Assembly: GCA_038496445.1 (NCBI GenBank)
Contig: JALMLS010000578.1
Location: 124,001-188,000, forward strand
Length of the DNA stretch: 64,000 nt
DNA from: Trichosphaerium sp. ATCC 40318
Taxonomy: Eukaryota; Protista; Tubulinea
Direction: 5' to 3'
Below the pieces are notes generated by a model. That model did not search any database and was not told where the DNA came from. It saw only the letters and a list, made by a program, of their open reading frames with translations. Below, piece after piece: positions 1-64,000 of this stretch. Within the stretch, counting starts at the first letter, position 1. Every line of letters starts with the position of its first letter. A program made the translations under genes and the position numbers.

Positions 1-1041
1 TCCCATCCGGTTCCCAGACCTCTTCTAGGCCTTCAACTTTACCGTGATTGTACACAACCCTTCGCACAACATTACCATTCGAAGCGAATACCTCACGTTT
101 ACCATGTGGCTTGCCGTCAACATAGAATATGCAGCAACGCAACTGCCCATTCGGGAACCATATCGTTCTTTTTAGTAAGTTACCTTTTGCATCACTTTCT
201 CCTTCGTACTCTTTCTGACCGTTGCTGTGCCATTTGGTTACCAACACTGTATCCTCGAGGTATTTCGTATGAGTAATAAGGTGCCCTGAAGTGTCCCACT
301 CTTTTTTTTCGTGTACTGCAACACCCTCATCGAATTGCTCTTTAGAACGCATTTGCCCATTGTAGTGCCCTTGAATCACGGTACCATGCAACAAACCATT
401 GTTATAAGTACATTTGAGCATGATTGCACCGCCGTGGTGATATTCTGTGAGTGGCCCATGGAGCTGACCTGCTTTATATGTTCTGAGTGTTTTTAAACTA
501 CCCGCCAAAAACCGTTTGTGTTGCCCCTCACGTTCTCCGTTGATGTAGTGCTTATCTACTACAACTGAACCGCGCCAATCATATTTTTTACAATGTCCAT
601 GGCGTACTCCATGCTCAAAATGAGTTTCAGCCTTGAGTGTCCCTGTTGCAGTGGTGTCAGATGTTTTCCTTTTTTTTTCGTACAAATTAGGACGCTCACC
701 TTTCCAAGTGTATTGACTCATTTTTCCGTGCAGTTTGTTTTCGAGAAACCTTGCTTTTGTTCTTAGCTTCCCGTTGAGTCTACCACGCTGTTCGGTCTTG
801 CTGTATGGCTTTTGTTGGTCGTGCCAACGCTTCCAAACGCCTCTCTTGCGCAGCTCCTGATCGAATCTTGACGTTAATGCCGCATACACGCAGAGTTCAG
901 GCCATTTGATGTAAATATCTGGAGCAAGACCATATATATGCATATGAAGCTCCACAGGTAAATCTAGGAGCGTCTGGACTTTTAGTCGGACAATTTAACG
1001 TTTATTTACTTATGAGCATCAAAACTCACCTCGCTAGCCAT
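1..1041 (-). CDS. F-box + MORN-variant (MORN_2/YwqK-like) repeat protein, multi-exon, 3' end beyond window
   Basis: Spliced minus-strand reading: MASE|VQTLLDLPVELHMHIYGL (F-box-like LxDLPxEL), then G-x-L/K-H-G repeats (e.g. NGKLRTKARFLENKLHGKMSQY). GTGAG donors and AG acceptors. Confidence 0.7.
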
Positions 1042-1188
1042 TACAGATAATAAAATATTGTTTGGCCTGCAAATTGTAGAGAATGAGGTGGATGGTGTAA
1101 GTGACACTTGAAATTTGAATGGGCAACTTATTCCAAGCGTTAAGGCAACGCCTTTATTACATCACGCACTGTTATTTACATATTTTAC

Positions 1189-2034
1189 TCAAGCCCTGCC
1201 AAGCATCCTCTCAAAGTACGTCGGCACGCGCTTAACTTTGGTAGCACTAAAGACATTAGCATGCACCTTTGTGCATCGAAGTACCGCTCTAGAGCATGAT
1301 CGTGTGCTTGCACGTTATCCATGATATCCGACTTGGGAACAAGAGGCGCTTTTTGTGTGATACCTGCAAAAAGGGGTTGTCAGAAAAAAGCACTGACATG
1401 AGTGCCAAAATTTGGTATACACGTCTTCATGTGAAGCATGCGTGTTGTGCAAAAAGAATGTAAACAGCACCTTCACAAAGTTTGGCTTCTTCCTTCCATA
1501 CTGACTCGGCCTGTACTATATCAGGCCACCAAGGGTATGTACGGCACTGTACTGGGCGATGCGCGTAAATGCTACACGACTTTTTCTCCTCTGCTCCCTA
1601 AATGTCACCACAATGCTCAAATCGCCTAAACTACGCACTCAGGAATACGCAATCATAGTAATCATCGCGAAGAATCTCCTTTAAACTGTATTTCCGTTCT
1701 TCCGCGTCCCACACCAAATACTCACTGAAAAATTTGTGCTTGGGTATATCCAAGTGTTTAGCGATGTTGTCTATGTCTGTTTGCTCCACAAAGATGCGAC
1801 CTGTATTCAAAGTCACACAAATCGCTCACCCTTTGCGTACGTCACTATTGCAGGGCGCATACCTTGCGTTTTCGCAGTGCAGCATCCACCACACCCTGTA
1901 CATTTAAAATTAAGACCTTCAGGCTCAATCCAATCCATGTTATCGTTTTGTTGGCAAACTGTACGAATTCTGTTCTTGACACTTGTGCATCTTACCAATA
2001 GAGTACGTCTCCATCGCACACATCCAGAGATCAT
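1189..2034 (-). CDS. YkgJ-family cysteine cluster protein (UPF0153, CxxCxxCC), multi-exon, Arg-rich N-terminal presequence
   Basis: GLNFKCTGCGGCC, DCVFL and CSIYAHRPVQCRTYPWW motifs across spliced exons. Confidence 0.85.
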
Positions 2035-2214
2035 CACAAACCCAGCGTTGTTGTAAAGGACGTTTTACGATATTTGACTCGTTTCAATTAGAATTGTACG
2101 GAAAAGGCAAAACACCTCTACGACCTAATTTGTATACAGCACTAGCGGACTAAGCCAATCCCTCACCACACACGCTCGGTCTTGTTAGTGGCGTTTAAAA
2201 CACTTTTCGTGCGT

Positions 2215-5200
2215 ATGGCTATGATGCAACAAACAAAAAGACGTCGCAACCCTGCCTTGGGAACTACCGTACGCTATCGAATGAGATGGGTTTATTTGTG
2301 GTTGTTAACACCAATACAGAATGGCAGAAAAAAACGCCAGCGACGCTCGACCAACGACCGCGAGCCCGACGGTACGTAAATTGAGGCACAATAAAAAAAA
2401 AAAAAAAGACAGACACAGCCGAAAATGACTTACTCTGCTACCAGAGCAATTGCTGGAGTTCTACAAAAACTTCTACGTGAACAAGGAGGGAGAATTGAGG
2501 TTCGTTACACTTTTATGGCATGTTTATCTTTATAACGGTCGCTAGCATGTGGTTTTACCGCAAAGAATCGCTCAAGGTGGCCATCCTCCGAAATAAATAC
2601 CCTTCTGTAATTTCCATTGGAGGAATACCTGACAACTACAAGGAATGCAGAGTGGTAACAGATGAACCAGAAGCCATAAGGCCGGACACACTTCTCGTAA
2701 GTTATATGAACACGCATTTGGTGCTGGCTGCTCAGCGCTGCTATCGCTAAAATTTATGGATACAACTAGCGCGAGAATCAACTTTTTGCTTTTTTTTTGC
2801 GCGACGCACGTGATTGTTCTTTTTTTATTTCGTATATTCGGCAGCCTTTTCTCCAGCAAATCGCACAATTGTAGTTCGCGCGCACACATTTCGGCGAGAC
2901 GGTTTGTCACGGGTTTTTTTTCTTAACTCGTTTTTAGGTCCACATTGACTTCCCTGAGCTACAGCTAAACCCGAACGAGTCGTTGAGTAATCTGGTCCGT
3001 TTTTCGCCGTTGAAATATAACAACAAAACGCAAAGATATGAAGTCGAGATGGTCATGGACGTCCGATGCCCTTCCAAGTACTTTCCGGGTTTCAAGGCAT
3101 GGCAATGATGACATACGTTCCCCGCTAACACCTGTCTCAGGGCAAGAAGAAGACACTAGCAGTTTGTGTATATTTTTTTCAAGGTCCTCACTTACAAACA
3201 CTCAGATTGGAACACAAATTCGATCTCTACCGGCCAGAGAAAAATTCAATGTATCCTAAGTTAACTGATCTTGTGGATCCTTCTAAACCTCACCAACAAC
3301 ACTCTGCCCGATTTTATCCTCACAACGAGATGATACCTCGCCAACCGGAGAGTTATCTCGAAAGTATAGTGCCAACAAGTACAACTACGATCGCACCACA
3401 AGAGTTTATGGTAATAGAAGGTATAAAGACGCCATTCTATATTTAAATTCTCCCTGCGCTAGTTCGTAAAATATTTTTGAAAAGTTGTTCCAAATACCGT
3501 TAAACACCCACTAAAAAAGGCGATTAGGTAGGAACTTACCGGATAATATGCGTGTCCGTTTCACACTGGAATCCAACGACTCAATCGAAAAAAATGTTGA
3601 AGGCTCAGTTACAAACAGGCAGTTTTGTAAATGTCGCATACCCAGCATTCAAGAGTTTGGCTTTGTAGATTTTACCGGTACTATTATTGCATATGTCACT
3701 TTGGACTCGTATGACAATACCATACCGTTTATCAAGGGACAGCTGACCTTCCAATACATAAGAGGTACAAAGACAGTTGATATGCGTAAAGATATTATTG
3801 TATCAGATATTTAGGAGTTTTTTTGTTTTCTTGTTTCTCAAGTCTTTCTTCACAAAAACAAGCTATAACGCAAATTTGAATTCTGTGGTGTTGTATGTTT
3901 ACAGGTTGTTTTAGCCATCACCTCAGAAGAACAACTTATGGGGTCTATCATGAATGGTAACATTAGCAGTAATTGGTTTGACGACTATGGTCGCAATTTA
4001 TTCCACAACGTTGCTCCACTGGACGATATATCACCGTATCCTGTGAATTATCTATTGAACAATGGCGTCGATATTAATCGGTCTGACCAGCATGGCATTA
4101 CACCACTCCACATTGCCGTCTTGTCTAGAAACTTTAGAGCTGTTAAGATATTCCTAAATCATGGTGCTAGTCCCAGCCTCCACATGAAGGTAACTAAAGC
4201 CTTGCCATCATCCTGATTTTCTCGTTTTTTGTTCATAACTTGTTTATCGCGTTCCACTTTGGAGACACGTATCTAATCCTTTTTAAGGACATCAATGGCG
4301 AAACGCCTATGGATCTTGCCAGACGCAATGGATTATTTAGCATCGTCCAAGAGTTGTTGCAATATTACTTGGTGCGTCACACGGATTGCAAATCCCAAAC
4401 TCAAAATGTGTGTCACCATTCCTTATTCATCGTAGCCCGACATGGTAGTAGATCGCAGCAGACTAGTGGACATTCTTCGTGGCATTAAAAAATACAAAGA
4501 TCAAATTTTGACATTTAAACCAGGTGTTCTCCTCAACATTGAGGATTACGCTTTGAAGGCCCTATGTTATATTTGCTATGCGCATTCGTCTGTATGTCAC
4601 CTTCCTTATTCCAACTTTATTGTTTTATCGCTTACCTGGTCGCCTAGAATTACCCATCGCTTTTCCGGTTCGATGAAGAATCAGGCTTTTTTCAATTCAA
4701 AGTGTCGACTGACATCCTCACCGCCACTGGTCTACTCGAACGCTTAAAAGCCCCAAAAGCACAGATCAACTTGAAGCACTTGCGTCCACTTGACCCAATG
4801 GAGTTGGATCAACCAAAGACGCTAGCTCAGATGGGTACGTTGTGGTTTCTCTAAATCACCACTTTTTTCCTGTATTTGCCCCACATAATCATCAAAAATA
4901 TTAATTTCGTACTTGCAGTTGAATTATTGGTGATGGACTTGTCTAATGGCATGTCGAATATGGCATTGAACATTATCAAGTGCAAAACAAAAAATTTAAA
5001 AATACCAGAGCAGCTCATGGCACTTGCATTGGCGACACATGTTGCTGCGAAAAAGCTAATTGATATTGCACGCAAGTGTGCCGATACCAACTATGAAAAG
5101 TTTCCTAGCATCAGGGAGACCGTCATCAACGCGACTTCTACCCTTGAGGGCGAAACCACACGCATGTACAATGCCATCAGCAAGATGCAAGCCACTCCAG

Positions 5201-8200
5201 ATTCGCATCGTTGGTGGGTTACTTTTGGAAAGGTTTGCAAGTCCTTGACGGAGAGCACCATTCAATTGCTTGCCATTTTCCACGAAGCTATCACAAAGCG
5301 TCTTTTCGTTCAAGCAGATCGTATTTTGCGGGTACGGCGTTCTTCTATTGACTTTATTGTATTCCACACGTGAATATCTGTGTACACATCTTAATTTGTT
5401 TTTTAGGCCATTGAGAATTTTAACACAAACACTGCTGACAGTAATCCTTCTGGGTTTGCTAATGGTGCGAGTGACATTGCAACAGATGCTCAACGACTCG
5501 CCAAATGGACCAAAGAAAAGTCACGTGGTGCGTTAGCGGATTTTGGTGATTACAACTTTGTTGTTTAACCGATTTATTGCTTAGATATTGATGCACCAGG
5601 CCACAGAGCCGAGTTTCAAAGATTGGCAAGTGAATTGAGGAATCTTGGTTACAGACTGATTGAAGGAGCGAACGACTATCTCCCTGAACCGGATAACATT
5701 GAAAAGCTGGAAAGGGTTGAGGACGTGATTGAAGAGATCAAGTACACGACGCAAGTCACGAAGCAAACGTTGCAAAAGCGATTGAGGCCTGTAGATCACT
5801 TTAACAGGATCAACAAATGGCGTCGCGGCTCCGCAGGGGACCCTGAAGTGGCTTGCAAACAGCTGTACCGCGCAGTGAAGCAGCTCGACACCATTAAACC
5901 AAAAATGAAAAAGGCGGTTGGAGAACAAAACACAGAGGACGTTTTGAAAGTAGCCAAACAGCTACTCGTTCCGTTGGACTTGATATACGACGCTGTTGCC
6001 ACACCAAGAGATGAACTCACGTCAGCAGCCGAGGACTTGAAGTACTCGCTCTCACAGGTCACTTCAGGAGCAGTCAAAGGTGATGAGAATCTCACACGGC
6101 GAGCAGTGCGCTCCATGTCCCAGTACGTTCATCCGAATTAAGACTAGGTTGTTTGGGGTTTTTAACCAGAGTTTAGCGCCAAAAAACGATTAACTCACGC
6201 TGCACGAGAATTTTTGCACTCAACCATCGACTCTGAGCGAAAACGAAGATTTTGCAATGAGGCATTTGAAGTCCAACGCCTCGTCAATGTTAGCGCTAGG
6301 GTTGCATCTCAGATGCTCAGTGAGTTGAATAAAGCTCCAGCGGATACATCAGCTAGAAACCACGCGTTAATGGACGCGCGTTTGGCACTTGCACGCTCAG
6401 TAGAGCGTCTCCTAAGGTAAATTTTCGCATTTTAGCCTTTTTTTTTTTTAAAGGTCAATGGCCACTTGTGTACGACGATTTACTAACGAGAATACGCTTT
6501 TAGTGTCTGTGATCTAGCTCCTCAGGAAAAGACAATGGCTGAATGTACAAAAGCACTGGAACAGTCAGTCGAGTTTTTGAGGGCGGCAATGCTCGAATTG
6601 GATGTACAACACTTGACAGACGCCTTCCAAGTGCTGTCTCGTTGTGGAGAGGAGCTCCTATATGCGTACTCGAGACGTTTGGGCGTTCTTCAATCATCGC
6701 AGCAGAATCCAGAAGAGTTCAAACAGCTTCGTAAGCTTTGGGGCAAATACAGAGAAAAACGAGAAGCCATTGTAGAAAATAGCTGTGAAGAGACTATAGC
6801 TGATTTTAACAAATGGTACCTTTTATAACTAACTACTACTGCTGCATGGGTTTTTGTGTTAACATTCATTCTACCAAAAGGGGCGCCGACATGATAGCAC
6901 ATGCAAACAAAGTACTCAGAAGCGTTAAAGCAGACGTACTTGTACCGTTACAACGGGTGGAAGTGGCTATAAAGGACTTGGAAAACAGCATCAAGTACGT
7001 GGGTTGGCAACAGCGCACTAGCCACTATCATTTAAAATCTCGTGTTGGAAATTATTAACCGTGCCATTTCCTATTAGTTGCTATCGTGGTAGAGCCAACG
7101 TTACTAGTGTTACAGCCGCTGCAAATTTTCTTTCAGAAGCGTACGTTTCTGACATTAGCACGTGGTTATGCTAACCTCTGGTTTAGTGTACGAGAACTAG
7201 GTGAAGAGTTTGAACCGCCAAAGGAAGTGAGCCAACTGATTTCTTCAGTACCCAAGCTTGCTGAGGTACCCCACATATAAATTCGAATATTTTAACAGTC
7301 TTGTGCAATCAACTTAAACAGAAATGTAGACGATGATCAAATTGGCTACAGACTCTTTGAAGGATCCAATGAACACTGGAAAGAAACATATAGTCTCTGA
7401 GTTTGCAAAGCGCATCAGATACCCTCTAGTGCTGGCCCAATACACCGTAAGGAACGATAGTCCAAACCTAAAGATACAAAGAGAGGTCGCTAGAGTTTCA
7501 GCGCGCCTGGCCGATATTTCAGAGTCTCTGCGCAAGAAAGATAAACCATCTTTAGAAGTGGCTGTCAACAAAACGGTAGTAGCCATGAAGCACCTCTACG
7601 AAGCGTCAAAGGCTAACACAGACAGTACGCACTTCGATAAATTTTTGCAGAATTTTCTCAAAAATGGCGACACGCTTACGTACCCACTCCTAGAGCTACA
7701 ATTACCTCCTTACAAACGTGATCAAATCAGAAAAGCCAACAGATCATTGGAGTTGGCGAGCGGTTTATTGAAAAAGGTGTGGAATGAGGAACCGATCAAG
7801 GTCGCCAGAGCAATCAATGTCATCAAAACTTGCCTGGATGGTATGGAAAAGTGTTACAGATCAAACATCAAGGCTGATTTGATTGGCGCAAGATCCAAAA
7901 TAAGGTACGTCTATCGCGTAACCAACTGGTCTCTTTGATACCACATCAGTTTTTGTGGTTTTACGTAACTGATTCTGTAGGTCAGCTATTGGCATTATGC
8001 ACAGTACTGGTAGCGATGAGCATTTGGGTTCGATCAAATCGAAATCACTTTGTGATGCTGGCAAAGAGATGCGAGAGACCATCGCCGAGTTGACATCTAC
8101 TTCAATGGCATGGGCGACACAACAGATGAGGGAGACAGGCAAGGATTACACCGACATTATCAAAGAAGCGCAACAAAATGATGGTCTCGATTCGCTCTTA

Positions 8201-8889
8201 AGTTCCTTGAGCAAATTGAAACTGGATGATGCGTCATATGAGATGCACGTCGACAACCTGTCCAAGCAAGAATTTGAAAAGGCAATACAAGTACGCACAC
8301 ATCCCCGTTTTTATTTGATACGTCAAGAGATGGCCACTAATGTTGTATTGTGTAGGAAGTCGCTACAGTGGTCACAGCCGCCGCACGCGATCAAGACGAA
8401 CGTGTCCCAGAGGCTGAACCTATTGCAAAGGAGCTGTTCACGTTAGCCCAGGCAGCCAAGACAGGCAAACGAAAGGTACACAAGTTTAATGCGTTTTTTA
8501 CCCAAACTCACAATTAATTAAGGCGATGGTAAAAGCTTCACAGCAATTGGTTCACCTGATACAACAGTTCATTGGCAGCATGCGAAGCCTTGCTGAGATG
8601 GCAGCTACGAAGAGTTCAATGTACCAAGACAAACTCATGGCCCTCAGCCAAATCTTGAACAACTATGCCGTACACATCAACATTATGGTCGCTGTAAAGG
8701 CAGCCGTAATTGAAGTTACAGCTGACGCCGACGAATCCCTAGCGTCTTTAACAAGGTGCGTCCTATTTAGCGTTCCGTTTATTGTACATCCTATACTAAC
8801 ACGCTCTCAGATCTTTTGGTAGTCTAATGACGGAGTCTGTGAATGTAGTATCTATTACTAAGAGCGCAATCCTCAAATTACAAGGCTAA
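2215..8889 (+). CDS. Vinculin/alpha-catenin family protein with N-terminal NLS, putative DNA-binding beta-domain, IPT/TIG domain and ankyrin repeats (many exons)
   Basis: Phase-consistent exon chain. KRRR..RKKRQRR (2215-2371). IPT/TIG-like ESIVPTS..VIEG|RNLPDNMRVRF..CRIPS..LTFQYIR (3350-3765). Ankyrins GITPLHIAV, GETPMDLA (3960-4370). Vinculin head-like LTESTIQLLAIFHEAITKRLF (~5250-5310; compare vinculin [21 protein letters not shown]). Vinculin tail-like DKLMALSQILNNYAVHINIMVAVKAA..DESLASL (8526-8889). Confidence 0.75.
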
Positions 8890-9033
8890 CAAAGAGGAGA
8901 AAAAAGAAAGAAAAAAAAAAGCCCCTAAACATAAATTTTTTGTGATCATACAGAGAAGGTGTGGTGTCTAGCAACGCCGGGTATGTGTAAATTGTACATA
9001 AATAAACAAACGAGCTTTATGGTCATACTTTGG

Positions 9034-9812
9034 TTATTGGGCTAGGTGCTTAGTTACAAACGTTATAACTTCGTCCAGTGTTTTTGCTATTGGCACACTG
9101 CTAGGCAGAGATGGTATGGTACCATCCTCACCGAGGAACGCTATAACTGGCTTGTTGTAGGCGCCGCAAAGGTTGACTTCAGATGAAGTACCAGCACCAC
9201 CAGGGAGCGCCACAATCACATCTAAATGTGATAATCAGTAATTTACTGTAATAAGCGACACTAAAATACCTGATGAAAGAATATTGATGTGATTACGGCT
9301 CATGGGTTCCTTGAGGTGCATAATTAGGTGATACGCGAGCTTCTCGCTAAAGTAAGCGTACTGTGCCTTCTGTGCCGAGTTGATAGAGATGAGTCCGTAT
9401 AGGTACCTCAATGTACGCATTGATAAATTCTATCACGTGGGTTTAGCATAAAACCGGAAAGTATGACGAAGAATCGCCGTACCCTTGTCACATCCCTTGA
9501 ATTGTCCATTGTCAAGCTTGTGACCTGGGCTGATGCCAATTGAAACACCTTTACGTCCTGTTTCAGAGCAAAACGCTTTAGACACGCTCCTACCGCCTTG
9601 TTAGTATTTTTACAAGCGTACGCTACCCTTTACGCCATTGTGCCGCCACCGCCACCTGTTAAAAGATTGAATCCTACTCTCGTTACTCGATACACATTAT
9701 AAAGAAGGTTGTTGCCTGTTTTCGCTATCCATTTCCCAAGAGGCTCTGCCAGACTGTTGTTTGGGTTTTGTGCTGAGCCCATGACGCCAATCGTCTGTAA
9801 GCGCGTTGCCAT
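9034..9812 (-). CDS. SLOG/LOG-superfamily Rossmann protein (TIGR00725 / molybdenum cofactor carrier-like), multi-exon
   Basis: IGVMGS, LLTGGGGGTM, SRNHINILSS, VALPGGAGTSSEV, KPVIAF motifs. Confidence 0.85.
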
Positions 9813-10222
9813 TGCGAAAGGAGTGTAAATTGTTGGCTTACGTTGTCTCAATGTTTAAGAGTATTCAATGAACGCTACGGGCTGTGTGCCTCCTTATCTC
9901 ATTCGCCTATTGGGTGCTACTGCGCTTGTTGATTATTTGTGTTTGCGTTCTACATTGCAATTGGGAGGCTAATTACGCGTTCCCAAAAACCCCAACAGCA
10001 GTTATTATACTAGTCCCTGCCTCCCCTTCGCTTACATGAGACTTTACACGTCCTGAATACTATCCACAGTTTTTCGGCAACGTGAACCTACGACCCTCCA
10101 TAGAATTTAGAAGCGTACGCGAAGGTAGGGGTTGTTACTGCTGAGGGTTGACTTATCTTTCCCCGCTTGTTTTTTTTGTATTTAATTCCACCCTTTCACA
10201 GCAACAAGACACAAATGCCACA

Positions 10223-13200
10223 ATGAAGAAGATAATATCTAATCTCCGCGAGCGACGCAACACCCTTGGACACGTGCGTTTATTTATTGAGGCTATACAC
10301 AAAAAAAGCCTTATATTTTCGACGTTTAACCTGTATTGTCTATAAACAGGGGCCGGCACCTGTAGTGTTCAAATCGTGGCTACATGTGAAGAGTTCATCA
10401 AAATGGATGTTAAAATGGTGTGTTTTAAGACCCCACGATGCCATAGACGTATACGACGAACCAGAGGTGCGTGTAGCAAGTTCTTCGTTCAGTCCTTCAA
10501 TGCAGAACAAACAACCAGTGAGGCAGCGCATACTTGTTTGTGTGTACTTCCAACGTGGCTGCAATTTACTATTTGCCGTATTTCTTCAGTTTTTTTTGTC
10601 AACCTTTGCGTCGTTTCAGTTTGTGCCGCAAAAAAATGATAGGACACGATTTTTAACGAGTCGCGAAGATAAATCACGTGACTCGAAAAGTAGGAAAAGG
10701 CAGCGCCTAACATGGTCGTCGAAATGGATCGCGCGGTATTAGATCTCATTCAAGATGGCAGCAATAGCGTGTTTTACGTACGCAAGCGAGATGGGTCAAA
10801 AGTGCTGTTTAGGTATGAGCCCTTTTTGTTATTGGATTGTCACTAAAAAAAAAACCAAAAAAAAAAGATTAAAACCATTGTTACAATTTACTGACTAACT
10901 GTGCTCAAGTGGCGACGAGGTAGGGACTTTATTTTAGAAATCCAAAGTTCACTTAATGCAGGCAGTGATGACTGATTGGCTAAGGACGCTCAAAGTGCGG
11001 TTCGGGTACACACACAAATAACACAACCAAATTTCTACAACTAGATTTGGACTCACACGTTTCCTTTTGTTGCTATTTCAGCTTTTTATTAGTTTTTATT
11101 CTTATCTGGCCTACCATTGTTGCTACGATTATATTGCCGTGTTAACCACGTGTTATAGACAGACACTATATTGTCGCTATGCAAATCCTGATATTCGACG
11201 CCGTTGCTTCACTCTGTGGTTGAATGCCCACTTACAGAGTCACAGTACCAAAGTGGCTGATTTATTTGTTGATATAAGGCACGTATCAATAATAATAAAG
11301 CCGTTCTTACAAACCATGAAGAGATGGCAATATCATATTAAAGCTGTTGCAAGCTATATTCAAAAAGTCAATTTCAGGTGTCTACAAGAACCCTAAAAAC
11401 GATTCTGAGGCATTGAAAAACGTCAAAAAGATGCTCGCTTACTTCCACAAATTCGGCGGCGATTGCACGGGTAAGAATCCCTCTTGTCTCCTTCCATAGA
11501 GTCCAACAATATTGTTACAGGTATCGAGGCGTTGGAAATAGTAAAAGGAGAGAGACAGTCAATACTAGAGATCATTTGGCGAATCGTTGGTATGACAACC
11601 CTGCAACCCTTGTTTCCGAATGTAACGCATTTTTCTACAGCGTTCTTGTTCGATACAGGCAAACAGAAAGACAAGGAAAAGTTTTTATTCAAGTGGATAA
11701 AAGAGATTACAGGTGTTCGCGTTAGGGCTCTATCAAGCGGCTTTGAGGATGGCAAAGTTTTTCTACTCATCGCGATGGCACTTTTTACAGACAAAATAGA
11801 CATGAACGCGGCTGCTGCACTAATGAAGGTACCTCTCAATAAACTTAGACTTTGTTTGTTGTTGACACATTTTAAAAAACTAGGTTGAAGATGACGTTGT
11901 AGCACGCCATCGAATGGCTTTTGCCAGTTTTCAAGAGTTTGGCGGGATTCCACAGGTAATAAACTTCAACATCCACCAACCTGCCCAGACACTGACTTAT
12001 CTAGCTGCTTTCGCCATACGATTTTATTCAAGTGCCAGATGATATCTCCTTATTCACCTTCCTCACGTGGGTTTACCACGTGTCTTCACAGTTCAAGGTG
12101 ACAGTACCGAATATATCCCTTTACGACACTAAAACAACAGCACCTTCGAAGCCTAAACCGCGTGAAAACGCCAAGACCTCGCCAAAAGCGAAAAGGCGAC
12201 ATACCAGACAAAAATCGAGTGGACCGGAAAGGATGAAGAGAGCTGCCAAGAACGGGCGCGATAGATCACATCGTCTATCTATGAGCGAGAAACAGCGTTT
12301 GGCAATGTTAGGTTTTGAAATTGACGAGAGCTCTAGTATGGGTCCACCGCCAGAGCCATCCGCCTCAACTTCACCTCTACCGAGTGATTCAGAGACTGAC
12401 AGCCTGCGCAGCGAAAATTCAGAAGAATCCTTACCGATAGAGAAGCGCTCCAAGTTTGGTGGTAGAGGTCGTTCAGAATCTTCATATGCGCCTCCAAAAC
12501 CGCCTGCTGAAATTCTTGAGCAACAAGTACCAAAGGAACCTCCAAAAGAAAAAACAAGACAACGTGAGCTGTCTGACTTTGAAATGCAAATCCAATCCGG
12601 ATTAACGGACATGGAGGCTATGTTCAACGACTTGGATGAACTTAAGGACGTACGATTACTAACTACTACTTTTTTGTTGTACTTTTCATACAACTGACAC
12701 ACTGGTAACTCAGGAGATGGCAATACTTGTAGACGAGATTGAAGAGTCTTTTTCAGAGATAGAAAAAAGAGAGATGCAAGAAGCCATAGAAAAGATACAA
12801 CCCAAACCAGATCCTGATCTAATCCCACCAGAGCCAGAGCCAGAGCCTGAACCAGAGACCACTCCAGGAATTGTTATTAACCAAGAAGAGCCAGCACTCA
12901 ACTTGGTGCGTAACAAGTATTTTAAAAGGGCTTTCTTCTAATGGTGTGAAATCTTAGGTAGAGAAGAAGCCAGCCAGAGCGACAGGTCCCAAAGGCAGAG
13001 GACGTGCAAAGGTAAACAAACATAATATTTCAAATTTTTTGTTGTATCCGCCGAACTCACTACAGAATAAGGCCCGTGTGCAGTCACAACACTTTGAACG
13101 TGCCAATAAAGTCACCAAAGAAGAACCAGAGTTTGAAGCGCCTAAGATGGAAGAAGGGAAATTCAACATTGGAAAGCTTTACATCAAATGTACAAAAAAA

Positions 13201-15245
13201 CGATTTGTGTCTCATTTTTCTGTTCGAGATCACGTGCTTACACTTCCGAAATAGTCATCGAAGTTGATCTTCAGGGACAGACTTGTTACACCTTTTGCAC
13301 ATTTGTACGCCTTCTACAAGTTGTAATAGACAAGATGCTAAGTTGTATGGGTTCTAGGGTATTGGTCAACCTTCGCCTCAATCCACAGCTGTCTCACAAA
13401 AGTCAAAGTTGCCATATTGGAGCAACGAGGAGCAACACGTACTCGATGTTATTGATGGCACACAAAGCTTGATCATTAACGTGCACCATCGGCTTCACAA
13501 GGAAGATTTTTTAACCGGTACAGCTACCATTGAGCTGAAGCAAGGAATTAGAGATTCCATGACAGAGTTTTGGGCGCCGATAGACATCAATCCAGACATA
13601 TCAGGCGTCACTAGAGGAAACATACATTTAAAGCTGGCATACCTCAGATACACAGGGATGATCGAAAGGCTTATATACTCGCCGGCGATGAGCTTGCCAT
13701 TGGCTCTAGCCAAGTGTCTGCCAACACCTGAAGTCTCTGGGTTGCTGATGAGGTCTGTCTCTTTGTTTACCTCCTTAGCATATTTTTCTGACTGATCCAC
13801 AGATTGTACGCTAATCACGGCATGCTGTTTCAGTTCTTGACGCTGATGATACGAGACGAAGTCAATAGCACAGGTACAAAACTAGTTCATTTTATTTCCT
13901 TTTGCAAAGCACTGACAATGGTGTAGTTAAGAGCCAGACATTGTTCCGTACAGACACAATCGCCACCAAAATGTTAAAGGCGGTTGCAAACCAATATGGT
14001 AAAAAATGGCTCATTTCATCATTACGTACGTCGCCGCCTTTCACTTTTCGTTGTGTATGAATGGTCCTTTTAGAGCCACTTGTAAAGGCAATATGTGCAA
14101 ATCCAGGACAATCAGAGGTGGATCCTAGAAAGGTTCCAGAGGGAGAAACAAGAGAACAAAATTTTATAAACTTGACAGCGTCTGTACAAAAGTTCATTAC
14201 TGGTACGCCACCATACTATATTTATATCATTCCTTTTCTCAAGTAGCATAGCAATGACAGACAGCTCGAAAGTTCCAGTCGAGATACGAACATTATGCTC
14301 TAACTTGAAGCAGATTGTTGGCAACAAGTTCCCTCAGAATTCACTCAACGGCGTTTCATCCTTTGTTTTCCTGAGGTACGCCAACGTCTAACGAAACAAA
14401 ACTCAGTCACGTGTAGGTTCTTTTGTCCAGCCTTATTTTCTCCAGCAGTACGTATACCACCATCTCTACATACATAGCACTAAATTGAAGCGAACTAATA
14501 TTAATTTTTTTCCTTTCTAGAAATCTGGTCTAGTTACACAAGGAGGCAAGTCTTGTTCTTATTAGGATCGTCCATCGACTTACAAATTAAATTAGAAGTA
14601 TCTCCTCAAGCCCGACGCCATTTGCTTCTGGTGGCCAAGATTATTCAAAACATGGCTAATGGCGTTAATTTCAAGAAGGAAGCGTTCATGATGGAATTTA
14701 ATCCGCTCATAGAGAAGCAGCTCCCACAGTTTAGAGCCTTCCTAGACGACATATCCGTACTCAACGCAACTGATTTATAGAAACTAACGCGTAGCAGGAA
14801 CCGGATCCAAGGCGGAAATACAAACAACACATAGGCAACGTGGTGCGTGGGATGGCTTCATTGATTTTTTTTACTTGCTCGCTTCCGTTTTCTTACCTCG
14901 TAGCTAGCACTGGGATGCAAAGTCTGAAATAGCCATCCTGGACTCATTTGTATTGTACTTAAAAGACCACAGTGATCCACTATTGTCAGCGGCACAAAAA
15001 TATAAAATGGTGCGTAAACGTGCTTGCTGTTCATTCCTTACTACGTGAACTAACGCTGTAATCGTAGATTTTGCTATGGCTCACTGCTGAAGTAGAGTTA
15101 AAATTTGCGCCAGTGCTAACCTTGCAACAACACAAGGAGGAAGAGCAGCCGTACGCTGTTTTACTATCAAATCTTTGACTTACGGTTTTTGCGTAGTGCC
15201 GACAATAAGAAATCAAAGAACAAGAGAGCGAAAAAGAAGCAATGA
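10223..15245 (+). CDS. PH - tandem calponin-homology - C2 - RasGAP domain protein, multi-exon
   Basis: PH (FKSWLHVKSSSKWMLKWCVL). CH1 (RRCFTLWLNAHL..VADLFVDIR|DG). CH2 (KFLFKWIKEITG..FEDGKVF). C2 (PYWSNEE..LIINVHH..DFLTGTATIEL). RasGAP (TLFRTDTIATKML, FVFLR|FFCPALFSP, LLLVAKIIQNMAN). Confidence 0.85.
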
Positions 15246-15632
15246 AACCGAGAATACCAAAAATAACCTAACTACACACCCACAAATGGCATATTTTGTA
15301 AAAGACCAGCAGATTTTTTTTTCCCCTTAATAGATTTTTCTTGTACGTACGCTGACGTTTTGTGCGTAACAGATGAGCAGTTGAACAAATCTAGTAGTAT
15401 GCCTTTTGTGTAAATTAATTCTTTTTTTTTTTTACATTGGCTGTAGCACTCGTTGTTGTACACCAAAAATTGTTGCAATGATACTGCATATGAGTTTTCG
15501 TTGTGTACTTAAACGCTAAGATACAGGAGTGGTGTCACAGTGCATCGTTGGTTGGCATTTGTATAATTTTTTAATTTTTTTTGTTTTTTGAAGTTGTTTA
15601 GTGTCTTCTCACAAAGAGCTTCATCGTTTCTT

Positions 15633-16264
15633 TTAGTAACGGCCTAATACGTTATTTAGCACGCAAATTTTGCTAAAACAATCATTTGAAAGTTTTTTTT
15701 TAAAGTTTGAAAAATGCGCTTAAATCATTTTTTGTGGGCACTCTTGTTGCCACAAATGCCATCCTAGCGCGTTGGTATTAGAAATGTACCTCTTCCGCCG
15801 TAACCACCGCCTCTACCGCCAAAGCCACCGCGGCCTCTGCCACCTCTTCCTCGGCCGCCTCTTTCGCCTCTGTCACCTCTTCCACGACCACGACCTTTTT
15901 TCGCTAATGCAGGTGCTGTTAACCCACGTTGTCTTGCAATCTTTACAATATCTTTACGGAACATTGGGGCGTTTTTGAGCATATCTAAGCGAAATCAATT
16001 AGTTTTGTTTCCAATACGCTCATTTAGCTATCGACACGCACCTGGTATGATCATAAATCTGATCTGTGAACCTCGAAGAAAGGCGTATTCAAGAGGTTGA
16101 GTGGAACTATCGCGCTTTGTAAGCATAACATCAGAGAGTTGGCAGTTCATGTTGTCTTCAGCTTCTTCTAAGCGACCTCTGTACACTTCACCATTTTTTA
16201 GCTCTATTGTGACAATATGGCCTTCAGCCTCGTGTAAAACTTTGATAGGTATACCAATACTCAT
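15633..16264 (-). CDS. SNRPD3: Small nuclear ribonucleoprotein Sm D3
   Basis: [51 protein letters not shown]|DMLKNAPMF followed by an RG-rich tail. The last exon is uncertain. Confidence 0.97.
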
Positions 16265-16396
16265 GCTTGTTGCCGCACAAAATTCGCAAAGATTTTTCTG
16301 GCGGAAAAGTGGTCAACGCTGGACGTTAAAACGTTTATTTCTCGCGTCTAAAACACCCAGCAAGTTCAAAAAACTACCACACTGACCTTTATTTAT

Positions 16397-17704
16397 TTAC
16401 ATGTACCAACTCGGTATTGTGTACGCTAATAGTGTCGAAACTAGCATGTTAGTACAAAAGAACATCGCAGTAGCGGCTATACTACGTTTTGACACTCTAG
16501 TAAGCCCACTGAGACCGTGGCCACTGGTGCACCCATTTGCGCAGTCAGTTCCATAGCCTACAAGAATTCCACCAAGCAAGAAGGTCCAAAGTGGCTAAAG
16601 GCGTGAGCACGAAAAACTTTACATCATACGGATTATTTAGTACCCTTTGCTCATAAACAGCGTAAGATATAGCTGACGGGAACATCGTCATAAGGGCATA
16701 CGCCCCCATCATCATTCCACCAACAAACGCCCAACTCTCATTCTGTTCTGTGGACTCGAAATCGACTACGAGAAAGGAGTTAAATTGCGAAAATCTAGGT
16801 CATTATGATCACGTACCCAACTTCTTGAAGATACCACTTAGGCCCAGTATTTTTCCATTGAAGAGCATGAGGAAAGCCACCGAAGTACCAATTATAGAAC
16901 CGCCCATTACAGGTCGCGTCCAGTCGAATGGTAGTGCTTTGTGTTGCACTGTAGGTATGACACTAGATCAACCATGTGAATTGAAGAACAATTGCATAAA
17001 TATGCGTAATAAGGACGTACCTGGAGGAAGAAGCAGCGAGTCCTACGCCGACTAGTGCCAGTGAAAGTGTAGTGCCAAATGACAGTTTATTCAGCGTGTT
17101 TCTGCCACTTTGTACAAAGCGAAGGAAGAATCCTGAAAACATGCCAAAACAAAATGCTACCGCTGAAATCTGGCCTAGAAATAGACCAACAACACCAGGT
17201 CCTGGACACAATCTGAACGCAAAGTTAGTGTATTTATTCGCCACGCGTTGGATGAATTTGGTGCGTACCCAGCCAATGCCCATCCACATCCAAATAACAT
17301 TGCTCCAAACAAGAGCTGAGGGGTCAGTTCAGTCTTGGCAGGTGTACAAAATTTATCTAAGATTTGGGTTAATATTCGTTAGTAAATCACATGTCACGCA
17401 CCACTTAAAAACGGTTTTTTCCGAAGTGCTCTCATTGTATAGTATGCTATGGCATTCACAGCAAGTGCAGATGTGAAAACGAGGAGCATTGAGGGATCCC
17501 AAAGACGTTTGTCAATGCCCAGCAGATTAAAAAAGTTGTAAGAACTCATTGGGCTTGCCATTGCCGATACAAGTAACCCAGCGCCCATACCACTGCCTAC
17601 AATTGTGTTAAAAGCGACATCAAAAGCGGTTAGGTTCAAAATTTCTTTGACAACTACTGCCTACCTGCGATCGCAAAAGGAATAACGGAACCGCTTGAAC
17701 TCAT
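16397..17704 (-). CDS. YeeE/YedE-family sulfur-compound (thiosulfate) transporter, two-domain fusion, multi-exon
   Basis: N-half: GLLVSAMASP..WDPSMLLVF..GAMLFGCGWALAG|LCPGPG. C-half: GGSIIGTS..NGKILGLSGI..GGILVGYGTDCANGCTSGHGLSGLTRVSKRSIAAT. Confidence 0.9.
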
Positions 17705-17989
17705 GTTGTAGCTATTGATTTATGGCTGTAGCAGAAATGTACACGTTATCTCCGTTTCTGGAAAATTTTCTCAGAGCAACTCCTGGTCAATCTCCGTTTC
17801 CCTGATGAAAACACGTAAGAATTGGGCAAAACTCCTCATATCGCCAGATTGTGGCAGCTGCATTAGTATCGGTTGCGCAGTGTATTCTTGACATCAAGGA
17901 GAATTGGTACATCGAGAAGCAGGCAGTACGTTCAGCTTCAGACGCAAGTTTAGTTTATTTTTAAGCATAGCATTTTGTACACGTGGGTG

Positions 17990-20900
17990 TCAGAGGTAAG
18001 TGGCCAGTACTCCACCAGTATTTGGGACAAACTTAATTTTTCTTGTTTTCGATGTGCGAAGGTTTTTTTGTACGCATTTCACTAAATTTATCGAATACGT
18101 TTGCCCTGTGCATTCGTAAGACAACACTCTCCGAACATAATGCCAATAATAAAAGAAAATACAAAAGGCTGAGCGCTTACCCCTAATGTTAACATAGACA
18201 GTATGTTTCCCGTTTCTCTTGTTCTTTGAAAACTTTTGGCTCAATATGTCATCGAAAGGCTCCCACCTATTGCCCCACCAATACCACCGACCTACTAGTA
18301 CACTGTATCAGACTATCTCTAAAATAGCGTGCATGCGTGCATACCTTCAGTTTGTTTGTTTGTTTTAGGCCTGTCCTGCACGCCAAACAAAGACATGAAT
18401 CCTTGTGTAATACCAGCTAGAGAGGAACTGTTTGCTTGGGTTTGCTCTTCGGGAGCACGAGCTCCACGCGATATGGTGTGTTGACCATAAATGTGCTCTG
18501 TGTGCGCACTGTCTCTCGTTGGCTGTGCGTTACGCTGACCACGTGCTGGGTTCGGTCTGTTTCTAATATCTTCTATTTTGCTCATTTCAGCACGTGCGCG
18601 TACTACAAGCGTACCTCGTTGTCTACCATTGGATGTTGTTTTCGGTCTTTGTACAGGTGCTTGGCTATCACATGCACGCTAAGGCGTATAAGTATGGAAA
18701 GGGGTTGCATAGTTTTACTTGGTAATCGAGTATACTCCATGATTGCGTGGCTGGTGACACACGGCTGCCTGCAATGCTCCTTCTACTTCCTAAATTGGGA
18801 TTGCCGTAGTGACGCCTATCATGAGTTGTGTGTGGGCGATACTCAGAATACGTTGTTTGACGTGGGTCCAATGTACGAGTTTGTGGTGCGTTGTATCGTT
18901 GAGATCCACCATATTGTGAGTGGTAAGTGTCTTCATGACGCGTATTAAAAGACATTGGTGGTTGTGAATGACTATAACTGGATGGCGCGTTTTCAGTGTA
19001 CGAACCGTCTTCAAAATGAGAAGGGGGATAGGATATAACATCTAAAGTGTCATATTCACGGTCATTGACACGTCTTGTCTCTAGAACAGCGCTTGAGGGC
19101 AACGCCTCGAATGGATCCCATTCGTCAAAGTGTAGAGTGGAAGGATCACTGTCTTGATTGTGTATGGCTTCTCTTTCTACGTGCCTATATGGACGTGACG
19201 CTGGCGGAAGATCTTCATCACTCTCGTTGTAGCGTAGCTCAAAATTCGAAGATTCTGGATAAAGAAAATCAGGCTGTTCCTCCAGCATCCTTTCTCTATT
19301 GTTGTCCTCGTGGTAAACACGTGGCTGTGAATTTCGAGGCATTAAAGTGTGATAAGAATCGTCATGTGGATCAGAGTATTTAGTATCTTCCTCTGGAGAA
19401 TATCCCTGCACATGACTGGAGTCTTCATACTGAGGCGCGAATTGTTCATGGTTTGTCAAGGTACTGCCCGTGCGATTGGCGGCTGTTACTGTTTTTTCTT
19501 CGGGCTGTTTTTGTGCGCTACTCTGAGAAGCTAGCTTGAGCATTGAATCTTTGATATGTTGCGCTGTTATATTCTTTTGAAAGCCAATGATGGCGCGTCT
19601 GACACCACAAGTTACTTTTTTTAAATGACAAAAATTCGAAAAACGTTTTTTTACCACGTGACATAAAACGACAGTATTAATCATGAGTACCTGCATAGTG
19701 GACACGTTGGCGTTTGGTTTTGACCCGCAGCTGTTTCTATTACACGAGTGATACATTCCCTACAAAAGCTATGGTCTACGGTTGTTTTGTTAGCAATACG
19801 TGCGCCCAACGCCGCCAGTTTCCATTTTGTACGTACTACAGAACCCATTATTTTCTTCTGAGGTTATGGACGTTATTTCTTCCATAGGATCACAGCATAT
19901 AGGGCTAGCGTAAGGATTTAGAGTACTGTAAAAGAGAAAGAGAACGAAGGTTATCAGTTCCTCTATCAAACGCACCAATCAAGCTCTTTGATGTGTATAG
20001 TATTAGCCATTTTCTTGTTCCGCTCAGTCCCTCCTTTATTTAAAGAGTGGGAACCAGTTTGGACTGCGATTGAAAATAAATAACTTTTGGGTTTTTTTTA
20101 TTATTAATTTACTATTTCTTTACACCAACTTCAAGAAAGTTTATATTGCACAAAGGTGCTATAACCTTAGCCTTTGTACTAACAAGCTTTCTTACAATTG
20201 CAAAATTACCAGCATAGCATATATTAGTATGTCCATGACGAGCTAAAGTATACATCACTGCCAGTTCCTCCTTCACATACCGCCTACAACCAACATTAAA
20301 AATAAACGCGTAGCCAAGTCAGGGTTAACTTGACAACGTTAGGGCATTGTATTTGGGACCACACGTGCAAAATCGGTAACTATGTTTGAAACTGAAAAAA
20401 GATTGTTTTTCAAAAAAGAATAGTTCCTGACTCTGTTCAAATTCAAATGTTGTTCATACTTTGATAAAGCGGCCCAATCTTTGTGTCTAAAGTCATTCTT
20501 GTTGCCACCAAAGATTTTGACCCATTCGTCAATGACTAAGTCTGCATCCTATTCAATAGTGTTGTCAATATGGGATTTGATCTCATGACTTTGTTGTCAG
20601 TATCGTACACATTTAGGTTCGAGCTCTAAGAGCTCATTAAAGCACTCAAACCAATATGGATCTACTATAATATCCGTGAAGCAGACAAAGTCCCATGTGC
20701 AGTTTTTATTTGAGTGCTCCTTAACTAGCTTTTGTATTTGCTTTTGCATCTTTTTACCTTTTTATTGATTTAGTCAATCAACAACACTTTACCGCCCAAC
20801 CCATACCTTCTACAAGTCCCAATGCCAGGGCAATAGAAGGATCATTTTCTAGAGAAGAAGCACGTGCTGTAAGACGATAAGAAGAATCGGCCTAAGTGAC

Positions 20901-21613
20901 TGTTAAAACAATCGGTACTTAAGTGAACTCTATTCTATTTAGCGTACCAACAGAACTGTCACGTGATTAAATTTATTACTTAATAGCTTCACAATACCAG
21001 CTTGTCTGTGAGGCATATTATTTCTGTACAAGCCAATACTGACACCCCAATGACAGCTTGTCTGTATGTTGGTTTTCACCACTTGTCAGAATAAAATCAT
21101 TGAAAGAAAACAAGTCCGATAACTTACCTTATCGGCCAGTGCTGTATATGGATCTTTTTTCGTCTGTTTGTCTTTCTACAGATGCGTGTGAGTAAGTTTA
21201 AGTGACTGTATTTAAAAATGGAATGTTGTCTTTACGATAAAGTAGCCTCTGTATTTGCGTTGGCTAGGCGTTTTAGGCTCTTTACATAAGTCTTCTGATG
21301 CTGACCGTTTTACGCGATTAACCTAATATTTAGTTCAGGGTAGTCACAGGGGTGTTGGCTGGGTTGTACCACATATTGTGTACGCGATAGCTTCTTTATT
21401 GTCGGTACACTTGGTGCACTCTGTGTAAGCTTTGCACGGCCCTTTTTATCCACAACCATGTCTGTAGAAACAGTTTGGGGTTGATGGCTCACTACCAAAT
21501 GGCGTGCATTGCGTTTTTTCTTCTTTTTCCTTTGTTTCTTCCCTAATGAGGGCGCGGTTACCAATCGCAATAGTATGCGCTAATTTATGGTTACCTTTTG
21601 AGTTTTCAGCCAT
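17990..21613 (-). CDS. Large hypothetical multi-exon protein: basic N-terminus, Cys-rich middle, low-complexity C-terminus (may be more than one gene)
   Basis: ATGGCTGAAAACTCAAAAG|GTAACC start. ORF pieces 21310-21570, 19790-19978, 18668-19756, 18319-18585 and 17990-18244 flanked by splice signals. No family recognised. Confidence 0.5.
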
Positions 21614-21785
21614 TATTGGGTTGTAACAGTAACCAAGGAGTTTCCTTCGCGTGTTAGTATCGCAAGTGTGCTAAACCAGGTGTAGCTGACTAGAACTTTC
21701 TTTGACTGAATTTAGCAGTTACATTTCTTCGTGTCACGTATATAACCACCGCAGTTAGTGAACCCATTACACTACTTTGTCGGTT

Positions 21786-23972
21786 ATGTACAGAGTAGTT
21801 TTTTGTAGGCGACATAATAGCCCAACAAATGCCAGAGAACACGCCACCTGGTTTGTGCAATCCGATAGAGAAACGTTTGATAGAATTGGTTACCGGCTTG
21901 GTATTAAAACTCTTCATGAATGGTATACTGTATCCAACACGCAAGTTATGAACCACGGGGGAACAACGGCACTCTCTCAGTACGATATAGCTCGCAGTTT
22001 GTATTTTTTGCTTCAATAGTCGTCTTACGCGTGGACAGCTTTAATGACAAGCTTTCAGAGGCTCTGGACAATATTTACCCTGAGTTTAATTGGGAGCACA
22101 AGAAGAGGCTGTACGTTTGTTCTGTGTTGTGCGACTGTGCCTTACAGTGTGAAATAGCGTAGTTCCAAGGCGATTCTGGGCTTCGTCAAACCAGCGCAAA
22201 GAGTTGATGAAAGCAGCGCCTTTACTAGGCGTTAAGGTTATGGACGACTGGTACATGGTGCCACTAAAGCGTATTTTCGAGATTGGGCTAAGCACAGTCG
22301 TAAATATGTACGATAGTTGTTTTTAAAGCAATGTTATTTTGACACATTTTGACACATTGTTTTCAGCAAACCTACAAAATTTTTTATTTTTTTTTCAAAC
22401 AGCTTGCGTATATAAGTCGCTCGACCTTGGTAGAACCTTCTTACATACTGTTTTTGTTGAGTTAATACCTATGCAAGGCATGGCGGTTCTGTGGCTTCGT
22501 TAGTGAAGTGGTTATATCCTAACAAGAAATGGCTTACTTGGCGGTTTAATTTAGACATAAATGAGCAAAGGCGTAGTCTCAACCTGCTCGCGAAGAAATT
22601 AAATGTCAAACAACTTGATGACTGGTATGCTGCTACCGATGTTGAGATAGAAAATCAAGGCATTAGGCATCTTAAATTTGGTATACCAACAAGGTGCGAA
22701 CAAAAAGCCTTTTGAGGTTTTCTCAGAACTTATTCTTACAACAGACAACCCATTCCCTTGCACGAGTTAATAACTGCCGTGTATCCTCTACATGATTGGG
22801 TCATGTGGCGCTTCAAGTACGTATAGTGTCTTTATTTATATTTTGGTTCAAATGCTGTGGTTTGTGTGCTTATTGTTTTACTTTAGTGCCCTTCCTATTG
22901 ATTTTGACAGCCAAAGAAGTCTGATTGATAGTGTTGGTAAACTACTCAATGTCAGAGTACTTGATGATTGGTATGTTTTCGAATCGGATGATTTTAAACG
23001 ACACTTGGGTCCTCTCATGCGGTTGTAAGTGCATAACGGATTTTTTTTGTTTTCAACTCCATATTTACAAGCAATATTAAAGGTACAGCAATTCAATATC
23101 AAATATACTAGAGACATTTTATCCTAACTACAAGTGGGTCAAATGGAAATTCACGTGCGCTTTTTTTTTGAGAAATACTCGACCTAAGTAGAGCTATAGG
23201 CGTACACCTCATGGATACTGGGGTGATACCAGTCATCAACTAAAGCTTATGGAAGACGCTGCGTTAACACTTAACCTCAAAACTCTAGATGATTTTATAG
23301 GATTACCACGTTCGCGGTTGATTGATAAAGGCGTAGATTTAATTACAAGAAAGCATGGAACCTTAAATAGGGTTCTTCTAGCCTTGTTCCCAAAACACAA
23401 ATGGAACTTTCCGTACGTCTTGTTTATGTTTACATCTAATGTACACAACCACTAACTAATGCCTGCAGAAAAGAATCAACACTTCCATCTGGTCATTGGA
23501 CTAATCCATGTAATCAAAGATCGTTTTTACAACGTGTTGAACAAGCGTTGGCTATAAAGAACCCTGAGGAATGGTGCGCCCTTCTTTTTTTGTCGTTGTT
23601 GGATAGTCAGCAGAGTTACTCTAACTTGGGATCCAAATCAGGTACTTTGTATCTCATGAACAGTTATCAGCTATGGGTGGAGGTGGTATCATCACGTACT
23701 TTCCTGGAGGTGCGTTCGTTTGCTACTTTGGTCATTCATAAATAATTGCTGGAGCTAAATTTGTTGTTAGTGTTGCATAGTTTTAAACCAGATTTTGTTT
23801 GGAATTGGCAAACTTTTGTGGATAACTCTCAAAACAAAAAGGCAAAACAGCGTTGGTTGGTTTCTTGCGTCAAAGGCAGTATTTTACCTAACAAGAATGT
23901 TGTTCTATAGCTCATATAGATGCAATGCTTAAGCGCTACAATTACGACCTGAGCTCGATGCAGATTTTTTAA
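21786..23972 (+). CDS. Uncharacterised tandem-repeat protein with (N/S)QR..L/FD.L...L.vK.LDDWY repeats, multi-exon
   Basis: At least six ~65 aa repeats, e.g. FDRIGYRLGIKTLHEWY, QRRSLNLLAKKLNVKQLDDWY, QRSLIDSVGKLLNVRVLDDWY, LAIKNPEEW. Each is followed by ..YP.hkW. Confidence 0.75.
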
Positions 23973-24846
23973 GAGCATGCACACTGCCCGAAACTGTTAG
24001 CATGAAAAATAGGCAGATAACAACAGAGAAACAGTCTGTTGGACTTGTAAAAAACCCAGCCGTAGAATAGCAATATCTTGGAACGAGATCTATTGCAACA
24101 GGGCTACTGTAGTACTACGAAATTGGAATCAGTATGGAAATTTATACAGTAGGCCTTGAACAAAAAGAATGAAGATGAACTAATAAAAAAACGTGATTAT
24201 TGTTGTACTCGTTCTTCAACACCTAATCCATTTGCACTATCCAGTGCTCCACATTGTTATAATGCAAACATTTGTTATCTTGAGTTTTAGATTTATCAGT
24301 GAAGGGTTTTTTTTCACAGTTGTGTAGCGACTGTTATTGACTAATTACAGCGTCATAGTTTAAGTTAAAACAGGCAACCGGTATCCCAAAAATAGCTATT
24401 TTTTCTCATTTCAAAAGGCATAAAGTACTATTTAATATATCGCAATAGTCCTTTGTTTATGGCGCTATACTAGTGCACAATTTAACTGTGCTTTCTGTTG
24501 GTTTGAGTAGTAACTAATCATTTACGTTTATCTGTACTGCTTATCGTGCACCTTGCCGTATGCTGGGAGGTTGAAACGTTTCACTGCAGTTTATTTTGTT
24601 AAATGCGTCGCTTTACAATTGTATGTCTTGAGAACACGTAGTAAGAGCAGTATGGGCTATTTTACCCTTTTCATATCAGTGAACGCAACATGGTTATTTA
24701 AGCCGTAGCCAGACTCCCACCAATTGACAAGTCTGTACGAGCAACTAGGGTGCAAGCACTACGCGCAACCTGTTCGTTACAACGCTGGCGTTTATAGCTG
24801 CTGCAAAAAACATACCACCTGTTGCTTTCGCCGGTACACCTCGGAA

Positions 24847-27800
24847 ATGGCTGATCCAGGCGAGGATACCTCAACGGAAAAGAAAGTATCGTTTGTAGAG
24901 TACAAGAGCGATGATGATGAAGAAAACCACATCTGGGACCACGTTAGAGTGCGTAAACAGTATTCAGCAGCCATTATCGATCTTTGTCAATTTATAGCCG
25001 ATTGCTTTTTTAATACAGTTGTCATTCCTTGTTTCTAACGCATACAAGGTGAGTGAATCGGTATTAAAGACTAAGAAACGCATGAGAGCCTCATCACGCG
25101 ACATGCTCCTTGATACGCGTCCTATTAACTCAAACAGTAGTAGAAAAGCCAAGGAAACTATTAGTATGTCGTCTGAAGAGAGTTCGTCTGAAAGTGATCT
25201 TGTGTCGTTCAGCGATGATTCAGACGATTCAGAGGATGATATACTACCCACACGATTGGATTTGAGCCGTAGTGTGGAGCAAGAGTCCATACATCTTACT
25301 GGAGGTTTTGCAGATTTGGATTTGGACGATGGTGACGTAGCCCTATCTGATGATTCTGCCGATGAATCTCAGTCCCGGGATTCCAGCAATCATTCAGAGC
25401 CAGCCGTAGAGGAGCTCTCTACTGAATCAGCCGTTGTGGTGTCAGAACACGTGAGCCAAGCGTCATCAGATGATGAAGAAATAGCTGTTCAAATCTTGAG
25501 TTCATCAGAAAAGGAAGACGAAGATAAAGCGCCTACTGATGGCCTTGACAAATTATCAACATCCAACGAGGAACAATCACTAAAGAGTGATACTGTAGAC
25601 GAGGATATCTCAAGCGGGAAAGAGGAAGAGATTAGTATAGAGATTGAGGATGATGACGAAGAGGAAGATGATGAAATTGTACCTCCTGAACCCAAGCCTG
25701 AAATTGCAGATGTTGAGCTGCCCGTTGATGAAATACCGGCTCTCAAGATACTCGACGACCCTACTGATTCTATAGATAGTGATAAGGTAACCACACCTTC
25801 CACTCGACGTTCTAATGCAGAAGGTAAACAACCAAGTTCTACTACAAACCTACTTTATTGGATGTTTTTTTTACCTATCTTAATTTTTACTTTGTTTCAT
25901 TTTGATGTGCATGCGTTTAACCAAAAAAATTAGGAATAGACATTGAACTAAACTATTGCTCTGATGAAGTTATGGAGCAACCTGTGAAAGATAATTCTGT
26001 GGTAAGAACAAAAGAATTGGACCAACAAAAATCTGACTCATTTTAGTCGCCTCAGTTTTCTTCACCGTCCTCAACGTTCGACGAATATTCTTCTGTTGCA
26101 AGTGATGAGGAATTTGCTAATATGAAAAGATCAAAAAGGCTTTCTGTAAAGAGAGGATCTACATTAGAGCGTGCATCTTCAACTCGATCATCAAAAGGTA
26201 GAAAAAGCAAGACGAAGGAACGCAAAAAGAAAAAAAAGCGTCTCAAAGAAAAAACGCCTCCAGTCAATGCCCTACACTTACAATGTGTATGGCGTCGTGC
26301 ATTGGCATATAGACGTGTTTCACAGTTGCGTAAGCAAATGGTAAAGAGAACTCATGTTGTTATTGAAGTGATGGATACGGAGTCAAACTATGTTCAACGT
26401 TTGAAACTTGCATATAATTTATTTTACAAACCTTTGGAGAAACCTTCAGATGACCCTATTGTTCCTCTTACTAAGATCAAACCTATCTTCGATATGGTTA
26501 GAAAAGTCCTTGATGTACACAACCCTATACTCGAGGACTTGAGGGGACAAAGAGATAAGAACCAAGAGAGGGATAGTTGTTGGGATGTTATAGGAGATGT
26601 TTTTTTGCAGCATGAAAAGGCTTTGTTGAAGGTTTATGAAGATTATGCTGTCAATTATGAGGATTTTCTGAAAAACTTGAAGCAGGTCAGGCACTCAACA
26701 CCACGGTATAATACATTCATAAAGGTACGATAAGAATTCATATTTTTTGTTTGTATAAGGAGCTTACAAGTTGGTACATAGAAAGCGGAGTCTAATCCAG
26801 CTTTAAATTATGCGGATTTGGAATCTTTGTTGTTTTTACCAATTCAACGGATTCCACAATACAATCTTCTCCTTGCAGATTTGGTTAAGGCTACTCCTGG
26901 GTATCATCGTGACTACAAATCTGTAATTGCTGCATTCGCTATGTCTAAGCGGCTCGGTAATGCTGTCAATGAAAAAAAGCGACAAGTGGAGAGTGTTAGA
27001 CGTGTCATTGAGATTGCTGCAAAACTAAACAATTTTGAGGTACAATATGATAACAGCCTTCATAGACCTCTTATTCTAACATTTATACCAAAGGGCCTTG
27101 CAACTGAACAACGTCGTTTCGTGTATGAAGGCAATTTTAAGCAAAGTACAGATGAAGGAACAAAAGATCATGTCATTTTTATGTTTAACGATATTATACT
27201 CTTGTCAAAGAAACTGTCACCAGTGGCCTATCACGTTGACACATACGCTTACTTTGGACGTGCTTTTGTGTATCCTAAATCAGGTAAACAAAGACACGAG
27301 TTTGTAGAAAAGTTAACCCTGTTTTTTAGATGACAAGCAATTTGAACTGACTCTAAAAAAGTCCGTATTCGTTTTATCATGCATATCGGCTTTGCAGTGC
27401 TCAACATTTTGCGATTTGTTCCAAGAGACGAAAATCAGTGCTATAAAATTAGAGAAGAATATGACACGTGTTCGTGCACAACAAGTGAACAGTGAATTCT
27501 CATTGTCGGTTCGTCTGGCAAGAGCAAAGTCATCACAAGACGTACCTAATTTAAGCAAAGTGTTAACCAGTTACGTTGTTTTCCAATATACTCTGAGATC
27601 ACGTGATTCTAACTTTTTATCTTCTTCTTAGATGTGGACTTTTCTCAGCTATCTGAATCACGTATTGCTGACCGCCAAGCTCGTAAACGTGACTATCCAG
27701 ACGTTACATTTCCAAGCCCTACAATTGTTTCTACAAGGCGATCAGCAAGAAACAAGTCACCACTTGGTAACGTCGCTCAAAATATGCCACAACACTTTAA

Positions 27801-30770
27801 ACAGGCTCTTGAAACTATCCTATTTGCAAAAAAATGCATGGCTATATATGGGTGTAACGTTGAAGTGTCTAACACAAAGAAGCGTAACAACATGTTCTTT
27901 ATATTGACGACTGTACAATTAATGTTTGTTACACAACCTGGAGGAAAACTTGAGCATTCATTTCATTTATTGGAGATTTCTAAGCTTACTGGAAGTGCTA
28001 CAACAAACACTGGACTTCTTGAGTTTGCTCAAGGCGTTAAAATTGCTATTAAAACTCCAGACATTGTTAATATTATCAACAATATCAGAACGACTTTTCT
28101 TGCTTCTTTTTGTGGCATGGCAGAAAAGTTTTGGTTTGGCGTAGATTTGACACCTCCAGAGAAATTAAAGAAACTTAAAAGTACAGTAGCACCGTTTACC
28201 CCGATATTATTTAATTCTATTATCTAGTTGATACCTCGAAGGCTGTTTGTGGTGGATTTTGCAAGACATATTTTGCAGTTAGCGATTTCTTGGGTATTCC
28301 TATGCGTGAGGTACGCTCCAAGTGCATTTGCTTTACTTTTGATCCCATCTTTAAAAAGTACAAGTATTAATACATGTGCTTTAGGATATCACGTGGGATA
28401 TTGAACATGTATTCAAACCGCTGCAGCTTAATGTGTTGAACCTTAATCATTTTATGAACCCTCTTGATGGTAAGACAATATCAAACAAAAATTTGGTTTT
28501 TCAAACTCTAATTTCTTTAAGACGGGGACTTGAAATCACTATTTGCAGCGCTTAGATACAACACGTACTTTAGTGGGTTGCATGCTAAAGACATAAAGAT
28601 AAACAAAGAAGTATGTTGTTTTGATTGCTTGGTTTTTTTTATTTGCTAAAAACTGGTACCTTAGGTGTACGCCTTTTTGACTGAACTGTTCCGGTTTAAT
28701 AGAGATATAACAATGCTCACATTATCCAACAACGGTCTTGGTAAAGAACTATTTATATCCCTGGCTGAGGCATTGTCAAACAACAAGAAGATAAGGCTAG
28801 AATATGTTGATCTATCTGGTAATCAAATAGATGATAAGGGTTCCATTGTCATTGAGCATTTGGTAAATAGTAAAAAACCTGATCTCAAGCATTTGGATGT
28901 AAGGTACGACTAATATACGGAGCTGACATGATTTGTATGAATTACTAACGACATTTTGTGTAGTAATTGCAGTATGGGCGTGAAGGGATGTACAACAATG
29001 TTATCTTTTTTCAAAAACTCAGACTTTCTTCGGGACTCCCTTGTAAATCTAGACGTGCGTCCACGTGATAGAAACCTTCATTATGTATTGTCTTACATGT
29101 TTTGTTAATAGCTATCTGGTAATAAACTCGATACAGAAGGTACTTAATAACTTTTAAGACAACGAACTAAGCTTAGTTGTTTAGGAAGTATATCACTTTC
29201 CCAATGGGTTGCAGAACCGAATGTTCTTGAGGTTCTGAAGCTAAGTAATACCTCATGTAAAATAGATGCAGTAGTGAATGGTGTTGCACGAGGTTGTTCC
29301 AATCTAGTGCACTTGGACATCTCTAAAAATAAGGTACCTTTATTTTCGTGATTTCTTAATTTAACTTTTTTTAGGGCGTCGGGCAATCAGTAGAGAAATT
29401 TGTTCGATCTAGTGGATCTCTCAGCCATTTAGATATCAGTGGTACCTCATTACAACCAACTCTGTTTGTGGACATCTTGAAGAGTGCTGCACAAAATACG
29501 TATATTAAGGAACTCCGCCTAGTAGTACGTTTGTCAAGAACAAAAGCCATCTTTGTACGCTTATTATGATGAATGTAATTTAGGCAAGAGAAAATAGTTT
29601 TGGCATACAGGGAGCAGAGCTAATAGCTCAGTCTGCCGCTCACTTTGCAGGTAAGTTTCCCAAAGTGTTTGACCGTTTTGTTATCTAATCATAAAAACTA
29701 ATAGGAACTGCACTTCATTTGGATGTCGCCAACAATGACTTTATGGATGAAGGAACTACAACATTCTTGCGTGGATTTAAAGCATTACCAGGACTGAGAA
29801 CACTAATCATTGATCACAATTTCCGTTTCAAAACACCTAGAAAACGTCAGCTGCTTATCCAGTCATTTGTACAATTTGTTGAATCCAGTGCGTGCCCTTT
29901 TCTATTTGCCCGTCATCATGCACTAAACTCTTGAGTAGGTAGAGCTACTGAACTCAGTATGGTTGGTGGAGCAGACAGAGATGCCTCTAGGACAGTTGTT
30001 GGCTGGTCGTCAAAGAGCAAGGAGCTGAGAGAGGAGATTATTCCTATTTTTTTCGCACTTACTCAAAACCGGTTCCTCACAAAACTTAACGTCTCTAGAC
30101 ACAGGGTACTTTTTTCCACCCCTAAAGTTTGTAATGTAATCGCTAACTTATATGTGTTAAGTTTGGAGATCGCGGCGCAATGGTACTGGCTCGTGTTGTG
30201 CACAGTACAAAGACTCTATATTCGCTAAATTGGGATGAGAATGGTGTTTCACTATCCGGTATGAGGCGCATGCTCCTTGCCTTGAACTTGAACAAGCATA
30301 TAAAAGATTGCCCTGTACCTTTAGCAGACGTACGTGAAATTGTATTTCACACATGTTGAGCATGAGTAAACTTACGTCTTGTAGATACACGAAGCCATTA
30401 ACTCTGGTGAAAACTTTGCAAAAATATTGGAGGTTTCCAACTTGTTTCAAAAGCGATTTCTCGCAAAGTACGTTAAAACTCTCACACTCACACCAATGCA
30501 CTGTGCTAATACTCTTGTTAAAGTGATAACAGCGTGTCTCTTCAATTATTGAATCCATTTGTTCGAAGAAATAGTGCGAGCTCGCCTAGACCTTATGAGA
30601 ACAGTTCTACACCCAAGTCAACACAAAAGGGTTCATTTTCCAAAGGCATTACAAGGCTAGCCCTGAAGCCAAGGACAAGTAACATGGAAAACTCAGGTGG
30701 TAGTAGTGGTAGTAGTAAGAAGAGAAGGGGTCAAAAGCGAAGTAAGACAATTGCATCGCATGGAACATAA
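24847..30770 (+). CDS. Acidic N-terminus - IQ motif - RhoGEF (DH-PH) - CARMIL-type PH - LRR protein, multi-exon
   Basis: IQ-like LQCVWRRALAYRR. DH: RTHVVIEVMDTESNYVQRL..LESLLFLPIQRIPQYNLLLADLVKATP. PH: RRFVYEG..IFMFNDIILL. CARMIL-like PH/linker (GGFCKTYFAVSDF..DITWDIEH..LRYNTYF). RNI-like LRRs (LxLSNNxL, VDLSGNQIDDKG). Confidence 0.85.
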
Positions 30771-30949
30771 CTCAAAAGACAACAAAACACACATAAAATA
30801 AGACTATTATTAGCACGAATATGTACATACTACAAAATAAACACAGAGAACAATTGTACAACAAAACACTAATCAGAGAAAGTAGATTTTACTTCCGCAA
30901 AATTTTCTCATTGGGCCTTGATCAAGTACCTCTCCGCTTAAAGTATCCC

Positions 30950-31429
30950 TATTCTCACCCACAAACATCACAAATCAGCACTAAAGGGTGCTCAAAAGAT
31001 TAACCCTCGCAAGTATACACGTGTCACAGAGGAGGGTCTAAGGGCAGTTGCAGGCGTTCATACAATCTACCTTTACCGTTGTGATAATAACAGATGAAGG
31101 CATCAAACGTTTAGTAGGTGTTCATGCCATTGACCTTCGTCGCACTGCTGCAGTGACTGATGAAGGCATTATAGCACTTGCTGGAGTATATGCTATTAAT
31201 CTTGGTGGAACTTCAGTTACAGGGTATTCGAGAACTCGTAGGTGTTCATAGGCTCAGTATTTCAAATTGTGAACACATGACAGATGAAGGTATTGGCACA
31301 CTCACAGGCCTTCATACGGTTGAACCATTTGGCAGTGGTATGAACTTTGACACGGCAGCAGTTGTGAATCTCAAGCTTACTCTGTTTGACCATGGCCTTC
31401 AATTTTTAGAGCATGCTTATGGCTTTTAA
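30950..31429 (+). pseudogene. Intronless, frameshifted leucine-rich-repeat gene fragment (~22 aa TDEG-LxGVHxIxL repeats)
   Basis: VTEEGLRAVAGVHTIYL / ITDEGIKRLVGVHAIDL / VTDEGIIALAGVYAINL / GIRELVGVHRLSISNCEHMTDEG spread across reading frames with two frameshifts. No start codon evident. Confidence 0.7.
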
Positions 31430-32102
31430 ATCTTTTTCATTCAAGAAACTAGCCGTGGCAGGCAAACTACTAGTTGATATTATGTGAGCACGCCTTGCGT
31501 ACAGGGTATTGTTGTGCTCATTACTCGCGGCGTTACTTTGACTGACTCAAATGACTAAATAGTCTGTGAGAACGAATGTCTGGTCGCTTAAACAACTTTC
31601 CAAGATCTGTGATATGATTGTGATGGTAATATTCTTTGACAACTACTTTATTATATTACGGATTTGTAAGATCTTTTTTTTAATGTTTTTTATCACAACT
31701 TTCCGTGCCCTTAGCGATTGTCCCGTGGGGTTGGGTAAAGAAGCGTAATTCAAGTTTTATGAAAAGTTATCGCTTACCCATATTGGTTGCCGTTTTATTG
31801 TAGTTATCTACCTACCAAAAAGACGATAACATACAACTGTTAGTACGGCATCGAGGTAAAATAATGTTTATATTGTATATTATGTACACGGGAGCGAAAA
31901 ACACGTGATTCAAAAAGTGGGTACTAAAATATTGCCTTTTTTTATTTTGGACAAGGCTCGCGCTGTAAAGCATTTAATTACTCACCTTCTTTTTTCTGTT
32001 TTTCCGACAATGGCTTTTGGTAGTTTTTACGGAGTGCGTCGCGCTATAGTAAAACTGTGTACTCTATTCAAGTACACTAAAAAAACTGAAGTACAGACTG
32101 AA

Positions 32103-33932
32103 ATGACACCTTATCGTAGCGTGTTGTTTCTCGCTCTTGTATTATACGTAATACGCACCACAGCATCTTGTAACTGTTGCTTGCCACACAGTGACAGTGT
32201 ATACACTTGGCTTAGAGGAGACTCTTATGATCCCGCTAACAAAGTATGGGTTGATGTAACAGGGAACTTCCATTTTTCTACACAGGTAGGCGGTACCCCA
32301 ATGATACTACAAAATACATACGACAATGGTAAAGAATACAAAAGTGTAGCAGGTGGACAAGCGGACTCTCTGGATTTCAATGGAGCAATAGGTGACGCAA
32401 TGACGTTCTTTGGTATGAGCAGGTACGAAATTATTGACAAAAAAGTGTTAAGAATAACAATCACGTGACTGACTCTACTGTAGGTACACTGGTCCTTCTC
32501 GTGAGCGTATCTTTACGACTAGATCACCAACAAATTGGTACTCTGGCCATGTTGTAATGTTTGCTGGAGTTGGTGGGAACGGTCACAACGCTCTTACAGG
32601 CGGACCAGTTCTGCTTACTGATCTTGAAGACACTTTTGGAGACGCATGGGTATTGTCAGTGTCTCAAAGAACAAATTACAGAGCAAACGGTTTGAACCTG
32701 ACTCGATCAACTCTTGAAGGTGTCACTGACTTCCCTGATCATTTCACAATCAACAACTACATGGCAGGTTCACAGCGTTCGGATTGGGAAGTTGCTGAAG
32801 TTATTGTATATGATAGAGTACTAAACGCAGAAGAGATAGAGATGGTTGAAAGCTACTTTAACACTCACTATGGTATTACAAATAACATTCCTGTTGATGA
32901 AGACGCATATGGAAGCTGCTATCCGCCAATATCAGTTGCTCCAATAGAGTCGCCTACAACAGCACCTCCAGTCACAGAACCACCAACAACTCAACCTCCT
33001 GCTGCAATCCCTTTTCTGCCACGACTAGATTGTATAACAGACAATCAAAATGGTACCTTCACTGCACACTTGGGATGGACGTCCACAGAGCCATCTACTC
33101 CTGGTACTGTTTCGTGAGGCCATTACTACCTTAACTACTAACACGTTGAACACAACAGATCCAAACTTTATGACCCCATCGGGTTTGAATAGTGTACCAA
33201 CGTCATTTGGTCCTACGCCTGCTTTCTATCCTGCTGATGGAACTTTTGATTTCTTGTTCACTGGACCTTCACTGTGGGCTGTTGGCGTATGTTGCGAACC
33301 TAGTTAATGCTTGGAGTCGCTTATTGCTTCATTTAGGATGGTTTCGTTATTATTGATCCAACTGACCCGAGCATTGAATGCCCAGATCTAGGTTTGATAG
33401 AACTTTCTCTTTTTTTTTTCTTATATTTTTCGTAGCTGTCATACGATTCATTATAGACCTTCTATCGCCTATACCAAGTGAGGTATTGAATACAATACTG
33501 AACATATTGTTTCAGTTTCTTGGATTACCGCTTGGTTCCGGAAGCGCTTCTCAGAATACCTTTATCCTTGACGTATCTAAACGACAATTTGGGACAGTTA
33601 TTGATATTACGATAAACTCCAATGGAGGTAAACACACTCCTTGCAGCCTCTCCTTTTTCTTATTGTTGTTCTAAGGGAGCACACTGAGTATTGCTGAAAT
33701 TGTTCGTAACTTTCTAAGTGATCCAGACGCGGTGGCAGCTTTCATTAACGCTCTAGCTGATATAAATATTCAAGTCATGGTACGTCAACTTATTAACAAC
33801 CCACAGGTAGTTACCCTTCTCTAACTTTTGTAGTCTGGACCCACCACTGCACCTCTTCAAATACCTGTAGTGATGGAACCACCTGTATACTCTAATGGGC
33901 GTACATCTTGCGCTAGGCGACTGACCATATAA
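32103..33932 (+). CDS. Secreted protein: signal peptide, LamG/concanavalin-A-like domain, Pro/Thr linker, second beta-domain; multi-exon, 3' end uncertain
   Basis: MTPYRSVLFLALVLYVIRTTAS signal. WLRGD..WVDVTGN..SDWEVAEVIVYDRVLNAEEIEMVESYFNTHYGI. PTTAPPVTEPPTTQPP. PRLDCITDNQNGTFTAHLGW. Confidence 0.7.
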
Positions 33933-34693
33933 ATAAGATCAAAACACAACGCAATCATCAACCAAATATATCACAAACTTCTAAAGGTATTGTATATTGT
34001 AGTAAACCATGATGGTGTGCTGAAGAGTAGTGTGAAGCGGTTGTCAGATATAATAAAACACTTTACTACAACTACAACATGAACAAGCTGCCCTTTGGTT
34101 TACTCGATAACAAAGACTTGAAAACGCATGTGTATGTGATTCTGTTTCAAAGGTGAGCTAGCAAGAGGTTGTGTGCAATCAAAGAAATTCCAAAGCTGCA
34201 GCAAACATACAAAGGAAAGCGTATCACTTGCATTTACAAATTGTGGTGTTGCAGTAACTTTTAAAAAGTAGATTTGACTCCACACAATAGCATCCTTCTC
34301 CACAGTATCAATGTGGACTGTACTACATATTGTGATATCGTTGAATGCATCAGTGGGCAGCAGCTGTCTATTAATATCAGTGAACAAAATAAAGTCAACA
34401 CGCTAGCAGTGAAAACAGCGCAGGAAAGCGAAATGACGCTTTGATGCGTTGCTTTTGATGGTTTTGTCGAAAAAACGTGTTCGAAACGTGATTAAACCGT
34501 TAGCGACTTTCTATCGGTATTAAACACTCAATCTCACTTGTGCAATTACAACCAAGGTACATGAACATATTTGTGACGCTTTGAACAGTTTTGGCTCCTT
34601 TTCGGTTGAAAAAACGTGATCTTAACGTGATCACCGAAAATTATCGTTGAACCGATAGATACAGTCTGTCGTCCACACATTATCCGATTATAC

Positions 34694-35348
34694 TAGCGAT
34701 GTTCCAAACGGATAGATTGCAAAATTCGTATTTGAATCAAATTTTCTTGGTTTATTCGAATATATTCTTCTCGCTTTTTGTGGTGAGATAAAACGGCACA
34801 AATTGCATCCTTATTGCTGTCCTGAACCCATTTTTTTACATCCGAACATGTCTGAGACTTTTTTTTAATAGAGCAAGTGAATAGATAAAACTACAAAAAA
34901 ATTGTGTTAAAATATGTTTTACCTCAAGTGATGGCTATTTCTACGCGTGGAAAGTACCAAAAAGTGGTTTTGAGACAGCAAAAAAATAGATCACGTGGCA
35001 GGCTCAAGATTGGCTCAAATTGGCAAAAAAACGTCACCACTGGCACAATTTCACACAACAAAAGTGTCGGTTAGGCTTACTGTGACTTAGTTTTACCGCT
35101 AAAATGTAGATATCTTAAACTCACTCAATATAGGGCTTTCAACCACTCTATGTATAGAAATATGCATTTTAAAACGTATGAGAGTGGTTTGGATGAACAA
35201 AAAGCACTTGGTGATTAAAAAAAAAGCCAACAACTTTCAGTTTCACAGTCGCTCTTCTCTGAAAACCGAATCGGAATATATTCGACTATTTCCAACTTTT
35301 AACGTTCTGGCGATAGATTCGGTATTCTATTCGTTTGGAACATCGCTA
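34694..35348. mobile_element. Non-autonomous hAT-type DNA transposon (MITE), 655 bp
   Basis: TIRs TAGCGATGTTCCAAACG(G/A)ATAGA at both ends with 1 mismatch. Perfect 8-bp target-site duplication GATTATAC at 34686-34693 and 35349-35356. Subterminal inverted CGAATATATTC. Confidence 0.88.
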
Positions 35349-35452
35349 GATTATACGCGTGTTATATGCGTTGTTGTATCTAAGGCGTGTTTTTACGGTT
35401 GTTGAACGTATTTTGTTTCCAAAGCACATGTAGCTCTTCAATACTGCCTCCT

Positions 35453-36194
35453 TAAATAGCTCTTGCGTACACTTAGGCCACAGTCATTTAAAATAGCTTC
35501 GAATTAGTTTATTACTAAGATCTATGTGAACCAATTCGACTCCAACTAAAGTGTCAATAAACGTGGTCACTATCACAACAAGTACAGAATGAAATACAAA
35601 CCAAATTTAAATGTAGAGAGTTGATAATGAAGCGCGAAACGTTTCACTAAAATAACTCGAATTTCACTTCTAAAATTAAAAAACGTATCGAAAGATGTCT
35701 CAATCATTGGTTTAAAGCGTCTGTCAGAGTTTGAGCGTCATACCCAGATCCCACAATTTATTTACTGGATTAAATCTGTTGTTTAAAAGTATTTTTGGAT
35801 CGTTCTACAATCGGAAGCAACGACCTGATTGGGTTTAGTTGTGTTTTCCCCATTTCGTGGCTTCCAATTAAATAACGATTTGATATCTACTATACCCCAC
35901 TCCTCATGTTCAGACTTACAAAACTGGAAAGCGCTGGTGCAGTTTCTAAGTGTAGGAAGACTAATAAAACACGGTGTTCTAGTGCTCACCGGTAGTCAAA
36001 AACCCAAGAGATCCTTCAGAATTTTCTCCTTTACAATACAATTTCCTTGATCATGTCGACAACCAGAGAACTGGAAAGCGCCAGTGCAGCTCTCAAAACA
36101 GTCGAGGACTTATAATCGGTATTCTGGTGCATGCCGTAGTCCATAAATGGAGGGTATATATGAGGAGGTCGGAAATCGTATCAGTATTTTTTTT
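35453..36194. repeat. Dispersed ~740 bp repeat, copy 1 (inverted relative to 54182-54928)
   Basis: Collinear reverse-complement similarity by eye along the whole length, with scattered substitutions and indels. Internal direct repeat AACTGGAAAGCGC..GTGCAG. Confidence 0.9.
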
Positions 36195-36364
36195 ACAAAA
36201 TGTAGCTATCACTGCTTGTCAACGCAGCATGTATTTACACGGTTTACCACGTTACCGTCTATTTTACCCTAAACGGCATAATGTACAAAGCATTTATTGA
36301 TTCAAACTACAACAGCGTGATTAATTTGATTCACGTAATAAATGACATGTCTTCTTTGGGTCCT

Positions 36365-36960
36365 TTACTCAATGGTAATCGCCTTGAATGATACACTATC
36401 TCTATTGAACCATCTCCAACAAAAGTTCAAGCCGTTAATTTCGTTGCTATATCCGTTAATGCCTAGAACGGATAACCAAGTTAGAGAAGGTATCAATGGT
36501 AAAAAAATAGCCTCTGGCGAAGGTACCATCGAAATCTTGAGGTTTGATTGTTGGTGTGTTGTTGGTGTATGTAGAATCGTCTTGGTTGCTGTCCTCGACC
36601 GTAAGGACGCGATATTTGTTGTTGTCCTTCGTGTACCAACGCCAACAAAAGAAAGATTTTGCTAGCTCCTTGGCGTATCCGTTTATCCCTACCAAGTCGC
36701 GTGGCCTTATAATGAACGTTTTAGGGTAGCAAAGACTTGTTTAAAACGAACCTGAGCTTCTTGGTGACTTTAGGGCACATAGTGGCTGTAGATGTATCCG
36801 ATTTAAATTCTACCGTTAGCACACGCCTTTTTACTCCCTGAGAATCAACAAACCATCTCCAACAAAAATAACAAGCTTGAATTTCATCAGCGTATCCGTT
36901 TATGCCTGCTAGAGCGCCAGGACGTATTTTGATAACTTGATTTGTCTTCGGGAAGCCCAT
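36365..36960 (-). CDS. Small protein of three tandem repeats with I(R/K)P...GINGY..E....FCWRW motif, 2 introns
   Basis: Spliced: IKIRPGALAGINGYADEIQACYFCWRWF / FIIRPRDLVGINGYAKELAKSFFCWRWY / TIKPQDFD|GINGYSNEINGLNFCWRWF. Confidence 0.75.
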
Positions 36961-37184
36961 TGTTGTTTTAAATATGGTGTTAAGTTGTTTTGGCTTTTTG
37001 TGTCCAAGCTTCGCTAATATAAGGGCTAAATTTAATAAAGTGTTGCTGTTAAAAACGTTACACTGAAATATGTGCACTTCTGTACTAACAAGCTGTCGTA
37101 CCGTAAAACTATCAGTGAATGATTGACCTGGAAATTCGTTTGACTCTACAACCTCCAAAAACTATCTAACAAGACGTTATTGTG

Positions 37185-37865
37185 ATGGCAAATACTACCA
37201 ATGACATAGAAATAAAGAGATTGCCAAACAAAGCCAAAAACACGTATAGTACAAATTTAAATACCTCTTTCAGTACCTTTACGCATGCGCATCGTATTAA
37301 TGGCGAAAAAGAAGCTTTTAAACAAATGCAAAAAGAAGAGCGTAAAAACATGTTCTTACAGGTAATAACGCTACTATACACGAAGATCCTTTCTCACAGA
37401 TTGTAGTCAATACGTAACGGGGAAACAGAATTTGCTCTCAAGATGCTGGGCTACGGGAGCGAGTGTGGCGCGTCACCTTACGCTGCTGATGGCTATAACA
37501 ACTCCGCTCTTCACTACGCATGTCATTGGGGTCGCATCTCAATGATTACATGTCTTGTAGACCATTATCATGTTGATATAAATGTTGTGAACCACGTTAA
37601 TGCAACACCATTATTTTTAGCTTGTGAGGGACACCAAGACGAAGTAGTTGAGATGCTCATCAAGTTGGGTGCTAACGTAAATGCACGCAATAGTTTTGGT
37701 GTAACACCCTTGCACGCTGCTGCAGCCGTTGAAAACGAGAAAATAATCAAGTCTTTGCTAGCAGCAGGCGCGAGAAAGGACACGAAAACAAAAAACGGAA
37801 AAATACCTTTAGAAAGTGTTAAAGGTAATTCTGCTAAAAGTTCGCGTTGTAAAGCGCTCTTGTGA
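37185..37865 (+). CDS. Ankyrin repeat protein
   Basis: NSALHYAC, ATPLFLAC, GVTPLHAAA and GKIPLE repeats. Confidence 0.9.
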
Positions 37866-38144
37866 TATCTGTACCATAAACGTAATTTTTTTGTATTTCC
37901 CGGCTTGTTTTCAGTCCGTACATTTGTTGGATTAGTTGTAGAGGTCTTTACTAAGGCCTTGAAGGCTTGGAAGGCTCGTATTAATACTTTGCGACACCGT
38001 TTTTGGCAAATTCCGTTAAGTTCCACAGAATTTGAAATACGTCCATCACAACTGTGTAAATAATTCACCCTAAAGCGCGTTTGCCACTACCGCCTTAGAC
38101 GACAACCTATAGAGCTATCTAACTTCTGCACACTTTGGAACAGT

Positions 38145-40106
38145 ATGACGTCAAAGAACAAGCAACGGGTAATTTTGGTGTGTTTACGCGTGTAACGATG
38201 GTTTTAGACAAGCAAGGCGACAAAAAGAAAAGAGCCACCTGGAGCTACCGGAATTATGAATAGTCTTGATACATTGAGCTTTGCGCGCGGACCTATAAAG
38301 TTTCTAGCTGACAAAAATGTAAAACACGGCCCGATCTTTAAAACGAAGCTTCTAGGCTACACTGTACGTAAAAAAACCTTTCATTCAAGTTGTTGCGTGC
38401 TATCACGTACTGTATTTTTTGTACAGACTCTATTTTCGTTTTTTCTGCCTTTCCTTGTGTTTTATTGATTTTTCAGCTTGTTGGAATCTGTTCGATGGAT
38501 ACGGCAAAGCAGTACTGGGATCTAGATCCATCTGATGGTGTGGTTAATTCAGGGAGTATGTTGAGTATGTTTCAAGGGTTATACGATGTTGGATTGCTTC
38601 TTGATGATAGAGATCACGTGTTCGATCTCAGAAAAGTTTTGGTAAGACCAAAAAATACTTGACTGTGAAACAAAGGGCTTTACCTTGTTCTGACGATGGC
38701 CGAATCTTATATTGTTTATGTAGGCTGCACCTATTACTGGTGAGAAATTGGCAAGATTCTACCCTATTTGGACGCAATCATACAGAGAAGTTAGAAAAAA
38801 CTTGGACACAAAGAGTTCCATCAAGTTCTATCAATTTGTAAAGGTACTAGGCATTCTTTTTTTGGATTATGTATCAAAATGTGTTGACGTACATCAAGGA
38901 GTGGCACCACAAAGTCAATCTACGCATGTTCCTGAACTGTCCGGATGAGCAATTGGATTTTCTCCGAGAGCAAACAACACAGCATTTTAGGAATACCCTT
39001 GCCGTGCCTCTTAAAGTACTTGGGTAGGTGCAGTTTCCATATCTTAAATATCTTAAAAGCGTGTAGTATGGGGTACAGTAAAGGTGTAGATGCAAAAGAG
39101 AATGTAATGTCGTACATAAAGGCAAGAGTTGCTGAGATAAAACGAGATGAAAAAAAGGGAAAAAAGGAAAAAGAAGGAGTTTGGCCCAATTATATGAAAG
39201 AAGTACTTGAAGGCTGGCATACGTTAAAAACTGATAGAGACGAAGATGTTGATGATACACCCATTATAACAAACTTTTTGTGGCTGAGTTCTACGCTCAT
39301 TACAAAGCTTGTTGCTGCTTGTACGTTTAGGATATTTTGATGAATGTTTTTTATGTTTTCTTACTTGTTCAGGCATTACAAATACTGTTGTGGCTTTGAA
39401 CGAACATCAAGAGCATTTAAAAGAAGCTATAGAAGAGCAATCACGAATTCAAGATACCCATGGGGAGATAAAGTTTGAGCATTTGGAGTTGATGAAAACA
39501 CTTGATTCTGTAATTATTTTTCAAAGTTAGTTTTGGGTTTTGTGCTTACACCTATTTTTTCAGATTGTGAATGAAAGTATGAGATTGTCTCCTCCTTTGA
39601 TAGGTACATTAAAAGGTACTGATAAACCTACAAATTTCGGAAAATACAAAATAAACAAGGCTTGGCAGGTACTTCCCTTTTTCTATTTTCATTGACGAAT
39701 ATTCTGACTATTTGTAGTTGATGCCGTTACCTTGGTTTATAAACAGAGATTCAAAGGTGTACAAAGATCCAGAAAACTTCAAACCTGAGCGCTGGCGACA
39801 AAAGACCAAGTGCCCTTTCCATGCAACTTTTGGAGGAGGTACCCCTTTGTTTTTGCTGGAGCGAATTAACTGACTTTTGGTTAAATAGGTAGGCGTGAGT
39901 GTCTAGGTAAGGAGGTTGTACTTAAACAAGTCAAATTCTTTTTGGCTCAGTTCTTGAGAGACTTCTCGTATGAATTATGTAGCGATCAAGACTTGACTTT
40001 AAAAATGATGCCAATACTGAGGCCAAGAGACTTTTGTGTAATGTCTGTAACGCCCAAAGAAAAAAAAGTCAAAAACAAAAAATATAATAACAAAAAAGCT
40101 GAGTAA
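38145..40106 (+). CDS. Cytochrome P450, multi-exon, no N-terminal membrane anchor evident
   Basis: KHGPIFKTKLLG, ExxR (NESMRLSPP), FKPERW, heme motif FGG|GRRECLG. Confidence 0.92.
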
Positions 40107-40395
40107 GACGCTCGCTAGTAAGTGTATCATTAAAAAGAATAAAATAAAAATTAGGTTTTGCTAACAACGTTAAAAGTTACAAAGAAAAACTAATTTTGTT
40201 GAAATGAAGTGTCAAAATGTGTCAAAAAAAAAAAATGAAATGATGCGCATTCGGCATTGTTTTTCATTGTGACGTCGCAAAAAAGACATTGCAAGAATAT
40301 TTGCAAGGTACAAAAGATGCAGTAGGTTTCAGTGAAATAGACTTGCTGACTTTTTCCTATCCACAGAATTGGCCTTGGCATTGTTTTGAACAAGC

Positions 40396-42827
40396 ATGTC
40401 CGCCAAAATTGCTTTGCTAGTGATGTTATGTGCCTTTGCATCTGCAGTAGAGCAATTTGAGGACGAAATAGACAAAAGTATGCACCCGTACAATATAAAC
40501 GTTGTAGAGGTATGCGTAATGTAAAAATTCACGGTTTGGCATAATTTTACAGTGAGAAACCATTTAAAACGTGTTTTAGATCAAAAGGGCCTTCGAAAGC
40601 GCTGTAAACATCACTGTATCGCCTACAACACTGAATAAATCCGGAGAATTTGTTACCGTCGTATTCTCAGGTGTAGAATCGCCTACAACAGTGCGTGAAA
40701 GCGCTTTGATTATTTTATAGCGTTTTTACTAACCTCTACAACCAAGAATGACTGGATTGGCGTTTATTCACCTGGTAACGTGAATGTAGACGAAACTTCA
40801 CCAATTAAATACCAAAACGCATCAATTGTAAGGCTGACACTAAAACATTTGGCAGTTTTCTGGCTGTCACAAATTTTACGCCTAACGCTCTACCTTTGTA
40901 GTCTCCAACGTACTTGACAACTGGAAGTGGAGAAATAAAGTTCAAGCTATTGAACATGCGCCAAGACGTTGCTTTTGCATTTATGAGGAGTACGTCTTTT
41001 TGCGACAATGCACCAACACAACCGCGATTTCTTATTTTTGTCTGTTTAGATGGTACAGAGCATCCTGTACATGTTGCTACTTCAAATGTTGTTACATTTA
41101 CAAATTACAACGAACCTCTACAAGGTCGTCTATCGTGGACAAATGTCTCTACAGAGATGCGTATCACGTGGATTACAAGAGACGCTAAAAACTCACATGT
41201 CAAATATGGTAAAAATGCTACGAATTTAACAACAGAAGCGATAGCTGTGGACTCTACTTATGTTAGAGAAAGCATGTGTGGTGCTCCAGGTAATACCATT
41301 GGATGGAGAGATCCTGGTACTATACATACAGCGATTATGACAGGACTGGAACCAAGTACTACATTATATCCAAACCACTTTTACCTTACTAACTACAAAA
41401 AGATACACAATATTTTTATGAGTTTGGTAGTCCATCTGGAGGATACCAAAAGCACTCATTTGTATCAACACCTCCAATTGGAAGTGATGTAAGTGTTATC
41501 ACTTTCGGAGATATGGGTCAAGCGCCAAGTGATGGTATGCAACAACCCCCACAGAATTTCACGTGTTTTTTCCCTTTTTTGGTGCTGGCTTTAACCTAAT
41601 CAATCCGATTAGGATCGTCAAATATTTATATGGAATCTCCCGCGTTGAATACAACAAATCGTATTATCGATGCTCTAGCTAAACCTAACGCACCAAGTGC
41701 TGTAAGAACCTCTTTTTTTTTGAACAAGAATTTTACAATAAATTATTCGTTTACTAATTTCTTTCTTTGAACAGGTCCTTCACATTGGGGATTTATCTTA
41801 TGCTGATGGTTACTCTGCAGAATGGGATGTATTTAATATGCAGATAGAACCTATTGCAACGCAAGTACCATACCAAGTATGCATGGGTAATCACGAAGTT
41901 GAGTTTCCTAATACTACATCCCTGTATAACAGTGCGTCCTTTCTAAGTTGCTATTGTTGCTTACGTTATACAACTTAGCTACTGAATCTGGTGGAGAGTG
42001 TGGTGTACCTTATAGAGCTCGTTATGCTTCAACGAACGGAGGTGATACTTGGTACTCGTACAATTACGGTTCGTATTCATTTGTTAAATAACTTTCTCGC
42101 CTTTCTTTCACGTGACATGCTGATTGCTTGGTTCCCAGGAAATATCCATTTTACCTTTATGGATACCGAATTTAACTATGTAAATGGCTCTAAACAGTGG
42201 TTGTGGCTGAAGAACGACTTGGAGTCGGTAAACAGAACAAATACAAAATGGATAATATTTTGTGGTCATAGGCACGTTTTTGCGACAGCAAGACACTAAA
42301 CTAGCCAACATTCTTACATTAACTTATCATTATAGACCAATGTATGTTGATTCTCCAGATTATGACTTCCCTGGTACTACAACTCAGGATATGAAGGTGT
42401 TGATAGTACGTTCTTGGTGTATTCAAGAGTTGTATGTAACTTTTGTTTTACCAGAAAAACATCGAACCTCTTCTGTACCAAAACAAAGTCGAACTCGCAT
42501 TGTGGGGACATCATCACAGCTATCAGAGAAGTTGCATCGGACTCAAAAATAGAACATGTGATTCATCATATCCTACAACTCATGTAGTGTTGGGTAAGCG
42601 TTCAATAGGCTTAAATTGCGATCGAATAACATGTTATGAGTTTAGGGACTGGTGGACAAGAATTTTCAGACTTTAAAGATATCCAACCTGATTGGATGCC
42701 TGTTCTTAAGTTGAAACATGGATACATGAGAATAGATTCTAATAGTACAACTTTAGAATTGACCTTTAAGGCGAATGATGGATCTGAAGTGGATAGCTTT
42801 GTCATCGAGAAGAGTATGGGTACGTAA
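40396..42827 (+). CDS. Secreted purple acid phosphatase (long form with N-terminal FN3-like domains), multi-exon
   Basis: Signal peptide. [31 protein letters not shown]|RPMY and WGHHHSYQR metallophosphoesterase motifs. Confidence 0.93.
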
Positions 42828-42954
42828 TTTTTAATTTTTTCTGTAAATACATTTTTGCCTTTTTTGCACTTGACTTGCTCGTGTCAATTATTCAGTCACG
42901 CGCATGTTTCAATTCTTAATTACATACTTAGACGCACCAAAAACACCTAGAGAA

Positions 42955-43197
42955 ATGTTAGAAGGATGGGAGATTGTAGTAATTGCGCTTGCATCAATTC
43001 TTTTAGGTAATATTTTTGGGAACCCCAAATAACTTTATTTTAATTTGCCCGACTCTTCTGCTGTCTGTTGCACTGTCTAATGCTCCTATTTAGTCATATT
43101 ACTAGTTCTTCTAGCTATTGTATTTTGGAAATACCGTACTGCAGACAGAGAAGGCTACGCAGAGATCCATAGCGTAAATAGAGGCGAGGGCATGTAA
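42955..43197 (+). CDS. 51-aa single-pass membrane microprotein (2 exons)
   Basis: Exons 42955-43006 and 43094-43197 splice in frame: MLEGWEIVVIALASILLVILLVLLAIVFWKYRTADREGYAEIHSVNRGEGM. Canonical GT..CTAAT..AG intron. Confidence 0.7.
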
Positions 43198-43959
43198 ACA
43201 ATCATTTTCAATGAAAAAGAATTTAAAAAAAAAAGCTGTTGCCGTCATTTTTGGGTTTGGAAACACTTTTTTCTAGGTTGCTTTAACTGTTGCAGAGTAA
43301 GAATTCTGAACTTAAAAAGTAGGCGGACAGCTCTTGAGCCCAAATACCTCCCGGGTTTTTTTGTTGTATTTTGAACCTAGGAACTTCTCTTTACAGTCAG
43401 CACATCCATGCTTTGTTCACGTGATTTTTCGTGGTTTACCCGTGTCACTTCTCTTTTAATCACGCCAAGCCAAAACAGGGTGTACATTTGTCTTCTTGGA
43501 GGAACTTCTGTAGATATTTGAAGATTGTGACTGCCCCCGAATCAAACCCAAAGCGCACTAGCATCACTATTACTATTAAAAAGACACTACACAATTCTGG
43601 AAACAGTACAACACCCCAGATCTTTTGTGGTGCCGCTTGCAGTTATGTGTACACCACTAACTAAACGCTATACGCTTTTATGTTAATACTAAGTACTTAT
43701 GATGGGTCTTAACAATAGTGTTCTTGTCTACATCACAAACTTTTATTCCAGAATTTTATCTCGATGAACCTTGCAGACAAATAAACGAAAAGGGTACTAT
43801 AAAAATGTAACCACTATTACCAAAAAGGATGAGTAAATCTGAAAGGAGCTGAGATTTGAGATTACCGTTAGAAAGTGATTATCACTGAATAGAAATTGAT
43901 GACTTATTTTCAAACACTTTCACACGTGATCGCAGAATACCACACACCACTTCCCAACC

Positions 43960-44322
43960 ATGGCAACGTATCCACTAGACCAATATTTATCACACTGGAG
44001 ATGTAAGAGAATGCGTCCTATGCCTATCAGAAAGAATCACCGCTATGAACGATCATTCCAAGTTAACATTTATCGAGAAGACTCTTTACGCTTCACACCA
44101 CGTGTTATCAAACGGAACGCCTTAAAAACAGAATTCTCTCGAAAACCTACACCTTTTCAAGCCTTTTTCAAGTTCAAGCTCCCTCAAGGATACCAACACG
44201 TGAAGAAAGCAAAGATGCCACGTTTTGAAGCGATGAACACAAGGAACCTCAAACAACAAGTTACGTCAACGTATCAAATCAGGCCCTGTCAAAAATTATC
44301 GATAGCATACATCGTAGCATGA
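43960..44322 (+). CDS. Hypothetical basic 120-aa intronless ORF
   Basis: ATG in ACCATGG context, K/R-rich open frame. No family recognised. Confidence 0.4.
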   Translation: MATYPLDQYLSHWRCKRMRPMPIRKNHRYERSFQVNIYREDSLRFTPRVIKRNALKTEFSRKPTPFQAFFKFKLPQGYQHVKKAKMPRFEAMNTRNLKQQVTSTYQIRPCQKLSIAYIVA

Positions 44323-45069
44323 GATATCTAAGAGATTTGCGTCGTAGTGGTGATACATTTTTTTAGTACACCATAGCGCCATAGTGAAGAATTTTCAGTT
44401 TTTATTGAAATACAGAAAACAGAATTGTAAATAAAACCAAATAAACTTGTACATAAACTATTTGTCACGTGCTCTTTTTTTTAACATTTTGTAACGTTTA
44501 TGGGTAGGGATGAAGTTAAGGTCTTACACAGTCTTTTGTTTAGTTCCGGTAGTATATAAGGTAGAGGTGTTTATACGTGGGTTAGAGCGTTCAGGAGTAA
44601 GAAGGAGAGTTGTGGAATGGGTCTTTGTTTTAAGTCATTCGCCTGCAAGTTCACGAAACTACACGTTTGCTTTTTCCTAAAGGATTGTTTTAAGGAGGTT
44701 CCGAATTTTTCGATGTATAAATGAGTCTTGTTAGTGAAATATTGACAGTGCGTTATTTCTGAACACAAAAACCCAAAAAATTATTTTGGATAACCTATGT
44801 CGTCATTCAAAATTTTAAATAAAAACAACCTTGTACTGCAAACGCTTCAATGACCTGCAAAGTGTTTCTTGTCTGTGTAGTATTGTTTTTATTTGAAGAA
44901 GAGGTTTATATCTTTCTTGAACTTTCGTGGTCTTCTCTATACTAGGGTTTGTACCACCTACAAAAGGTCTCTTGAGCAGAACAAAGCACTTGTTTTTCTT
45001 TTAAATTTTATTTTGTTTTTATCTTGTTACTGATTTTAGTTATTGTACAATTCTCCTCGTTGATCCTCA

Positions 45070-46164
45070 TCACTCCTCATCGCTTTCCTCATCGCTCTCT
45101 GTATCACTGTCGTGATACTCAACTAAAATATCACAAACATCCTTGTAACCTCGCTTGTCTTCAAAGAGACCAAAGTTAGCAAACAATTACAATTCATCTT
45201 TCCTTTTCCTCCATTCTGACGTACTTGCCAAGTCCCAAGGCGTAGGATAACTACCAGTTTTAACTTGAGCTCCATATTCGATCAGATTTTCTACTATAGC
45301 ATCCCTACCCCTGAGAGCTTTACAGGTATTTGTCAGATAAATGTTGTCTTTTTTAATCAAAAAAAGCGTACCAGCACAATGCAACGGCGTCATCGCCTTT
45401 GTAGATATATTAACAGATGCTCCTGCTGATAATAGAGCGCTACAGACTCGTTTGTACCCCATGAATGCTAAAGGGTATCAACGAAGAATGCTAAGAAACG
45501 AAGAACAAAACGCAAAGTAGGTATTCAACATCGACTTTGTCTAAAACCAAAAAAATGTCTCGACTTGGGCCGTAAATCACAAAATCCATTCAAGAACGAA
45601 CTTACACACCTCCCCAATGAAGCGGTGTCATGCCTCTTATATTTGGTACATCGAGATCACACCCAGCATCAACAAGAACATCTACAGATTCCAACGCACA
45701 AGAAAAAACTATCATCGAATTAAAAATAGAACCAACAGGTATGTATCACGTGACAAGCAAGAAGTAGATTAGTCATTTACCTGCACAATGTAAAGGAAGC
45801 TCTCCGTCTATATCTTTGGCATTAATATCGGCTTTCGCCGAAACTAGTAGCCGAACAACGTCGGCTTTGCCCTTTAGCGCTTTTTGTATCCAGTTAGTAA
45901 TATTTTATGGATTTCATGAATGTTTTACTACCTGCCCAGTGTAGAGGCGTTCGTTTAAGGCTATCAACGCTGTTTATACGTGCTCCATGCCTTAATGAGC
46001 GTTTTATACCAATTTTATTGCCATTACGAGCTTTAAACGTAATTAGGAGTTCTTACGCCTATATCTTATTCTTACCAGCTTTGTGTAAAGTTATGTTCCA
46101 ATCACTATCAAAAAAGTTAATAAAGCCATTTTAAGAACCCAAAGTGCCTTTGTACTGTATCCAT
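45070..46164 (-). CDS. Ankyrin repeat protein with acidic tail, multi-exon
   Basis: TLHKA|ARNG, RTPLHWA|ALKG, ELPLHCA, MTPLHWG|AFMG, MTPLHCA repeats; DSDTESDEESDEE stop. Confidence 0.9.
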
Positions 46165-46442
46165 ACGATTACGACGTGACAGAGCGGCCGTACAAATGCT
46201 CTGTGGATTTAAATAACTTTTGTTTTTAAGGTAACCTGACTTAGTATTGACATGCGACATGATCGCAAAAAATGAATGTAGAAGTGTCAGTGTATTATGT
46301 CATTACCATTGAGGAGGCTTTTCAAGCAATAAAAGCCTCTTGTACCTTTCGTAGGGCCGTCTTGCTAAGGCTTGTGGAGCTAGTAGAGAAAGGGACTACT
46401 AAGCCAGCTTGAGTTTGTATGAAATTTATTGGATAACAAGTT

Positions 46443-48756
46443 TTAAATGCAGTTAGACTCTGTTAGAATATTTCCTTTACATTCTTGGTACTTGCTAACT
46501 GATTTGTGTAGTTCGGCTAGAACACTAGGACTTGTTACAGACACCAAGTTCTTCATCTAGAAAACGTTGTTAAGATATGAACCTAAAGTTACAAAACATG
46601 TGATTGGCGCACCTGATATGGATCAACAGCTATGTCGTATAGCTCTCTGAACTCGATAGAAGACTCTGTCCATGTCCATGTATGATCGAATTCAATGTAT
46701 ACAAGATTTGATGTTTCGTTAAGAACACGCAACGCACGCCAAGAGTTTGAAGATACATCATCGACAAACCAACAGTTTCCTATTTTTCAAAAAATGTCAA
46801 GTTCTAAACAAACTCAAAGGTACTCACCATCACCAACACCTTTACCAAGTACACATTCAGTAGCATTAACTGGTGATCTTGGACCTTTTCCCTCGTTCCC
46901 GTGGTAAGTTCCATCAGGCACCTAACTTTCTTAGCAAGAACACATGCATGTCAAGTTCGAATAGATAACGGAAACCTGTTTCTCAAACATACCCATATCC
47001 TTGAGTGATCGTTGTAGTATGTTCCTACTGATTTGTATTCAATCAAGAACTCCTTTCTCCATTCGGCTGCATACTTTTGTTTTTCGGAAGCATCCAAAGG
47101 TTTAAAATAAGGGTTATCAGCACTAACAAAGAATGGAGCGAGACTCTTTCCTAAAAATATCAAACGTCAAAAAAGCAAACCCAGCATCACGTGACATTAT
47201 CACTAGATAAAAACTATGTCATACCGTCCATAAATTTTGGTTTTGTGACTCCTGCAAGATCAAGTAAAGTTGGTGTGAAGTCGACATTACCACTCACATG
47301 CTTAACTTTGGTACCTGGCTTAATACCAGGACCACGTACAATATAAGGTATACGAATATCTGTTTCATAAGGTTCCTGTTTACTTGTACCAACACGCCAT
47401 TGACCTAATTTGTAGCCCTAGAAAAAGAACAACATTAACCAAAAAAGCGTTATGTGTATGAAAAAAAGTTTCGAGCTTTTTGTAAACGCACGTGATCACT
47501 GGAGTAGAATATGTATGTATCATCAAGTACATCCAATTTTTTCAATGTGTCAATCACAGCCGCTACTACTTCGTCTACGGTTACAAGTGCGCTCCATCTG
47601 TCCTTCATGTGTTGTGTTTCCCATGATGCGACGTTATCATCAAAAGGAGGATTTTGTCTGATGAGTTGATGCTTGTCAGGAGATTCAACATTCCAGTTCG
47701 GCGTTCTTGGAAATGTTAAGTTCTCGAAAGGATGGTTTTGAACCCAAGGCGCAGGTGTAGCAGGGTAATGTGGAGCGTGAGGACCAATATATGCAAAGAA
47801 AGGTTTGCCACCTGATGACTTTTGTTAGCGACTATAATCACCCGAAAAGCAACTTGTTGTGCGTACTGTTTGCTATTTCATTGATCCAAGCAATTGATCT
47901 GTTTCCTAGTTGAGTTGTTTGGTATGTTTCAGGCTTCATCTCTAACGTTTCAATGTGTTTAGAACCATTTGGGTATTTTATAAAGTATTTTTTTGAGTAA
48001 AAGTCGCTGAAGTCGCAAGGAGAGCTTATTGTAGTCATTCCAGCATCTTTTTCCTTTCCACAAAAGTACCTAGCTTGGTCGTTTGTAACTTTACCAAACA
48101 CTCCTTTCAATAAAAGGTAAGGGAGGGAGAAAAGAGCAAAAAAAAAAAAAGGAAGAAAAGTCATGCGAAAAAGACATGGAAAATTACAAGTTTGATTTCA
48201 CGTTGGAGTGCTAATACTTGCCTGTATTATAACCAGCGCTCTCTAGGAGGCCGAACATACTACCAGTGACATTGAAGACATTTTCTTCAGCATTTATGTG
48301 CATACAAGACCCTGACGGAGCGCCAATATTGTGGTAGTACCGGCCTACAAAAAGTGTAAAAAAAACAATTTCTCTTCGGTTTTAACGTTTTGTAGCTAAT
48401 CACGTGCCTGTTATAAATTCAGTTCTAGAAGGGCAGCAAATGGGTGTAGCGACAAAAAAGTTTTCAAAGTAAGCTCCTCCGTCTATTAAAAGCTTCGTTG
48501 TTTCTGGCATTGCCTAAAAAACAGTTATAACTCTAACACGTGATATGAAGAAAAAAGAAACTCTTTAGGGACGTTGTTTAAATTAAATTTTAGAGCTAAT
48601 AAAACGAACCTCGAGTGATCCAAACTCTGAATACGCATGTGGGTCTGTCCCTAGCTGAATATCTTGGTCGTCAGTTAGAATAAACACGAAGTTTGGCTTC
48701 TTAGCCGTTAACACTACGAAAACGACAAAGAGACAAACACAGAGCAGTGTCTTCAT
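46443..48756 (-). CDS. Secreted sulfatase, N-acetylglucosamine-6-sulfatase-like (formylglycine-dependent), multi-exon
   Basis: Signal peptide, KKPNFVFILTDDQD, CCPSRTEFIT|GRYYHN (CxPxR), IGPHAPH, YETDIRIPYIVRGPG. 3' end approximate. Confidence 0.93.
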
Positions 48757-49127
48757 AGTTCTAGTTGGTTTTTGTTTTAAAATAAGTATGGCGTAAGTGA
48801 CAAGCCTTGGCTTATTCCACGTGCGTAACTTTTTGTGAACCGTCTTAATATAAAAAATTCTTGACAACTGTAGCAGCCATAGGACAGTTCATACATGTAT
48901 TGTTATGAATAAACAATTTAAGCTTGCTAGGGATCTGCTAAAAGTGGTAATGAACTCACATTCTAGAAAATACAAGTAACACCTGAATGAGACATTCTCA
49001 GCCTGACATATGTGGCATAAGTGTATGTCAGGCTACTGGTATGATCTATCTTAACATTTGTTTGATTAAGATAGTCGAGATGTTTGTTTGGTTTACGGTG
49101 GTCAAACTTTTTTGTTGTGAGCGCAGC

Positions 49128-51452
49128 ATGGGCAACTTCAAATCTAAAAAAAAGCCTCAATATCAATATCAAAGACCTGTTAGAAAGAATCCTACAAGTG
49201 TACTAGTCGCAGGTATGACATTGGTAGCTCTATTTATAGATAACTACACAATTTTGTTGATATTCGCAGAAATAACATTAAAACTTAGGACCTAGCATGA
49301 GTGGTACTGTTCGGAATAGTTTTAGAGTTAATGTGATTTACAGAAACGTGTTTAGGGAAATCAAAGCTTGTATTACAGTTTAGACTCTTAACAGAGGAAA
49401 AATTAACCCCTCGGGAGCATAATGATTACTCTAGCAAGGGTATATCATTTGTACAGAGGTTCTTGCAAGTTTTATCTACACAACCTGAATTTTCAACTTT
49501 GGACAGCGTAAGATACATCTAAAGCACTAATTAGTAATACGTGACATAAAATAGACAACACAAGATATGGTGAAGTCGTTTTTAGATATGTCTGATGACA
49601 CGTGGACACAACAACTCATTGACGCTTTAAAACTGTATTTTTTTGTTAAGTCAATCTGTTTTGTGAACTAAGTCTTGGGCTAGGTTGAAAGACAACAAAG
49701 AATTAATGGACATGATTTTGTATACTGACTTTAAATGTATCGTTTTATCCTGTAAGGACAACATGAAAGCGTGAGTGGATTGTTAACCTTATGAGATTTG
49801 TTTTAATTTTTTTTTCTAAGTTACATTGATTCAATTTGCTCTCAAACTGCAGATTCTTTCGTTTTGAGTTATGAACAAAGGCTTAACTATCATTCACGTC
49901 CTTTCAACATTAATGAGATAGAGGGTGAAGTTGATGGTACTGACTATAGATTGGGGGATGTTGGAGGTTTGTCTTTGCAAGTCTTGTGTTTTTGACTTTT
50001 TTCTTTTCTTCTATGTCAAATCCTTCTAGGAAGTCGTACTGAGAGAAGACAGTGGATATATTTTTCTTCTGGATTGGATTGTATTATCTATTGTATGTCT
50101 CTTGATAGGTAAGTATCCTCATGTGTTTTCTTGAATTTTTCTTACTATGTTTAACCCTTTCGCTCAAAAAAAGTTACTTGTACTACCTTTGGGAAGATGA
50201 TACAATTAATGCGTTTGAAGAGTCATTGGGATTACTTGAAGGTCTAATACAATGTTTGTATTTCAATGCGCCTGTTGTCCTTGTAATGACAAAACTTGAT
50301 ATGTTTGACAAAGAAATACAAAAGCGTCCAGAAAAGTTTAGAGAGTTCTTCCCTAGCTACAAAGGTACTAACCGGTTTACCCACGTAACTTATATTTTTG
50401 CGATAGGAACAATGAATTTATACGATTGTGCCATGCACGTGTTCAATGTCATTTGTTCAAGGCTAGAAAACTCAACATGTTTCCTTGGGGCTACCTTTGC
50501 ATCTTTGATAGAAAACCCTAATGCAATATCCTATATTTTAAGACAAACTCCAGAGAAAGTAGGCTTCTTTAGTGATCCAGGAAAACAATATTCACCTTGT
50601 ATGTATAGTAGCAAACCTTTAATATTTACACTAATTCCTTCATGTCTAGTATCAGCCATCCGGCCTTTCATGTTTCCAATAAAAACATCGACACTGCTAC
50701 TTGATGTAGCAAAGTTAAGCCAAGAACTATATGCCAACATGAACACAGATAATGCGTTTATTTGTTCCATACGCAAATACGGATCTCGTAAAAATAAAAC
50801 CAAAGCGTCAGTTCTAAAATACCTCAGAAGATTATACAAATCAAACACTCAAGACTTTGCTATTAAGACTGGAACAGATTGTATTAAATGTCACAAGGTA
50901 AGCTCTATTTTTGCTTCTACTGACATAATTCAACTAGGCAATATTGATGTGCCGAGCTACATTCTTTGAAGGAGCTATTCTTTCCAACAATCTTGGGACG
51001 GATGGTGACGGTGACACAAGCATTACTTAGAAGAAGATGCTTTCATTATCAGAACTTTTATTCAGTTTGCATACTTTGATGACATACCTTCTAATCTTGA
51101 TTTGGATGCTCTATTGAATCTCTTAAAATTCTCAGATAAGTATTGTATAGATTCTCTACAATCTGTTGTGATATTCTATGTATTTAATCATAGTACACGT
51201 GATAAGATTACTAACAGTGACAATGATTATTATCTTTCAAAAATGAGCGAATTTCTTGATTATGGATTATTGGGATGCAACTCGTTCATCATAAACAATA
51301 TAACTTCGTGGTTTCTCTATCAGGAATCCAAAACACTTAACAGGTTTCTTAAAAAACACAAGAAAACTGTTGCAGTGAAGTATCTCTTAGATCAAACAGT
51401 TCTGGTGCTACAAGAAACTAATGAACCTTCAAAAAAGAAAATATTCAAATAG
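49128..51452 (+). CDS. Divergent heterotrimeric G-protein alpha subunit fused to a C-terminal BTB/POZ domain, multi-exon
   Basis: MGNFKS myristoylation motif. P-loop VLVA|GPSMS|GKSKL via a 15-nt microexon (49289-49303). DVGG|SRTERRQW, CIIYCMSLDS, LWEDDTINAFEESLGLLE, VVLVMTKLD. BTB: DFAIKTG..IKCHK|AILMCRATFFE..FIQFAYFD..LLKFSDKYCIDSL. Confidence 0.82.
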
Positions 51453-51956
51453 GAGTATAGGCATAAGGCACCACAGTAATTAAATCATTTGTAATCTAGC
51501 AGTACGCCAAGGTGTCTACTAAAAGAGGCAATAATTTTGGCATTTTAGTTATTCTGTTGTCACCAAGTTATAAATACAATTAAGAGGCTGTAAGCAACCT
51601 AATACCGACCAAATGCAACTTTCTAAGCACGTGATTCTGCTAACGAAGCTCAGTGAAAAATAGTTACAGAAAGCCGGCTCATCTCTGTAATTGTTTTGAG
51701 GATAGACTCACATTCATATTGTACTGAGCGTATACTTGCCACTACAATAGAATGTACATTCACCAGTGTCTTTCAGTGGTCGGAAACGGTTTTAACCAAA
51801 TGATACATAGTATAGCGTGCTTATAAAAAAGTAAAACAGCTGTCATTTTTTTTGAAGCTCATTGCATGGACGCTTTAGTTTTTTTTTGGACTGACAGTGT
51901 AATGGTTCCTTACAACATTAACACTGACACTTGAACCGTTGACACCACCACCATAT

Positions 51957-52878
51957 CTGTGTGACTGGCCCCTTTTTTTATTCACTGGCCTGTCCAAATT
52001 CCATTTTCTCACTGGCCCCTCTTTTCAACTTTTTTTGTTTGAGACTTTCTCAATATGTAGCGTATATAATTGGACAACAATGATTTAAATTTACTACCAA
52101 TATATGGTAGAAAGTATACCCACGCTCATAAGTAACAAAATCATCACAATGTGTCTCCAGAGATGGATAACTGAATTTTTGTTTTTTGTTTTTGAAGTAA
52201 ATAAGCAAACAACAACAAAGCTAAAATGACAGGCATACACCTTAAAACACTCATATATGAGATATATACATATATTAATATGCGGTCACTGTTTGTTAAA
52301 AAATAGATTAATAGCCATGCATATTTTCTCTATGCCAAAAATCAATACAAAAATTGTCTTATACCAACGTCATGGTTGGACCATGTACTGCTTTTCCTAC
52401 TGTACTATGTTGTATATTGAATGATAAAAATTGAAGCAAGCTTGTTTTGAGTGTGTTTTTGGTATGGGTTTACTTTTATTTAACAGTAAAGGGTAAGTAT
52501 GTGGTTTCGACATTGTTTTTTTTTTTGTAGCAATGTATAAAAATAAAAAATCAATGCTTGGTTATTTGTTAATGAGCTTTTAATGACAGTACTAAATCAA
52601 TATAATTTTTCAACATGTAGACATAGTTTGAAGACTTAAACTTATCCAGTTGGGCAGGAATAGTGCTCACAATTATCTGCCCGAAAATTCAACCAAAAAA
52701 GTTCATGGCTTTCCTATTTAGGTATAGTTCATTGAATATTTATAAAAACATGTGTGATTATTACTGAGATATAAACTTAAAAGTAACATTTGGTTAGAAG
52801 TGAATATCTCTTGAGGATGAGCTTCGTCATTCAATACTGCCAGGGCCAGTGACAATAAAAAAAGGGCCAGTGACACAG
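51957..52878. mobile_element. Non-autonomous TIR element (MITE), ~920 bp, flanked by ATAT
   Basis: Left CTGTGTGACTGGCCCCTTTTTTTATTCACTGGCC versus right GGCCAGTGACAATAAAAAAAGGGCCAGTGACACAG (imperfect ~35 bp TIR with repeated ACTGGCC). ATAT on both sides (51953-56, 52879-82). AT-rich non-coding interior. Confidence 0.75.
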
Positions 52879-53299
52879 ATATATAGCACATGCGAATGGT
52901 AGTATTCAAAGATTATCTCAGATGCTAAATAAATGATCTACAACAGTGTTGTTACTTTTGTTACTGTACTACAAAAACACTAATCTGTAACCTTCAAGTC
53001 GTATTAAAGAAACAACTACTATGCTAGGTTCCTCGAAATGCTATTTATTCTCGTACTTTAAAGTACACAACAAGAATCAGTTCATTCCCTACATCAAATA
53101 ATATGTTCATCACATTGGTGGCCCTTTGTGATGTTGATTCTTTCAAGTAGTTGGTCACAATCACTCTTGGTGGTGTTGTGGTTGTTTTCTGTGCCGATAA
53201 TTAACCACCAATTGTTGTTCATAAAAGAGTAGTGTATTGTTTTTTGGTTTTTTAATCAAACTTGTTCAGTGTTCCAAAGGTTTACCACGACCTGCATAC

Positions 53300-54600
53300 A
53301 TTAAACCAGAGCCAAAAAGCAATCACCAGAATCCAGTGATATCTTAGACGACAGTGAACCTCCAAAAAAGCCTCAAAGAACTGGCAATGGTGTTATTGAC
53401 TGAAGTGAAGATTTGCAGCCTGCTGGTAAGTGTTTCTTTTGTCGTCTTTGATCTGTTTTGTGTCATCTGCTCTAAGTCACTGTTGTAGAACTGAATCCCA
53501 ATTCTACTCTTGGAGATGTTCTGGCAGTTCTGAGCCAGAAATTATGCGCCAAAAATTGTGCAATTTGTTAAAGAGAATGAGATTGATGGAGATGTAATCT
53601 TCAATTTCAATCATTCTGACAAAAGAGCCACTTGGACTGTCAAGCCAGCAAATTATAGCGCTTATGTTCGAAGTTAACCCAGCGCTTTGTTGGTAAAGGA
53701 TGGCCTGAGGAATACATTGATAAGCAGATTTCGTAGTTTTATCATGGTTTTTTCCTGAATCGTTGGAAAAAAAAGACTACATTCCGTAGAAAGCAACACA
53801 GAAGAGATGAACAAGAAGATAAATAGAGAAACTGTAAAGATGTCGTCCTACAGCGAACAATTAACAAGGTTGTAGAAGAGAAAATAAGAAAAAGCGTACC
53901 ATAGACTGCCAGCAGTCTTTTGGCGGATAATGCTTTTCACATCTGTACTCTATGTCGGTGTGAGTATGTTGTTATATGTTAAAAACTTTCAGAAACATTT
54001 CAAAGAGACACCACTGAGACCCACTGTGGTACTTACAATTTTCCTAGTATTTGTGCTTCACTCTTTGGCAATAACTGATTCCTGTCAAGCAGGTTGTTAA
54101 TCTACCGTCGCTTCATATGATCACAAGCTGACTGTTGGTCACTGTGGATTCAAAAATACTCGGAAAATTATTGCCAAAAACAAAAAAAACTGAAAGGATT
54201 TTCCATGCCCTCATATAAAGCCTCCATTTATGGACTGCAGCATGCGCCAAAATACCTATTATAAGTCCTAAACTGTTTTGAGAGCTGCACCGGCGCTTTC
54301 CAGTTCTCTGGTTGTCGACATGATCAAGGAAATTGTATTGTAAAGGAGAAAATTCTGAAGGATTTCTTGGGGGGTTTGACTAACGGTGAGCACTAGAACA
54401 CCGTGTTTTATTAGTCTTCCTACACTTAGAAACTGCACCAGCGCTTTCCAGTTTCATAAGTCTGAACATGAGGAGGGTATATACATGTAGATTATATCAA
54501 ATCTTTGTTTAAATGGAAGCCAAAGTGGGGAAAACACAACTAAACCCAGTCAGGTCGTTGCTTCCAATAGTAGAACAATCCAAAAATACTTTTAAACAAC
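53300..54600 (+). pseudogene. Degenerate gene remnant with SAM-like motif
   Basis: TLGDVLAVL / (frameshift) KIVQFVKENEIDGDVIF resembles the SAM F.ENEIDG motif. Multiple stops and frameshifts. Its 3' part overlaps repeat copy 2. Confidence 0.4.
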
Positions 54601-54928
54601 GGATTTTATCCAGTAAATAAATTGTGGGATTTGTGAATAAAGCTCAACCTCTGACAGACGCTCTAAACCAATGATTGAGACATCTTTCGATGCGTTTTAA
54701 TTTTAGAAGTGAAATTCGAGTTATTTTAGTGAACGTTTCACGCTTCATTATCAACTCTCTACATTTAAATTTGGTTTTTATTTCGTTCTATAATTGTTGT
54801 GGTAGTGACTGAATTTATTGACACTTTAGTTGGAGTCGAATTGGTCCTCACAGAGCATAGTAATTAATAAAAACAAATTCGAAGCTATTTTAAATGACCG
54901 TGGCCTACATATACGCAAGAGCTATTTA
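54182..54928. repeat. Dispersed ~740 bp repeat, copy 2 (inverted relative to 35453-36194)
   Basis: Reverse complement matches copy 1, e.g. GAGCACTAGAACACCGTGTTTTATTAGTCTTCCTACACTTAGAAACTGCACCAGCGCTTTCCAG. Confidence 0.9.
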
Positions 54929-55506
54929 GCGAAAAGGCCAAAACTCCTTACAACTTAATAACTATTCCCAAGACAACAATAAAGGTGTACTTACAACAAT
55001 TAGAGGCAATGAGAGACAACCATTGCAAACAGTTCTGATCATGAGGCTAGACCAAATTATAGTTGTTTAGAGGCCCGGTTACGAAACATGGGAAGCAGAA
55101 TTTTTTGTGAAATAGTTTGATTGTCAGGAAATTATACGTCTTGTGCCTTGCTCCACGTTATTGTATTTTCCATGATTGTATTTGACTCTCACGCACTCCA
55201 TAGAGATGAAGGCAGTACAGTTGAAATACGTGAAGCCAGCAAAAGTGGGTGGACAGTTACTTTTATTTTCAAGTTACACCAACTAATGATGCGTACAATC
55301 TCCAAAATATGCGCCTAAACCGTCTTTTGACTGCAACTGATGCTTTCTTGAGAGAACGGTATCGATTCATATCGCTTGCGAAGCTTAGTGTGGTTCTAAT
55401 TTTTCTTGTGGAGTAATTTCTGACGTATCAATGCACGTGCACATAGATTAGCCTTCGTATTAAGATTTGGGGAATGAAGGAAGTATCACCTTTATTATAA
55501 CAAGTG

Positions 55507-56205
55507 CTAAAACAACCACGCAGTAGAATATACAATGAATGAACCTCCTATCATTATAAGTGGGTACCATACAACCAAACTTCTAATAACATCCAAAAAC
55601 TGACCCCAAATCAACCCACCAGTCCTGTGATCCCTGTACCGAAATAAGTTGCAAATTTTTTAAGTGATTGTGATGTACCATTTCCAAGGATTCTTTAGAG
55701 TATTGCTTATTTTTTCTTTACATTGTGGACATGTATCTTTTTTCGCTACAATAATCCACCCTTGAATACAAAACTCATGAAACTCATGACCACAATCTAA
55801 AGTAATAAGACGCTCAACATGATCTTCATGAGGCTCCAATAATGCTTCATGACATATACTACAACATGTGTGACTACCTTTCTCCATCTTATCAGTCGCA
55901 GCACTCTATTTTTACAAAACATGAGCAAGCAATTACAACAAACATCCGTGCGCTTAGTTTCGAAAAAAAAATAATGGCGTACTGTGTTTTCACCTTTGTA
56001 TGCAACCAATTCTGTACTCAGCTCAGCACAATCACGGCTGAGTACACCAAAGTAAATACCATCAAAGAAAATCCAATATCCTAGTGTTGATACCCAAGAA
56101 GGTAATAAAGCACGTGCAAATATATTAATCATGATAACAGTATAACCCAATACAGTAACCAAGAAACAAAGTTTATGTGTAAAGTAGAACCAAGAATAAA
56201 TTAAC
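55507..56205 (-). CDS. RNF121/RNF175-like membrane RING-H2 E3 ligase; only the 3' exons are present
   Basis: LIYSWFYFTHKLC..FDGIYFGVLSRDCAEL; CSICHEAL..LDCGHEFHEFCIQGWIIVAKKDTCPQCKEK..NPWK; LDVIRSLVVWYP. No upstream exons found. Confidence 0.8.
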
Positions 56206-56239
56206 CTTTCACTCACGTGGGTTAGAACAATAATTTTTT

Positions 56240-56981
56240 TTAAGTGACTTGGCAAAAATTTATGGTTTACACAAAAGCAATGTTTCTCGTTCATTACACC
56301 ACACGTTGCCAATTATTCGCTCAAATCTAAACATTATAAAGTGGCCAAAGAGTTTACCAACTGGTGATAATTGCCAAGTCATAATGGATGGCACGGCACA
56401 CTATCGGTACTATTTTGTTTTGTTGTTTTGTATTAACAGTTTTTGAAGTAATAGAGTACATCCAACCAAAAAGAATTTTACAGGGGAGATAAACACGCGC
56501 ATTTTATCTTAGCGCTTGTTATAACTAATATTCAAGGCACACCAGTGCGTGTTGTGCTTTCTCGCCATAACAATGATGCAGGCACCTTTAAGTTAGCTGA
56601 TATTGGCAAAGCATTGGAAGAACGTGACACCTTTGGGTTAGCTGGTACGAATACAAAACATGCTTTTTCGCTCATCATAATGTAGACCGAGGTTTTGGCC
56701 ATTATCGTCTATTAACCCCACTGCACTGGATTCAGCAAAATGGCGTGGGAAGCACGTGCGCGCACGTTTACCAGTAGAAATTTTAAACGCAATGACAAAA
56801 TTATATCACGTTGCCACTGCAAAGTACTGACTTGGTTTGGATACTAGTAACCATTAATTCAACAATTAGGTTTCGTGGCTCTGTGGGGCAACAAATTTTA
56901 TGCCTGGAGATTGTTTACGAGCTGACGACAGCACGCTTACTAGAATACCCTATACTATCGCCAAACAGTGTTGTGAGGTAG
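56240..56981 (+). mobile_element. Truncated, frameshifted DDE_Tnp_4 (PIF/Harbinger-ISL2EU/IS5-like) transposase gene with spliceosomal introns
   Basis: HTH LAKIYGLHKSNVSRSL; catalytic motifs IMDGTAH, YRGDKHAHF, HNNDAG, GLA|DRGF, RLPVEILN. Three GT-AG introns, several frameshifts. Confidence 0.8.
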
Positions 56982-57203
56982 ATTTTCGTTTGTATGTATG
57001 TGATGCGCGAGTGTTAACCCAGCCCAATAATGTGGAAATAAATACTAGTCACGATAATCCACCAGCGTAAATTTTTTTGTTTGATTTGAAAAACGTTCGA
57101 TTATTCGCAACGCTTTTTTGGACTTCCATTGACAAAATCGAAGGTTTTTGGCCTTCTCTGTTCCGTGAAAATATTTCGTCGGATGTAATTCGCATTTTAC
57201 TTA

Positions 57204-58570
57204 ATGCTACACGTGAAAGTAGGCGATGGTCAAAACGGAGACGAAGTAGAAACACTGACAGCACCAAGGGAATTTGTAACGCAAAGTTCAGTTCTAAAGG
57301 CGCAGTTGGAACAGATTGAAAACAAAGAAACAAAGGATGACTTTCTTATTGTCTTAAAGCATGCTAAAGGCTTTCACTGGCTTCTTGCTAATTACAACAG
57401 ACCAACGCAAGACATCTACGATGAGTACATAACTAAAGACGGAGACATAGAAACTGTGCGCCACAATAGAAAAAACAAACCCACGTGACCTTTACGATAG
57501 TGTTAAGATTTTATTGTTTTAGCTTTGGGAAGCTTTGAGGTGTTGTGACTACCTTGACATGCAAGGCTACTCTACTGTTGGTTCTCTTGTTAAAATAATT
57601 CAACTTGAGGGTGGCGCTGGTAGAGAATTTGATCATTTCTTGCTAAAATATGGAGTTCCAATGAAGATTGTAAGCACAGTGCTCAAGAACGCTCATGAAG
57701 GCAGTACGGTTCTATCATTTCTTAACTTATTGATCATTGACTTCTAATTTGGCTGACTTGCACTTTGCTTTTAGAGTATCATGGAAACCAAGACTTCATC
57801 ATTGTCGTTAGAGATTCTGTTCGTTTGGGTCTGAATGAAGAAATGTTCCACATTCTTGAAAAGATCAGTATCAAAGCTTGCATAAGTGTGGCGAAAAGGT
57901 ACTTTGCTCTTCTCATTGAAGGTGTGTTACCTTTCCGTCTCATATTGGGAAGATGTTGCGTCCTTACTGGTGTGAATTAACAGCTGAGGATGTAAGAGAG
58001 ACCCTTAATGTGCCAATGGACCTGTTAAAGGATACAGTTGTAGCTCTGGCCATCAAAAATCTTAAGAGAAATCGGTTTGCTTTTCTGTCCTGGCTCCTCA
58101 CTTTACAGTCAATAAAATATCCAAGGCTATGCTTAGATATAAAAGAAGCTTTTCTATTGGAGTGCTTATCGAATGCAAAGGAAAAAAGGAGTAGCTGGCT
58201 TGCTGATTGGAAAGTCAAAATGGAAAGAGTACTTTGGCATCATGAAGTCACTCCAGGTTTGAAAGGTTTGCCTCCTTCAACAGTGTGGAGGGCGATCAGT
58301 AATTACCTAGAAGTAACGCCAAAAATACCCTTCTTTTGGCCTGCTGTCAAGTACGTAGTACTAAAAGAGGGTTGTGTAAATAGCTAAACTGAATGTTTTG
58401 TTAGGTATGGTACTCTCGTTTCAGGCTTGAGCACTGAGTTTGTCATACATTTTGATCGCGCATCAAGGCAGCTGATTGGTGCTGATAGCACAGTTATCCC
58501 TGATCTTGTCTTGTTAGGTTGGCGTATAACATGGAACCAAGAAGCGAAAGATGAAGCAAGCGAAGAATGA
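57204..58570 (+). CDS. Hypothetical protein with N-terminal Skp1/BTB-like region, multi-exon
   Basis: REFVTQSSVLKAQLE ... LWEALRCCDYLDM resembles Skp1/POZ (A..S..LK.ML; L.ELI.AANYLDI). Confidence 0.55.
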
Positions 58571-59352
58571 CAAAGTATCGTTTTATCGTGGATGCCAAAA
58601 AAGTACCTAAAACAATCAATAGTCTCTTCTCTTTATTGAACTGTAAACATGATATACTGGCATTGCTAGCCGCAAAATAATATATACATATGTATACTTG
58701 TTAGAATAAACGTACAAACATTTGACTAACACAGGGCATCAATACCGGATATTATATAGATAAGCAAGGGAGTAATCTAAGCCTTAAAGCGTCAGTTAGG
58801 TTTGTAATACGTTCCAAACAAATACAGTTCACGTTCTTATACCCTTCACTTTAATAATTGGAACACATATGTTGCAATTATCTATTTTTACAAAAAAACG
58901 TGAGCCTCAGCGCTCTCACTGAAGATTACCAAATATCTTATTCGACTACAAGATTACAAAGAAAAAAATCACCTACTAGTTGTTTATTGGTGGTTGTTGC
59001 CATCACTACTCATTTGAAAACGAATAAAACCCTGCGTTGGATGTCAATAAGTGCTATAAGTATGCTACATGTGCATATACACAATCCCACACAATTTATT
59101 TCTTGGATAAAGTTTGTACTATTGCTTTCTTCAAGAACATAGCAACATGATTTGAGAAACAGTCGAAGTATCCCTGACCAACACGTGATCTTTTGAAACA
59201 AAGAAAAGAAGTTGTTGGCTCTAACTTACACTTCTGAAAAGGATTAAGAAGGGTTCAAAGCAATTACTACTTGGCTTAAAATAGGCGAAAGAAAAGGTTA
59301 AGCAGTTTTAAGCGAGATAGAGCCGTTCACTTAAATTTGAGAAGAAACGGCA

Positions 59353-60351
59353 ATGGCATCGAAACGCGCCTCACTTGAGGCATACACGGATACCACAGAC
59401 TTGTTTTCGCTACCTTTGGAGATACTCTTGAATATTATCGTGAGTAATAACCTATCATGGCAAGATTTAGGTTCATTACAACAATCAAACCATTTTCTGA
59501 AGGATACAATCCAAGCTGACGAAGAATACATCTATAAACGTTTATACCACCAGAAATGGGGTTCTAACGCTCAAGAAATAGAGAACCTTGTTCATGAACT
59601 AGCAGAGAATGAGTTAAAGCAATATTTAAACGAATCCTACTCAACATACTGCCGTGTAACGAAAAAGTGGATACGACATACAATCGAAATGCCATCGACT
59701 TTGTATAATCTCAACGCAATCACGTGGAAAGAAAAGTATAGAAATAAACTTGTTCCAAATGTCATAGCGGAGCTGAGTTGTGATAAAACAAAGATTCATA
59801 GAGGAGATACAGTAACATTCAAACTCACACTTGAGAATATCGGAAAAAAAGAAGAAACAGTATTTCTCGGTCATGGCTATAGCCTTGATGAATGTTCCGT
59901 TATTCAAACTGGTAAAGCTTTTTTTATTTGGAAGCCTACTGTCAAAGATCCTGATGGGTATCTCAACAACTACAGATATCATGATAGCAGAAGGTACAGG
60001 CGTGGGACAATGATGGTTGATTTTACTGAAACTTTGAAACCAGGAGATAAGGAAACATATGAGATACCTTTCCTTTTCAATGCATCAATAGAACCCAAAG
60101 ACAGGTCAGGCCAATACCGGCGCAGTCCCGCTAGAAGAAACCATATTGCTCATCGTGGTACCTTTTCTCTTGAAGGAAAAATCTATCATACTTATGTCGC
60201 AAATGATAAGACACCTGATGTGTTTCCTCTTCAAGTATTTGTTAGAGTCAATACACTTAAAGAAAGGCACAAGATGCACTTGAATACTGTTTATGGGCAT
60301 TGTTCACTAGTCAATAGTAACATTGTAAACCTTACTATGCACAAGCAGTAA
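59353..60351 (+). CDS. Intronless F-box protein with C-terminal Ig-like (DUF11/CARDB-like) domain
   Basis: LFSLPLEILLNIIVSNNLSWQDLGSLQQSNHFL..IYKRLYHQKW; LSCDKTKIHRGDTVTFKLTLENIG..TLKPGDKETYEIPF. Single 332-aa ORF. Confidence 0.8.
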   Translation: MASKRASLEAYTDTTDLFSLPLEILLNIIVSNNLSWQDLGSLQQSNHFLKDTIQADEEYIYKRLYHQKWGSNAQEIENLVHELAENELKQYLNESYSTYCRVTKKWIRHTIEMPSTLYNLNAITWKEKYRNKLVPNVIAELSCDKTKIHRGDTVTFKLTLENIGKKEETVFLGHGYSLDECSVIQTGKAFFIWKPTVKDPDGYLNNYRYHDSRRYRRGTMMVDFTETLKPGDKETYEIPFLFNASIEPKDRSGQYRRSPARRNHIAHRGTFSLEGKIYHTYVANDKTPDVFPLQVFVRVNTLKERHKMHLNTVYGHCSLVNSNIVNLTMHKQ

Positions 60352-61152
60352 ATAAACCAATAATAGATAGAGACTGAGGGGTAGATTTACTGTTTGAAAC
60401 TCTTAAATTTGAATCTGTTTTTTTGCTTTTATGCTAAGGGTCTTTTCCGAGTTAGGTAAAGGTGCATGTCCGTTTTAGGTTAATGGACTTATCTTTCAGG
60501 TTTATTCCAATAAAAGGCGAGATCAAGGATGTTGCATCTCCTCAGCGTCAAAAGAAAAAATATGACCAGAAAATGAAGTCTTGTAGCAGCAATACAATGA
60601 ATCTTGATTGAAATGGCATCAAAACAACAGGCACACCTTCCTTTATTTAACCTACCTACTAACGCCTGACATTGCTAATGACCAATAGACACATAAGCAC
60701 ATTATGGCCTACTATGCCTTCCAATAGAACTAGCGGCCTTAGTTGTAGGATAATAGCGTATTTATTAAAGGTTAATTCAGAGAATACATAATGTTCATTA
60801 TCGAGAGATCACTAATCTCATGATTAAATGTAATCAGAGAATAGTAACATATGCTGTTGCATGTTACAGCCATGGTACAACACCACATTTTTAAACGGTT
60901 AGCTGATTAGTTTGTTGCTGAGTTTCATACCATCGGAGCTCCAGATTTTTATAACCGGCTTTGCTGGGACAGGACTACGACCACCTCTAGCCCAAATAAA
61001 TGTCCCTGTTGTAAATGAAAGTTGATATGTCAAAGTTGATTGTCACGTGTGTTCAGTTTCAAAAAACTTAACTATTTAAGTTATAACCATTACGTGTGTG
61101 TTTTTCAGTAAACTACCAGAATTGTGTTGCACCAATACATAACCCTTAAACG

Positions 61153-62396
61153 ATGGATATACCAGAGATTTTAGCCGAAATATTGTCATACTGCGTTGAT
61201 TTAGTTGATTACGCTAATTGGAGCCTTGTTTGTAATCAATGGCGCTATTTCGTTTCTTGCGAGGTAGAAGCATTCTGTAGAAAGCAGTATGCAGTACCTA
61301 TTGACTCAAATACGCTTAGTCAATTTCCTAATGATGTAGTACGTAATATTATTATTATTCTTCACTGTTATACCTCTAGACGTGAAGGAAACAATGCTAG
61401 AGTGCTTATTTTGTGTAATAATCTATTTTTAACAGAATCCATGGATGCACATCTTCAAGTGCTTATTTCGTTCTAAATTCCTTGTCTGTTACAACAAATA
61501 TGTAGATGGAAGTTCATTACAATTAGGTTTGAAAAAGTTAGGCATCAGGTGAAGAAAAAAAAAACCCAAACAGCTTTTCTTTTTTTGAGTCTAATTTGTT
61601 GATTTAGGAATGTCGATGTATTTCATCAAAAGATGCTCAAAAACAAAGAAGACAAAGATGAATTACGCACAAGATTAACAGGATATGACGCCATTGTTTT
61701 CTCCACTAATAATGTGTGGATAAAACGCACGTGATATTTCTTTGAAATGTTTATTTTGCGTTGACTTTCTGTCTGTTTAGATCGTGATCTATGGGGAGAT
61801 GTTTTTAAAGAACTCATAGATGATGGTGTGGGTGTTATTCAGCTTGTGTTTTCAATTTGCTCAGGTTCTGAAAACCTTGGTAAGAGAGTGAAACAACGGT
61901 TTTTTAACTCTGTGAATATTAAATTCTTAAAAAAGGTGGTGCCTGGGAAAAAGCTGGAGTAAGTGCAATAGTTCCAAGAATATTTGAAGAAAACACAAGT
62001 TCTTCAGAGGAAGGAACACCAACACAACGATATCAGTAAGCATTAAAGATACTAATAGTAGTTGACAAGACTGATGTAACATTAACTTTGCGACATAGTT
62101 CTCTCAAGATTGAAAACAAAGAATCAGACCATTTTATATTTAATGGCACAGATGATTTGACACACATGGAAGGATACAAAAGTACAGGTACACCTCATCC
62201 TGAAGGAAAGGTATTGGCAACTTTTGAGGAGTTGAAGGAAGAAGATCATATTCTTCCTTGTATTGTTGAACTCGATAAGTTTAAAGGAAAATCAATGGCA
62301 ATCAACTGCTTTGGGCAAACAGCCTCTTCAAAAGAAGGATCGAAGCTACTTGCCAACTCGTTATTGTATTGTGCAAAGACTTCTTCAAGCTCCTAG
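61153..62396 (+). CDS. F-box protein with C-terminal alpha/beta (class I glutamine-amidotransferase-like) domain, multi-exon
   Basis: MDIPEILAEILSYC..NWSLVCNQWR F-box. RVLILC..LTGYDAIVFSTNN..GDVFKELIDDGVGVIQL..SMAINCF..KLLANSLLYC. Confidence 0.7.
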
Positions 62397-62499
62397 AATA
62401 GACATACCAATACAACCCTACAGTAGTGACTAAAACATAAAGACTAAACCATAAATACATTACATGTTCTATCTCATTAAAGTTTACGATATCTGTTTT

Positions 62500-62790
62500 T
62501 CATCAATTCATTAGTGTTCCATTTCTATCTATTGCTTTTGGTTCTCCATTTATTTTACCATCAGCATACTTGAACTCCTCACACAAGAATCCAAATGCAT
62601 CCACCGTTTAAATTCCATTGACAAACTTAAGCAATATGCCCATTCATCAGCTAAGAGATATATTGTGAGCTCTTGAATGCCACCACTATGTTTGACATAG
62701 TTCCACTCCCTCTCAAGTTCACCATCTTTACCAAAAACTTTGAAACCTCCTTCTAGTTCCTCATTCGCGTGTCTACCATGTATAGCTAAG
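62500..62790 (-). pseudogene. Degenerate MORN-variant repeat remnant
   Basis: LEGGFKVFGKDGELEREWNY, then frameshifted FGFLCEEFKYADGKINGEPKAIDRNGTL stop. Confidence 0.5.
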
Positions 62791-64000
62791 TGAGTATTAA
62801 TCTAGTGCTAGCATTAGTATTTACCCAGTGTAAACAATCTCGTTAATCAAATTAAATCTCACTCACTCTTCTTTCTAGTGACTACAAAGGCCGAGTGGAA
62901 TTTGAAAAGGGCATCAAGCAACCCAAGAGGTGTTTGAGAATGTTTTGAATAGGCACAGACAGGTTTCAGCCGAAATAGAGGAAGTAGAAGGTAAGTAACA
63001 ACAAGGTAAAAAAGTTGTTGTTTATTTTTGGGTCTTTTTTAAATATCGTCATATTGCAGTGCTCTAACATGGAATTGTATTGATTTTGAGGACCCTTGTA
63101 CCAAAACTATCGTTATATGCGAAAAGGAGAGCTTGACAGTGTCTAAGAGAGGTACTGTGCCATCTAGTTGTCAATCTATTTTGTTTTCGTTTAGTATCAA
63201 TCACATGAATCTAGTGCTATAGTTAGCGCTCATTTTCGTCCCTGTAGAGACTACAAACACCAAACACTAACAATTTTCTGCATGCAAACAACCTAAGCAC
63301 AAGTGTATTAGAAGAACCGGCACTTTGAGCTTCTCAGAGGTAGCAGTAGTAGTAGTAAATCAACTTCCCAAAACCCACAAGACACAGCCTTATGACTAAG
63401 AAAGAAGGCAAGAAAGAGGTGAAGGGAGAAGAAAATGATGTAGTGGTATACGAGGGTATATTCCTGCCAGTTATTAACCCCAACCTATATCCATCTACTA
63501 GCACGCCCACTTATTTTTAGGTTTTTTGCTTATTTCGTGCTAGTGTTACAGTTACCCTGTATATTATCCCCACCCCTATCTCTCTTGCTCAACCTTGTTG
63601 TTATGTACTAATGTTTGTTGTCCTGTAGTACACAAACTCAGAACAATCGTTTATCAGCAAGGAAAGGGCATCTACAAGTACATGTTAACCAACCGTAATC
63701 TCAATCTCAGATGGACAATTATAAGCCCCAACTCTAACATGTTGAAATAGAACAGATTGCAACTGGTAGTGGTGATATGTTATGATACCTTTGACATGCT
63801 ACACTATTTGAGTGCAATCTGAAGTGGAAAACAAGTTAACTCTGCCTGGTACTTGAAGGAGCACATACGCATGTATGCTTTGCACTAAATAATCAATTGG
63901 GTTTTAACTACTTGTATTTGACACTTAGTTTTAGGTGTAACAGACTAACGAGATGTGTCTAGTTCTACTTCTCTACTTCCAAACAAATATGGCCAAGTCT

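What the first reader, a model, noticed from the sequence alone, without database searches (positions are those of the whole stretch)
49128..51452. G-alpha-BTB fusion with degenerate GTPase catalytic residues
Seen: myristoylation motif MGNFKS and a GxxxxGKS P-loop. Switch II reads DVGGSR rather than DVGGQR (catalytic Gln to Ser). Switch I reads YHSRPFNINE with no clear R-x-x-T. G4 is TKLD rather than NKxD. An in-frame BTB domain follows. Known: loss of the switch II Gln or switch I Arg abolishes G-alpha GTP hydrolysis, and BTB domains recruit Cullin-3; RhoBTB is the precedent for a GTPase-BTB adaptor. Inference: a membrane-anchored, constitutively GTP-bound or pseudo-GTPase Cul3 substrate adaptor that could degrade G-protein partners (G-beta-gamma, RGS, GPCRs). 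I am not aware of this fusion being described.
Basis: partly seen in the sequence, partly recalled or inferred. Interest (0 to 1): 0.82.

Follow-up and report, generated by a model that had tools for sequence, protein, structure and literature searches.

The report
Dead G-alpha fused to BTB, frame-broken
An amoeba gene joins a badly degenerated copy of a G-protein alpha subunit to a BTB domain, a combination I found in no paper, but in this copy the BTB reading frame is broken by one missing base, so it is either a recently disabled copy or carries an assembly error.

Summary
The scan found the same family before on other DNA of this genome.

**G-alpha part.** The spliced model aligns collinearly with a G-alpha profile from the P-loop through the helical domain to the FPxYxG region (112-120 bits).
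- P-loop AETCLGKS, not GxxxxGKS
- switch I Arg to His and Thr to Pro
- DVGGSR in switch II
- TKLD in place of NKxD
- no recognisable beta6/TCAT/alpha5

**The join.** The last G-alpha motifs and the start of the BTB lie in one open 724-nt exon, so no splice is needed to join them.

**BTB part.** Support is moderate. The N-terminal third gives Pfam BTB at 17.7 bits (E 0.0042, below the family cut-off). The rest gives language-model hits to BTB/BACK clusters (0.94).

**The break.** The BTB frame breaks at 51025/26 and a TAG follows at 51028-30. A close, expressed relative has one extra G there and stays in frame. As assembled, the protein ends inside the BTB.

**RNA.** Evidence is thin: two introns are confirmed exactly, and other contigs are unspliced.

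**Function.** Cullin-3 adaptor function is untested.

The parts
49128..49212 (+). Exon 1: MGNFKSKKKPQYQYQRPVRKNPTSVLVA plus the first base of the next codon. It carries the myristoylation-type motif MGxxxS followed by a Lys run.
   Evidence: The donor G|GTATGA is predicted only, and no RNA contig covers it. In-frame ATGs lie upstream from 48987.
49213..49343 (+). Intron 1 (131 nt, GT..AG), predicted. It is the longest intron of the gene.
   Evidence: It is needed because exon 2 has no ATG and a stop lies just upstream in its frame.
49344..49507 (+). Exon 2: degenerate P-loop (A)ETCLGKS, alpha1 and the start of the helical domain.
   Evidence: Aligned to the G-alpha HMM from the GKS onward. The donor at 49507 is confirmed by spliced contig X2 with 0 mismatches.
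49555..49634 (+). Exon 3: helical domain.
   Evidence: Both flanking introns (49508-49554 and 49635-49683) are seen in spliced cDNA contigs of X2 (exact) and X3.
49684..49770 (+). Exon 4: helical domain.
   Evidence: The acceptor is confirmed. The donor at 49770 is predicted. The intron 49771-49820 is retained in contigs X1 and X2. The HMM prefers this join over the alternative 49752-49852.
49821..49966 (+). Exon 5: end of the helical domain, degenerate switch I (NYHSRPFNINE, 49885-49917), beta strands and DVGG.
50030..50108 (+). Exon 6: SRTERRQW (switch II with Gln replaced by Ser) and beta4.
   Evidence: Pfam G-alpha 20.3 bits on this exon alone. Intron 50109-50173 is seen in a spliced X2 contig of about 95% identity.
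50174..50897 (+). Exon 7 (724 nt, one open frame): G-alpha alpha3-beta5, TKLD (50289-50300), the FPSYKG region, a linker of about 125 residues and the first 15 BTB residues (50853-50897). This is the G-alpha-to-BTB junction.
   Evidence: Pfam G-alpha 41.9 bits, E 9e-11, on residues 4-74. ORF. Two candidate in-frame introns (50365-50406 and 50599-50649) would not change the frame.
50898..50937 (+). Intron 7 (40 nt, GT..AG).
   Evidence: Seen in a spliced contig of X3, 91-97% identical and probably from a close relative.
50938..51025 (+). Exon 8, first part: AILMCRATFFEGAILSNNLGTDGDGDTSI, the BTB N-terminal third.
   Evidence: The spliced 61-residue stretch (50802-50897 plus 50938-51024) hits Pfam BTB at 17.7 bits, E 0.0042, profile positions 9-44 of 110.
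51025..51030 (+). Frame break. The codon at 51025-26 lacks one base, and the original frame reaches TAG at 51028-51030.
   Evidence: The X3 contig has an extra G after 51025 and stays in frame.
51027..51452 (+). Exon 8, second part, in the shifted frame: LEEDAFIIRTFIQFAYFDD...KYCIDSLQ, which is the rest of the BTB. It continues into a helical BACK/3-box-like tail, 141 codons in all plus TAG.
   Evidence: Atlas features score 0.94 with 190/256 shared. The top clusters are BTB, with BACK and SPOP-type BACK also present. The open frame of 141 codons is shown.

Best explanation
**What it is.** This is one copy of a lineage-specific amoeba gene family. A G-protein alpha subunit has lost its switch chemistry and is fused at its C-terminus, through a linker of about 125 residues, to a BTB domain with a BACK-like helical tail.

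**Shown here**
- The exon structure.
- The collinear G-alpha homology, including the helical domain.
- The loss or change of every nucleotide-handling motif except GKS and DxxG.
- The G-alpha-to-BTB junction inside a single open exon.
- A one-base frame break inside the BTB.

**Inferred mechanism**
- The intact form of such a protein is tethered to membranes by N-myristoylation plus a Lys patch.
- It uses the frozen G-alpha fold as a nucleotide-independent binding module.
- It uses the BTB/BACK part to dimerise and probably to recruit Cullin-3, as RhoBTB does with a dead Rho domain.

**This copy.** As assembled it would stop after 485 residues, in the middle of the BTB. The 141 codons downstream are still open and still BTB-like. 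The break is therefore either very recent (a young pseudogene or a null allele) or an assembly error.
For: - **Gene model.** Spliced cDNA contigs confirm introns 49508-49554 and 49635-49683 exactly. Contigs from close relatives confirm 50109-50173 and 50898-50937.
- **G-alpha homology.** A G-alpha HMM built from P0001, P0002, P0009 and P0013 hits residues 30-288 at 112 bits, E 1.6e-36. With a candidate intron removed the hit reaches 119.9 bits. Pfam G-alpha gives 41.9 and 20.3 bits on single exons.
- **Junction.** It lies in one ORF at 50121-50969.
- **BTB.** Pfam BTB on the N-terminal third and Atlas BTB/BACK clusters at 0.94 on the remainder. These are two non-overlapping pieces in the right order.
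- **Frame break.** Seen. A relative with an extra G after 51025 stays in frame.
- **Sense-strand cDNA.** A SMART template-switch oligo is attached to the 5' end of a + strand contig at 49687.
- **Family.** Earlier scan notes describe the same family on other pieces of this genome.
Against: - No RNA contig spans 50625-50834, so the junction is supported by the ORF only.
- Several cDNA contigs are unspliced (introns 4, 5 and 6 retained). That fits a poorly processed or weakly expressed transcript, or genomic DNA carry-over.
- The BTB call stays below Pfam's cut-off (17.7 against 20.5 bits). Neither half hits a solved BTB structure by sequence. The fragment models gave no BTB fold match.
- The exhaustive protein search found no relative that shares the linker or the BTB. 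Conservation of the fusion outside this genome is therefore not shown.
- Cullin-3 binding, myristoylation and nucleotide binding are untested.
Confidence: 0.72

Rival explanations
1. The frameshift is an assembly or consensus error. The gene is intact and encodes a protein of about 600-626 residues with a complete BTB/BACK module, expressed at a low level.
For: - The 141 codons after the break remain open in a 35% GC sequence and still score as BTB/BACK.
- The closest expressed relative has exactly one more base at that point.
- No other disabling lesion is seen in the eight exons.
Against: - The missing base is not in a homopolymer (ATTA-CTTAG), which is the usual site of long-read errors.
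- The contig with the extra G differs at 12 other positions nearby. It is therefore not the same allele and cannot arbitrate.
Confidence: 0.4
2. The locus is a decaying pseudogene copy of the family. The degenerate GTPase motifs, retained introns and frameshift all reflect loss of function, and no protein of use is made.
For: - A frameshift and a premature TAG.
- Introns 4-6 are retained in cDNA contigs.
- Only 13 weak hits came from 1.84 billion representatives, so the G-alpha part is unusually divergent.
- The C-terminal beta6/G5/alpha5 part of the G-alpha is not recognisable.
Against: - Apart from the single break, all exons are open and all splice sites are canonical.
- Long open frames lie on both sides of the break.
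- Earlier notes report crippled motifs in other family members as well (unchecked). The degeneracy therefore looks like a family trait and not decay of this copy.
Confidence: 0.3
3. G-alpha and BTB are made from separate transcripts or genes that merely abut.
For: - No RNA contig spans 50625-50834.
- There is an internal ATG in the linker (ANMNTD).
Against: - There is no stop codon in frame anywhere between the G4 motif and the BTB start. It is one 282-codon ORF, and the two candidate internal introns are both multiples of three.
- The G-alpha part has no stop of its own.
- The same layout is reported in several paralogues.
Confidence: 0.05
4. The BTB serves only for oligomerisation (as in KCTD12-type or ion-channel T1 domains) and not for Cullin-3 recruitment. 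The intact family members would then be dimeric membrane scaffolds rather than ubiquitin-ligase adaptors.
For: - BTB domains are generic dimerisation and oligomerisation modules (established knowledge).
- No Cullin-3 contact motif could be tested here.
- The loop where the Cul3-contact motif lies in SPOP-type BTBs is the most variable stretch between this copy and its relative (mismatch cluster 50985-51041).
Against: Atlas neighbours of the C-terminal part include BACK and SPOP-type BACK clusters, the helical extension typical of Cul3 adaptors.
Confidence: 0.3

Closest known systems
RhoBTB proteins (atypical Rho GTPase, tandem BTB, C-terminal domain), from my own knowledge
   Same: - An N-terminal GTPase-fold domain that has lost normal nucleotide cycling, followed by a BTB.
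- The BTB binds Cullin-3.
- RhoBTB proteins are also present in Amoebozoa (Dictyostelium RacA).
   Different: - The GTPase here descends from heterotrimeric G-alpha, with its helical-domain insert aligned, not from Rho.
- Only one BTB is recognisable in this copy.
- The N-terminus carries a myristoylation-type motif.
- No sequence relationship beyond the domain families.
ARF-family GTPase-BTB fusions (Vargova et al. 2021, PMC8358228)
   Same: Lineage-specific fusions of an ARF-superfamily GTPase domain to BTB (and BACK) domains. The authors read them as recurrent recruitment of GTPases into ubiquitin circuits. G-alpha derives from an Arf-like ancestor.
   Different: That survey explicitly excluded G-alpha proteins. 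None of its examples carries the G-alpha helical domain.
KCTD5/Cullin-3 ligase for G-beta-gamma (PMC10348674; bioRxiv 10.1101/2023.09.20.558662)
   Same: A BTB protein that links Cullin-3 to a heterotrimeric G-protein component.
   Different: - KCTD5 has a T1-type pentameric BTB and no GTPase domain.
- Here the substrate-binding role would fall to a G-alpha fold.
- The alphaN helix that binds G-beta-gamma appears to be missing.
Plant extra-large G proteins (XLG), from my own knowledge
   Same: G-alpha-like domains with substituted catalytic and nucleotide-binding residues, joined to an extra domain. They act largely independently of nucleotide.
   Different: - The XLG extension is N-terminal (NLS and Cys-rich region), not a C-terminal BTB.
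- XLGs still bind G-beta-gamma.
SPOP/MATH-BTB adaptors
   Same: A BTB followed by a short BACK/3-box helical tail. Atlas neighbours include SPOP-type BACK.
   Different: The substrate-binding module would be a G-alpha fold instead of MATH. Sequence similarity is too low for any PDB hit.

Membership tests
G-alpha (Pfam PF00503) | Profile match over the Ras-like domain, with the all-helical domain inserted between G1 and switch I | tested here: met
   A local HMM of four G-alphas aligns residues 30-288 without a break, about 120 residues of helical domain included, at 112 bits. Pfam gives 41.9 and 20.3 bits on two exons scanned apart, each below the 48.8 cut-off on its own.
G-alpha (Pfam PF00503) | P-loop GxGESGKST | tested here: not met
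   The motif reads AETCLGKSK after splicing. Only GKS is kept.
G-alpha (Pfam PF00503) | Switch I RxxTxGI with the catalytic Arg and the Mg-binding Thr | tested here: not met
   The profile columns r-v-r-t-v-G-i are matched by H-S-R-P-F-N-I.
G-alpha (Pfam PF00503) | Switch II DVGGQR with the catalytic Gln | tested here: not met
   The motif reads DVGGSR. DxxG is kept and Gln is replaced by Ser.
G-alpha (Pfam PF00503) | Guanine-specificity motifs NKxD and TCAT | tested here: not met
   The motif reads TKLD (Asn replaced by Thr). The profile alignment stops before beta6/TCAT/alpha5 in every splice variant tried.
BTB/POZ (Pfam PF00651) | Profile match at or above the gathering score | tested here: inconclusive
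   The N-terminal third scores 17.7 bits, E 0.0042, against a cut-off of 20.5, and BTB is the only family hit. The C-terminal part gives no Pfam hit, but its Atlas features score 0.94 to BTB/BACK clusters. The whole domain could not be scanned as one piece: an intron and the frame break leave it without a single reference.
Cullin-3 substrate adaptor | Cul3-contact loop motif and 3-box/BACK helices, and physical binding to the Cul3 N-terminal domain | not testable with these tools
   The only hint is BACK-type Atlas neighbours. Fold searches on the fragment returned generic helical matches.
N-myristoylated protein | Gly at position 2 of the translated product, with Ser/Thr at position 6 | tested here: inconclusive
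   MGNFKS fits the motif. The frame is open upstream with ATGs from 48987, and no 5' RNA end is known.

The most novel reading that the evidence does not exclude
Amoebae of this lineage have turned heterotrimeric G-alpha into a family of membrane-tethered, nucleotide-independent substrate receptors for Cullin-3 ligases. This would be a G-alpha counterpart of RhoBTB, marking GPCR-pathway partners (receptors, RGS proteins or effectors that recognise the G-alpha fold) for ubiquitylation. The present locus would be a functional member whose frameshift is an assembly error.
Probability: 0.2. Interest if true: 0.75.

Novelty: new variant of a known kind. Interest (0 to 1): 0.48.

Why it matters
GTPase-BTB fusions are known for Rho (RhoBTB) and for some ARF-family members. 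I found no description of one built on a heterotrimeric G-alpha. If the family is functional, the G-alpha fold can be reused as a nucleotide-independent recognition module, wired directly to a ubiquitin ligase. That would be a new way to regulate G-protein pathways.

This copy adds one useful fact to the earlier findings on the same genome. Here the G-alpha and the BTB start share a single exon, so the fusion does not depend on an unproven splice. The copy also warns that some family members may be broken or mis-assembled.

Tried and rejected
**Searches for relatives**
- A word-index protein search with exon 7 and with the post-break part found nothing. The length window of that tool would also hide full-length kin.
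- An exhaustive phmmer of exon 7 against 1.84 billion representatives gave only 13 weak hits. Apart from P0004 they match only the G-alpha stretch (about residues 2-96), and every one scanned with Pfam there is an ordinary G-alpha. P0004 (10 short stretches in the linker, weak peptidase hit only) looks like low complexity. None reaches the BTB.
- A search of earlier findings by sequence was blank.
- tblastn found no paralogue inside this window.

**Structure**
- AlphaFold of the post-break part gave pLDDT 66, all helical. Exon 7 gave pLDDT 44.7.
- Foldseek on the PDB, the ESM Atlas shape search and VIA-align wide returned only generic helical matches. They carry no information for or against a BTB.
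- phmmer against PDB sequences found no BTB for either half.

**Ways around the frame break**
- I looked for a splice that would bypass the stop. No GT in the required phase lies before 51028, and the relative's contig is collinear there. Rejected.
- Programmed -1 frameshifting is rejected because there is no slippery heptamer at ATT-ACT-TAG.

**Alternative splice models**
- The alternative intron 4 (49752-49852) scores lower and splits the HMM hit.
- Retaining intron 4 destroys the frame.

- I did not scan the joined BTB of about 100 residues as one string. It has no reference (an intron plus the break), and I did not type it in.

**Papers**
- The Anantharaman et al. 2011 survey of G-alpha architectures (PMC3396428) is not held in the library. 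I could not check whether it lists this fusion.

Full report
**What is there.** The window is AT-rich eukaryotic DNA at 35-44% GC. Earlier notes of the scan attribute it to an amoeba. Three-frame translation and cDNA contigs laid on the stretch give an eight-exon gene on the + strand:
- E1 49128-49212
- E2 49344-49507
- E3 49555-49634
- E4 49684-49770
- E5 49821-49966
- E6 50030-50108
- E7 50174-50897
- E8 50938-51452

All seven introns are GT..AG. Six are 40-65 nt long and intron 1 is 131 nt.

**RNA evidence.**
- One contig of run X2 has 0 mismatches and is spliced at 49507/49555 and at 49634/49684. A contig of X3 shares the second joint.
- The joints 50108/50174 and 50897/50938 are seen in contigs that are only about 95% and 91-97% identical. 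These probably come from close relatives.
- Contigs of X1 are about 99% identical and unspliced over 49687-49861 and 49846-50624.
- One X1 contig carries a SMART template-switch oligo at the 5' end of the + strand. It therefore derives from sense-strand cDNA, but from an incompletely processed or truncated molecule.
- Nothing covers 48900-49472 or 50625-50834.
- Expression is thus shown only weakly, and splicing only for part of the gene.

**The G-alpha part.**
- Pfam recognises G-alpha in E6 (20.3 bits) and in the first 74 residues of E7 (41.9 bits, E 9e-11). The N-terminal exons scanned apart give nothing.
- I built an HMM from four ordinary G-alphas returned by the exhaustive search (P0001 C-terminal part, P0002, P0009, P0013). 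I scored the spliced model with it. One collinear alignment runs from the GKS of the P-loop, through about 120 residues of helical domain, switch I, switch II and G4, to FPSYKG (residues 30-288, 112 bits, E 1.6e-36). This validates the exon joins, including the predicted intron 4. The alternative donor scores lower, and retaining the intron wrecks the frame.
- The motifs read as follows:
  - P-loop AETCLGKS, where the canonical motif is GAGESGKS.
  - Switch I H-S-R-P-F-N-I, where the profile has r-v-r-t-v-G-i. The catalytic Arg is His, the Mg-binding Thr is Pro and the Gly is Asn.
  - Switch II DVGGSR.
  - G4 TKLD.
- The beta6/TCAT/alpha5 segment is not recognisable in any splice variant.
- The N-terminus before beta1 is only 23 residues long and contains three prolines. 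The alphaN helix that holds G-beta-gamma in canonical G-alphas is therefore most likely absent; this is read from the sequence plus established structural knowledge.
- Only 13 of 1.84 billion representative proteins reach E 0.001 against E7. The best is 34% identical over 70 residues. This is a very divergent G-alpha. From the motif losses I infer a pseudo-GTPase that probably binds nucleotide poorly or not at all, not a GTP-locked switch.

**The junction.**
- E7 is a single open frame, within the ORF at 50121-50969 of 282 codons, one of the longest in the window.
- It contains the G-alpha alpha3-beta5-G4 region, a linker of about 125 residues with no recognisable domain, and the first 15 residues of the BTB (DFAIKTGTDCIKCHK).
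- Two intron-like stretches inside E7 are both multiples of three: 50365-50406 (GTACTAAC...AG) and 50599-50649 (GTATGT...CTAG). Removing the first raises the HMM score by 6 bits. The frame from G-alpha to BTB is the same either way.
- In this copy the fusion therefore does not hang on a splice. Earlier follow-ups of paralogues had left that point open.

**The BTB.**
- The spliced 61 residues spanning E7/E8 give BTB as the only Pfam hit (17.7 bits, E 0.0042, profile positions 9-44 of 110). This is just under the 20.5-bit cut-off.
- The 141 residues after the break give no Pfam hit. Their language-model features match BTB clusters at 0.94 (190/256 features, 20 BTB hits). The neighbours include BACK and SPOP-type BACK.
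- Two adjacent, non-overlapping pieces point to the same family in the right order. I take the BTB as about 90% likely, and the helical tail as BACK/3-box-like with less certainty.
- Structure prediction of the fragments and four fold searches gave nothing specific.

**The break.**
- In the E8 frame the sequence runs AGC ATT ACT TAG, with the stop at 51028-30. The BTB continues as TTA GAA GAA GAT (LEED...) one base out of register.
- The X3 contig uses the same 40-nt intron. It has an extra G after 51025, giving AGC ATT AGC TTA GAA, and stays in frame. It differs at 12 other nearby positions and diverges completely upstream of 50835. It is therefore a relative, not this allele.
- No intron or slippery site can bypass the stop.
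- The downstream 141 codons are still open and still BTB-like. The lesion is therefore either very young or an assembly error, and I cannot tell which.
- As assembled, the product would end at residue 485 with a third of a BTB.

**Mechanism and comparison.**
- For an intact family member I infer three elements:
  - a myristoyl-plus-lysine membrane anchor;
  - a nucleotide-independent G-alpha fold as a binding module;
  - a BTB/BACK module that dimerises and probably recruits Cullin-3.
- This is the logic of RhoBTB, and of the ARF-BTB fusions noted by Vargova et al. (PMC8358228).
- KCTD5/Cul3 shows that BTB ligases do act on G-protein subunits (PMC10348674).
- The missing alphaN and the blocked alpha5 C-terminus argue against G-beta-gamma or receptor coupling in the canonical way.
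- I found no paper describing a G-alpha-BTB fusion. The 2011 survey by Anantharaman et al. could not be read.

**Verdict.**
- It is a new variant of the GTPase-BTB theme. The scan has already seen it on other pieces of this genome (s1-372485, s1-390482, s1-378518).
- This copy is the most degenerate kind of member, and it is frame-broken as assembled.

Noticed in passing
window 46951-48867, minus strand: A divergently oriented, intron-split sulfatase gene lies upstream. One exon (47453-47608) hits Pfam Sulfatase at 30.8 bits. The first exon appears to start with a signal-peptide-like MKTLLCVCLF near 48756. That leaves about 370 nt for two divergent promoters.
   Followed up: partly
window 48987-49127: The ORF that contains MGNFKS is open upstream with three further in-frame ATGs (first at 48987). 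The encoded stretch is hydrophobic. If the transcript started that far upstream, the protein would not begin with Met-Gly.
   Followed up: no
window 50985-51041: All differences between the window and the spliced X3 contig cluster in 57 nt that encode the Gly/Asp-rich BTB loop (10 substitutions plus the indel). The flanks are identical. This suggests a fast-evolving loop, gene conversion between paralogues, or a chimeric contig.
   Followed up: no
window 49771-49820, 49967-50029, 50109-50173: Three introns are retained in cDNA-derived contigs of runs X1 and X2, while introns 2 and 3 are cleanly spliced in X2 and X3. This could be inefficient splicing of this gene or genomic DNA carry-over in small single-cell-type libraries.
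   Followed up: partly
window 59353-60351 (+), 18668-19756 (-), 25019-25933 (+): The other long ORFs of the window (300-360 codons) have no Pfam hit at E 0.001.
   Followed up: no
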